Source of the DNA: Octopus sinensis
Lineage: Eukaryota
Length of the DNA: 64,000 bases
Assembly (NCBI RefSeq): GCF_006345805.1
Contig: NC_043004.1
Coordinates: forward strand, 94,116,001-94,180,000
Direction of reading: 5' to 3'
The translations under genes and the position numbers were made by a program. Shown here piece by piece: positions 1 to 64,000 of the stretch. Under the pieces are notes generated by a model. The model was given only the letters and a program-made list of their open reading frames with translations. It did not search any database and was not told where the DNA came from. Numbering within the stretch: position 1 is the first letter of the stretch; every line of letters starts with the position of its first letter.

Positions 1-69
1 ATGCATGTATATGCATGTGTATGTATATATAAATATATATAGGTATATAAATATATATAGGTATATAGG

Positions 70-105
<36 letters not shown>

Positions 106-350
106 ATATATATGTATGTATATATATAATGTACACATATATATGTATATATGTATATGTATATATATATATACATACATATATGTAAATATATATATAT
201 ATACATAATACATACTTATAGGTAAATATATATATACATATATATATATACATGCATATATGTAAATATATATATATATACATATACATACTTATAGGTA
301 AATATATATATACATATATATATATACATGCATATATATATATATATATA

Positions 351-384
<34 letters not shown>

Positions 385-530
385 CATATATATATATGTA
401 AATATATATATATATACATATATATATACACACACATATATGCATATGTATTCTTGCATAAATACATACACATGTCTATAAATATTTGTGTGTGCGTAAT
501 GTATCTATACACGCACATACATACACACAT
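1..530. repeat. (TA)n/(TATG)n/(CA)n compound microsatellite; similar tracts recur throughout the window
   Basis: Directly visible di- and tetranucleotide runs; the source of the spurious YI/CV/HT-rich ORFs. Confidence 0.97.
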
Positions 531-654
531 TATAAAACCCACAACCCAGAAACACCTGTGGCACCTGAAAGAATTTTACCTATATCTACCTTATGTGTCC
601 TTGAGTTCTGATATTACGTCACCGTGACTACATTAGGGAGTGGGAAAGAGTGAC

Positions 655-686
<32 letters not shown>

Positions 687-1885
687 GGGTGCGGGAGAAG
701 TAAAATACGAAACAATGAGTTAGCTGGAAAACAACAATAGCTATAACAAGAACAATAAAAAAGAAATACACGTACATAAATACATAAATACATACAAAAC
801 AAAGACTTTATATTCGTACAACTGAAGAAAAAAAAGGGATTAAATGTTGTATTATAGATTGTGAGAAGAGCCAGATATGAGTAAAAGTGTGTGTGTGTGT
901 GTGTGTGTGTGTGACAGAGAGACAGAGAGGGAGAGAGAGAGAAAGAAAGAGAAAGAGAGTGAGAGAGAGAAGGTGTCCTGGTTCTTCGTGGAGTCCCTAA
1001 TTCGTTTCAAGGACATTAGGTCGGTCTACTCAGAGTATAGTGATGACGACAACGGCGATCACGACGATGACACAGAAAAATAAAACAATGAAAAACGAAC
1101 AACAAAACAATGAATAAATAAACAATACGTATAATAGTAGAAAAATAGAAAAAGAGAAACGAATACGGAGGTGGAATGAGAGTTGGGTTAGTGGTTTAAG
1201 TGATTCTTTTTATACGCCTACAGAGAACGAAAATGGATTAACACACAGTGTTAGAAAAGATAGAAAGAAACAAACAAACAAACAAACAAAGATGGAAACG
1301 TAGGATGAGAAGAAATAAAGGTAGGTAGGAAGGAAGGAAGAAATAAAGGTAGGAAAAGAGGAAGGATAATGATTCCTTAGAAAGTGGAAGCTCAATAATA
1401 ATTCGATGGATTCCGTGTTCTTTTATAACGGACTAAATCAAAGACGTGATTTCTTTTTACCGCTTAGTCAGGTAAGGAAGGGCAACGGCTATAACACATA
1501 GTTTTTCTCAGAACCTTCAGGATAGGTAGGAGGCTGCGGGGGAGTTACCCATAACCCGGGGCCTTGGCTGTAATGCTTGCAACAAAGTAAACGTGACCCG
1601 AGACACTCATGTACGAGGGGGTTGATGTTGAACCGGACGACAGAGTAAGAAACTGACAGATAAAAGTGGGCCAGTAAGTTTTCAGGGTAAATAAATAAAT
1701 ATATGATAGTCTAGAGGTGTATTATAACGTAGTAGAGTAACACTGTTTTTGTTTTTTGTCCTTTTTGAAATGGTGGTCAGATTTTTCTTTTTTACAACTT
1801 TGAGGTTTTGCTCTTAAAAAGAAACACACATAAGCAAACACATACACACGCACACCTACACACACAGACATGTATATATACAAAT

Positions 1886-1940
<55 letters not shown>

Positions 1941-2029
1941 CACACGTGCGCGCCGCACATACACCATACACATATAGGTGTGTTACTTTGTAAAAAGAAT
2001 GTATTTTTTGTGTACATATATATTTGGAG

Positions 2030-2133
2030 TTTCCTTTACCGTTAAGGTTAGATCAACAAAAAATACTCCAACCGGCGTGTGACAAATATTGTTTAATGTA
2101 CAAGCTACTAATAGTTTCACATATTGCAGATAT
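2030..2133 (-). mobile_element. Penelope-like pLTR remnant carrying the 3' half of a hammerhead motif
   Basis: Minus strand reads GAAACTATTAGTAGC, identical to 54009-54023; AAAAAATACTCCAACCGG resembles AAAAAAGTACTCCATCTGG (reverse complement of the Penelope 3' end near 54075-54092). Confidence 0.5.
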
Positions 2134-2534
2134 GGGATCTTTTCGGTTTGAACGGCAGTTTTTTAAAATAATTTCCAAGTAACTAAACACTTCTAAACTT
2201 CGTACACTGGTAGAATGTGTTTATAAAACATCTTTTTCTCTTGGCTTCATTGAGAAAATTCTATAGTTTGTAAGATATTTGTTGTTTATTTTCTTCAATT
2301 TCTGCAATTTCAACCAATCACTGACGTCTATTGAGGTGAAAATATTCTGTGCCGCCTTATGAATATGTCCCTCGTTTAAGAAACAGATTGGGTTTATTTA
2401 TATTTCTGAAGAAAAAAAATACCCTTCCCCCCACCCCTAACCTTAAAGCAGATTGAAATACTAGGGTCATAATTATGGGTGACAATTTCATTGACACCGC
2501 TAGAAAAAACTGCCGTTCAAACCGAAAAGATCCC
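2134..2534. mobile_element. MITE, 401 bp, perfect 31-bp TIRs, 6-bp TSD
   Basis: TIR GGGATCTTTTCGGTTTGAACGGCAGTTTTTT at 2134-2164 and its reverse complement at 2504-2534; AGATAT on both flanks (2128-2133, 2535-2540). Confidence 0.92.
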
Positions 2535-2678
2535 AGATATTTTCTTGGCAAGTGTTAATAACACGCCTAGCGTCTCCAAGCAATTTTTAAGCTCTGTGCA
2601 CATGATGGTCTATACAAGTAACAAATCAGGACACCAGAACAAGAGAAATCGCGAGAGGAAGGTGAATACACACACAAA

Positions 2679-2863
2679 GGAGCACTCCGTCGGTTGCGAC
2701 GACGAGGGTCCCAGCTGATACGAGTCAACGGAACAGCTTGCTCATGAAATTAACGTGTAAGTGGCTGAGCACTCTACAAACACGTGTACCCTTAACGTAG
2801 TTCTCGGGGAGATTCAGCGTGACACAGTATGTGACAAGGCTGACCCTTTGAAATACAGGTACT
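2679..2863 (-). mobile_element. SINE family A, 3' portion
   Basis: Matches 10600-10780 (GAGCACTCCGTCGGTTGCGACGA...CCCTTTGAAATACAGGTAC). Confidence 0.85.
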
Positions 2864-2989
2864 ACTCATAAAATTTCCCAAATGTTAAGCTATGCTTGTT
2901 TTCTCTCCTGAGGACGTCTCGTGTATAGTTCTGCAATTTATATTTTCTATGAGGGTCACACTGAAGATTTGCAGATATTTGCGTAATGT

Positions 2990-3980
2990 AAATGGTGACA
3001 ACGAAACCTGGTATGTGACTTTGAGAAAGAGGGAAAAACCTCCTCGTCGAAACAAAACTCCGGAAGAAAACCAAAACTTTCAGATAGGGATCGTCGGACT
3101 CTTACGTGAATTGTTAGAAAGGATCACAAAAGTACAGCTCCCAAAATTACTGCAGGACTTAATGACAACCTCGCGAACACAGTTTTCACAAAAACTGTTC
3201 GCTGGGAGCTGCAAAAAGCCGGATTTCACGAGAGGGCTGCAATCAGAAAACCACTACTTTCAAAAACAACCGTTGCAAAGCGTTTAGAGTGGAGTAAAAA
3301 CCTACAGAATTGGTCCCTAGAGCAGTGGAAGAATGTTATTTTCTCGGACGAATGTTATTTTCTCGGAAGAATGTTGTTTTCTTTACCTTATTTCCGATCG
3401 TCGGCCGAGTATACGTGTGGAGACATTCAAAAGAAGCATTTGACCCAGACTGCCTTCTTCCAACTGTTAAACATGGAGGAGGAACTGTTACGATCTTGGG
3501 GCTACATCTTGGAAATCCGCCGGTCCAATGGTTTCCTTTCATGGCAGAATTAATAGTCAAGACTATTTAAGAATTTTATCTGATCAAAGTTATCCTATGA
3601 TTGCGGAACAGTTTCAGGAGGGAAACGCAATCTTTCAGGATGATAATGCACCAATTCACACAGCCAAATTTGTTACTGAATGGCACGAGGAACATTCTAG
3701 TGAAGATGAACACTTTATCTGGCCACCACAGTCCCCAGATCTCAATATTATTGAACATTTATGATGCATTTTAGAAAAATAAGTAAAGAGTCGATATCCT
3801 CCACCATCATCGCAACAAGAACTGAAAACTGTTATAGCAGAAGAATGGACAAAAATTCCTTTGGAAACAATTCAAACTTTGTACGAGTTCATACTTCATA
3901 GAATTCAAGTCGTAATTACTGCCAAAGGCCGTCCTACCGCATATTAAAATAAATTTGTTTGAAATTTTAAGGTGTTTCCA
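2990..3980 (+). mobile_element. Degenerate Tc1-family transposase (frameshifted, DD36E spacing)
   Basis: Motifs across frames: KPLLSK, WKNVIFSDE, PTVKHGGG, FQDDNAPIH, WPPQSPDLNIIE, EEWTKIP, AKGRPTAY-stop at about 3947. Confidence 0.92.
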
Positions 3981-5146
3981 TATATATGTGTGTGTGTGCG
4001 TGTGTTTGTGTGTGTCATCGCAAATATTCCAGTAAAATGAAGTGCATTACATTCATATGTTGTTACTATCACATTACGATAAAGCCGTTATCTTGCAATA
4101 ATAATGTTGTTAATCTGTTGTCAGCATTCATTGGTTACTCCGGCCAGTCCCTAGAAAATTGTGACTCAATCAAATGAATTCCCTTTTTTTATCAACATAC
4201 CAAAAGGTATTACTAATTTATTGACAATAATAAATGTAAACTAGGTTGTGAAACAGGTTCGAACCAATACAAGTCTTGCTCGTGGTCTACGCTACCCGCC
4301 AAGGACAGTGTTTTGTAACATTCGTACTTTATGGTCATAAAAAATATATATAATAGCAACAGAAGCAGTATCAAAGCCAAAGTAATATTTATCCGCACTT
4401 AAACGTGGATATTCTGTTTGAACCAAAAGCCAACATAAGAATTTCTCTCATGGTATTTACAGCAGCATAGTTTCTTCAAACAGAACATCCGCGTTTATGT
4501 GGGAATAGATATTATCTTTTGAGGTATATGGTACCATTGAATCCCACGGCAACATTTTGTAGTTTCATCATGCAGGAAGCTAACCCTAACCCCCACATTA
4601 CATTACGGCCTTTCCACGCGGTCGCTCGACTGGCTTAGCAGCCATATCTATATTATCTGTCTGCCTTATGCAAAGACGCGTTACCTGGTCGTCGATTTTC
4701 CACAACGAAGCAATAAAGGAAATGCTGTAAATGCAATTCCAATAGAAAACATTTGTTTTTGGTATGTTTCAAAATTAACCAACTGTGTTAAAAAGCAATG
4801 GGATTCCGATAAAAAAAAATGTTCCTGTATTTTTTATATTTTTCACGATGTCGTCATAACTTTTTTTAAAATTTAAACAACAACTGATCTCTGAACATTG
4901 CTCTTCTTTGGAGAAAATAATGAGAAAAGATAAAAGAGAAAATACTGAGGGAATTGTTATAGTAATTAATTAATTAATTAAAGTTTTAAGTTGAAACCTG
5001 CACTGTGGTGACTGACAAAAAACATCTAGTGAGATGTATGAAACTAATTTTTCTGCCAATAGAGGGTGGGGGGATATCTTAGAACTGCACTGCGTTTGAT
5101 TAATGACTCATCTTCCTTCCTTTGTGAGTCCATCTATCTATCTATC

Positions 5147-5214
<68 letters not shown>

Positions 5215-5464
5215 CACATATATATATATATACACACACTCGCCACATGCACACCACACACACAGAGGATGCGAGAGACATTTGAGGACATATTTGGCAA
5301 TTTAATAAAACAACTTTAATCTATTACGGAAATTTTCTTGCATAGCAAGTGACCTGATCTGAGATCGTGTGCTGGAACGAAAACAATTGCAGCGAGGAAG
5401 GTGTTTGTAAGCCATTTAAGAAACACACAAAAGCCGTTAGATTCACTTCAACATTTAAATTTAA

Positions 5465-5515
5465 TTTGTCAAAATATTTTCGTTGCTTTGAGACTGCGAC
5501 CTGTTCACTGACAAA
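5465..5515 (-). ncRNA. Inverted second copy of the G3-C8 HHR-like motif
   Basis: Reverse complement TTTGTCAGTGAACAGGTCGCAGTCTCAAAGCAACGAAAATATTTTGACAAA. Confidence 0.58.
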
Positions 5516-5534
5516 ATTCCATGCTGCACGGAAG

Positions 5535-5585
5535 TTTGTCAGTGAACAGGTCGCTGTCTCAAAGCAACGAAAATATTTTGACAAA
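5535..5585 (+). ncRNA. Minimal type-I hammerhead-like motif, G3-C8 core variant
   Basis: TTTGTCA-GTGAACA-G-GTCGC[loop]GCAAC-GAAA-ATAT-TT-TGACAAA: helix I of at least 7 bp, palindromic helix III AATATT, one mismatch in helix II. Confidence 0.6.
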
Positions 5586-5799
5586 TTAAATTTAAATGTT
5601 GGAGTGAATCTAACGGATTTTGTGTGTTTCTTAAATAGCTTATAAACACCTTCCACGTTGCAACTTTAATCTAGCAAGAATCTAACGGATTTTGTGTGTT
5701 TCTTAAATAGCTTATAAACACCTTCCACGTTGCAACTTTAATCTAGCAAAAATCAAACGTATTTTAATAATAAGAAGAAAAAAAGATATGCGCCGGTTC

Positions 5800-6480
5800 T
5801 CGATAAGCTTTCTCATTAGATTATTCTTTGAATCTAGCTTCATCTTGGATGACTGCTTCATTGGGGGACCGGAATAGCTGACCTGCTTGTACTAAATTTG
5901 TTTCGAACATCACGACAATGGCGGCCTTCAGTACACTCATGGTATTTTGAGGATGTTGATTAGTTTCCCTTTCAATAAAATTCCAAATGTAGTAGTCCAG
6001 TTTGAAGGCCACAAATTTGAGTTACCTGAGTTTTGTAAAAGGGAGCTGAGTGCTGTTGAACGATATATGTCCTTCTACTGTTTATTCAGCACAACATATC
6101 CAGCAGCATTAATTCTAATACTCTATAGAAAGGTGTGATGTGGGCAGGACATAACTTTTGTTTCTCCCCACTCGTAAACCTTCACAGTTTGCAAGAAATT
6201 TAGTGCGCATCAGTCTGGAATCATCAGAAAAGTCTGCACATAATTTATCATTTCTCTTGTTAGACTTGGTTTTGTTCATGTTTTCCTCATCAAAGAAGAA
6301 CCAAAGTACGCCATGTTTGTAAGGGTTTTTAACCTTGTTAAGTGACCGCTTGGCTTGGGTTAAACGGTTTTCCGCTTTTTACAGACGTTAACTGGCTTCT
6401 ATTCATTATATATAACTTGCAGCGAATGTTCTCGTTCATCAGAATTCACTCCGATACATGAAAATCATTGGTAATGGACC
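5800..6480 (-). mobile_element. Highly degenerate Tc1/mariner transposase (maT/DD37D-like C-terminus)
   Basis: LWPS..LDYYIWNFIERETNQHPQNT..LKAAI..FRS..EAVI; upstream YIVQQHSAP and INAAGY. Confidence 0.7.
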
Positions 6481-6842
6481 TCTGTGATGTTCCAGCATCA
6501 TCGTCGATAACGTTGCAAACCCGTTATGTCCCTATAGTGTCCGAGCGTGTAGAATGTTTATTTCTATCTTTGATATAGTGGAAACATTCCTGCCAGAGTT
6601 TTTTAATTCTCTCTCCGAACTTGGTACAGAAAGGCTCTTGCAAATTTAGTAAGTTGGAAACTGCTAAGTCATCGTCTTCTGCATATACTCCAACAATGAC
6701 TGCATAACTTTCATTTCCTGTGCAACATTTCAACCGTTCATCTATCATGGGAGATGTGAAAGAAATAAAACACCTTTTAATTAATCTGAAGAGAGTAATA
6801 TACTGATAATTAAGTGCTCTCAAATACCCTTCGCACGCTGTC

Positions 6843-6876
<34 letters not shown>

Positions 6877-6960
6877 TGTATGTATGTATGTATGTATGTA
6901 TGTATGTATCTATCTATCTATCTATCTATCTATTTATCTACCTATGCATCTATGTATCTA

Positions 6961-7010
<50 letters not shown>

Positions 7011-7015
7011 TACAT

Positions 7016-7488
7016 CAACTTATAAATAAGGGCAAACGAAAACATTTCTAATGCCAAATATGCCGAAAATTGGACATATTGTCCATAACCATATAATAAT
7101 TTATCACACATACGCACGCTACTCGAAAAAAAAAGCCGACAGAAATTTCTAAAAATTCCTTTATTACCATATCGACCGATTTCGGGGTTATTCGTGAGAA
7201 CCCTCCCTTCGTCAGTGAAAAGTGGCAAAGAAATAAATGAGATACTTACTCATACCCAGGATATGAGTAAGTATCTCATTTATTTCTTTGCCACATTTAT
7301 CACTGACGAAGGGAGGGTTCTCACGAATTAACCCTAAAATCGGTCCGATATGGTAATAAAGGAATTTTTTAGAAATTTCTGTCGGCTTTTTTTTCGAGTA
7401 GCGTGCGTATTGTGATAAATTATATGGTAATAGAAAATATCTCCAATTTTCAATAGAAATTTTTTCGTTTGCCCTTATTTATAAGTTG
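7016..7488. mobile_element. Foldback element with about 235-bp arms and a 7-nt loop, next to (TA)n; each arm has a CTGACGA hammerhead-like core
   Basis: 7016-7254 is an imperfect reverse complement of 7262-7488; loop CCCAGGA; minus copy CTGACGA-AGGG...CCCC-GAAA-TCGG-TC; plus copy has GAAA changed to AAAA. Confidence 0.8.
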
Positions 7489-8063
7489 TTTATAATTTTA
7501 ACCTTTAAAGGTATTTTTTAATATGCTGGCCATTGATAACATTATTTTTTCGAAAAAAATTTTATCCTACATTAAATATATATATAATATTGGTGTGTAT
7601 TCATATTTTATTGGTGTGTAAAGAAAAATGATTTTGCACGAGAATCTAAAAAGGTCTATCGAGTCGACGCGACGCAATCTCACCTGCTGTCGTGGCTTTT
7701 CATTTCGTGAGTGGGGGTTTTTAGGCAGAGTTATAGTTATAGACAATGCTATACATTCAACTAAATTGTCTCCCTTTGCTTAACATTATTTTATTCACTC
7801 CAGAACAGAAGTCAGAAACTTCTCCGTCTACTATTCCACAAAGCTTATTAAACCCTAGCTCTAGTAATATTTCCATTTGCTATGGAGAATTTGTTTTTAG
7901 ATTAGCTTCGCCTGCCATAATAACGTTCTTTATTTTTTCTTCCTTATTTTCATTTTCAGAACTTCGTGCTTTTCATTTGCAATCTATGCCCCATGTATAT
8001 TTGTCTTTAGCCTGTTTGGATGAAGCAGTTGAGGTCGAATAAATGAATATATATATATATATG

Positions 8064-8140
<77 letters not shown>

Positions 8141-8298
8141 ATATATATATAAAGGTAGAAGACGTGCATAATGAAGCGAAATAATATCCTAGAATTTACA
8201 AAAATTACATACGCCATGATATTTGATCAAATGTAAATAAATTGCCGAAACCGAAAGAAGATAAAAAAAAGAGAAAAAATAAGGGCCTGCATGATTTG

Positions 8299-8353
<55 letters not shown>

Positions 8354-8368
8354 GGCGTGTGTGTGTTG

Positions 8369-8413
<45 letters not shown>

Positions 8414-9254
8414 GTATATATCGTATATAAAATATATATATAATATATATCATATGTATATCTGATATATAATATATATCATATATACAATATATATATA
8501 TAATATATGTATATCATATATGTATATGTAATGTATGTATGTGTGTATGTATGTTTGTATGTATGTATGTATGTATGTATATATGTATGTATGTATGGAA
8601 CAAAATGAAAACGTGTGGAATACGTGATGGCTTTTGCCTCTCGAGAAAACTTGGTGAAATGCATCCGGTGGATTTGAAAACATTGCATAGATGTTTGTTA
8701 TCTCCCAAATCTCCATCGGTACAATCTTGCATGGTGCGGGGTAATACTGTTGAAAGATGGCAAAATGTTATGCTGTGGTGCTTACTGAATGATGTAGGAG
8801 AGAAAATATACTTGTAGAATAAGCAGACGATAATCATAACACGGAATACATTGCTATAGTAAAGCAAGGAAAACAAGTGTATTTTTTTTAACGAAATTGT
8901 ACAGAGGAAAAGAACATTCGTTGTGTACTGTCATCTGTATATACCTCTTTATATTTTGCTTGTTTAATCTACATACATAAATATATAGACCAAATTAATT
9001 CATATATATATACATGACAAGCTTTTCCTTATGTATAGAAATAATAGAGGCGTGTCTGTTATTGTTGGTGAAAGCATCCTTTAGGATTTCGTATAATTTC
9101 TCTACTAGCAGAGTTCAAATCCCTTCGGAGTTGATGTTTCTGCTCAACGCTTTATAGTTGATCATATAAATAGTAGTGGTGTACTTGATTTGATCAACTG
9201 CACTTTTCCTTTGCAGCAGGCTTTATATAGTCATGTGCATATATATAAATAAAT

Positions 9255-9293
<39 letters not shown>

Positions 9294-9666
9294 ATATATA
9301 TATATATAATATATATGTATGTATATATATGTATGTATGTATATTAAATATATATATATATGTATGTATGTATAATATATATATACAGACACATACATAT
9401 CTATCATATGGTTACAGCATATTTAGCCCTTCTTTTTATTCTTTTTTTTTTTACATTTCCTAACATACTGGAGATCAAGCAAAAGCTAAAAAAATTTGCT
9501 GGCACAATTTTAAAGTTACTGATGCAGATGCACTTCGCATGGAAAGTTAAAAACAAACTACTTTGAAGTTGAAACATTTAGCAAAGTAAGATGAATTTTT
9601 TTTTTTTTAATCGGAGAAAACTCTTATATAGATTGTTATATTAATCATACTTGGGAATACAACTAG

Positions 9667-10412
9667 GACTCCGTCGGTTACGACGACGTGTGTTCCAGTT
9701 GATCCGATCAATGGAACAGCCTGCTCGTGAAATTAACGAGCAAGTAGTTGAGCACTCAAGGGGCACACGTAGTTCTCGGTGAGATTCAGCGTGAGACAAA
9801 ATGTGACAATGGATGGTGGCGAGCTGGCAGAAACGTTAGCACGCCGGACGAAATGCTTAGCGGTATTTCGTCTGCCGTTACGTTCTGAGTTCAAATTCCG
9901 CCGAGGTCCACTTTGCCTTTCATCCTTTCGGGGTCGGTTAAATAAGTACCAGTTACGCACTGGGATCGATATAATCGACTTGATCCCTTTGTCTGTCCTT
10001 GTTTGTCCTCTCTGTGTTTAGGCCCTTGTGAATAGTAAAGAAATAGGTATTTCGTCTGCCATTACGTTATGAGTTCAAATCCCGCCGAAGTCGACTTTGC
10101 CTTTCATCCTTCCGGGGTCGATAAATTAAGTACCAGTTACGCACTGGGGTTGATATAATCGACTTAATCCGTTTGTCTGTCCTTGTTTGTCCCCTCTATG
10201 TTTAGCCCCTTGTGGGCAATAAAAAAATAAGAATGTGGCAATGCTGTCCTTTTTAAATTACAGGTACAATTCATTTTTTTACCAGCTGAGTGGATTAGAG
10301 CAACGTGGAATAAAGTGTCTTGTTCAAGGACACAGCATCTCGCTGGGGATCGAACTCACGAACTGATGATCGTGAGCCGAATGCCACAAACCACTGAACC
10401 ACCCACCTTCAC
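9667..10412 (-). mobile_element. SINE family A-like copy interrupted by a family C dimer
   Basis: Tail 9667-9810 and head 10232-10412 join across the insertion; AATGTG(A/G)CAATG duplicated at both junctions. Confidence 0.75.
9814..10231 (+). mobile_element. SINE family C (Nin/Deu-domain-like), head plus two 184-bp bodies
   Basis: GGCGAGCTGGCAGAA head, B-box GAGTTCAAATTCC, GCCTTTCATCCTTTCGGGGTCGATAAA core; bodies start at 9862 and 10046. Confidence 0.9.
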
Positions 10413-10595
10413 ATACTTCGAAATAACAAAATTTTGAATACCCATGTTTTTCAACCTACACAAGTATTAGTATAAATTATATTTATAATAATTCTCTATG
10501 TCCCAAAGTACTCCTAACGACTCACCAGTGTCCCACCCCAAATACACCATTTGAGTTCTACCCGAGTAAAATACAATCCTAGAGAGCAATCAGTA

Positions 10596-10977
10596 GTAGG
10601 AGCACTCCGTCGGTTGCGACGATGAGGGTCCCAGCTGATACGATGAACGGAACAGCCTGCTCGTGATATTAACGTGCAAGTGGCTGAGCACTCCACAGAC
10701 ACGTGTACCCTTAACGTAGTTCTCGAGGAGATTCAGCGTGACACAGAGAGTGACATGGCCGGCCCTTTGAAATACAGGTACAAGAGAAACAGGAAGAAAG
10801 AGCGAGAGAAAGTTGTGGTGAAAGAGTACAGCAGGGTTCACCCCCACCCTGCCGGAGCCTCGTGGAGCTTTAGGTGTTTTCGCTCAATAAACACTCACAA
10901 TGCCCGGTCTGGGAATCGAAACCGCGATCCTCCGACCGCGAGTCCGCTGCCCTAATCACTGGGCCATTGCGCCTCCA
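10596..10977 (-). mobile_element. Full-length tRNA-derived SINE family A with 9-bp TSD
   Basis: Head GGAGGCGCAATGGCCCAGTGATTAGG...TTTCGATTCCC (A and B boxes); TSD CAATCAGTA at 10587-10595 and 10978-10986. Confidence 0.92.
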
Positions 10978-10989
10978 CAATCAGTAACC

Positions 10990-11036
10990 GTTCTCTGATG
11001 AGGTGTTAATAAATGCTGAAACTAGACTGGTCAAAC
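10990..11036 (+). ncRNA. Candidate solitary hammerhead motif
   Basis: CTGATGA-GGTGTT[AATA]AATGCT-GAAA-CTAGACTGG-TC; helix II is G-U rich and helix I is weak. Confidence 0.4.
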
Positions 11037-11111
11037 TCCTCTTATAGGCACAAGAGACTAAACACGGCGTCCACTTTTCGCAGAAAGGTTAAATGTGTGA
11101 TATCTTTTACA

Positions 11112-11495
11112 TTTTATGTTTTACTTGTGTCAGTAATTGGGCAACGGCCATGCTGGAGCACCGAATTGATTGGCTTACTGGAACAAATTGACTCCAATAC
11201 TTAGATTTTAAGCCTCGTACTACTTATCCTATCGGTTTCTTTCTGCCGAACCACTACGTTACGAGGACGTAAACAAACCAACACCGATTGTCAGTCGGTG
11301 GTGAGGGACAAACACATACACGCGCACACTCACAAATACATATACACATTACACAATAGGCTTCTTTCAGTTTTCATCCAGCAAATCCACTCAGTAGGCT
11401 TTAATCGGTCAGCGGCTATAGTAGAAGACACTTGTTCAAGGTGCCAAGCAGAGGCATTGACCCTAAAACCTTATATTGAGACGCAAACTTCATTG
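11112..11495 (-). mobile_element. SINE family B, diverged
   Basis: CGGCCATGCTGGAGCACCG and GCTATAGTAGAAGACACTTG motifs. Confidence 0.8.
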
Positions 11496-11549
11496 CCAAA
11501 GTTTGTACAAGATTATATTCTTGTTGTATCTATGTAACATTTATTTTAA

Positions 11550-11570
11550 TATATTATTATTATAATTATA

Positions 11571-11624
<54 letters not shown>

Positions 11625-11865
11625 TAGCTTATATGGGTTTTTCCACGAGTAACATTTCAAAGCGCCTCCCCCTATTGGGAGTTTTATTTGTTATATTTTT
11701 CGCTGCTATTTTAACGTTTACACGGACCTTTCTTTTTCGCAAAACCCTTTGTACTTTTCGTTCTGTGTTTGTCTTTACATGTTTTTTTTTATTTATGTTA
11801 GCCCTTGTGCCCAATAAAACGAGAATTTATTATTATTATCATTATCGTTATTATTATTATTATTA

Positions 11866-11899
<34 letters not shown>

Positions 11900-11920
11900 A
11901 TTATTATTATTATTATTATC

Positions 11921-11952
<32 letters not shown>

Positions 11953-11983
11953 TAACATTATTATTATTATCATTATTACTATT

Positions 11984-12024
<41 letters not shown>

Positions 12025-12110
12025 ATTATTATTATCATTATTATTATTATCATTATTACTTATTATTATTATTATTATTATATTATTATTGTTATTATTA
12101 TTATTATATA

Positions 12111-12163
<53 letters not shown>

Positions 12164-12310
12164 TTTTTATTATTTCCTTTTCTTTCTTCATTCTTCAAAT
12201 TTTCTTCCGTTTCTCGCCGAGTGTTTTCCATACACCTAGGGCAGAGAAGGGCATTGTAATGCATTCCCAGATTACACGCGCAAATTCACAGATAAAATAT
12301 GTATTTAAAA

Positions 12311-12376
<66 letters not shown>

Positions 12377-12590
12377 GTAGTATTAGTATGTCTACTACTA
12401 TTAATACTATTATCATTGCTATTAATACTAATGCTAGTAGCAATAGTACTACTACTACTATTACTACCACAGCTGCCGCTACTACTGCTACTGCTGCTGC
12501 TACTCTTACTATTACTGTTATTGCAACTATTATTACTGTTGCTGTTGCTGCTGCCGATACTACTATTACTACTACTTCTAGTACTGGTAT
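11550..12590. repeat. Long (TTA)n field grading into (CTA/CTG)n, with two short retroelement 3'-UTR-like inserts (11630-11825, 12165-12310)
   Basis: Direct inspection. Confidence 0.92.
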
Positions 12591-12940
12591 TATGTTCGAC
12601 CACAATGCCACAACTATTCCAATACATCTTCCACTTGCCTAACCACCATTCCTAGAAGCCAATCCCACTTTTTACACTCTTGCAACCATGGAATCACCTC
12701 AATAACAACAGGTACAAGGAAACCACAATTATGTCCGTGAATACCACCACCATTAAATAACTTATCAGGGCGGCCTGCAACAAAACAACAACTATGATAA
12801 CGTGATAAGCCAAGGAGAGAGCGGCTATACATGATCATTTGTTCTGCTAGAGATAGTAGAAAAGAGAAACGCTGAACAAACGTAGTCCCAAATATATGAG
12901 ATAAAAATGAAAGGTATGATCGCGGCAAGAAAGACTTAGA

Positions 12941-13170
12941 CGAGCTGGCAGAAACATTAGCACGCCGGACGAAATGCTTAGCGGTATTTCGTCTGCCGTT
13001 ACGTTCTGAGTTCAAATTCCGCCGAGGTCGACTTTGCCTTTCATCCTTTCGGGGTCGATAAATTAAGCACCATTTACGCACTGGGGTCGATGTAATCGTC
13101 TTAATCCCTTTGTCTGTCCTTGTTTGTCCCCTCTGTGTTTAGCCCCCTGTGGGCAATAAATGAATAAGAA
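12941..13170 (+). mobile_element. SINE family C
   Basis: Matches 36081-36312. Confidence 0.92.
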
Positions 13171-13340
13171 AGACTTAGACCATACATCTGTATGGTAATG
13201 ACTGACCAAGGGTTAAATAGCAGCAACGAATAACTACAACTGTAAAACATCAATATTTGTTTACAAATCACTACACCGCTCGCTAACAGCACCACCGCCA
13301 CCACCACCACAACTAAATCATTAGTATCACCAGTACCTTT

Positions 13341-13566
13341 TTCTTTATTACCCACAAGGGGCTAAACATAGAGGGGACAAACAAGGACAGACAAAGGGAT
13401 TAAGTCGATTACATCGACCTCAGTGCGTAACTGGTGCTTAATTTATCGACCCCGAAAGGATGAAAGGCAAAGTCGACCTCGGCGGAACTTGAACTCAGAA
13501 CGTAACGGCAGACAAAATACCGCTAAGCATTTCGCTCGGCATGCTAACGTTTCTGCCAGCTCGCCA
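13341..13566 (-). mobile_element. SINE family C, inverted relative to 12941-13170
   Basis: Reverse complement of family C. Confidence 0.92.
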
Positions 13567-14090
13567 CCACCATCGTTACCATCACCACCACCACCACCAC
13601 TACCACAACTGCCACTACTTCCACCACAGCTACCACCATCACTACTACCACCACCAGCAGCACAATTACCACACCACAACCATCATCATCATCACCACCA
13701 CCACCACTACCATTATCACCTCAACCACCACAACAACCACTCTCACCACTAATACCACCATCAGTATTGTCAGTGTTGTCACGTTAACCATCACTACAGC
13801 CAAAAGCAAACTTTGAAACATAACAATCACAACCACCACCACCACCACCACCACCACCACCACCACCACCATCACCACCACAGCCGCCAACAGGATCCCA
13901 GCTATCACCACGATAACCCCCACCGCTCATATCACGACTAGACCCTCAACTACAATCATCAGTATTTGAGCGATCACTACAATCACCACTACTACCACCA
14001 TCAACAACACTACCACCATAACAACCACCGCTACCACCATAACAACACCACCTTCATCACCATCACCATCACTATTACCATCGTCACAGT
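13567..14090. repeat. Degenerate (CAC/CAT/TAC)n trinucleotide tract
   Basis: Direct inspection. Confidence 0.9.
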
Positions 14091-14577
14091 TAACGTGACA
14101 GTCATAATTAGATAACAGTAAAGACAGGTAAAAAATACAAGGTATATCAATATGCCTACACAAACACACACACCAGCACACACATACACGGACATACATA
14201 TATATGTGTATGCATGTGTACATATATATGTATGTGTGTGTTTATGTATATACATGTGTGTGTATGCATATGTATTTGTGTATATGTATATATGTATGTA
14301 TGTATACATGTGTATATATATATATATACATATGTGCATGTATGAATATGCATATAACTCTTAAGTCATACATAGACATACATGCACACATATGTATGTA
14401 CGTCTCTCTCTCTCTCTCTCTCTCTCTCCATATACATATACACACACACACATATATATATATATATATGTGTGTGTGTGGAGAGAGAGAGAGAGAGGAG
14501 AGAGACGTACATACATACATTATATATGTGTGTATGTATGTCTATGTATGACTTAAGAGTTATATGTATATATGTAA

Positions 14578-14830
14578 TGGAGGCACATGGCCTAGTGGTT
14601 AGAGCAGCGGACTCGTGGTCGAGGGATTGCGGATTCGAATCTCAGACCGGGCGGCTCCGGCAGAAGGTAATGGCGAACTTCTGTTGACACTTTCGCCACA
14701 ACTTTCTCTCACTCTTTCCTCCTGCATCTTGCAGCTCACCTGCGACGGACCGACGCCCCGTCCAATTGAGGAAGCCGGGAAACCGGCCCTTATGAGCCAG
14801 GCGTGGCTCGAGAAGAAACAAACAACAACA
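14578..14830 (+). mobile_element. SINE family A variant with internal deletion
   Basis: TGGAGGCACATGGCCTAGTGGTTAGAGCAGCGGACTCGTGGTCG head; same subfamily as 62114-62400. Confidence 0.88.
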
Positions 14831-15597
14831 TATATATATATATAGACATATACACACGCACATACACACACACATACCACACACACACACACATACATAT
14901 ATATATTTATATATTTATACACAGATACTCACAGACTTCCCCCCAGACAGGTAGACACAAACAGTTTCACCCTCTCCCTCCTTCACTCTATCAATTCCCC
15001 CCCACACACACACACAGACGCATACACACACACACACACACACACCAAACGCATGTACACACACACACACACGCACACACGGACTGGTGACTCATTCAGG
15101 TGAAAGAAACAGTGAACTAGTAAGTAAATGGGACAGTGGAAAAGAAGGGTGGGGAATAGTCGCTTTTGACAAGGTTGGAGTGAAGGTGGTGGTGGTGGTG
15201 GTGGTGGTGGGGAAAGATTGCGGTGTAGAGGAGATAGAAATATCATAGGTGAGACATAGAGAGAGAGAGGGGAGCGGGAGAAAGGTGTGTGAAAGAGGAG
15301 GAGAGCGAAGTGTGACAGAAAAGCAGGTAAGCACAGAGACACAGGATAAAGAGAGTGGCGTGAAAACGCACACATGAACAGGTATACAAAGAGAGATGTA
15401 ATGAATATAAAGAAAGGAGCAGAGAGAGAGAGAGATGTAGGGGGAGAGAACATGTAGAGGAAAAATATAAATAAGGAGAATCCTTAAAGAAGGGGAGGTG
15501 AAGAAGTTAATCACACGCCGCCGCTTCGCTCACACGCTTATACATGCGACTACAAGCCTTAAACTACTTTATTGTAGAGAAAAACATTGTACGTAAT

Positions 15598-15861
15598 ATA
15601 TAATAATAATAAAGAAATTATTGTATACAGTGCTCAGGTGCACCACAACTTGTCAGAAAGTGCGTATAAAGCATACGCAGTAATGTACAAATGTCTGGGA
15701 AGTGAACTGTGTATGAGTCAGATATATGCTTGTGTGTGTATGGAGGGGAGAAAATCGGGTGTAGTATTGGCGAATCTCAGGAAGCATGGAAGTTTTGAAG
15801 GATGCAGTGCTCCGACAACTAACAACTGATGCCGGCAGTTTGTTCCATGCTTCAGCAACTC
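15598..15861 (-). mobile_element. CR1-like LINE 3' end
   Basis: Minus translation VAEAWNKLPASVVSCRSTASFK matches the CR1 ORF2 C-terminal pattern; short (TTA) tail. Confidence 0.78.
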
Positions 15862-15949
15862 ATATACATATACAACTTATAAACATTAACATATAAGCAA
15901 ATGGATTGTGCATGCAGCTTAGGTGCGTGTGAGTGTATGTGTACGTGTA

Positions 15950-16002
<53 letters not shown>

Positions 16003-16494
16003 ACGCGCATGCTTATATTGATATCAACAGTTCATAGACTGGAATTAGTTCTAGACAACGTATCTTTTATCTTGCAATTGTTTCTATCATTAGAGTGCTG
16101 CCATTTTGGGGTAAAACCTTGAGGAATTTATGATGGAACAAATCGACCTCTGTTGTAGAGCGGTAAGGAGGAGACACTCACAAAGACACACATGTACATA
16201 AATACATACATGCATGCATGCATACATACATACATAAATACAGACATACATGCATACATGCATAAATACATACATATGTACGTACGTAGTGCTTAAATAC
16301 ATACATACATAGCTACATATGTTTCAGCATTACATGTATTTTTATGGGATCACCATATCCATAGGCTATTATCAAATATTGTTTACAATATCCATGGCTC
16401 CCATAGGAGCCCCTTAATTCGACATGCATACTTCTTCAGGCACTTTTTGCATATATAAATATACGTTTGCGTGTGTTTATGTGTGTATGTGTGC

Positions 16495-16673
16495 GTGCGT
16501 GTGGATGTGCGTGAGACGGGCTTCCACACAGTTTCCGTACACCAAATTCACTCACAAGAGATTGGTCAATTACGGCTATAGTATAAGACATTTGTCTAAA
16601 GTGCCGCGCTGTGGGTCTGAACCCCAGACTACATTGTTGCAAAGCGAGCTTTGTAAACACACAGCCATGCCTG
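16495..16673 (-). mobile_element. SINE family B 5' fragment, diverged
   Basis: CAGTTTCCGTACACCAAATTCACTCACAAG...CACACAGCCATGCCTG. Confidence 0.7.
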
Positions 16674-16753
16674 TATATAAATTATACAAAATAGTTCCGA
16701 GCACTAATACAGGACATAGAAACAGGAAGTTACCCATAAATCTTGTACTCATA

Positions 16754-16922
16754 GGCGCAGGAGTGGCTGTGTGGTAAGTAGCTTGGTTCCACATGGTTCC
16801 GGGTTCAGTCCCACTGCGTGGCACCTTGGGCAAGTGTCTTCTACTATAGCCTCGGGCCGACCAAAGCCTTGTGAGTGGATTTGGCAGACGGAAACTGAAA
16901 GAAGCCCGTCGTATATATGTAC

Positions 16923-16984
<62 letters not shown>

Positions 16985-17214
16985 GCGTGTGTGTGTTTTT
17001 GTGTGTCTGTGTTTGTCCCCCTAGCATTGCTTGACAACCGATGCTGGTGTGTTTATGTCCCCGTTACTTAACGGTTCGGCAAAAGAGACCGATAGAATAA
17101 GTACTGGGCTTACAAAGAATAAGTCCCGGGGTCGAGTTGCTCGATTAAAGGCGGTGCTCCAGCATGGCCGCAGTCAAATGACTGAAACAAGTGAAAGAGT
17201 AAAGAGTAAAGAGT
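16754..17214 (+). mobile_element. SINE family B (tRNA-like head, CORE-like segment, internal (TA)n(TG)n, GAGTAAA tail)
   Basis: GGCGCAGGAGTGGCTGTGTGGTAAG...GGTTCAGTCCC...CCTTGGGCAAGTGTCTT...GACTGAAACAAGT; many near-identical copies in the window. Confidence 0.93.
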
Positions 17215-17634
17215 ATATCAGTCGCATACTTGTAACCACCATTCTGATTAATATGAAATGCTCTTAGTCTCAGCTAAAATATTATTACCAAAATGGAAAA
17301 CTGGTTTAAACTAACCGACACCTCGTCACCACCTATGAAATGAGGGCGACTGATAATTTTTTTTCTTGTTACTTAAACTCTGGTAGGCTTCACGCTTAAA
17401 TTCTAGAGATGAAGAGCAACAGGCTATACAGCGATGGTTAAGATGGTCATGCTGGCCCAGCAAGCTTCCGAAATACTAGTGAATGTTTTACTCATCGTTT
17501 CCTCTGTGGGAAAGCATGAATTTCGTTCAATCAGGTTCACAGGATTGACAAGAAATTCGAAATGCGACTGTTGTTCTCGTTAGTCACTGTAGCGACAACA
17601 TGTATCTAGTTCCAATGTGTGTGTGTGTGTGTGT

Positions 17635-18250
17635 GATGGCCGACCAATCGTGACCGAGAAAAGCCATTACTGACCTGTATGAACATTGTGCGCTCAAGAC
17701 TACCTTATACTTTACACTTGCGGCTCCGTTGGTGAATAACGAGCCCTGCTCTTAACAAACATACACGACTGCAAACATTGCAGACCAAGCTTTCCCCGTT
17801 CATTACACTAGCAGTGCGTTTTCCAGCAGCACGTTTAAATTCTTCATGAAGAATACGTGCTCTTTCAAAGGTATCAACTCCCTCCTTTACCCGTTTCCTC
17901 CATCCGTGGCAATGACAAGCATTGCTCTCACAGTCAGCTTCCCGCATTTCACAGGCCTTTAATGAAGATTTTACACAGTTCTTAAATTGCAGTCTTGGCT
18001 TCTTCCGGGGTCACTTTTCACTAACAAGTTCTCCATATAGCATCTGTTTAGGGATCCTGCTATCATTCATTCTAACAAGGTGTCCAGTCCAACGTAACCG
18101 GTGTTTGTGCACCATCGCTTCAATACTCGGGATATCGACTTTCCTTAGGACCTGCGTATTTGGAGTTTTTAAGGTCCAACCAACATTCAGGATGTATCTC
18201 AGACATCTCTGATGGAAGCGTTCAAGGATCTTTACATGACGTTTGTAAAG
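17635..18250 (-). mobile_element. RTE (BovB-like) LINE 3' fragment flanked by (CA)n
   Basis: LERFHQRCLRYILNV, RLRWTGHLVRMNDSRIPKQMLYGEL and a C-terminal C2H2-like CNVCSRVC..GLVIHQRS. Confidence 0.92.
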
Positions 18251-18307
18251 GGTCCTTGTGTGTGTGTGTTGTGTGTGTGTGTGTGTGTGTGTATGTGTGT
18301 GTGTGCG

Positions 18308-18373
<66 letters not shown>

Positions 18374-18564
18374 CTTGCATGCGCACGCTGTGTGTCTAGC
18401 TATACAATTCCGATCAGTCATTTCTGATGATTGTTTGGTCATACCTTCTTCGAAATGCCTAGTTTAAATGAAACACTCCGATAACTTTACTAAGACAAAC
18501 TTGGTCCTTAGTTTATAATATTATATTCTATCGAAATTCTACTCTATTAATTATATATATGATA

Positions 18565-18810
18565 GCGGTGGTGCATAGATTAGTGATTAGGGCGTTGGTC
18601 TCATGATCTTAAGATTATCGTTTCGATTCCTGGGCCGGGCGACGCGTTGTGTTCTTGAGCAATACACTTCATTTCACGTTACTCTACTTCACACAACTAG
18701 CAAAAATGAGTAATCCTTCGACGGACTGGCGTCCCGTCCAGGAGGAGAATATAGACGCCACAGAATACGTGAAACCGGCCTTATGGGCGATATGATTCGG
18801 AAAGGATTTT
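18565..18810 (+). mobile_element. Diverged tRNA-derived SINE (family A-related)
   Basis: TTTCGATTCCTGG B-box, GTGTTCTTGAGCAATACACTT, CGACGGACTGGCGTCCCGTCCAGG. Confidence 0.72.
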
Positions 18811-19137
18811 TTTTTTTTAATTGTACAATGTGTAATCGTTTTTCTCTTCGTCTATCTGCGTAATTAATGGAACAAATGCGAAATAGAACTCGATAGGCAA
18901 AATATTGCGCTTATACAATTTTAATTAACTGTAAATTTTAATTAACTGTAAAGCTACATAAGTAAGACACGAACCGAGAGTTCCGTGCGTTACACTCAAG
19001 TTCATTTGTAAATCTAATAAATAATTCTTAGATTTGACAATTTTTAAAAATTAGATTGAAAAGTGTATTGTAAAACATTTTCAAACCTTTAACTATGCAC
19101 TTAAGCATATATATGTGTGTGTGTGTAAATATATACC

Positions 19138-19176
<39 letters not shown>

Positions 19177-19292
19177 GCATATACATGCATGCATATTTTC
19201 ATACATATACTTTTAGAGAATTTGAATTTATCTGGGTGGTCATACTGCCACATGAATGTCTAGTTTCTGTCTGATTCATATATGTATACACG

Positions 19293-19329
<37 letters not shown>

Positions 19330-19557
19330 CCGCCATTTCTTCTGTACACACGCTTCGTGCATACATACACAATATATTTATAGGGATAAATATATATGTA
19401 TATACATACGTGTATATATATATATATATGCATATATAATATATACATATATATATATATATATTATATATATATATATATGCATATATATGCATATATA
19501 CATATATATCCATGTGTATATACATTATATATATAAGTATATATGCACACACACACA

Positions 19558-19611
<54 letters not shown>

Positions 19612-20371
19612 TCATATAAAAGTTGTCAAACACTTACTTGGTTGTTTGCTAAGTTTTGTCTTTGTGTAGGTGTGGTCGTTAGACTCGATTTTTATAATAG
19701 ACAATATTCTTCTTTCATTGAAGCTGTTTAAGTTACTTATGTCGACGTCTACGCTTATATAATAGACATATTTGATTTCTTTATCTTACGGGTGGTACTA
19801 GTGCGTGCAATAAGGGTGACCAGTGATACATTGTCAAAAGAGGTCTTCAATTAGGGTACCTTTAGAAAACATCACTAATTGTTGCTATTTATATGCTGTC
19901 GGTCTATATTTATATAAAGAGGAGTCGTGTATTTGGGAACGGGGATTTCATGTCTAATTGTTTAACAGTTAGATAATTCTATATTTAGAATCTTATAAGT
20001 TAATACTCTTTTACTATTTTCATTGTTTAAAACCATTATATGAGGCAGTAGAGTTTTATTTGAATTATCAGCCAAGAAGGGTTCTACCACGAAGAGTTTA
20101 TTTTAATATGATTAAGCAGCTGCTATCTTCATCATCGCACAGCATCCTCGCTTTACCTCTCTATCTATCACTAACTCTCTCACCCCCTTTCTATTCAAAT
20201 ATAATTTTCATTTTCACTGATTTTCACTAAACCAACAAGAGAAAGAAGGGAGAGAGAGAGAAAAGAAAGAGAGAAGTTTAAGAAGGAAATAATTGAGTTT
20301 GTCATTACACAAATATTCCCCAAATTTCATTAATTGATACCTCCATTTTCTCTTATTTTGCATTTGTACAG

Positions 20372-20581
20372 CTGGCTGTGCAACTCCGTTTCACCTTCTA
20401 AATCCATCTCGTAGCTGGTGGTTTGAGGGAGATACGCCTGTTTTGCAGAGAGAACGGTTGGATATTCCAAATACTAGCTCTCTACTTGAGATCACACCTA
20501 TTTCAACATCATCTGGCGCTATTCTTCCTCCATTGACGTTCCAGGGAAATTTGTCCTTTCGGCTCACAATAATGGGTGTAG
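20372..20581 (+). CDS. Candidate internal coding exon (210 bp, phase 1-1) of an unidentified host gene
   Basis: Polypyrimidine tract plus TACAG acceptor, G|GTATGC donor, open frame GCATPFHLLNPSRSWWFEGDTPVLQRERLDIPNTSSLLEITPISTSSGAILPPLTFQGNLSFRLTIMGV. Confidence 0.6.
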
Positions 20582-20915
20582 GTATGCTCGTTTTCTTTAA
20601 ATAGTTTGGTCTGCAACTCTGTAGCTTCGGATTCAACGCCGATACTCGGCTTTGTGGATGTCACCTATCATAGCCACGTAAAGACCAACGAGTTGTGAGT
20701 AAACATTGATTGATGGAAGCCATGTAAAAGCCCGCCAGAAGGAGCAATCCTGTCCTGAAGAGACAGACTTAATCTCACATCTGGTGTAACACCATCACCT
20801 AGCATCTGGGAGCCTTCAATTAAATTGCACACATTGTGCTAGGTCGCCAATCTTCCTACCACCAGTGGAGCAGAACCTAAAACTGATCTTAGATTGTATC
20901 CTTCTTTGTCTAAGC

Positions 20916-21331
20916 CAGTGGTTCGCAACCACTTTTTTTTCAACCTATGAGGCCCTTTAGTTTCTCTTTTACTCGGATGGACCCTCAAATCCATTCGATG
21001 TTTGAAAAATCATATATTATTATAATTAAATATCACTTTCAAGTTTTGGCACAAGGCCAGCAAAGGATGAAACGCAAAGTCGACCTCGGTGGAATTTGAA
21101 CTCAGAGCATAAAGACAAGCAAAATACCACCAAGCATTTCACCCGGCGTGCTAAAGATTCCGCCAGCTCGCCACCTTTTTATTACTAAATATTATTAGAA
21201 ATTGCATAAAAATTTTTTTTTTTATATTCTGTGTATTGTAGAAGTACAACCAATTTATTTCACATAAATTTTAAAAGCAAAATCTTACACAGATCCCTAA
21301 GGGCCATGCGGACCCAGGTTGAGAACCACTG
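20916..21331. mobile_element. hAT (Charlie-like) MITE containing a SINE C fragment (about 21045-21178)
   Basis: TIRs CAGTGGTTCGCAACC / GGTTGAGAACCACTG; imperfect 8-bp TSD GTCTAAGC / GTCGAAGT. Confidence 0.8.
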
Positions 21332-22136
21332 GTCGAAGTCATAGCAAAAATAGATACCATTCAGTTTAATTATCCATTAATGTTATCCAAGAAAAACAGC
21401 GCTTCAAGCGAGATACAGCTGTCTCCATTCTCACTTCACGAGAAGAGTTATAAAAAATATGTAGGAAAAATATAACATTTAATAAATTTTATTCCATATT
21501 TTAAAATGTACTGAGTTCTTTGTCATATGACTCATCTTAGTCCTTGGGCTGAGATCCTCACGGTTATTAATATTTAAATATATGTGCGTGTGTATGTATA
21601 CGTGTATGCATGTGTATCCGAAGCACACGGAAATACACACATAGTGACATACACATACATACGCACTCGCACAGGTGTGTGCACGGCTATTGTTCACGAA
21701 GAAGACGGAAAACAAAACACTGATTTGAGTCATATGTTTGTCTTACTCTCATTCTCACAGTGGTACGCATACAAAGAACAGAGCGTAATATGCTACACAC
21801 ACATACACACACATCACACATTTACCATACACACATTACCACGAATACAAAGTTATTGTATACATACACACTAACATAACAAATACACAACGCAGCACTA
21901 GACATACACACCCTCAAACATACACCCAGACACACTCATACCTCTACATACATTCAAACACACACTTTTAAATACACACACACACACACATTGAAGTATA
22001 TTCCTACAAGTTTATACGCACACACAATCACAGGCATACATACATACATAAATAAATATACAAATACATGCAAGCATACATATATATATACATATAAACA
22101 TACATACATACGTACATACATGCGCCTATACATACA

Positions 22137-22170
<34 letters not shown>

Positions 22171-22313
22171 CATACATACATACATACATATATATACACG
22201 CGCAGACATTCACACAGGCATAAATCAAAGAATAGATATACATGCAGACATCCAATCACACACACACATAGATTTCATATAATCACTGTTATATACAATC
22301 GCATACACACATA

Positions 22314-22357
<44 letters not shown>

Positions 22358-23068
22358 ACTTATACTCGCGCACATATAGTGCCTCAACACACCCCACCCT
22401 CTTGTGGCAAAAGAAACGCGCCACTATACACACATACACTCTCAATCTCTCTCACTCACACACACACACAAATAGACACAAGTCCACAAACGCATATATA
22501 TGAAAATTATTTTAACACTCATAAATTTCATTACAAAACAGCTACACTCACACTATAATATACACCCAGCTACACTCACACATGCAAAAATATGACCCTC
22601 TTGTTGACGTGTATTCCAGTTGTTCAATCCACAAAACTATCAAACCATTTAATTATATCATAGGTGACGGTTAACATTCACTCTAGTGTTGTAAACTGTC
22701 CTAAAAAAACTCAAAGTAAATTACGTCAGAAGCCAGAAGGGACAACGGTGATATCTCATGCTTTCATGTAAGCAATCTAAGTGACAGTCTCTCAACCACA
22801 TCTACATTAGATGAATTATTATTGATAGGGGCAAATAGCTCTTCTCAAGAAAGGAATTGGTTCGTAGAGTCCGAGAGAACCCACAGGAACAAAGCCACCG
22901 ATTCCTGTTGGTTCTTTCTCTGCAGTTCATGAATGGTGTAGGATTATTGCTTTGCTCACATGTAACTGTATTGGCTATCATGCGTCAAAATGCAACCCAC
23001 AGAATCGCCTCCTCAGTGGTGTTCGTTGCTGAATATAGTAACATTGGAGTGGCGTACCTCAGCCGCTA

Positions 23069-23283
23069 CGAGGGGCTGCTGAAAAGTTCCTAGCTTTAAG
23101 AGTAACGTGAAAGCCGGGTTGGAAGCCTAACCTTCTGAGTTCTTTTACAGGGCTCAGAAAAAACTGAAGGACCGCTGTAATGTGTGTGAATCTGAAAGGG
23201 AAATATGTTCAATAAAATCCTAATTAGCTGATCCTCCTACATTTTCTTTTACCAAAAGCTAAGAAATTTTCAGTACCTCTTTG
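23069..23283. mobile_element. Mariner-type MITE with TA TSD
   Basis: TA|CGAGGGGCTGCTGAAAAGTTCCTAGCTTT versus AAAGCTAAGAAATTTTCAGTACCTCTTTG|TA. Confidence 0.75.
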
Positions 23284-23857
23284 TATTTCTGAAATACTAA
23301 ATGTATTAAGAAAATTCACTATATATATATATATGGGTACCTGTGGACGTGGCATAATTACGTTCTTTTTAAAGAAATCTTGATATGTCACTATTGTCAC
23401 TTCCTATGTCTATCGCATTTTGCTTTCATTTTCTAGAACAAATTACTTTCATACTTTTTACGACAATGAGTCACCTTAGTGACTCAGTAGTGCACTGGCA
23501 CGGATACACTTAATATAATTTTCGGGCACGGTCAGTGTGACGTTGTCATTGTTGTTGTTGCTGTTGTTGTTGTTATTATTTAATCCAGCGAATTGGCTTA
23601 GACATTAGAGCGCAGGAAATGAGCCGTGAGGTAATTGTTGCAGTTATCTACGCTCTAAATTTAAATTTCGCCGACATCTTCGCACTTCGTCGTTTCGGTG
23701 TCGATAAAACGAGTTACCACCTCAGAGTAGAGGTAGTAGCTTATTTTATTGGCAGAATTATTAAACCGACCGTCGGCCGAGGCGCAATGAGGTACGGTGT
23801 GTCTTCCGTGTATTTATTTATTTATTTATTTATTCATTCACTCATTCGTTCGTTTGT

Positions 23858-24267
23858 TTACTCTTTACTCTTTTACTTGTTTCAGTCATTTGACTGCGGC
23901 CATGCTGGAGCACCGCCTTTAGTCGAGCAAATCGACCCCGGGACTTATTCTTTTGTAAGCCCAGTACTTATTCTATCGGTCTCTTTTGCCGAACCGCTAA
24001 GTTACGGGGACGTAAACACTCCAGCATCGGTTGTCAAGCAATGCTAGGGAGACAAACACAAACACACAAACACACACTACATACATATATATATTACATA
24101 TATACGACAGGCTTCTTTCAGTTTCCGTCTACCAAATCCACTCACAAGGCATTGGTCGGTCCGGGGCTATAGCAGAAGACACTTGCCCAAGGTGCCACGC
24201 AGTGGGACTGAACCCGGAACCATGTGGCTGGTTAGCAAGCTACTTACCACACAGCCACTCCTGCGCC
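23858..24267 (-). mobile_element. SINE family B
   Basis: Reverse complement of 16754-17214. Confidence 0.93.
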
Positions 24268-24504
24268 TATTTTGTTTATTGGACACAATCGTTTACTTGG
24301 TGAACGGAGGTGTTAAAAAGTATAGAGTCGATAGCATCGCCCTTCCTACTCTGATTAAATAATATAGCTCGACCCTGGTCAAACGCACCTACAATTAAAG
24401 ACATTCTAACCATGATCATCACATCTTGTTTCTGCTTTCTAATGTACCCTGGACTAGATTAACTATCCCCTCTCTTCTTTTTTTAACAGTAGTATGTGAT
24501 CAAG

Positions 24505-24790
24505 CGGAGGCGCAATGGCCCAGTGGTTAGGGCAGCGGACTCGCGGTCGGCGGATCGCGGTTTCGATTCCCAGACCGGGCGTTGTGTGTGTTTATTGATC
24601 GAAAACACCTAAGGCTCCACGAGGCTCCGGCAGGGGGTTGGTGGCGACCCCTGTTGTACTCTTTTGCCCCAACTTTCTCTCACACTCTTTCTTCCTGTTT
24701 CTTGAGTAACGCTGCGATGGATTGGTGTCCCATTCAGCTGGAGAGAACACATGCGCCACAGAAACCGGGAAACCGGGCCCATAAATAAAA
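24505..24790 (+). mobile_element. SINE family A
   Basis: Head near-identical to the 10596-10977 copy but with a different 3' tail. Confidence 0.9.
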
Positions 24791-24894
24791 ATAAATGTGA
24801 TCAAGCCACTGCCTGTAGCCGGAAATGATGACTGAAAGTGTGGGCATTGTGGGAAGCGATGGTGTTGTTGCAGCTGTTATAATATTAATATATA

Positions 24895-25121
24895 TTTCTT
24901 TACTACCCACAAGGGGCTAAACACAGAGAGGACAAACAAGGACAGACAAAGGGATTAAGTCGATTACATCGACCCCAGTGCGCAACTGGTACTTAATTTA
25001 TCGACCCCGAAAGGATGAAAGGCAAAGTCGACCTCGGCGGAATTTGAACTCACAACGTAACGGCAGACGAAATACGGCCACGCATTTCGCCCGGCGTGCT
25101 AACGTTTCTGCCAGCTCGCCG
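24895..25121 (-). mobile_element. SINE family C
   Basis: Reverse complement of family C. Confidence 0.92.
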
Positions 25122-25971
25122 TTAATAATGTTAATATATGCTGTGATGATGGCGACAATGGCGTTGTTGTGGTTACGCTTGTTATGCCCGTGATGGTGCA
25201 GTTAGTGGTGCTGTTATTGTTGTTATAGTGATTCATTGTAATTGTAATAATGATGGCAATGGTATTGTTGTTATCATTATTGCCCTTTCTGTAGTTTGCT
25301 GTGATGGTGGTTCATGTCACTCCTTAATGAAACTTTTCCCAATGAATTGGGAACCGCAATCGATACTGCACCTCATCATTTCTTTCTTCGTCTTCAACAC
25401 ATTTCATGGATTACTATAATGCATATAATCACAATAATTACGCGGTCATGGCAGGGTGGGGTGTCACCCCTGCCTCTACATAAACACATCCGCACACTAA
25501 TGCAACAAATGTACAATGCCTCATATGCAAACACTAAACAATCGCAATCACACATACCCAGCATCTGTTTGTTTTTTAGGCAGTTCACCATGCGACGTCA
25601 CTATATATTTTTGCTGGTTGAGTGACGTAGAGCAACGTGAAATGAAGTGTTTTGCGTAAGAACACATCGCATCGCCCGATCCAGGTATCGAAACGACAAC
25701 CTTAAGATCACGAGTTTAACACCCCTAAACACTAAGCCACACGCCTCAACGCAGTCACACATCTGAAGTAAGATACTAATACAACCCAATCCATTCACAA
25801 AAACTGACAATCTCCATGTATATTCTTGCAATACATTCTCTTATATATGTGCGGTTATCTACATGCATATATGCAAGCAAACGCAGGAGTGTGCCTCACA
25901 GATACGCACATACATACATAAAGCCAGACTGTCTTACCTTAAACACACACACACACACACACACACCACAC

Positions 25972-26005
<34 letters not shown>

Positions 26006-26198
26006 GACGGGAAAGTTTACGAAAATAAACAAAAGACGAAGGCAGGTGGAGTACAAACAAACAAATGTATTAGTATAGCGCTCAGGAATAGAAATAGAAC
26101 AAGTCTTTTACGTTTCGAGCCTACGCTCTTCGACAGAAAGATACACAGAAAAAAACAAGGAGAGAAAAAAATGCGTGTAAGAGCTAACGATCTATCAT
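26006..26198 (-). mobile_element. About 190-bp microsatellite-embedded element carrying an HHR-like motif (26104-26141)
   Basis: Minus: TCTTT-CTGTCGA-A-GAGC[GTAG]GCTC-GAAA-CG-TA-AAAGA; paralog at 57933-58122. Confidence 0.72.
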
Positions 26199-26770
26199 AC
26201 ATACGTACGTACGTGCATTTATGCGTGCATATACACGTGCGTATATACATTTAGATATGTATTCATACCTACACACACATGCGCACATACATGCATTGCC
26301 GAACCAACCACACGTCATACTTGCATGCAAACACAAATGAACTAGTAAACTTTAAATGACATACTCACACACACACACACAAACACACATACACACATAC
26401 ACATACATGCACACGCTCACAAGCACACACACACACCCTCACACGCATGTAGTAATGCACTGTCAATCTCAGCTCACCTACATATGAGAGAGTAAATGTG
26501 TTGCTATCCCACGCTGTATGATTCACTCTGGCTTTTAAGTCTGTACGAGTGTGTACCCGTTCTTCCTTCGCCCGGCAGCAGTTGCCGTCCTTGTTGCTCA
26601 TGATGACGACAACGACGACGACGGCGATGATGATGATGACGATGATGATGATGATGATGATGATGACGATGACTTAAAAAATAGAATAGTTTGAACGAAA
26701 TTCCATTGGTCATAAGTAAATATAAAATAGGTTAATATCAAGTGCACATCTAACTTGTGCTTCCAAATTG

Positions 26771-26837
<67 letters not shown>

Positions 26838-26974
26838 CACCACCACCACCACCAACGCCACCACCACACCACCACTACTACTACTACCACCACCACCACC
26901 ACTACTACTAATACTACTACTACTTCTACTACTACTACTACTACGGCTGCTGCCGCTTACTAATTGTAATAAGG

Positions 26975-29280
26975 ATTTCTTTATTACCCTCCAGGGCTCA
27001 CACAAAAACGAGGACAATGTTATAGAAAGTAGAGACGCGTTTTATGTGTAAACAAAAACAAACATGGAAAGAATAAAATTTCTACGAAGAAAAATTCCCT
27101 AAAAGCTGGGAGACCACCGAGGGCTTTTTCGTAGAAACCCCACAAAAGCCACTGTCACTCTGACCTCGAAGGCAAGTGCCCTCTCTCTGTCGTCCTTCTC
27201 CAATCTACAGGTACATGCTCAGAGCAGTCCTGTTCACTCAGACCATGCTCGGTATTCTCAGCCACTTTTCAAAGAATTTGTTGTAAAGCAGCACTTCCCC
27301 ATCCATTCTCATTTTCCTTTTAAAGTGAAACATTAGGTATAAATATTAAAAATTTGATGAGGGCTCAAACAAGGGCAACGTCTGTCTCCGATTACCTTTC
27401 AATCTCGTCTACTATACGTCCACTTTTGCCAAAGTCAGCACAGATATTGACTGCCTGTTCTTCCCGGTCAAAAGAAGAACAGTCTTCGCCATGGACTCGA
27501 CTGATACCAAGATCTGTTTTACATGTGGCTGCAGATTTTAGATGTAACTTCATCTGTCAGCAATATTAAAATATTGGATGAAAGCGTGCAGAAAGGATTC
27601 ATCGCTTTGTCATCTCGAAGGGGTCCTGCTGATAGCACTTCTGCGTGTAGAGTTTATCACAGAGTGACTATGCCCATTGGTGACACTGCCAAGCCAAGGG
27701 TTTCTAGAAATTGCCAATAATCTGCCCCGAAAGTTCTTTCAGTGGACTTTCATCGACTTTTCTCCACCACTATTTCTCTACAGAATTCCAATGTAGGATT
27801 TCCAGCATTCGCATAGCCCGATTATTAAATGGATGTGAGTACGTAATGACTTTCCAGATATGATGTGTCCTGTCTCAGCCTTCGGCTAACTCAGGATTGT
27901 AGCTCTGTCAAAGAGACGAGCTAGAGGAAAGCTAGTTTGACAAACGGCAAACTCGCCGAAGCCAAAGAATTGCTGGATATTCTTTAGTGTAACCTCAGTG
28001 CATATCTGCGTATCACGAGCCACGACATGCTCAGACTCCTATGTAGCAAGAATTTTCTGCTTAATAGAATGGGTCCCTTTCACAAGAATTGAAACAGCAG
28101 ACAATCCAGTCAGATCACAGACCGCATAAAGTTTGAGGCAGTGATAATATAGGCGTTCGCTATATCAACTTTTCTGAAATGGTTTCCTCTTAGCTCGTCA
28201 CCTCGTCACAGTTCTTGACCAACAAGCCGGTCTTTCAAGTCTTTGATAACACTTAGGCTAAAATCTTAAAATATGTGTTTAGCAGGACTATGAATCAAAA
28301 ATCGTTAATGTGACTTCCCTTGTTTGGGAATTTTCTCTGAATTGCTCCACGATCCAACGAACCAAGAATGTTCTGGTTCTGCTGTTAGTTGGGAGACTCA
28401 TATGCCAAGAGGTCACCAAACAAGTTTGGTTATAAAAACAAAGTTCGTAGAGTAGATTATCCAAACCAGGCGATTTTCCCCTCATCTTTCCTATATTTGC
28501 GTAGCTGATATCGGAGTTTCACAACATTCCGCCTCCATTGCCATGACCCGTAATATGCGTCGAGATGGGCATTGAGGTCTATCTTGCGATACGACCCAGC
28601 ACGAACTCCGAACACTCGGGCAAAAATCCGCCCACATTTCCTTTGAATTGAGTAGTGCGCCTATCCTGGTCCATTAGAGACCGAATGAAACAAGGGCCAA
28701 TCTCTCCTCAAGTACGTGGTTACGATGCATTTCCTAAACGCCTCCTCAGTTTGTAACTAGTTCTGCCTCTAACTTTTTTCTCAATCGCTACTTCCCTACA
28801 AGACCTTCTCGATTCTACTCTAATCGCCCTTTTTAGGGCGAACCTTCATTTGTTGCCGACTGTTACCCTTGCCAACACTCGTTTAACTAATTCTCTACTC
28901 AGGTCTCCGTAAGCTTAGGGTGGAGGCAACGACCTGTTTGATTTCCAGTTACCAACGGTAGCTGCACAGATCACAAACTTGTGGTTTGTATAGCTGACAA
29001 CTTCGAATTGTAGTCAACCTACGCTATCACTGTTTACTGGCTTAAAAAACACCCTGTCTAAATGCAATCTGAATGACCCGATACAGTCTGTTCATGTTCA
29101 TGCTGTCACTCTCGGAGAAATTCAGTCGGTACCTGGCAGTTGGAACCATCTGAACAGGTTTGCAAGCATTTGCACCCACTCTTCTACTATGCAAAACATA
29201 CACTGGCTCACTTTGCATTCAAGATGGCGTTCCAATCACTCACTAGTTCATCAGATGTCAATACTATTCTCCTGTAGTAA
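26975..29280 (-). mobile_element. Heavily decayed Tx1/L1-clade LINE ORF2 plus 3' UTR
   Basis: GKSPGLDNLLYEL; endonuclease-end remnant (LDRVF) near 29050; C-terminus EKWLRIPSMV..TALSMYL-stop; tail AGCCCTGGAGGGTAATAAAGAAA. Confidence 0.72.
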
Positions 29281-29340
29281 GTTTTCAAAATGCTGTAACT
29301 CATTAAGTACCTGGTTCATATCTTTAGTTTTACTTTGCAG

Positions 29341-29568
29341 CTTATTTCTTTACATGATCTGAAGCCCTTGATCAAACGCAGACCAAGGTTGAGCACTTGG
29401 CAGCTGTAGTGTTGCTTAGTGCTCTCAATCAGCCAGCAGTTGGTAATATCACCGAAGCATTAACACTTGCAGTATATAAGGAGTTAGTTGAGAATATGAG
29501 TGTCTTTGAATTTAATGACACTAAAATGAGCAACGTTCTCATGAGGGCTTTTATATCGAAGATGATGG
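29341..29568 (+). CDS. Candidate coding exon (228 bp, phase 1-1) with an in-frame TGA, or 204 bp if the AG at 29363-29364 is the acceptor
   Basis: TTTTACTTTGCAG acceptor, G|GTAATT donor; frame YFFT*SEALDQTQTKVEHLAAVVLLSALNQPAVGNITEALTLAVYKELVENMSVFEFNDTKMSNVLMRAFISKMM. Confidence 0.45.
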
Positions 29569-29807
29569 GTAATTTTGAAACCTTCTTGATCTCACAGTGC
29601 TGCTACCTTGGATTATTATCAGTTGGAAATAAATTCTAGGGGTAGGGTAATGTCGTCGGTCTGACATACTCGAAAAGCAAGGAAAGCGACAATTGTGCTC
29701 TCCTTTCGTTCGTTCAATATGTACGTGAAATGACGTTGGGCAGTGGTTGATACAAAACGGCTTTGGTATCATTGAGTTTATTGTGAAGATTGCACCTCAG
29801 CTTTCTT

Positions 29808-29972
29808 AGGAGTGGTTGTGTGGTAATTAGCTTGTTTATGAACCACATGGTTCCGGGTTCAGTCCCACTGTGTGGCACCTTAGGCAAGTGTCTTCTTCTA
29901 TAGCCTCGGGCCGACCAAAGCCTTGTGAGTGGATTTGGTTGACGGAAACTGAAAGAAGACCGTCGTATATAT

Positions 29973-30025
<53 letters not shown>

Positions 30026-30242
30026 ATGTGTATATGTTTGTGTGTCTTTGTCCCCCCAACATCGCTTGACAATCGATGCTGGTGTGTTTACGTCCCCGTA
30101 ACTTAGCGGTTCGGCAAAAGAGATCGATAGAATAAGTACTAGGCTTACAAAGAACAAGTCCTGAGGTCGATTTGCTCGACTAAAGGCGGTGCTCCAGCAT
30201 GGCCACAGTCGAATGACTGAAACAAGTAAAGAGTAAAGAGTA
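29808..30242 (+). mobile_element. SINE family B
   Basis: Matches 16754-17214. Confidence 0.92.
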
Positions 30243-30624
30243 ATTATGAGAAAATAGGTAGATGCTTGAAAGAGCTGAGGACAGAATTTTTCATTTTCAC
30301 CGGAAACCTCATAAACTACGTCAAGTACCACTTAGCACAAACTATCACAAGTGGCTTAGGTGAGTGGACCGACCCTTTAATTTCGATTAAGGGTCGTGTT
30401 AAAAATCCCCTGATGATGGTTTCTTAGTTCCATGATGTTTCCCGAGTTGCAATCCTATAGTTTTGTATGTGTGTGTTTATGTACATGTATGCATACAAAC
30501 ATACATACAGACAGACAGACATGCATGCATGCATGCATACATACATACATACGTACATACGTACATACGTACATACATACATACATACATACATACATAC
30601 ATACTTACATACATACATACATGC

Positions 30625-31442
30625 ATGTAGACATATCTAAACATAACACTTTGAGTGCTATGCGTTTGAAATCCAGGTACAGGAGATTGCTAAAGAGTAC
30701 CCGGAGAACAAGAGAGACGCTCTTGTAATCCCAAGGTGCAACCGCATGTGTAGCCTATGTCATGTTTCAGTGGAAGACATCATGCATGTGAGTAGCAGCT
30801 ATCCTAAAATGCCGTCATGGTACTACCTTCCGATGCGGCACGATTTTGTTGCAAAAACAATTTAGAATGCTATCCGCAAACAAGATTGTCCTGAAATAAA
30901 CTTAGAAAATCCCTCTATTATGGAAAACATTCATAAACACCAACTCAAGGAATACTGGTAGACTAGTTCCATCAAATCTTCTGTCAAATGTAAACATTAC
31001 AGACCGGATATTGTTGTTTGGGACAGAGGGGCAAAGGTATGTACTGTCATAGAGGTCAGCTGCCCTGCAGATATAAATATCTCTGAAAATCAAAGAAAAA
31101 CAGAATATCTATGAACAGCTGCATCGAAACCTTCAGCTGCTATATCCAGATTATGAATTCATATTCATACCAATAATAATTGGGGCACTAGGTTTTGTTA
31201 GTAAATACTTAAAGGAGAATCTGGATAAACTGGGATTTTCAGAAAGAGAAATCGACCGGCTAATTCGTACATTACAAGTGCAATCTGTGAGTGGAACAGT
31301 AAAAATATGCTAGACTTTCTTCAAGTTCTAAATGTGAATTTGTCTGTGTTAACTACATCCCAAAGATGTAGCCTTGTACTTTTTTTGGAAACTGACTTCT
31401 TCCTTAGTGGAAGATTTATAATAATTAAAAAATAGAAGAGCC
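30625..31442 (+). mobile_element. 3' fragment of an RLE-encoding non-LTR element (R4/Dong-like) inside (TACA)n
   Basis: CxxC...HV, MRHDFVAK, RPDIVVWD, IEVSCP and IPIIIGALG motifs. Confidence 0.82.
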
Positions 31443-32548
31443 ATACATACATACATTCATACATACATACATACATACATACATACATACATACATACAT
31501 ACATACACACATGCATGCATGCATGCATAGATACATATATACATACATACATACATGCATGCATACATACAAACATACATACATACATACATACATACAT
31601 ACATACATACATACATACATACATGTGTGTGTATACCTGAATGTATACATACAAGCATACATATATACAAACACAGACATACATATATACACATATGCAT
31701 ATATATGTTCCGATATATGTATGCAGGAGTTTGATTACATTATGTACATGCATGAATAATTTTTTTAATTTAGTTTGAACATTGGAATTATGTCATTTAA
31801 ACTTCGATGATTTTCGTAGATGGGTAAATGTTTTGTCTCCGCTCTGTATTGAAATATTTTGCATTAATGTTACCTTGTAGCAACATCATTACAAACATCA
31901 TTATAGCATATTTTACATGCACGGCCATAATTTAATCACGAGCGGGAATGATTTCAAAGAACCAATTCGAACGACTTTGAAGCGAAATCTATCTCCTTGC
32001 ATTGTCTTTCTCATGATATTTTTTTATCGTTCTTCTTCTCCTTCGTTCTTTTTCTACGTTTTTTTTTTCATTTCTTTTCATTTGTATCAGCGTTTTATTT
32101 AAGAATCCGTTAACAATTGTTTATATACAATAGAACTACCCTACTTAACAAAATGCTAACAATGTTTGTTTTTGTTTGAGAAAAATTCAAATGTTTCCTA
32201 ACGACACCCATACATAATGTTTACTAATGTTTCTAGTGTCTTTGTCTATCTTTTTTGACTAATGAAACATCAAAGTCTATTCTTTAACTACTAAAGATTA
32301 ATTGGAACAGATTTCATTCAGTCCCAGCCGATGTTATCAGACATATTGTGATGATAATTGACTTATTTCTAACTTTTAGTTTCTCACATTAACACATAGA
32401 CAAATGGGTTGGGCGTAAAACGTACAACCATCTGGATCGACACCTGTATATTACTGTTACTCTGTTTTATCGAGTAATAAATGTAAGTCAAGGTGAGTTC
32501 ATCGCCCATCAGAATTAAATTCAGAAACTGAAGATCTTAATGTCCGTT

Positions 32549-32815
32549 TCAAGCTGTATTATAGATCTTAGAAGGTTCCATTAGCACATCAGTTGTATTT
32601 ATGAGATTTGGTTGCTTGCTCTTTCTCTCCTCGCTCACTTCTTTCCTAACGCTGTTATTTGGTCCACTACAGCCCTCCCACAGTGCAATAGAGTCCATTT
32701 CGTCAGACAAAGAAGACTCTCGCCTGTGCTTGGCTGACATTTTATCGATCGACTTCGAAAGAAAAAAACGCAAAGTGGACATTAGCTCACAGAGTGTAGA
32801 ATGCCACAGCATATA
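32549..32815 (-). CDS. Candidate terminal coding exon (88 aa plus stop) of a minus-strand host gene
   Basis: TGTGTTGCAG acceptor; YMLWHSTLCELMSTLRFFLSKSIDKMSAKHRRESSLSDEMDSIALWEGCSGPNNSVRKEVSEERKSKQPNLINTTDVLMEPSKIYNTA-stop; unique non-repeat composition. Confidence 0.5.
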   Translation of the reverse strand, partial: YMLWHSTLCELMSTLRFFLSKSIDKMSAKHRRESSLSDEMDSIALWEGCSGPNNSVRKEVSEERKSKQPNLINTTDVLMEPSKIYNTA

Positions 32816-32856
32816 CTGCAACACAGTAACGACTCTATTAATTCGCCATCTTACAG

Positions 32857-33093
32857 TTTCTTATTTCTTTGTTGCCCACAAGGGGCTAAACATAGAGGGG
32901 ACAAACAAGGACAGACAAACGGATTAAGTCGATTAGATCGACCCCAGTGCGTAACTGGTACTTAATTTATCGACCCCGAAAGGATGAAAGGCAAAGTTGA
33001 CCTCGGCGGAATTTGAACTCACAACGTAAAGGCAGACGAAATACCGCCAAGCATATCGCCCGGTGTGCTAACGTTTCTGCCAACTCGCCGCCT
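32857..33093 (-). mobile_element. SINE family C
   Basis: Reverse complement of family C. Confidence 0.92.
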
Positions 33094-33499
33094 TTCTAGG
33101 TTTTGTTAGTAAATACTAGGTTAGATCTTACAGTTTCTGTCATACTTCAGTCTTTTTTCTTGCTGTTGCCTTATTTTTAAAAGTAAATAACGCATTATTA
33201 CTTCAGAACACACACGACATAATTTATCGCTATTTATCCCCGGTAATTATTTCTATCGACTTTGGAGGCAATATGAGTGGTAAAAGCAAATTCTGATAAA
33301 ATTTCATCCCGAACATAAATATACGTGACTAAATATAAGAGACGTGTTGAAAATAAGAATGCACACTAGATCGTAAATAAATACTAGAAGGTCTTTAATC
33401 TGCTGATCTATCGTTTACATCACTCTACCAATCAGGTGATAATAATCTTTCTAAAACATGTAGAAAGCCACATCTTTTGCAAAAGATACATACTTCTAT

Positions 33500-33663
33500 T
33501 TCTACCACTTCATCCACCTATCTCTGCCCACAATTCTGGGAGGTTCATGTGAACATCCGCCATAGGGTTCTATCAGATGTAGCCGTGATTAGACTTTCCG
33601 GTTGAATTCCCAAGCGTGATCAACTGAGATTATGGATATTATCCGACCATCTTATTCTTGGTC
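33500..33663 (-). mobile_element. RTE-clade LINE C-terminal remnant
   Basis: RPRIRWSDNI..LGIQPESL..SDRTLWR. Confidence 0.68.
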
Positions 33664-33668
33664 TACTT

Positions 33669-34210
33669 CTAGAAACTGCAGTCCGTGCGTATCACTTAGG
33701 TTGACGAGAGAAGGATGACCTCCCTTTGCAAATACTTTAGGGCACAGAAAGTGTGCCTAAAGCCAGCTGGAGGAGAGGTTCTCCTAGGGCTACAAGCTAC
33801 AGTAACACCCACCTTTATTGGTCAGCCATATTGAGATGGCAAATATACCTAACATTGTCGTGCAGTTACTGTTTATACCTCGTTCAGAGATTTATTATTG
33901 CTTGTATATAGTTTTTCGAGATCAGTGACGAAAAGTTACTGGAAAAATTATATAAGTATTTGCATTGGAACCCCTTTCATCGAAAACCAGTGATTGTCGT
34001 ACGCTGATGACAGGTCAATACCTAGAAACTGCAGTCCGTGCGTATCACTTAGGTTGACGAGGGAAGGATGACCTCCCTTTGCAAATACCTTAGAGCACAG
34101 AAAGTGTGCCTCAAGCCAGCTGGAGACGATGTTCTCCTGGGGCTACAAGCTACAGTGACACCCACCCTTAGTGGTTAGCCATATTGAATGGCAAATATAC
34201 CTCACATATT
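33669..34210 (+). mobile_element. Retrozyme-like tandem repeat, 353-bp unit, about 1.5 copies
   Basis: CTAGAAACTGCAGTCCGTGCGTATCACTTAGG at 33669 and 34022; a complete HHR spans the junction. Confidence 0.78.
33998..34042 (+). ncRNA. Minimal type-I hammerhead ribozyme, canonical CUGAUGA/GAAA core, GUC site at 34036
   Basis: CGTACG-CTGATGA-C-AGG[TCAATA]CCT-A-GAAA-CTGCAG-TC-CGTGCG; 6-bp helix I, palindromic helix III. Confidence 0.8.
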
Positions 34211-34565
34211 TGGTTATTATTCTACCATAAATGCCCAAGGACATTATTTGTTCATATGAGGCTTCTATTCATGTTTTCAACAGTTTAATTTTCAATATTT
34301 CCTAAAAGATCCATTAAGTTCAAAATATTTCAGTTTTTTTATGTCTATATATCTGATAACTGAAACGATAGAAATTCAATGGAATTGTATAAAATATATC
34401 TGGCTTTTCAGAATAACTTTATTTTTTCCTAGGTGAAATATTTTATTTCCATATTACCGCCCATAGTCCCTTATTACAGGCGGGCGGTTATTTAAGCCAA
34501 AAAAATAGTTTTTAAAATAGAATTTTCCGTTTAACAGTCCTGGGCGGATTTTCGGAAAACCCCGG

Positions 34566-34735
34566 TAAGTCGATTACATAGACCTCAGTGCTCAACAGGT
34601 AATAAATTTATCGACCGCGAAAGGATGAAAGGCAAAGTCGACCTCGACGGAATTTGAAATCAGAATGTAAAAGACGGACGAAATGCCGCAAAGCGTTTTG
34701 CCCGGCGCGGTAACGATTCTGCCAGCTCGCCGCCT
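34566..34735 (-). mobile_element. SINE family C fragment
   Basis: Family C core and head. Confidence 0.85.
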
Positions 34736-35146
34736 TACTTTATTTTCGAAATATGAATGAAATATTTTACACAGCAGCAGTTTTACCATCAGCCTATCCA
34801 CTGTGAGAAACCCTGCTCCATTTAGTCGCCATTCTCCATTTTAGTGCGAGTTTTAGTAAAAGAAGAAACCTCAACGCGGTTAAGCATAGCGCTAGCAATA
34901 AGCGATAAATCTCCCTCAACTAACGCATCTAGATTTCATAAAAAGGGATACGTTTACAATTTACTCTTAGATAAAGTATGCCAAAATAGAAAGTGTTGGC
35001 CATGACTAAAACACTTTGATCAAATTATGGGAAAGGTCTAACCGAAACATAAGCAAGTGTACTGTAATCAAGTTGTTTATAGTGACAAAATATTCATAGA
35101 TTCAACAGCTAGGTGGACATATTTTCCATGCTCACATTTATATACA

Positions 35147-35247
<101 letters not shown>

Positions 35248-35264
35248 AATACATATATATATAT

Positions 35265-35295
<31 letters not shown>

Positions 35296-35639
35296 GTATA
35301 TGTATGTATGTAAGGTTCAAATGAAACAGAGAACGGACACTGAAATAATTATTATAAAGCTTTATAATAAAACTGAAATATCCATATATCCAACCAATTT
35401 CATGACTTTGTAATTAACATTAACGATGTTATAATTTAATAGTTTCATAACTATGCGTTTTTGATGAAGTTACAATTTCCAGAACAGATGTTATTGACAG
35501 TGACATGAGAGATAAATGAGATATCAAACGGTTTTGAATTAATACTAGTGGATGCAAATTAATTAAATGATTAATTATGTATATTCAAGCGTGATCGATA
35601 GTTTTCAATAAGCGTCGTATATTCGTTATATTGCCGTCA

Positions 35640-36064
35640 AATTTTAGCACAAAGCCAGCAATTTCAGGGGTGGCATAAGTCGATTACATCGACCCCAGTA
35701 TTTTCAATTGTTACATATTTTATCAACCCCGCAGGATGAAAGGCAAAGTCGCCCTCGGCAGAATTTGAACTCAGAGTATAAAGATGGACGACATACCGCT
35801 AAGCATTTTACCCGGCGTGCTAACGATTTCACCAGCTCATCAGCTCTTTATAGTATACTCTTACTTAAGCTGGGGGAATCGTTAGCGCGTAGCACAAAAC
35901 AAAGAGAAATGCTTAGCGGCATTTCTTTTGTCTTTAAGTTCTGAGTTCAAAGTCTGCTGCGCCTGACTTTACTTTTCGTCCTTCCGGGATCGATAAAATA
36001 GGAACCAGTTCAGCACTGACTTTCCCATCCTTGAAACTTGCTGGCCTTATACCAAAATAAGAAA
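35640..36064. mobile_element. Two older family C-related SINEs, head to head (35640-35842 on -, 35868-36064 on +)
   Basis: Diverged core and B-box motifs. Confidence 0.72.
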
Positions 36065-36080
36065 GGATATTACCTTCTTA

Positions 36081-36929
36081 AGGCGGCGAGCTGGCAGAAA
36101 CGTTAGCACGCCGGGCGAAATGCTTAGCGGTATTGCGTCTGTCGTTGCGTTCTGAGTTCAAATTCCGCCGAGGTCGACTTTGCCTTTCATCCTTTCGGGG
36201 TCGATAAATTAAGAACCAGTTACGCACTGTGGTTGATGTAATCGACTTAATACCTATGTCTGTCCTTGTTTGTCCCCTCTGTGTTTAGCCCCTTGTGGGT
36301 AATAAAGAAATAGGTATTTCGTCTGCCGCTACGTTCTGAGTTCAAATTCCGCCGAGGTCGACTTTGCCTTTCATCCTTTCGGGGTCGATAAATTAAGAAC
36401 CAGTTACGCACTGTGGTCGATGTAATCGACTTAATACCTATGTCTGTCCTTGTTTGTCCCCTCTGTGTTTAGCCCCTTGTGGGTAATAAAGAAATAGGTA
36501 TTGCGTCTGTCGTTGCGTTCTGAGTTCAAATTCCGCCGAGGTCGACTTTGCCTTTCATCCTTTCGGGGTCGATAAATTAAGTACCAGTTACGCAATGGGG
36601 TTGATGTAATCGACTTAATCCGTTTGTCTGTCCTTGTTTGTCCTCTCTATCTTTAGCCCCTTGTGGGCAATAAAGAAACGGGTATATGTATTTATCGAAG
36701 GCGGCGAGCTGGCAGAAACGTTAGCACGCCTGGCGAAATGCTTAGCGGTATTTCGTCTGTCGTTACGTTGTGAGTTCAAATTCCGCCGAGGTCGACTTTG
36801 CCTTTCATCCTTTCGGGGTCGATAAATTAAGAACCAGTTACGCACTGTGGTCGATGTAATCGACTTAATACCTATGTCTGTCCTTGTTTGTCCCCTCTGT
36901 GTTTAGCCCCTTGTGGGTAATAAAGAAAC
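36081..36929 (+). mobile_element. SINE family C array: head plus three 184-bp bodies, then a separate full copy
   Basis: Bodies begin at 36129, 36313 and 36497; the fourth copy from about 36698 is flanked by duplicated CGGGTATATGTATTTATCG. Confidence 0.93.
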
Positions 36930-37034
36930 GGGTATATGTATTTATCGTCCATTAAGTTATTTGTCTGTAGCTGAGCAATTGCGTTCACTCTCCATGCAGT
37001 ATCATTCAGGAAAATTTACCCTATATATATATAA

Positions 37035-37361
37035 AGACTCCCTTCGGTCATGAATGACCGTGGGATTACACCTAGAAAGTTCCTCTCCGAGGCACAAGTC
37101 TGGGTAAAGTTGTTTATGGATAAGCAGCAGTTGCTCATGCTTATAATCTCCCCTCTCCATGCCACAGATGTTATTCAAGAGAAAGGCAAAGGCTGATACA
37201 GCTTGGCACCTGTGACGTCGCAACCCATTTCTACAGCTGAGTGAACTGGAGCAACGTGAAATAAGGTGTCTTGTTCAAGAGCACAATACACAGCCCGGAC
37301 CGGGAATCGAACTCATGACTGCCTCATGATTGTGAGCCCGACGCTCTAACCACTGAGCCAT
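37035..37361 (-). mobile_element. tRNA-derived SINE with CORE-like middle and a distinct tail
   Basis: TGGCTCAGTGGTTAGAGC A-box, GAGTTCGATTCCC B-box, CTTGAACAAGACACC. Confidence 0.82.
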
Positions 37362-37608
37362 ACTCTTTTACTCTTTTACTTGTTTCAGTCATTTGACTGC
37401 GGCCATGCTGAAGCACCGCCTTTAGTCGAGCAAATTGACCCCAGGAATTATTCTTTGTAAGCCTAGTACTTATTCTATCGGTCTCTTTTGCCGAACCGCT
37501 AACATGCGGGGACGTGAACACACTAGCATCGGTTGTCAAGCAATGCTGGGAGGACAAACACAGGCACACATACACACACACACACACCACACACACACAC
37601 ACACACAT

Positions 37609-37643
<35 letters not shown>

Positions 37644-37810
37644 CACATATATACGACAGGCTTCTTTCAGTTTCCGTCTACCAAATCCACTCACAAGGCT
37701 TTGGTCGGCCTAAGACTATAGCAGAAGACACTTTCCCAAGGTGCCACGCAGTGGGACTGAACTGAGAAGCATGTGGTTCGTAAGAAAGCTACTTACCACA
37801 CAGCCACTCC
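37362..37810 (-). mobile_element. SINE family B
   Basis: Reverse complement of family B. Confidence 0.92.
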
Positions 37811-37833
37811 TATATATATCTATATCTATATAA

Positions 37834-37893
<60 letters not shown>

Positions 37894-37933
37894 CTCTCGC
37901 CCTCTCTATTTCCCCCCTCTCTCTCTCTATATA

Positions 37934-37968
<35 letters not shown>

Positions 37969-38089
37969 TCATTTCTATTCTGAAATAATGAACCAAATTT
38001 GAAATTCCATCAAGGAACACAGAATCCGAAAATACATTTAACAATTTCAAACCGCATAAATGGAACTGCAAATACTAGCAATTTAAACC

Positions 38090-38400
38090 AACAAAACTAC
38101 AGTAATCGATTTTTAGACCCATCCAGATGAACAAATACCCATTGGAGCCAAGCAAGCAGGAAAAACCAAAAGCAGTGAATTTGTCAAAGACGACAACAGC
38201 GATAAAACAAATCGACGTAATAGCAAACGAATTAAATTTAACTCCAACCGCCCGGAGATCTAGTTACAATGAGATTAAAGATGACATTTCGGTTTTCTGG
38301 AGAAAATTGCTGCTCACAGAAGAATCGTTCGAAAAGAATAATGATGAATCATTTGTTGGCAACAAAAGCAACTATTCTTCACCAAAAAGTAGGTATCAAG
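38090..38400 (+). mobile_element. Penelope-like ORF N-terminal (pre-RT) remnant
   Basis: AVNLSK...LNLTPT...EIKDDISVFWRKLLLTEE...DESFVGNKSN fits the Penelope pre-RT pattern. Confidence 0.6.
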
Positions 38401-39433
38401 CGATGTGTTTGTGGCTATATTTCTTATTTAATCCCTATTTTTGTAATGTTCTGAGTTCAAATTCTTCTGATGGCAATTTTTGCCATTCGGAGTGGAATAA
38501 AACAGATGTCGGTGATTGTTGTGTTATAAGGATGATGATGATGATGATGACGACGACGACGACGACAATGATGATGATGATAACGTAACATAAATGTTGG
38601 GCTGTAGTTTGAAGGAGATTCGACTGCTATTTCTTGTCCGCAGAAAAAACTTTGCAGATGTTTTCCTTGTTGGTAGCAGCCGCGTGTTTGTTTATCCCCA
38701 ACTCAGCTCTGACCCAGCAGAGCTATGAGGAAAAAATAACCAAACAATTTCATCTTTCATTAACCAGGCATAGAACTACATTATACACTGTTCTCTTGTT
38801 TTCTAAAACAGTAGACTGTAACTGTCATTTCTAGCATGTTGAGATACCACATAGAGATCCCTCCCACACCTTTCCAGTGAATTTGATTCAATCTACTGCG
38901 CTCCACCTTTACCGCTCCACTCCTTGCATACGAGTTCGTTAATATATTCACGTAACAAACGAAACGAACATTTGCAATACAAACAATAAAAATTTACATA
39001 TATAATAAGTTAATTAGAAAATAATTAAACGCCAGTTTGAGAAACATTTAAATGCTTCTCCCTACGCCCTTGCATAATGTGTTTTGAATGAACGTGACTG
39101 GCTGACAGTTTAACTAAGTGACTGATTAATTAACATCATTATAAAGATCGTAACCGGTGCGGCAGACGTTTATATCCACCCAACGTGGGTAAACTACAGG
39201 TGTGGCGAACAGCTAAAGTAAATAAAGAATAATTAATTTGTAATATTAATTTCTAAGGCAAGGACCAAGGACAAAAACATACGAAAATGCACAAAAATAG
39301 TTAACTTCATTTAAACATTTATTGTTTGGTGCCAAAATTTTCATCGCAGCAACCGGGACCCGGTTACAGATAGTGTTCCACTGCAACTGGTTTTGGGCGA
39401 AGCTGTTGGTTGACCCTGTCAGTGACCAGGTCG

Positions 39434-39664
39434 CGGAGCTGGCAGAAACGTTAGCGCGCCGGCGAAATGCTTCGCGGTATTTCGGCTGCCGTTACGTTGT
39501 GAGTTCAAATTCCGCCGAGGTCGACTTTGCCTTTCATCCTTTCGGGGTCGATTAAATAAGTACCAGTTACACACTGGGGTCGATATAATCGACTTAATCC
39601 GTTTGTCTGTCCTTGTTTGTCCCCTCTATGTTTAGCCCCTTGTGGGTAGTAAAGAAATAGGTAT
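39434..39664 (+). mobile_element. SINE family C
   Basis: Full family match; ends AAAGAAATAGGTAT. Confidence 0.92.
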
Positions 39665-39839
39665 GTGCGACGAAAATTATGACACTAAATAATGAAATCT
39701 TTTATTCAATTAAGTTTTTGAATGGCCAATATATGTCTACCAGGTTGTTTTCGTTTAGGTTTCAACTCACCATCTTAGATCAGATCAGACAAGTACATCT
39801 TCGAGACTAGAACAATTGTTTCTTTCTGAGTCTAGAGGA

Positions 39840-40275
39840 AAGAGCAGTGTCTATGATGCCCTTCCCAGGCCCTCCAAGAACGGTGAGGTTGATGCTGTTA
39901 ATGCGCCTCTTGAAAGTTTGTTAACTAATATCTGCTTGAAATACACGCAATGGGAGAGAATTCCGAAGGTTCTGGATAAGGAGAATTGCAAATAATGATT
40001 AATGCGACGCCAGGGTGTGAGATGCACAAATGAAGAATGATGAGAGAAAGAGAGATAAATTGGAACGGGAATACATAAATGGAGATGCATGAGCTAAGCC
40101 AATGCCTAGGAAGAGAAGTCATTACAATAGCAATAAAAAGAAAGAAAGAGAGAGTAGACAGTACATCTGTGGGTCAGAAGTTGTAGGCTGGTTGTGACTG
40201 ATTGACGATAATCAATCGAATGACCTTTTTCTGGATAGTGTCTAATATGTCTAAGTGGAGGGACTCAATCTGGTA
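39840..40275 (-). mobile_element. Decayed CR1/Jockey-like LINE 3' end
   Basis: LDILDTIQKKVIRLI, FLFYCYCN and RINHY..F..SRT motifs. Confidence 0.62.
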
Positions 40276-40783
40276 AGTTTTTATTTTATTAAACCCTACA
40301 AAAATTAAAGGTAAAGTTGATTGTTTTAGAATATAAAAGCGCAAAACATTTACACACACTGATGCACACACACGCACACACACACACATCCATTCGTACT
40401 TTGATAAAAGATATGTAGATAATATGTAGATATGTAGATATGTAGATAATATATCGTGGACTAAGCGGATTTATCTGGCACTCGACGGAGCTAGCTATTC
40501 CAACTTCCTTGAGTAGTAACAACAATGGTTTCTAACACAGGCAAAAGTCTATAAATTTGTTGGTAGAATTATGGCAGATTAACGCGACCATAGTAAGAAT
40601 TGATGTGTGTATGTGTGTGTGTGCACTTTACATTCTGAGCTCAAATCCTACCGAGTTCAACTTTGCTTTTAATCCATTCCGGGCCGATAATATAAAGTAT
40701 CGATTAAGTTTCTCGGTAGGGATTATCGACTAACCACCACTCCTCAGAATTGTTGGCCATGTACCTAAATTTCAACCCATTAC

Positions 40784-40840
<57 letters not shown>

Positions 40841-40984
40841 GTTATCTTTTGTTTTTTTCTTTCAAATTTGCTTCCCGACTCCTAGGGCAAAGAAACTCAT
40901 AGTATACATTGGTAGGCCATTAAACTAAGCTCACTAGTGCGATAATTTTTTTTAAAGTTAAATTAAAATACATGGGTAGTAATA

Positions 40985-43164
40985 GTATTATTATTATTAT
41001 TCTATGTTTGACTTTTGCTTTATATTTGTACAAGTTGGCTCCAAGTCTCACCCAGAGACCTCAAGAGACAACAGGGTTGGAAGTCATGTTGTTGTTATGC
41101 CTAGTGTGCCATATATTTGGGGGGTGGGGATGTTGTGTACTAATGAATGTCTAAAAAAAAAAAGTTTTTTTTTTTTTTAAACCGAAAATTATGTTTGTTT
41201 TAAACCTTGAGATTACATAGAGAGTATTTTGCGTAGGATATGAGCAGTTCCCATGAGCACTATCTTTGACTTCTGCCATTTTGGGGTTTCCTGGTATCTG
41301 AGTTAGGTAGCTATCAGCCCCTTTTGCTATCATTCACAGGGCACCTATGACAACAGGTATTGTTTTAGTCTTCAGCTTCCACATTTTGCTGATTCTATTT
41401 CAAGATCTTTATATTTGCTCAGTTTTTGGTAGGTCTTGACAGATACGTTTATATCGATTGGGACAGTCATATCAATGAGGAGGCATGTTCTTTGTTTGAA
41501 GTTTTTCAATATGATGTCTGGCCTATTTGCATCTATCTTCCTGTCAGTTTGAATGGTGAAGTTCCAGAGGAGTGAGCATTTTCAAGCACTGGGGGTGGTT
41601 TGTGTTCCCACCAGTTTTTTTCATGGGGCAAATCCAGGTTTTTACAGATTACCCAGTGAATATATTGTGCAGCTCTATCGTGCCTGTTGAGATACTCTGT
41701 AGGCGCTAGAAGACTGCACTTGGAGACCACATGGTCAATGGTTTCATTTTGTTGCTTGCATACACGACACGTTGGACTGCTTCTGATCTTTAATATGTTG
41801 GCCTGGTAGTTCTTGTGGTAGGCATTGATCTTGAGCTGCTATGATAAACCCCTCTGTTTCAGATTTTAAGCCAGAGGCCATTAGCCATTGATGGGTCAGG
41901 GCTTTGTCGATATCTGCATTATTCGCTCTCTTTGGGTATTTGCCATAGAGAGGTTTTTCTTGCCATTTGTTATTCAGAATATCTAAGGCCGCAGTTTTGG
42001 CACGGGTTTTCATGCGCCTAGCTTTTTCTGTGCTTGTTTCTTGTATATCTATCTCTAATCCGAAATTGGTTGTATTCGGAATTCACTTAGATATTCCTTT
42101 GCCTGTTTTGTGACTGAGTATGATGCTTTCTTGTTTTCATGTTTTGAGACAAGTTTTAGCATCCAGTCCTCAGAGTTTTTCAGGTAGGTGTCTAGGCCAA
42201 TTGTAGCAATCTTCATTGTTATTGCCAGTTGCAAAAGACCACGGCCTCCCTCTTTTCTTGGCAGATAGAGTCGTTCTGTATCTGCCTTAGGGTGGTGCAT
42301 TCTATGCATTGTCAACAGTTTCTTATTTTTCTGTCGAGCTGACATATTTCAGTAATTGACCAGTTAACAATATTGAAACTGTAAGTCACGACTGGTATAG
42401 CTAATGCATTGATTGCTTCGATCCTGTTTCTTGCATTCAGCTCTGTCTTGAGTATTGCTCTCCACTCTTCGATAGCATTCTCTCCTGATCCTTTCCTTCA
42501 TCTCTGAATGCCTATTCCGTTCCCTTCAATTATCCCTAGGTACTTGTAGCTCTCCGCTGGGTCTAGTTCTTTTATGACATTCTGTTGGTCAAGGTTAACG
42601 TTAGATGTTTCTGTCATTTTTCCTTTGATAAAGGTAGCCTTTGCACATTTATCGAGGCCGAATTGCATTCTGATGTCGTCACTGAATTGTTTGACTATCG
42701 CTAGTAAGCCCTTGAGTTGTTGATCATTTTTTGAAAAGCTTTAAATCATCCATGTAAACGAGATGATTTATATTTTATCAAATTTTTATACCCGTACTGC
42801 GCATCATTGAGCAGCTTTGAGAGAGGTATAAGGATAAACAAAAGAGGAGTGGTGACAGTGAGTCACCCTGGAAAATGCCACACGAAATTTTTACATCACC
42901 AGCATTTAGGGATTCACTGTCACTGTTCAGAGTTAGTGTGGTTCTCCATGATCTCATACTTACAGTCAAGAAGTTTCGCAGAGTTGGTGCTATCTTATAC
43001 ATTTCAAGGCATTTCCTAATCCAGCTATGTGGTAGGCTATCAAAAGCCTTTTTATAGTCTATCCAGGCTATTGATAAGTTTTTGTGTCGTTTGTGACAAT
43101 CTTCTAAGATCATCTTATTGATGAGTAGTTGGTCTTTACAGCCGTAGGATCCACGTTTACATCC

Positions 43165-43168
<4 letters not shown>
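40985..43168 (-). mobile_element. 5'-truncated R4/Dong-clade non-LTR retrotransposon (RT plus RLE), frameshifted, flanked by (TAA)n
   Basis: [92 protein letters not shown]. Confidence 0.95.
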
Positions 43169-43227
<59 letters not shown>

Positions 43228-43228
<1 letters not shown>

Positions 43229-43441
43229 GGCGGCGAGCTGGCAAAAGCGTTAGAACGCCGGGTAAAATGCTTTGCGGTATTTCGCCCGTCTTTACGTTCT
43301 GAGTTCAAATTCCACCGAGGTCGACTTTACCTTTCGTCCTTTCGGGGTCGATGAAATAAGTACCAGTTGAATACTGAGGTAGACGTAATCGACTAGCTCC
43401 CTACCCCAAATTTCTGGCATTGTGCCTTTAGTACAAAGGAT
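43228..43441 (+). mobile_element. SINE family C-related copy with an alternative (TTA)-ending tail
   Basis: Same head and core; the tail diverges after GTAATCGACT. Confidence 0.85.
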
Positions 43442-43444
43442 TAT

Positions 43445-43640
43445 TATTATTTAGGTTCTAAGTATCCTAGCTCTCCCTAATACTGTTTCCAGGAGCTGCA
43501 CTAAGGTAGATTTTATGCTTATTTTCTCTATTTGTTCAAATCTTTAGGAAGAGTTCATAATGCTCCTATAACTATAGTGATACATTCTACCAGCACTTTC
43601 CATAGCTTCTGTAACTCAAGGGATAGGTCTCAGGTGTCAA
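43445..43640 (-). mobile_element. Second, older RLE (R4/Dong-like) C-terminal remnant
   Basis: DLSLELQKLWKV..ITIVIGAL. Confidence 0.62.
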
Positions 43641-43896
43641 CCCTGCAAAATGTTACAGACTTTCTGAACATTGAACAAAAACAATTATACATCATGTCGA
43701 GATGAAAAGAGGAAAAATTCTTGACAAAACCTTGAAGCTTTTATTGGTGAGACAAGGAAAATTTTTTAAATGATTATTGTTCAGTGCAAATCCACACGCA
43801 AAAACTTCGTATACATACATACATGTCATACATACATACATATATACATATTATACATACGCACACGCACACATATAAACATGTGTGTGTGTGTGT

Positions 43897-43948
<52 letters not shown>

Positions 43949-44672
43949 GAAAATCTAACCAACCGATCTGTACAGTAAGTACCTGCTTGTTAGAAGGTTC
44001 CTAATTATTACATTTGAACTTTTCGTGTTGCAACCAAAGTTTCATCTATATTTCAACATTCAATGGCTGCCGAGAACATTTTATTGGTTGAATTGTCTTT
44101 ACACTCAAGTGGAAGTGAGATACTACACCATCAGTGAATTGGACGATCATACACAACGAAAAATTCTCCTGAGTCGACATTTGGAAATAATTGTGGAGGG
44201 CAAATATTACCGAACCGAATTTTGTTATTTGCTTTTCTTATTAGAGTGGTGAGGTGATCCAGCTACGGAATAACAACGAATAATCAAAGTAATATCTACG
44301 AAAATTAAATGCACTGTGTTTCAACTGATATGGTTATATTACATCCCTTGAGACGATTTTATTGCATTCCTTAAAATGTTCCACGAATTTCAAGCTGCTG
44401 CGATCTTCGAAGATTACAATGGCGTAAAATCGGCGAAGTATAATTACCAAGGATACTTATCAAAGTAGAAATGGAATATCAATAAAGAATATATATACAC
44501 GATTGTATATTTGAGACTTAACGAGTTTCCTATACTAATGTTAGTAATGGCCACCTCCAAATAGGAACGGAATTCTCAGTTGCCAGTAAATGAATAAAGT
44601 GTGTTACATTTATTGATTACTTATCCTCTCTCAATTGCACACATATTCGTGTATATATATATATATATATAT

Positions 44673-44741
<69 letters not shown>

Positions 44742-44744
<3 letters not shown>

Positions 44745-45280
44745 GTTTCTTTATTGGCCACACAGGGCTGCACACAGATGGGACAAGTTAGAAGGTAGAG
44801 CTTTTCTTTTGGGGGATGAAAAAAACAAAAAACAAAAGAAACAAAAAAAAAAGCTGGCGTAGGTTTACGATCAAAAGGGATCGTAAAAGGGAAAAAGAAG
44901 AACAAAAAAATAAAAACAAAATAAAAAATGAAAATAAAAATAGAATAAAATAAAATAAATAAAAAAGAAGAAAAGGAAAAGGAACAAAAGAAAAGAGAAA
45001 TGAAAAAAGAAGAAAAAAGGGGGGAAAAAGGGGAAGAGGAAAAAACGATCAATAGCGATCGTGTATCACAGTGTTATGATATATGGTGTAAAGGGGAAAG
45101 CAAGTAAGGTTTATCCGTGGGAAGAAAAGCCTACGAAAAAGACCACGGTAACCTTGGTCAATATTGTTATGTTACCACATTTGTTTGCAAGTGGGTAACC
45201 CTCTGTTTTCATTGTCTGGGTTCATAGGATTATGCTCAGGGTGGCTTCGTCATTCATACGTGCCATCCTTGCTACATTCA
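44742..45280 (-). mobile_element. 3' end and UTR of a Tx1-like LINE
   Basis: C-terminus NVARMARMNDEATLSIIL-stop is homologous to the 27.2-kb element; T-rich UTR; tail AGCCCTGTGTGGCCAATAAAGAAAC. Confidence 0.68.
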
Positions 45281-45367
45281 TATATGTATGTATATATATG
45301 CATATGTGCGCGTAAGAATATCTATCTATTTAACTATCTATCTATTTATCTATCTACTATCTGTCTA

Positions 45368-45466
<99 letters not shown>

Positions 45467-45500
45467 CGTACATACATATATATACACATGCACATGGACA

Positions 45501-45534
<34 letters not shown>

Positions 45535-46317
45535 GAGAAACCAGTTCACCTAATTGCACACGCATAGACCGACCGAATCGATATCACATGTCTCGGAGGT
45601 ACTGCGAAGGCCATCAACACAGCCCCCTTAATTAAAAAATAAACAATTAAAAAGACAAGTTACGAACATTTTATTAGGAGATTTTAATTAATCTAGGAAA
45701 TTTATAAAACCTTAATTAACTGAACCTCCATTTAACTGGCGTCATAAATATTGTTGGAAATTTTCATTACGAAATTCAGTTTAATTATTTTAAACCAAAA
45801 CATATTAATCCCTTCGAATTTCCTCCAATCATTGGCACTCCCTACATCATATAGGACTATAAATGTTCGGAAACTGAAAGAAGCCCGTGGTATAGATATG
45901 TAATTTGTGTCTGCATTAGACCCCCACCCCCGCAAAGGATCTCTATAGAATAAGCACCGGGCTCTAAAAAAAGTACTGAAGTCGATCAATTGGTTTAAAA
46001 ATTTTCAAGGCGGTGCTCCAGCATGGCCTCAGTACATTTATTTAGTGATTCTTTCATCAGGCTTTTGATTTCTCCACTGGAGTTTATTCTTTGCTCTGAA
46101 GGTCAAATATAGTCGAAACGTAATTTTGGTTTCCTGTGTACTTACTGAAAGACTGAAAATAGTAATCGTCACAGACTAATGTTGTTCTTATAATTGTCTC
46201 TAGTTAACACGTTTGATGTTGACTGCATTAAATGTTAACACTAACTCAATTATTGTTTATGAAATAACTTTGTACACCCTCAGAGTAGCACTCACTATTT
46301 TACAATTTTATTCCAAA

Positions 46318-46716
46318 CTAGCAGTATCGCCCGGCGTTGCTCGGGTTTGTAAGGGAAATAACTATATAAGCATTTTTAGAGAGTTATAGCCAAAAAATTG
46401 CAAAAAATGCATTAAAAGTGGAAAAAAAATGATGGTAATTTTTTTTAAATCGTTGACTCATCGTAGACATTTTTAGAGAGTTACTTCCCTTATATAATAG
46501 CGAAAAAAATGCATTAAAATGGAAAAAAATGATGGTAAATTTTTTCAAAAATCGTAGACTCATCGTAGACGCGCGCTAATACCCAGAAGGGCTCGATATG
46601 AATCACGACTATAAGATACCCGGTTTTGGTTAAACTGCACCGCAAAATGTGGGAGTAGTTAGGAATCTAAATCGTAGGAGACAGACAGCACACAACCTCA
46701 CTTTTATATATAAAGA
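46318..46716 (-). mobile_element. Non-autonomous Helitron
   Basis: Minus strand A|TC...CTAG|T, subterminal hairpin CCCGAGCAACGCCGGG, internal subrepeats; second copy at 54139. Confidence 0.9.
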
Positions 46717-47875
46717 TATATGACGTGGTTGCTTTAGTCGTAATCCTTTAGGGGGTGTCCTGGGCTTGAGTGAGAGAAGGAAAGACATTCTTTAACTTGG
46801 CCTGAATCTTTGCATGAGTGAGAGTGGTTTCTGTTAAAGGCATTCAAGGTTCCAGCTGGCAGTATTTAACCTGGTGAGGTGTTAAGTCTGCTGACTTAGC
46901 AGACTATGATGGAATTTGAAGTCGGCATACAAAGAACAAGAACAAACAAGACAAAGCGTCCAGTTCGACACTCTTATAGCTCTGTCAGTCCATTTGTACT
47001 CTTATAGCTCTGTCAGTCCTGGATTTGTACTTTTGTTACCAATCCTGAAAAAAGTTAAAAGCAAAGTTGCACTCGACGGATGAGTCGGAATCTATACAGT
47101 GATGCATTTGTAATCGATATGCTATCGATTCTACAAAATCACCACGTACTGGACATGAAATTGTAAATTTTAAAAAGGCAAGCATTTTTGCGTAAGTCCG
47201 TTAACCCGTTGACGTTAATATAGTAATAAACAAACACAAGAGAAATAAAGATATTTGAGGGCAACTGTTAAGCTTTGGAACCTAATCTCCCAAATTATCT
47301 TTCAAATTTATAGCAATGAATACTGAAGTAATATTGGTGAAACTTAAAAGTTAAAATAGCCACAAAGTTAAAACACAATTGGCCAGATAAAAAATCACAA
47401 AGGTTCTGTTGTGGAAAACAGTTGCTCTCCGGATCCCGGTGTAGTTAGGAAAATACAGGAGATAAAGGACATCTATTGACCATTTATAAGGTGTTTTCAA
47501 ATCCAGTACCCAAGATACACTTTCAGCTTCATACCTATAATTATTATTGGAGCAACAGGATACGTACGAACCCGTCTGGAACAAAGTATAGCTGAACTTA
47601 GGTTCTTGAGAAGAGAATGCAACTCTTTGATTTATACACTACAAATGATCACGATGTAAAAATCTGCAAGACCTTAAAATATAAAGATAAACTAAACAAA
47701 ATGCTTTCCTTCACAACCTAGTTGCTAAGCAGGTGGCCGGTGAAAGTTGATTAAATTTATAGGAGAAAAGAGAACGCATCCATCCACCATCCATCCATCC
47801 ATCCATCCATCCATCCATACATACATACATATGCACGAATGAACGTACTTATGTAGGTACTACGTGTGTTATTAT

Positions 47876-48095
47876 ATTATTACCGTCTTAGCGAAGGCGG
47901 AGGTATTGTTTTCAGTCGTGTTTGTCTATTTGTCCGTGAACAAGGTATCTCAAGAACAAGGTATCTCCGGATGGATTCGAATGAAACTTTCAGGGATGTT
48001 TGGCCTCGTGACTGGCAGGGACTGATTAGATTTTGGGATCGATCCGGTACCGAACAAGATTTCTGGATTATTTTTGCTTATTTTACGTAATTTTA
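47876..48095 (+). mobile_element. Helentron/DINE-like non-autonomous element 5' fragment
   Basis: TTATTACCGTCTTAGCGAAGGCGGAGGTATTGTTTTCAGTCGTGTTTGT...GAAACTTTCAGG architecture. Confidence 0.55.
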
Positions 48096-48140
48096 TCTCT
48101 CTCTATATATAGAGAGAGAGGGGGGAGGGGGAGAGAGAGA

Positions 48141-48574
<434 letters not shown>

Positions 48575-48576
48575 TA

Positions 48577-48637
<61 letters not shown>

Positions 48638-48640
48638 ATA

Positions 48641-48712
48641 AATTTTGTCAGTGAACAGGTCACGGTTTCAAATATTTTGACATAAATTAAATTTAAACGT
48701 TGAAGTGAATAT
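48641..48712 (+). mobile_element. Fragment of the 5.4-kb foldback family next to (TA)n; HHR helix II and GAAA partly deleted
   Basis: TTTTGTCAGTGAACAGGTC...AATATTTTGACA...AAATTAAATTTAAA...TGAAGTGAAT. Confidence 0.75.
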
Positions 48713-48991
48713 CTACCTATCTATATGTGTGTTTATTTGTATATGTGTGTTTAAGTGTGTGCCTGAGTTTGTGCGTGTATGTATATATGTATATATGAGT
48801 ATGTATGTATGCATATATATGTGTCTTTGGTGTAGCAATTGCATGCGGCTGAAGAGGGCTTTAAACTATCTGTTATGTCGATTATACATTGATGTAAGAA
48901 TAAGTTGTTTTATAAAGCTCGAAACATGTGTACCGCGACATCCTTTGTGTTCTGTTTTTTATTTCATTTGATACACACACACACTCACATA

Positions 48992-49027
<36 letters not shown>

Positions 49028-49409
49028 TGTATGTATGTATGTATGTATGTATGTATGTATGTATGTGTGTATGTATGTATGTATATGTATATATAAAACA
49101 ATCTCTGTCTACCAAATCCTGCTCACAATGCATTGGTCAACATGAGGTTATAGTTCGTTGGAGACGAAGATACTGCAAAACGTAATCGAACTCGTAACAA
49201 CGTGTTTTTGAAGGTAACTTCCGAGCCGCACCGTCATGTTTGAACTTATTATATATTTATCTTTTAAAATGAATTAAGTGTAAACGAAACGTTTTTGTAC
49301 GTGAGAGAGTTCGTGTGTGCACATGTGTATGTAGAAACAGTGCGGGAGAGAGTGAGATGGAAAGAGGGAGAGTGAGAAAGAGCGATAACACGGATATATA
49401 CACACATTC

Positions 49410-49817
49410 TTTTATTCTTTTATTCTTTTACTTGTTTCAGTCATTTGACTGCGGCCATGCTGGAGCACCACCTTTAACCGAGCAACTCGACCCTGGGACT
49501 TATTCTTTTTGTAAGGTAAGCCCAGTACTTATTCTATCGGTCTCTTTTGCCGAACCGCTAAGTAACGGGGACATAAACACACCAGCATCGGTTGTCAAGC
49601 AATGCTAGGGGGACAAGCACAGACACAAAAACACACACACGCATATATACATATACAACAGGCTTCTTTTTCAGTTTCCGTCTACCAAATCCACTCACAA
49701 GGCTTTGGTCGGCCCGAGGCTATAGTAGAAGAGACTTGCCCAAGGTGCCACGCAGTGGGACTGAACCTGGAACCATGTGGCTGGTAAACAAGCTACTTAC
49801 CACACAGCCACTCCTGC
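49410..49817 (-). mobile_element. SINE family B
   Basis: Reverse complement of family B. Confidence 0.92.
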
Positions 49818-50538
49818 ATACATAAAAATTATCAATATTATCAGGTTTGAACCAGCTTTACCGGCTTCTAGGCGTGAGTAAAGGATTTTGTAAATTATTT
49901 TCAACAATGATATTGTTTACCAATACAGGAAATATTTGTTTTTGCTAACAACACGCTTACACTTAAAACCCGAACACCATATTTAATATTGCATGGCAGC
50001 CATGTTTTATTGTAGTGCGGAGAATATACAACTGTTGCAATAATAATAACAACAACGACGAGATCAGAAGATGCAACGTTAATTATTAACTACAACATCA
50101 ACAATTACAACATCACCTAGGATATTAAGTGTAAGACGAACAAAAATAGCCTAACGATAACTGCAACAGCATCAACTAAAAGATAGAGCAACACCTTCAA
50201 AACAGAAGCAAAAGAGATAAGTAGTGATAAACATGCAAAGTTTCCTATAAATGTAAATCTTGGTGTACGACCTGGTACGAACATGCGCTGGAACACGTGG
50301 AAACAGGAAATGAGGCGGAGAAAAGAGTGGGAAATGCCTTATTGTTTATATGATTCATACACGAATCCTTGTTGTTGTTACGTTTTGTAGCGTGAGCAAG
50401 GGTGGAACTGCACTCGCCTGGTAGATGTTATCGGGGTTGAAAAGACGAGTGAAGAAAAAAAGAATGTAGAAATGTGCAGCGTATGCAACCTGGAATCTAT
50501 TTACTATAGACTTATGCTCCCTTTTTGTCTTCTACTCT

Positions 50539-50584
<46 letters not shown>

Positions 50585-52994
50585 TAGTGCGTATGTATGC
50601 ATATTTGTGCATTGCATGTAGCTAGATTAGACAGATAGATAGATAGATAGATAGGTAGATAGACACACATACATACATACATACATATCTACATACATAC
50701 ATATATACATACATACATATATACATATGTACATTCATACATACATGCATACATACATACATACATACATACATACATACATACATACGTACATACGTAC
50801 ATACATACATACATACATACATACATACATACATACATACATACAACATACATATAAACATGTATACAGAGACAGGCATTTCTAATGTTCTTTTATTTGT
50901 TTGACAACAACGGCCATTTGAAGGCACCTCCTTGAAGAGTTTTTTTTTTTTGCAATCTCTAAATTCGAAACCAGTTCTTACTTTAACTCTGTACTTAATC
51001 TCTGGGCTTCTTTCTTTGTAACAACCGCTAAATTGCAAGGAGGTAAAACTACACTAGTATACCGATTGTGGAAGTAGTCAGATATAAACACGAAGAACAC
51101 TGCATACATCCACATTCAACACGCCATATATATATATATACATACACACATACATATATGGTATGCGTGTATACGGCAATGAAGATAGACAATATGTATG
51201 TTTACATGTATATACATTGGTAATAGTAGCAACGGCATCACCATCATCGCCATTGTCATCATTATTATAATGATACTGATGCTTTCTGATGACGTAGGTC
51301 TTTATGTTGTCATTAATCTTTCAAGAAATAGCATTGAAATGTCCTTAAAATCTCACACCCAGAAGTTTCGTAATAAAAGGAAGACACATTGGATTATAAC
51401 GAATCTATTTAATCTCAATACGTTCAGGCAGACTCGAACGTGAATATCTAATCATTGCTGTTTTGCTTCATAGAACACATCTTCCCTTTAAACAATGTGT
51501 ACATACCACATGCGATTCACCACGGTGTTTCGACGTTAGTGCGTGTCAGCTCAGTCGAAGTTACTCATAACCTATGAATCTAACCGGCTCTTTTTTAGTA
51601 GATAACATAAACCAAGTTATTTGATGGTGTGTGCTTATGTCTGCGAAAGAGATAATAATTCACCAGTTACACGCAGAACAAAACAAAAGTAAAGCACGTT
51701 GGATTCGAACTCCCGACTATTGGAACTTGAAAATTGTGTTGTGTGACACTGTACCGATCCTGCTAACATACCCACAGTCCTTATCCTGTCGTTGAATTAC
51801 ACGTTTCCATTTAGTCGTACTGAATATGCCACAGAACTGGATAAAAGAACATCGATCTATGTCTTCACCTTTTTCTTTTAATGCTACATAAAAAAACTAA
51901 TGAGATCTGGCATGATAAAAAATCCTTATCCTAGATCCTCTCTATGTTGTCCACTAGACAACATTTTGTGACATAGCTGTCAAGCTGAGGAAAATTACCC
52001 CGCCCTTTTCCTAGTAAGGCGGGAATGATATATTCGCAATGGAGTTGGGCGACGACTTAATCCGTTCAGCATGTGATGACAACTGTTCGATATAATACCG
52101 CATGACAGGGAAGCCTCCGTCGGTCTCCGTGCATCGCGAAGAGAGCCAGCTGACGTCACTACCATCCTTGAACGGTTTATCCCGAGCAGGTAATGTTCTA
52201 TATGGGCATTATTACTAGGCCAAGGTCTTTTAGTAGTTATCGATAATCTCCGAGTTGAAAGACTCCTTTGCCTTGAATAATACAAATGTAGAGAGAGGAA
52301 ATTTCAGGACAGGGAAGTCCACATATTTATTAGGAGAAAGAATGTGATTGTGTTATATGCTTGCTTTCTCTAAAAGAATGAACGCATATCTTTTAGCTTT
52401 CGTTGTTTCTACGGCTCTGATGCATTGGTAAGCTAATGAGGAAGCATTTATACAATTGTTTGTCCTGCTTAAAATAGAAGTCAAATGCATTTCAAATCAC
52501 ATACTAGTGTCGTAAAAGGAAAACAGCAAATTCAATAATATAACTGTGGATGCACACTACCTGATAATACTAAAAAAAATACGTGATACTAATTTTGGAC
52601 TGACCTGCATTTAAGCAACAAAGTCAACAATATAGGTGGGTCGATGTTGATACGACGTGATGAAAGTATTTAACATTTAAACATCGGTCGCTTTTAAAGA
52701 GACGAGAACGGCCATTGGTTAGAAACTATAAAAGGAATTTCGTTCTTCATAAAATTTATTTCATTTCTTTATCATATAATGTATGAATAACATGAAAGTA
52801 CAATATATTGGTAACTAAGGCCCGAGCAATAAAAACAGAACAAATATAATTACGTGTGTATGTATGTATGTATGTATGTATGTATGTATGTATGTATGTA
52901 TGTATTTATGTATTTATGTATGTATGTATACACATGCATATATGTTGTGTGTGTGTGCATGAGTATGCATACATACGTACATATGTGCGTATAT

Positions 52995-54121
52995 GATTTC
53001 TTGTCGCACTCCTGTAATATTTAAAAATCTGATAGCTAATATTAGTAACATAGTGTCTAACCTCTCTTCCTATAAAAAGATTTTCGGGAAAGCAGCCTCC
53101 AACTATAACAATGCCCTAGCCAATAGTGTCTTCAAAGACAAGTTAATATATATAATCCCTCTAGTATTAATGAGAAAAATAAAAAGAGATCTAAAACTAG
53201 GCCAAGGAAAATTATTTGGTTCGCCTCTCCATTTTCACTTAATAGAAAAACTAACATAGATAAAAAAAATTTCTGTCCTCTCCTAGACAAACACTTTCCA
53301 GTAACTCAAAGGTACAGGAAAATATTTAATAGGTCTTCTGTGAAATTATCACATAGCTGCTGCACCAATATAAAGAGTATCATTACACGTGGTCAACACC
53401 AAGAGCCTAAATCCAGTTGTAACTGTCGCGACCCAGGATCCTGCCCACTTGACTAACAATGTAAAATTAAATCTATCATATATGAGGCAGAAGTTACTGC
53501 AACCCTAAATAATAATACAACATAAAAGAAGGCCTATACTGGATTATGTTAAGGGGAATTTATAAATCGTTACATAGCCTCCTTCTGATATAAGGACAAA
53601 AACAAAGCTACTAAGTTGGCTAGCTATGTATGGAGTTTGAAAGATAATGAAACACCACATGTGATTAAGTGGAAAATAATTGAGGAATCCATACCTTATA
53701 TTAATGGATCGAATAAATGTAGGCTTTGTTTAGCTGACAGAGCGCAGATCCTGTTCAGATCTAAGATCCCTAACTCTCCACTAATCTCTAGGTTTTAAAT
53801 TTTTAGTGGTTGCCAGCATATATATGTATAAATATATTTTGAAGAATTCGAAAATTCCGCCTATTCCTGATTAACTTGTTGATATCTTTCCAACTTTGTA
53901 ATTTTTAATTTTTACTTTTTACATCTTACTATCTTATTTAATTTTTTTAGTTCGTTATGATATGTGGCTTGTACCTGATGAATATGTTTGAGATATTTCT
54001 CAACATATGAAACTATTAGTAGCACTTAAACATATGTATTGTGTCCTTTAAATATATGATATTTATGTCTTACCAGATGGAGTACTTTTTTCTCGAATTT
54101 TCCATCACGGAACAGTATGTT
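52995..54121 (+). mobile_element. Penelope-like element 3' part: decayed GIY-YIG endonuclease plus pLTR
   Basis: LLDKHFP, IFNRSSVKLS.SC, CNCRDPGSCPL, IIYEAEV, YTGLC, LASYVWSLK, IKWKII, CRLCL. Confidence 0.9.
53971..54025 (+). ncRNA. Hammerhead motif in the Penelope pLTR
   Basis: CTGATGA-ATATGTTTGAGA[TATT]TCTCAACATAT-GAAA-CTATTAG-TA; long helix II, helix I GTAC/GCAC with one mismatch. Confidence 0.72.
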
Positions 54122-54138
54122 ATATATATATATATATA

Positions 54139-54529
54139 CTAGAAGCATCGCCCGGCGTTGCTCGGGTTTGTAAGGGAAATAACTATATAAGCATTTTTAG
54201 AGAGTTATAGCCAAAAATAGCAAAAAAATGCAAAAAATGGAAAAAAATTATGGTAAATTTTTTTTAAATCGTTGACTCATCGTAGACATTTTTAGAGAGT
54301 TACTTCCCTTATATAATAGCGAAAGAAATGCATTAAAATGGAAAAAAATGATGGTAAATTTTTTTTAAATCGTAGACTCATCGTAGACGCGCGCTAATAC
54401 CCAGAAGGGCTCGATATGAATCACGACTATAAGATACCCGGTTTTGGTAAAACTGCACCGCAAAATGTGGGAGTAGTTAGGAATCTAAATCGTAGGAGAC
54501 AGACACACAACTTGACTTTTATATAAAGA
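54139..54529 (-). mobile_element. Non-autonomous Helitron in (TA)n
   Basis: Near-identical to 46318-46716; TC...CTAG termini. Confidence 0.9.
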
Positions 54530-54531
54530 TA

Positions 54532-54571
<40 letters not shown>

Positions 54572-54574
54572 TAT

Positions 54575-54810
54575 ATAACATACTGTTCTATGATGGAAAA
54601 TTCGACAAAAAAGTTCTCCATCTGGTGAGAGATATATATTATAATCCAAATAAGGCATAGAAAGAATTTAGCACATCTTTAATGACCACTTACAATTGTT
54701 TCTACACCACTTTGCATTTAACGCCATTGCACGCAAAAAGGTTCATGTGAAAAGACACGTAATATTTGCTGTTTTCAACACCAGGATGCCAGTTCATCAG
54801 ACTTACATCA
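54575..54810 (-). mobile_element. Second Penelope-like 3' end, tail to tail with 52995-54121
   Basis: 54575-54630 is an imperfect reverse complement of 54070-54125; minus strand has CTGATGA (54794-54800) and GAAA-CAATTG-TA (54691-54702). Confidence 0.6.
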
Positions 54811-54879
54811 AACCGTGTGCCCCTGCATTGTGCGCTCTTACAAATTTGATATTCTTTATGGTATGACTATAAAGAGTGG

Positions 54880-55565
54880 TAACATTGACAAATATACCAA
54901 TAATGGATCTTATTGCTTAGACAGATAAATCATTGATGCAAAGCAGAAAGAAGGTAGGTTGTAGGGGATATCAATGGGAAACGCCTGCATTGATTTCATA
55001 AATGTGAGAGGACTAATCATTGACGGTAACTTTTAGACTTCTTAACGTCAGAAATGACTTAATGGCGGGAAAGGCTCTCCCAGATATGACATAACTTATC
55101 AGTTTATGAAGAAACTCTGTATGGAACACTTTGTTAAATGATTTAGAGATGCTTGAGGGCAATAGCATAACATCAAGGCTGCCTTACCGTACATTAGTAA
55201 TGAGTGATGACCGTGACTATGCTAGAAGAGGACATTGAAGACTGAAAATCGACGAAGATTTTCACTTGGGAGATTAGCTTTATTCAGCTGATTCGTATAA
55301 TATCTACATCATCTTGTCAAATGATAACCATCTGACATTCGAAGGCATGACATCTGTACGTCAGTGAATTTAAATGACAAAAGCTGGTACCACACTTTTG
55401 CCATTCTCTCGATCATCATAATATGTTCCAATGACAAGCATTGCAACATTTCTGGTACTAGTTTGACTGTAAATTTTATGTCAGAGTATCTTTCCCCTAG
55501 AAGAACTGCCTTCCCCACCGCTTTGTCAGAAATAACGGGTGACTCATCTACCCTTGGGAAATCTT
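54880..55565 (-). mobile_element. Decayed CR1/Jockey-like RT fragment
   Basis: ISKSFNKVFH..FLHKLISY.ISG...IKSFL..R...INAGVSH...PTFFLLCINDL. Confidence 0.78.
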
Positions 55566-55607
<42 letters not shown>

Positions 55608-55858
55608 CCACACACACAACACACGCACACACCCATACGCACACACAAACACACACACACACCACACAATATACATACATACTTGAGCGCGTGTGTATCA
55701 AGATTATTATATATATATATATACATACATACATATGTGTGTATATATATATATATGTATATATATGCATATGTATATTATATATATGTATATATATGTA
55801 TGTGTATATATATGTATATATGTATATATATATATATATGTAAGTCTATATATATATA

Positions 55859-55889
<31 letters not shown>

Positions 55890-56506
55890 CATATACTCGT
55901 AGACGAAAATATTCTGGGTTAAAACAGAAGGGTGTTAAAAAATCATTAGCTGCTCATGATCTCAGAGCGATATAAAAATATACATTGTCTTATAATTGGT
56001 ATGATCATTATTTTAATCATAAGCATTAATTCCTAATCTGTATAAATACTCACAAATATATATATATGTGGTGAGGGTTGTGTTCTTCGTGTGTGTGTGT
56101 GTGTGTGCGCGCGCGATGTGTGTGTGTGTGTCTGTGTGTGTGTGTCTGCGTATGTGTGTGTAGTAACATTATCGACATTGGTTGGCTCAAACAGAGTTCT
56201 TCCACTATTGCAAGCAATCTGGTCTGCTCTCTCGTCTGAGAATAGCTTCCTTTCTTTTTTCCACGTCAAATGAAAAACTGAATGAGCTGAACGGTACTGC
56301 TCTTCCCTTCCCCTATTTAACCATTACAAAAATGAATCGAAGCACGAAAAATAAAGCAAGAAAAGGCCACGAAAACCAGAGAAGCTGATTGACTGAGCCA
56401 GCGAAACAAGTGTAGAACTAACAGCACAAATACACTCACTCATACATTCACATACACATACACTCACATCCACACACACACTCCAGATTCATAAACATAC
56501 ACATAT

Positions 56507-56668
56507 GCAGGAGTGGCTGTGTGGTAAGTAGCTTGCTAACCAACCACATGGTTCCTGGTTCAGTCCCACTGCGTGGCATCTTGGGCAAGTGTCTTCTGCT
56601 ATAGCCCCGGGCCGACCAATGCCTTGTGAGTGGATTTGGTAAACGGAAACTGAAAGAAGCCTGTCGTA

Positions 56669-56699
<31 letters not shown>

Positions 56700-56948
56700 G
56701 CGTGTGTGTGTGTGTGTGTGTGTGTATGTATTTGTGTGTCTGTGTTTGTCTCCCTAGCATTGCTTGACAGCCGATGCTGGTGTGTTTACGTTCCCGTCAA
56801 CTAGCGGTTCGGCAAAAGAGACCGATAGAATAAGTACTGGGCTTACAAAGAATAATTCCCGGGGTCGATTTGCTCGACTAAAGGCGGTGCTCCAGCATGG
56901 CCACAGTCAAATGACTGAAACAAGTAAAAGAGTAAAAGAGTAAAGAGT
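56507..56948 (+). mobile_element. SINE family B
   Basis: Matches 16754-17214. Confidence 0.93.
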
Positions 56949-57932
56949 ATGCATATACACACATGCATTCACATACTATTACTACCATCACCACCATTAT
57001 CACGATAACCATTATAAACATCACCTTTATCAGATGCTGCATACATAACAATAATAACAGTTAATAACTGAAGTCTTTTTAAATATCTTCCGGCAACTGA
57101 CAAGAACTGCATGCAATCAATAAAAATTTGAATTTATTTCTGCAGTTTTCAATATTTTCAATAAAGAAATTTAAATAAAAAGAGAAAAAAAAACATTTAA
57201 ATATAATGAAATGGAGCAGAAGAGGGCGCCATTGGTTATTGTGGACACATGACGCCATTCTTGTGGAATATTACACAAAAACAAAAATATAAGAATAAAC
57301 AGAAAAAAAAAGAACTAAAAATGTTTTAACAAGATATGTGTCAGAATTTGGACATCTAGAAAATTCCATAGCATAGTCTCTATCAACACCACCACTAACC
57401 CCACCATGAAAAAAGTTAAAAAGAACGAGAAAGAGGAAGAAGTCAGTAGAAGGTCATTAACTATAAAGAGTCAAAGAGATGTTTTCGATAATCACTTTGG
57501 ACATTACTTTATTTTCCTCACTTTTTCTGTGACTTTAAATTTTTTCTAAGTCTTTTATCTTTGTGTTTTGACGCTTTGAAGCGTTGTCTTTGGCTCGAGG
57601 AAAATATTCTGTTTATGCAAGGTAACGTTAAGCAACAAACAAGAAGTTAAGTAGTTGAGATAGAGTTTAGCCTTGTCATTGAACTTTATAAAAATTTCAT
57701 TTATTATTGTTTTTGTTGGTTATTTTCTCGCTAACACCAGTGGATTTGCAGAGGATTTTATGAACGCTTATATGTATTTACATATATTACACACACACAC
57801 GCACACACACACAGACACATACACACACACATACAAGCAAGCATGTAATACACATATAATATGTATATATACATATATTCATGCATATACATACATACAT
57901 ACATACATATATATATATAATATATATATATA

Positions 57933-58119
57933 TAGGGCGAATTCACAAAAAAACAAACGATGAAGATAGGTGGTGGAGAAAACAAAGAGATCTTTTAGCA
58001 TAACGCTCGGGAATTGAAAAAGTCTTTAACGTTTCGAGCCTACGCTCTTCCACAGAAAGGAACACAGAAAGAAACAAGGAGGAAAAAAAATGTGTCTAGT
58101 GGCTAGCGATCTATCATGG

Positions 58120-58122
<3 letters not shown>
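57933..58122 (-). mobile_element. Paralog of the 26006-26198 element, (TA)n on both sides; HHR-like motif at 58023-58060
   Basis: Minus: CCTTT-CTGTGGA-A-GAGC[GTAG]GCTC-GAAA-CG-TT-AAAGA. Confidence 0.72.
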
Positions 58123-58199
<77 letters not shown>

Positions 58200-58493
58200 C
58201 ATAAACAAGCCTTTCAATAGAAATATTCTCCTGAATTGAACTGCGACTGCTAGCCGCCACTGACCATTCAAAATACGACCATCAGGGCACTCCCACATTT
58301 TCCCACCCCCTCTCCTCATCAGCCTTCTTCTTCTTCTACCCTACCAAGAACTCAACAACACGACCTCGAACACACAAGTGCAAACAAGGGAGTCAGAGAA
58401 AGGCAGAATGCCACTTATATCTGAACACTACTATAGAAATATTCCTTTAAAAAAACTTTTCTTCTAATTTTTCTAAATTTAATTATTTAATCG

Positions 58494-58536
58494 TTACAGT
58501 TGAAAAGGTCTCAAAATGACCGAAACGGTACTGAAA
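58494..58536 (+). ncRNA. Hammerhead-like motif, U3-A8 core variant, within a TA-flanked segment of about 395 bp (58197-58590)
   Basis: TTACAG-TTGAAAA-GGTC[TCAAAAT]GACC-GAAA-CGG-TA-CTGAAA. Confidence 0.58.
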
Positions 58537-58594
58537 TGTTCACTATAAAATTATTTTAGCATTTTCTATTCTGACTTGTTTTTTCATATTATAT

Positions 58595-58645
<51 letters not shown>

Positions 58646-59503
58646 AGTATGTATGTATATATGTATGTATATATGTATGCATACATGCACACACTTATAT
58701 GTACATACGTACAAACATGCACATGCGCATATATGTATATGGACGCAGGTATATCTGGGTGGCTCAGAAATTCGTGTTACAATGTTGTTCTGGTTTCATT
58801 CGCGCATCGTGACATCTTAAGTATGCACCTCTCACCATATCCTCAGGTCAAACTAAGCTTTCTACAATCATTTGGGTAAATGGAAACTGCAGGGAAGTTT
58901 ATAAAATCAATTATAACTAGAATTCAAAGACTCCATCTTCGTTAAACTGTGCCACGCTGATTCTTCTTGATAATTACGCTAAAAGTGAATAACCCATACA
59001 CTTGACATGATAATTCAATGAGCAGAGCGCGTATGTATGTATGTATGTATGTATGTATGTATGTATGTATGTATGTATGTATGTATGCATGCATGCATGT
59101 ATGTATGTATGTATGTATGTATGTATGTATGTATGTCATGCATGCATGTATGTATGTATGTATGTATGTATGTATGTATGTATGTATGCATGCATGTATG
59201 TATGTATGTATGTATGTATGTATGTATGTATGTATGTATGTATGCATGCATTCGCCGGAACGTAGAAATACTCTGATCGGTGTCCGAGGGAACAGTAATC
59301 CCTTCTAGGAATTGGATGGAGGGACTGGTCCTTGTCAAAGCTAACTTATTTTGTATAAAATAAAAAATAAAAAAAGAGACTCTCGTCATAGTCTCCAGGT
59401 AACATTCAAGAAACGATCAAAATTTTGAATGAAGATCTGTAAATGTAGCTCTTAATTTTAACAGAGAAGAATTAGAAATGCGAAAGGCTAACAAGGTCTA
59501 GAA

Positions 59504-59831
59504 CATAGGTTCTCAATGTGGGCGCTACCCCTACCCCCCACCCCGGTGGGCGTTAAGACAGTCCATGTGGGCGCTGGTGCCTAAGGGTGGGTAAGAAAAA
59601 AGGAGGCGTTGGGAGGAAGGCAGTGGATTGGGGAACGCTATGAATTTTTTATAATATTGTCATATTACTGTATGTAAGTTATATAATATTATATTAAATA
59701 TCAAATGATTCATAGTATATATAAATAAGTAAAATATAAAATATCAATACATAAAAATAGGGACGAGGGCGCTGGGGGTACCATGTGGCCATGAGTGGGG
59801 CAATGGCCTGAAATGTTTGTGAAATTCTAGA
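59504..59831. mobile_element. Degenerate hAT-like MITE
   Basis: CATAGGTTCTCAA start; 8-bp TSD-like GTCTAGAA / CTCTAGAA. Confidence 0.5.
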
Positions 59832-60291
59832 CTCTAGAATTTCGAAAATTTAAAAAAACTAGCAGTAATATACTTATAAACTTTTGTTCCGATTTTTTGT
59901 CATTGTTGGCAAAACTACAGAAATATATGCATACATATTGATTGAAGTACAAATAATTTTGTGTAGAGCACTTTTTCTCAATATGTATAGACGGCATTGT
60001 AGGACTACTATCTTTGAAATAAATGTATATTTTCAGTTATTGAAAGAACTTAAATGCATGAACGATGTAAGATTGTTTTATCTTCTGCTGATAACAAAGT
60101 TTCGTATAGTAAAGTATAAAAGTGGTGCATATTAACTTTGCTGAACAAGTGTGTGCATGCGTATGCACGCGTAGTTGCAGGCATCCGTGCAACTGCATAT
60201 ATGTGCGTGTGTGTGTGCGTGTGTATGTTTGTATGTATGTATATATGTATGTGTATATATATATATATGCATGCTTTTATCTACTCATATA

Positions 60292-60332
<41 letters not shown>

Positions 60333-60336
<4 letters not shown>

Positions 60337-60460
60337 CACTGATAGGGCACAGAAAGTGTGTCTATAGCCAGCTGGCGAAGGTGTCCTCCTGGGGCTACAA
60401 ATACAGTAGCATCTACCCTTGGGGTTAGCCATATTCAAATGGCAATATACGTCACGATAT
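60333..60460 (+). mobile_element. Fragment of the 353-bp retrozyme-like family in (TA)n
   Basis: GGGCACAGAAAGTGTG...GCCAGCTGG...CTCCTGGGGCTACAA...GGTTAGCCATATT..ATGGCAA matches 34092-34200. Confidence 0.8.
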
Positions 60461-60502
60461 ATATAGATATATATATATTATATATCGTGACGTATATTTG
60501 CC

Positions 60503-60533
<31 letters not shown>

Positions 60534-60681
60534 ATATATATATATCACTCACACACATACACACACATATGTGTGTATAAATATATGTTTATATATATAT
60601 ATGTATGTATTTGCGTATATATATACATACAAATACATGTGCCCCAGCATGGCCACAGCTCATAAGCTGAAACTAGAATCA

Positions 60682-60715
<34 letters not shown>

Positions 60716-60935
60716 TACATAGACACACATGTGTGTGTTTGTGTATGTGCGCGCGCGTGTGTGTGCTAAAAGTGTAATGGCTGTTTAATATCCTTTCATT
60801 TAACAACTCCCCGCTGAGATAAATACCCAGACAGTTGCAAGGTAAAAGATAGCATGATAACACTCCGTCTTTCTGTCTGGACACTTAAAATTGAACTTAA
60901 TCTAGAATCTAGAAACACCTGTCTATCTATCTATC

Positions 60936-61015
<80 letters not shown>

Positions 61016-61184
61016 ACCTATATTTATATTCTATTATTCCTTTATTTGTTTCAGTCATTTGACTGCCGCCACGCTGGAGCACTGCAAAATCGTTTGAGTA
61101 ATTCTCGAGTTTTAGTGATGCACACACACAGATAAACAGATAGACAGAGACACATTCTCAGTTTTATATATATAGATTACTATT

Positions 61185-61510
61185 CGGTACTGTTACTGTA
61201 TTTCTCTCGCTCAGAGATTTAAAACATGTTTTTCTTGATCCGAGTTCAGCGACTGTGTTGCTTAAAGAATGTATAGTATTTGCGAGTGGTGATAACTTTC
61301 GTGACTAGCTGGTAATTGTCCCACGCTGAGGACGGATAACAATCAGAAACCTAGGTCTATGAGTATCACATAAGGCAAGAGATAGGAACGATGACCTCAC
61401 TTGCAAATGATATATATGGATGCAGAATGTGTATCATTAGCCAGCTGGAAAAGATGTTTTCTTGGAGCTAAAGCAACAGTAACATCGTCCTTTACAGGAC
61501 TACCACATTA
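61185..61510 (+). mobile_element. Diverged retrozyme-like monomer with HHR at 61320-61363
   Basis: CTGAGGA-CGGAT[AACA]ATCA-GAAA-CCTAGG-TC followed by GTATCAC, GATGACCTC..TTGCAAAT and GCCAGCTGG, as in the 33.7-kb unit. Confidence 0.7.
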
Positions 61511-61527
61511 TAATTGCATATAAACAA

Positions 61528-61601
<74 letters not shown>

Positions 61602-61739
61602 TATATGTATGTATGTATGTATATGTATGTATGTATATTGTATGTATGTAATGTATGTATGTATCATTTTTGTATGTATGTATGTATGTATGTATGTATG
61701 TATGTATGTATTGCATGCATGCATGTATGTATGTGTGTA

Positions 61740-62442
61740 TGTCTGTTTGTATGTATATATGTGCAATCCCTAAAACTCGAGAACTACCCAACCGACTTCA
61801 TTCAAATTTTATACATGCATTACTTAAGGTCCATGGAATGTCATGGGCCAAGAGAAAATTTCAACTTCGTGCTTAATGCGGGCCCGGAGCAATCTTTTAG
61901 ACTGGTTACGTGTCAAAACTGAATATCGTTTCAATTTTATTCTTTCACTTGTAATATGATAATGTGACATTGTGATAAGACTATATTGTTGTTTCACTTT
62001 TAATTCTAACACGATAACTCTAAGTCCAAAGTATATAAAAATGCACATTTACCGTTCAATTACCCGTTGATGATTATCGCAGCAGTTGCAAGGTTGCAAG
62101 GTATTTACAGTTATATGCTTGTTCCTATGTTATATGCCGGTGCCTCGGTTTCCTTGGCGTATAGGTTCCCCACCTGAACAGGACGCCGGTCAGTCGCAGG
62201 TGAGCTGCAAAATGCAGGAGGAAAGAGTGAGAGAAAGTTGTGGCGAAAAAGTCAGCAGAAGTTCGCCATTACCTTCTGCCGGAGCCGCGTGGAGCTTAGG
62301 TGTTTCGCTCATAAACACACACATCGCCCGGTCTGAGATTCGAACCCGCAATCCCTCAACCACGAGTCCGCTGCTCTAACCACTAGGCCTGTGCCTCCAC
62401 TTACAGTTACATATTAACCCTTAAATTAACATTTAATACGTG

Positions 62443-62495
<53 letters not shown>

Positions 62496-64000
62496 GAAGA
62501 CATTTATCTATAATTATTGTGGCATTTACCGTTAAATTAGCAGTTCGTCAGTTCGTATACTTATGTCTATTTGGTTAGTCTATGTATGTTAAATGGCTCC
62601 ACCCAATCAAATCAAATTTTACATGGTAATAGTATCACACCCCACGAGTGTCAACATGTAATTTATTTTTTCATTTCGATTAAAACAATATAACATTTTA
62701 TAGAGATAATTTTTCTATAGTCAAATATAGTAGAGGACATTTTATACCACGACGACGGTGAGAACGACGACATCGTCACATTTTGTATATGAGTGTGTAT
62801 GTCTGCCAGTGTACGTATGTGAGTATATGAATGTATATGTGTCTTTCAGTGTGTGTGTTTCCGCATTCGGCGGCAACGTCACATTTTGTATATGAGTGTC
62901 TAAGTGTATGAGTGTATGAGTGTGTGTGTGTGTGTGTGTGTGTGTGTTTCCACGTTAGAGACGTTATTCAACACACACACACACACATCTACACCAACAT
63001 GTACATATGTGACGTCTGACATGTGTCTCTCTTACTATATAGCATTACACCCCACGACTGTCAATACGTATTATTTTCATTTCCATTAAAACAATATAAC
63101 ATTTCATAGACATAATCTTTCCATAGTCAACTATAGTACAGGAGATTTTATATGAGTGTGCATGTGTCTGTGTCTGTGTGTTTGCTCGATCGATACTACG
63201 AGACAGTAAAGAACATTTTATACCATGACGACGAGGACGTCATATTTTGTATATGAGTGTGCATGTGTCTGTGAGTGCATGAGTGTGTATGTCTCTGTGA
63301 CTGTGTGTGTGTTTCCGCGTTAGGTATCTTATAAAACATACACACACATCTATACATGCATATACACATGTGACGACTAACATGCGTGAATGTATGTTTG
63401 TGTCTCTCTCACTATATGTATGTGACTGTATGTGAAAGTGTATGTGCGTGTATCTTCATTCTATATCACTGTATATGTGTTTATGAGTGTGTGGGTGTTT
63501 GTGTGTTACGTTATTAACATACACACACACAAACATCTACACATACATATACACATATACACATACATATACACATCTACACATACATATACATATGTAA
63601 CGAGAACGGCTGGAGGTGAAACTCTTGCCAAAAAACAATTAGGCCGCACGTCCAAGATATATAAGAATACACATCTACCATTCAATTACCAGTTCACAAT
63701 TAGCACAGCAGTTGCAAGGTTGCAAGGTATTTACAATTTGCTTATATTTGGTTGACTCCATACAAAAATAAAAACATACTACATACATACAACTGCTTAC
63801 AAAAATAGAGATTAATGTATATTTTTTTCTATGTTCATAATTTTTGATTACTATATAGAACAAAAAATATGTCATCAAAGGAAAAAACGTAAGCTCTCCA
63901 GAAACAACTATCAAGCAGGGAGGATTGTAGAAAGCCGAAGGCGAGAGTTTCAAGAGAGAAGGGACATGAATCTTTCTCAAGATCAGCTGGAGCCTCATGA
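61740..64000 (+). mobile_element. Possible 5' region of a larger Helitron-like element with internal duplications
   Basis: CTAAAACTCGAGAA motif shared with the TC-starting fragment at 61084-61176 (-); repeats 62046-62112 / 63671-63740 and 62640-62760 / 63049-63150; basic KRKLSRN-like ORF start near 63868. Confidence 0.35.
62114..62400 (-). mobile_element. SINE family A variant with 9-bp TSD
   Basis: tRNA-like head at the 62400 end; TTACAGTTA at 62105-62113 and 62401-62409. Confidence 0.9.

Follow-up and report, generated by a model that had tools for sequence, protein, structure and literature searches.

The closest described relatives of the element reported here are the non-LTR retrozymes of metazoans, known from coral, mussel and axolotl (Cervera and de la Peña 2020, PMC7229834), which the main text of that paper presents as non-coding tandem units of 150-450 bp with a GC content below 50%, carrying a type I hammerhead ribozyme with a 6-bp stem I, a 4-bp helix II and a short palindromic helix III, co-occurring with coding Penelope elements and producing RNA circles. 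The retrozymes of vertebrates have been described as non-autonomous Penelope derivatives, i.e., dispersed monomers with rare, locally amplified multimers (Li, Clavereau and Pollet, bioRxiv 10.64898/2026.07.22.740005), and the sampling set out in the text of that preprint included no mollusc. Penelope elements themselves carry a tail on one end and an inverted 5′ copy (Craig et al., bioRxiv 10.1101/2021.04.23.441226), and two internal reverse-transcription starts delimit this tail (Frangieh et al. 2024, PMC11167929); the main texts of these two studies, together with that of Cervera and de la Peña (2014, PMC4209133), served as our reference for EN+ Penelope elements. Which enzyme mobilises the retrozymes of animals, and whether it does so from circles, is declared open in the texts of PMC7229834, PMC7761336 and the vertebrate preprint.

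The window analysed here is a stretch of 64,000 nt from the genome of Octopus sinensis, corresponding to positions 94116001-94180000 of contig C8, and the repeat family represented in it is a new member of the metazoan non-LTR retrozymes. It resembles those of the main text of PMC7229834 in its non-coding tandem unit, in unit length and GC content, in the type and helix dimensions of its hammerhead, and in sharing a genome with coding Penelope elements. Two sister families, A and B, were distinguished, and E1 and E2 denote two recurrent 3′ ends of their copies. The relevant features of the window (all on the + strand) are as follows.

33553..33668 (+): unrelated host repeat, which breaks off at the insertion
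33669..34207 (+): whole insertion (locus L345), a 5′-truncated family A copy of 1.53 units, ending at E1
33669..33689 (+): upstream half-site, read from the sequence (helix II end, GAAA, palindromic helix III, GUC, 3′ strand of stem I)
33684..34036 (+): 353-nt unit bounded by two predicted cleavage sites, no ORF
33856..33903 (+): copy, internal to the insertion, of the 'tail' segment between E1 (unit 170-176) and E2 (unit 210-226)
33979..33992 (+): site of Tx1-like retrotransposons, empty in the window copy, occupied and duplicated in other copies
33998..34042 (+): type I hammerhead motif in full, with a predicted cut after 34036
60338..60512 (+): family B 3′ piece ending at E1 (60338-60458), TA spacer, 29-nt inverted end piece (60484-60512)
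61170..61525 (+): decayed one-unit relative, ~72%
61320..61363 (+): hammerhead-like remnant with a different palindrome, CCTAGG

The initial annotation had read this repeat as 1.5 head-to-tail copies of a unit without an ORF, with a complete hammerhead at 33998-34042, a half-site upstream and related pieces at 60333 and 61185, and all of these observations hold. The repeat (539 nt) comprises 1.53 tandem units with a period of 353, GAAACTGCAGTCCGTGCG is present twice (33672 and 34025, 353 nt apart), the predicted cleavage points lie after 33683 and after 34036, and the overlapping halves are 92.5% identical across 187 nt. The longest stop-free stretch in a six-frame reading of the repeated unit is 56 codons, and its GC content is 41.6% (41.6-44% across the units measured). 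The related pieces correspond to 60338-60458, which is 89.5% identical to family B and 85% to family A, and to ~61170-61525. Tandem Repeats Finder did not report the 1.5-unit repeat, and, apart from the unit itself, no terminal repeats were seen. The window copy begins 15 nt ahead of the first cleavage site and ends at unit position 173; its 5′ junction has ~4-5 nt of microhomology with the host repeat, and comparison of the flanks revealed no target duplication. The continuation of the left-flank host repeat is absent from the right flank, the two flanks are unjoined in the 11 related loci compared, and none of the joints listed was an empty-site joint spanning 33669-34207; the unjoined flanks suggest either a target deletion or a later rearrangement. 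Both flanks (33553-33668 and 34213-34316) are parts of other repeats, and a very high-copy short repeat, which we take to be SINE-like, occurs in the window singly and in 184-nt tandem arrays (9862-10214, 36129-36947, ~32900-33090 and 34570-34740).

The hammerhead at 33998-34042 combines a stem I of CGUACG/CGUGCG with a core of CUGAUGA and GAAA, a helix II of AGGU/ACCU over a basal C.A mismatch, and a helix III formed by the palindrome ACUGCAGU, then C17. In the upstream half-site the CUGAUGA core is missing, as is most of helix II. The motif occurs beyond chance, with 209 exact matches of a 33-nt ribozyme pattern in the source genome versus none for the reversed control; an Rfam scan of the window returned nothing at the gathering score. 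Across 31 aligned copies of both families (19 distinct), 97% of cells are paired, with one two-sided (compensatory) change in each of the three helices across A and B. The copies were chosen by patterns in which helices II and III are partly fixed, which makes stem I the freer evidence. The palindrome of helix III differs as well, being CTGCAG in A, CTCGAG in B, CCTAGG in the remnant at 61326 and GTAC in the coding Penelope family P0001. One subfamily has U3/A8 in place of C3/G8 in the core plus a G-C pair at the base of helix II; this core variant is shared with Cercyon of Schistosoma, from which U3-A8 covariation is known (main text of PMC4209133). The subfamily was seen at L339, L341-L343, L354, L335/L355 and L356. 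The basal C.A mismatch, which recalls the U.U at the same place in axolotl HHR_Amex2 (main text of PMC7229834), characterises the family, being present in 68 of the 75 copies that could be parsed (from 93 arms), and 17 of the same 75 have C at core position 4; both may lower activity. Taken together, the compensatory changes across A and B and the U3/A8 subfamily argue that the ribozyme has probably been under selection.

In a predicted dimer-type fold, joining the downstream core with the upstream half-site, the hammerhead is the minimum-energy structure (-18.7 kcal/mol), and the monomer hammerhead fold is weak (-4.7 vs -11.7 for a non-hammerhead alternative, both predicted). With the dimer fold favoured and the lone core lying downstream, a cut at 33683 is predicted to be possible at the window locus; since there is only one core, a monomer would be released only if that core made both cuts or if a partner RNA helped. 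Thus, of the 353-nt excision between two GUC sites that had been proposed, the spacing of the sites stands, and the excision itself is weakened by the single core, which must cut twice, and by the poor monomer fold. The circular fold of the window unit is predicted at -108.6 kcal/mol (z of -6.3 versus 60 shuffles), and the z values of the three natural units folded are -6.3, -2.0 and -3.4. At L022:2034-2633, a 50-nt piece of the unit (297-347), which covers the ribozyme and stops short of the cleavage site, is repeated ~12 times in tandem.

A retrozyme-type dispersed non-coding family, as the initial annotation had supposed, is supported by the genome-wide counts, since a second pattern at unit 4-25 matches at least 398 arms exactly in the source genome and, like the ribozyme pattern, has no match in its control. 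As 46 of 89 ribozyme-anchored arms match it exactly, we infer that roughly 800 arms reach this region. Family B, 75-80% identical to A, has the same 353-nt period and 63 matches. The copies are dispersed with unrelated flanks, their period is 352-353 nt, and the longest loci extend beyond five full units. Most copies, with a single site, fall short of 1.5 units, a difference from the retrozymes of the main text of PMC7229834, as is the putative status of the circles here. Two exact sites one unit apart gave 23 matches at 19 places only, and 14 of the 18 distinct two-site loci of the family have two whole ribozymes. The text of Li et al. (bioRxiv 10.64898/2026.07.22.740005) calls 'active' those copies that have two consecutive complete ribozymes; the window copy, with one whole motif and a half-site, falls outside this class, and it is among the longer products of the family and itself probably a poor source of circles. 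Some insertion pairs are near-identical (L051/L302 on C3, 48 kb apart; L095/L096 on C6; L335/L355) and represent segmental or assembly duplicates. Assembled contigs from four presumed-RNA runs and four unlabelled runs cover the unit unevenly; level, strand and circularity are not readable from contigs, and as the junction sequence of a circle equals the genomic tandem junction, contigs cannot separate the two.

What the earlier reading overlooked is the main evidence, namely two fixed 3′ ends and head-to-head arms of the kind typical of Penelope integration. We inspected 141 arms (one or two possibly counted twice) at 88 loci anchored on the ribozyme only, these being 30 returned loci less 2 duplicates plus the next 60 listed places, out of the 209 matches. 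Their 3′ ends fall at unit 170-176 (E1) in 54 cases and at unit 210-226 (E2) in 63, 117 together, i.e., at two positions ~45 nt apart that mostly run into AT-rich or microsatellite DNA, and their 5′ ends are scattered. In a second, partly overlapping sample, anchored at unit 4-25 and drawn from the first 97 of 398 matches, 51 and 29 of 95 arms end at E1 and E2, respectively. Head-to-head arm pairs are present in 41 of the 88 loci, and the 43 pairs comprise 26 E1+E2, one E2+E2, no E1+E1 and 16 with an off-class end. Hence 26 of the 27 classifiable pairs have one end of each kind (one-sided binomial ~2e-7 versus an even split, computed by hand).

These ends and arms match the published Penelope pattern, and we therefore read them as Penelope-type integration. 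Shared with EN+ Penelope-like elements, as their texts describe them, are two internal starts downstream of a hammerhead, an optional tail on one end, 5′ truncation, an inverted 5′ arm and AT-rich or microsatellite targets; unlike them, the unit has no ORF, its tail is ~45 nt rather than 30-40 bp, and its hammerhead is canonical rather than minimal. Two fixed 3′ ends with head-to-head arms are undescribed in the main text of PMC7229834. The family shares with the vertebrate retrozymes, as the text of bioRxiv 10.64898/2026.07.22.740005 presents them, dispersed monomers, rare locally amplified multimers and, on our reading, dependence on Penelope, but the argument there is built on co-occurrence and pLTR homology and here on an insertion footprint, no homologous pLTR having been found. 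Our literature search, with most subscription papers and the supplement of PMC7229834 outside it, found no report of a Penelope footprint on a retrozyme. Whatever the template, we consider that mobilisation of this family by a Penelope-type machinery is well supported and highly probable.

Our favoured account goes further and is, in our judgement, somewhat better than an even bet: RNA of the dispersed non-coding tandem repeat, of which the window element is a 5′-truncated copy, would be cut and closed to a 353-nt circle, and a borrowed Penelope-type reverse transcriptase-endonuclease would write it into AT-rich DNA. Transcripts of loci with two whole ribozymes would be cut via the dimer fold of the palindromic helix III, and the monomer would be ligated to a circle, by analogy with the retrozymes of coral, mussel and axolotl. 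The Penelope protein would then begin reverse transcription within this RNA, either at E1, 172 nt beyond the cleavage site, or at E2, ~220 nt beyond it; often both starts would be used, each on its own DNA strand, thereby giving rise to head-to-head arms. Synthesis would pass back across the ribozyme junction and stop at random, at ~0.6% per nt, so that most copies would have one site and few more than one unit.

A rather unlikely alternative, yet the strongest of those considered, keeps the same family and the same Penelope enzyme and replaces the template by an uncut linear multimer (or by monomers joined through template jumps) from tandem source loci, with circles as a by-product or absent. 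Of the 95 arms whose anchor lies immediately 3′ of the cleavage site, only three end there, two of these being a single insertion in duplicate, and the rate of 0.0045 per nt lies inside the 0.002-0.011 range of other bins. This argues against cleaved linear monomers as the main template, and the read-through fits a circle and an uncut multimer equally. A first ranked search had suggested that 5′ ends accumulate at the cleavage site, an accumulation no longer seen in the anchored sample. When repeated segments of the same locus are compared, 831 of 902 subfamily-diagnostic states agree, versus 56 ± 3% in 200 random pairings with segments of other loci (97 pairs of segments, which are not independent; C30 left out), a concordance that fits either one RNA read repeatedly or one subfamily active at a time. 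Two of the 14 loci with two whole ribozymes (L347 and L348) pair different subfamily cores in tandem, which speaks for the multimer, and L026 has discordant arms; neither combination is obtainable from one monomeric circle. The units of the longest array, C30, are ~99% alike and share changes absent from its inverted arm (other within-locus pairs average 94-95%), so this array has probably grown at the DNA level after insertion, homogenisation or an assembly effect being the other explanations; long arrays that appear to grow in this way could act as sources of multimers. In published work, unprocessed RNA was the main substrate in the one Penelope system tested in vitro, in which ribozyme mutants inserted normally (main text of PMC11167929), and 8 of 9 Xenopus retrozyme dimers remained uncleaved in vitro (text of bioRxiv 10.64898/2026.07.22.740005). 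Against the multimer stand the rarity of two-site loci relative to the abundance of arms, the maintenance of compensatory changes in the ribozyme and the failure to find an invariant 5′ end upstream, as expected of a transcript start, much of a cluster at -52 to -57 being Tx1 junctions. Scarce source arrays, no fixed transcript start, ribozyme covariation and the circles made by related retrozymes together favour the circle as template. The rolling-circle reverse transcription proposed initially thus survives in part: a circle fits the data, but so does an uncut linear multimer, C30 was probably amplified as DNA after insertion, and the two mixed loci speak against a single circle.

We consider it quite improbable, and largely refuted, that the copies are merely solo pLTR remnants of coding Penelope elements, truncated at the 5′ side before the ORF, with no independent retrozyme. 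Every end feature does match coding Penelope elements, and the ~60 GIY-YIG loci examined, out of 5029 candidates, are mostly of two families (the GIY-YIG search gave 147 matches, examined as 30 loci and 30 longer regions). In the coding family P0001 (RT + GIY-YIG), a hammerhead-like motif precedes the first end by 141 nt, and 17 of 30 copies have a tail; the family is young, with 3′ regions 99-100% identical among the 40 best matches. However, the retrozyme unit closes on itself every 352-353 nt, in the longest cases for five full units and more; what lies upstream of the ribozyme is the same unit or Tx1-like inserts, not a Penelope ORF; and fragments of Penelope-type ORFs occur in only 4 of 182 family loci (472 kb), none with an ORF followed by a same-sense unit (flanks of 0.7-1.5 kb). 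Matches to additional protein queries taken from L175 and L181 were disregarded, as these queries proved repeat-derived. That copies might always be attached to a coding Penelope as its pLTRs had been named at the outset as grounds for abandoning the retrozyme reading, and such an arrangement was seen in 0 of 182 loci. Nor was homology to the unit found in the sampled Penelope flanks (GIY-YIG loci and 30 P0001 3′ ends) beyond neighbouring independent insertions, which are present at L087, L098, L112 and L146, with TA spacers at L098 and L146. From these comparisons, the unit appears not to be the pLTR of a coding element. L098 had been entertained as an inverted pLTR and was rejected, as the 3′ end of that family carries a different ribozyme. 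Candidates for the partner enzyme are P0001, P0002 and others, none of them linked to the unit by sequence. The very young P0001-type family (L098:2530-6320 (-), L102-L131) has a 775-aa RT + GIY-YIG frame, an upstream frame and a CxxxxC linker, with a hammerhead-like C[CU]GAAGA, a U.U under helix II and the palindrome AGUACU. P0002, a second young family (L093:642-5480, L094-L097), has frames of 781 aa and, upstream, 479 aa, and copies 97-99% identical; no hammerhead-like motif was found in it with the patterns used. A decayed N-terminal fragment of a Penelope-type ORF, 37-44% identical to P0001/P0002, lies in the window at 38112-38498 (+), 4 kb from the window copy.

It is very improbable that the family is instead SINE-like, mobilised by the machinery of L1/Tx1 or another LINE, its inversions arising through twin priming. 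Fixed 3′ ends, 5′ truncation and inversions are LINE features too and thus compatible with this origin, and the unit sequence is recognised as DNA by Tx1-like elements. Yet the unit itself carries neither a poly(A) tail nor one of simple repeats, the window copy lacks a target duplication, and two internal ends paired one per arm, with arms overlapping in sequence, form a Penelope pattern.

The Tx1-like elements, presumptively so labelled from domain order, are 5.3-5.7 kb long, comprise an ORF1 and an endonuclease/RT ORF (PF03372, PF00078), and split several copies just 5′ of the ribozyme, where a duplication of ~14 nt of unit sequence flanks the insert in all six loci with both junctions seen (L326, L328-L331, L334); their junction was met in 6 of 95 arms of the unit 4-25 sample. 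Three upstream sequences shared between copies (X, Y and Z) at first resembled a partner's 3′ UTR; two of them, X and Y, proved to be such APE-RT retrotransposons inserted with target duplication. Two APE-RT families, ~81% identical, share this fixed site (L326:2875-8296, L328-L331, L334, L324 and L325; contigs C1, C2, C4, C9 and C12), and L324 and L325 each contain two inserts in tandem. Insert Z (L332:6847-8495, L333:3268-8410) sits ~10 nt nearer the ribozyme and has zinc-knuckle ORF1-like frames; no RT frame was seen in it at L332 or L333, and it is possibly a non-autonomous relative of the APE-RT inserts. A search of the literature, with Repbase and Dfam outside it, found no report of a Tx1 element targeting a hammerhead repeat.

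That the family is satellite DNA amplified by recombination, its hammerhead a chance look-alike, is hardly credible: the empty Rfam scan and the local amplification of some arrays would agree with it, but the copies are dispersed among unrelated flanks with retroposition-type ends, and there are four helix III palindromes (A, B, the 61326 remnant and the P0001 motif) as well as core covariation.

Returning to the circle as the favoured template, we tentatively postulate, as a conjecture that could well prove wrong, a three-tier system, in which a Penelope protein without sequence kinship to the unit would recognise the 353-nt ribozyme circle by its structure, prime it at two internal sites, each on a different strand of the target, and write head-to-head arms from one circle, and in which Tx1-like elements would in turn have specialised on a 14-nt landing site 5′ of the ribozyme. 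For the mobilisation of animal retrozymes in general, the end pattern of this family indicates Penelope machinery and allows the start sites to be predicted exactly, at unit 172 and ~220. A short natural RNA copied from internal starts would, moreover, represent a minimal substrate for Penelope integration.
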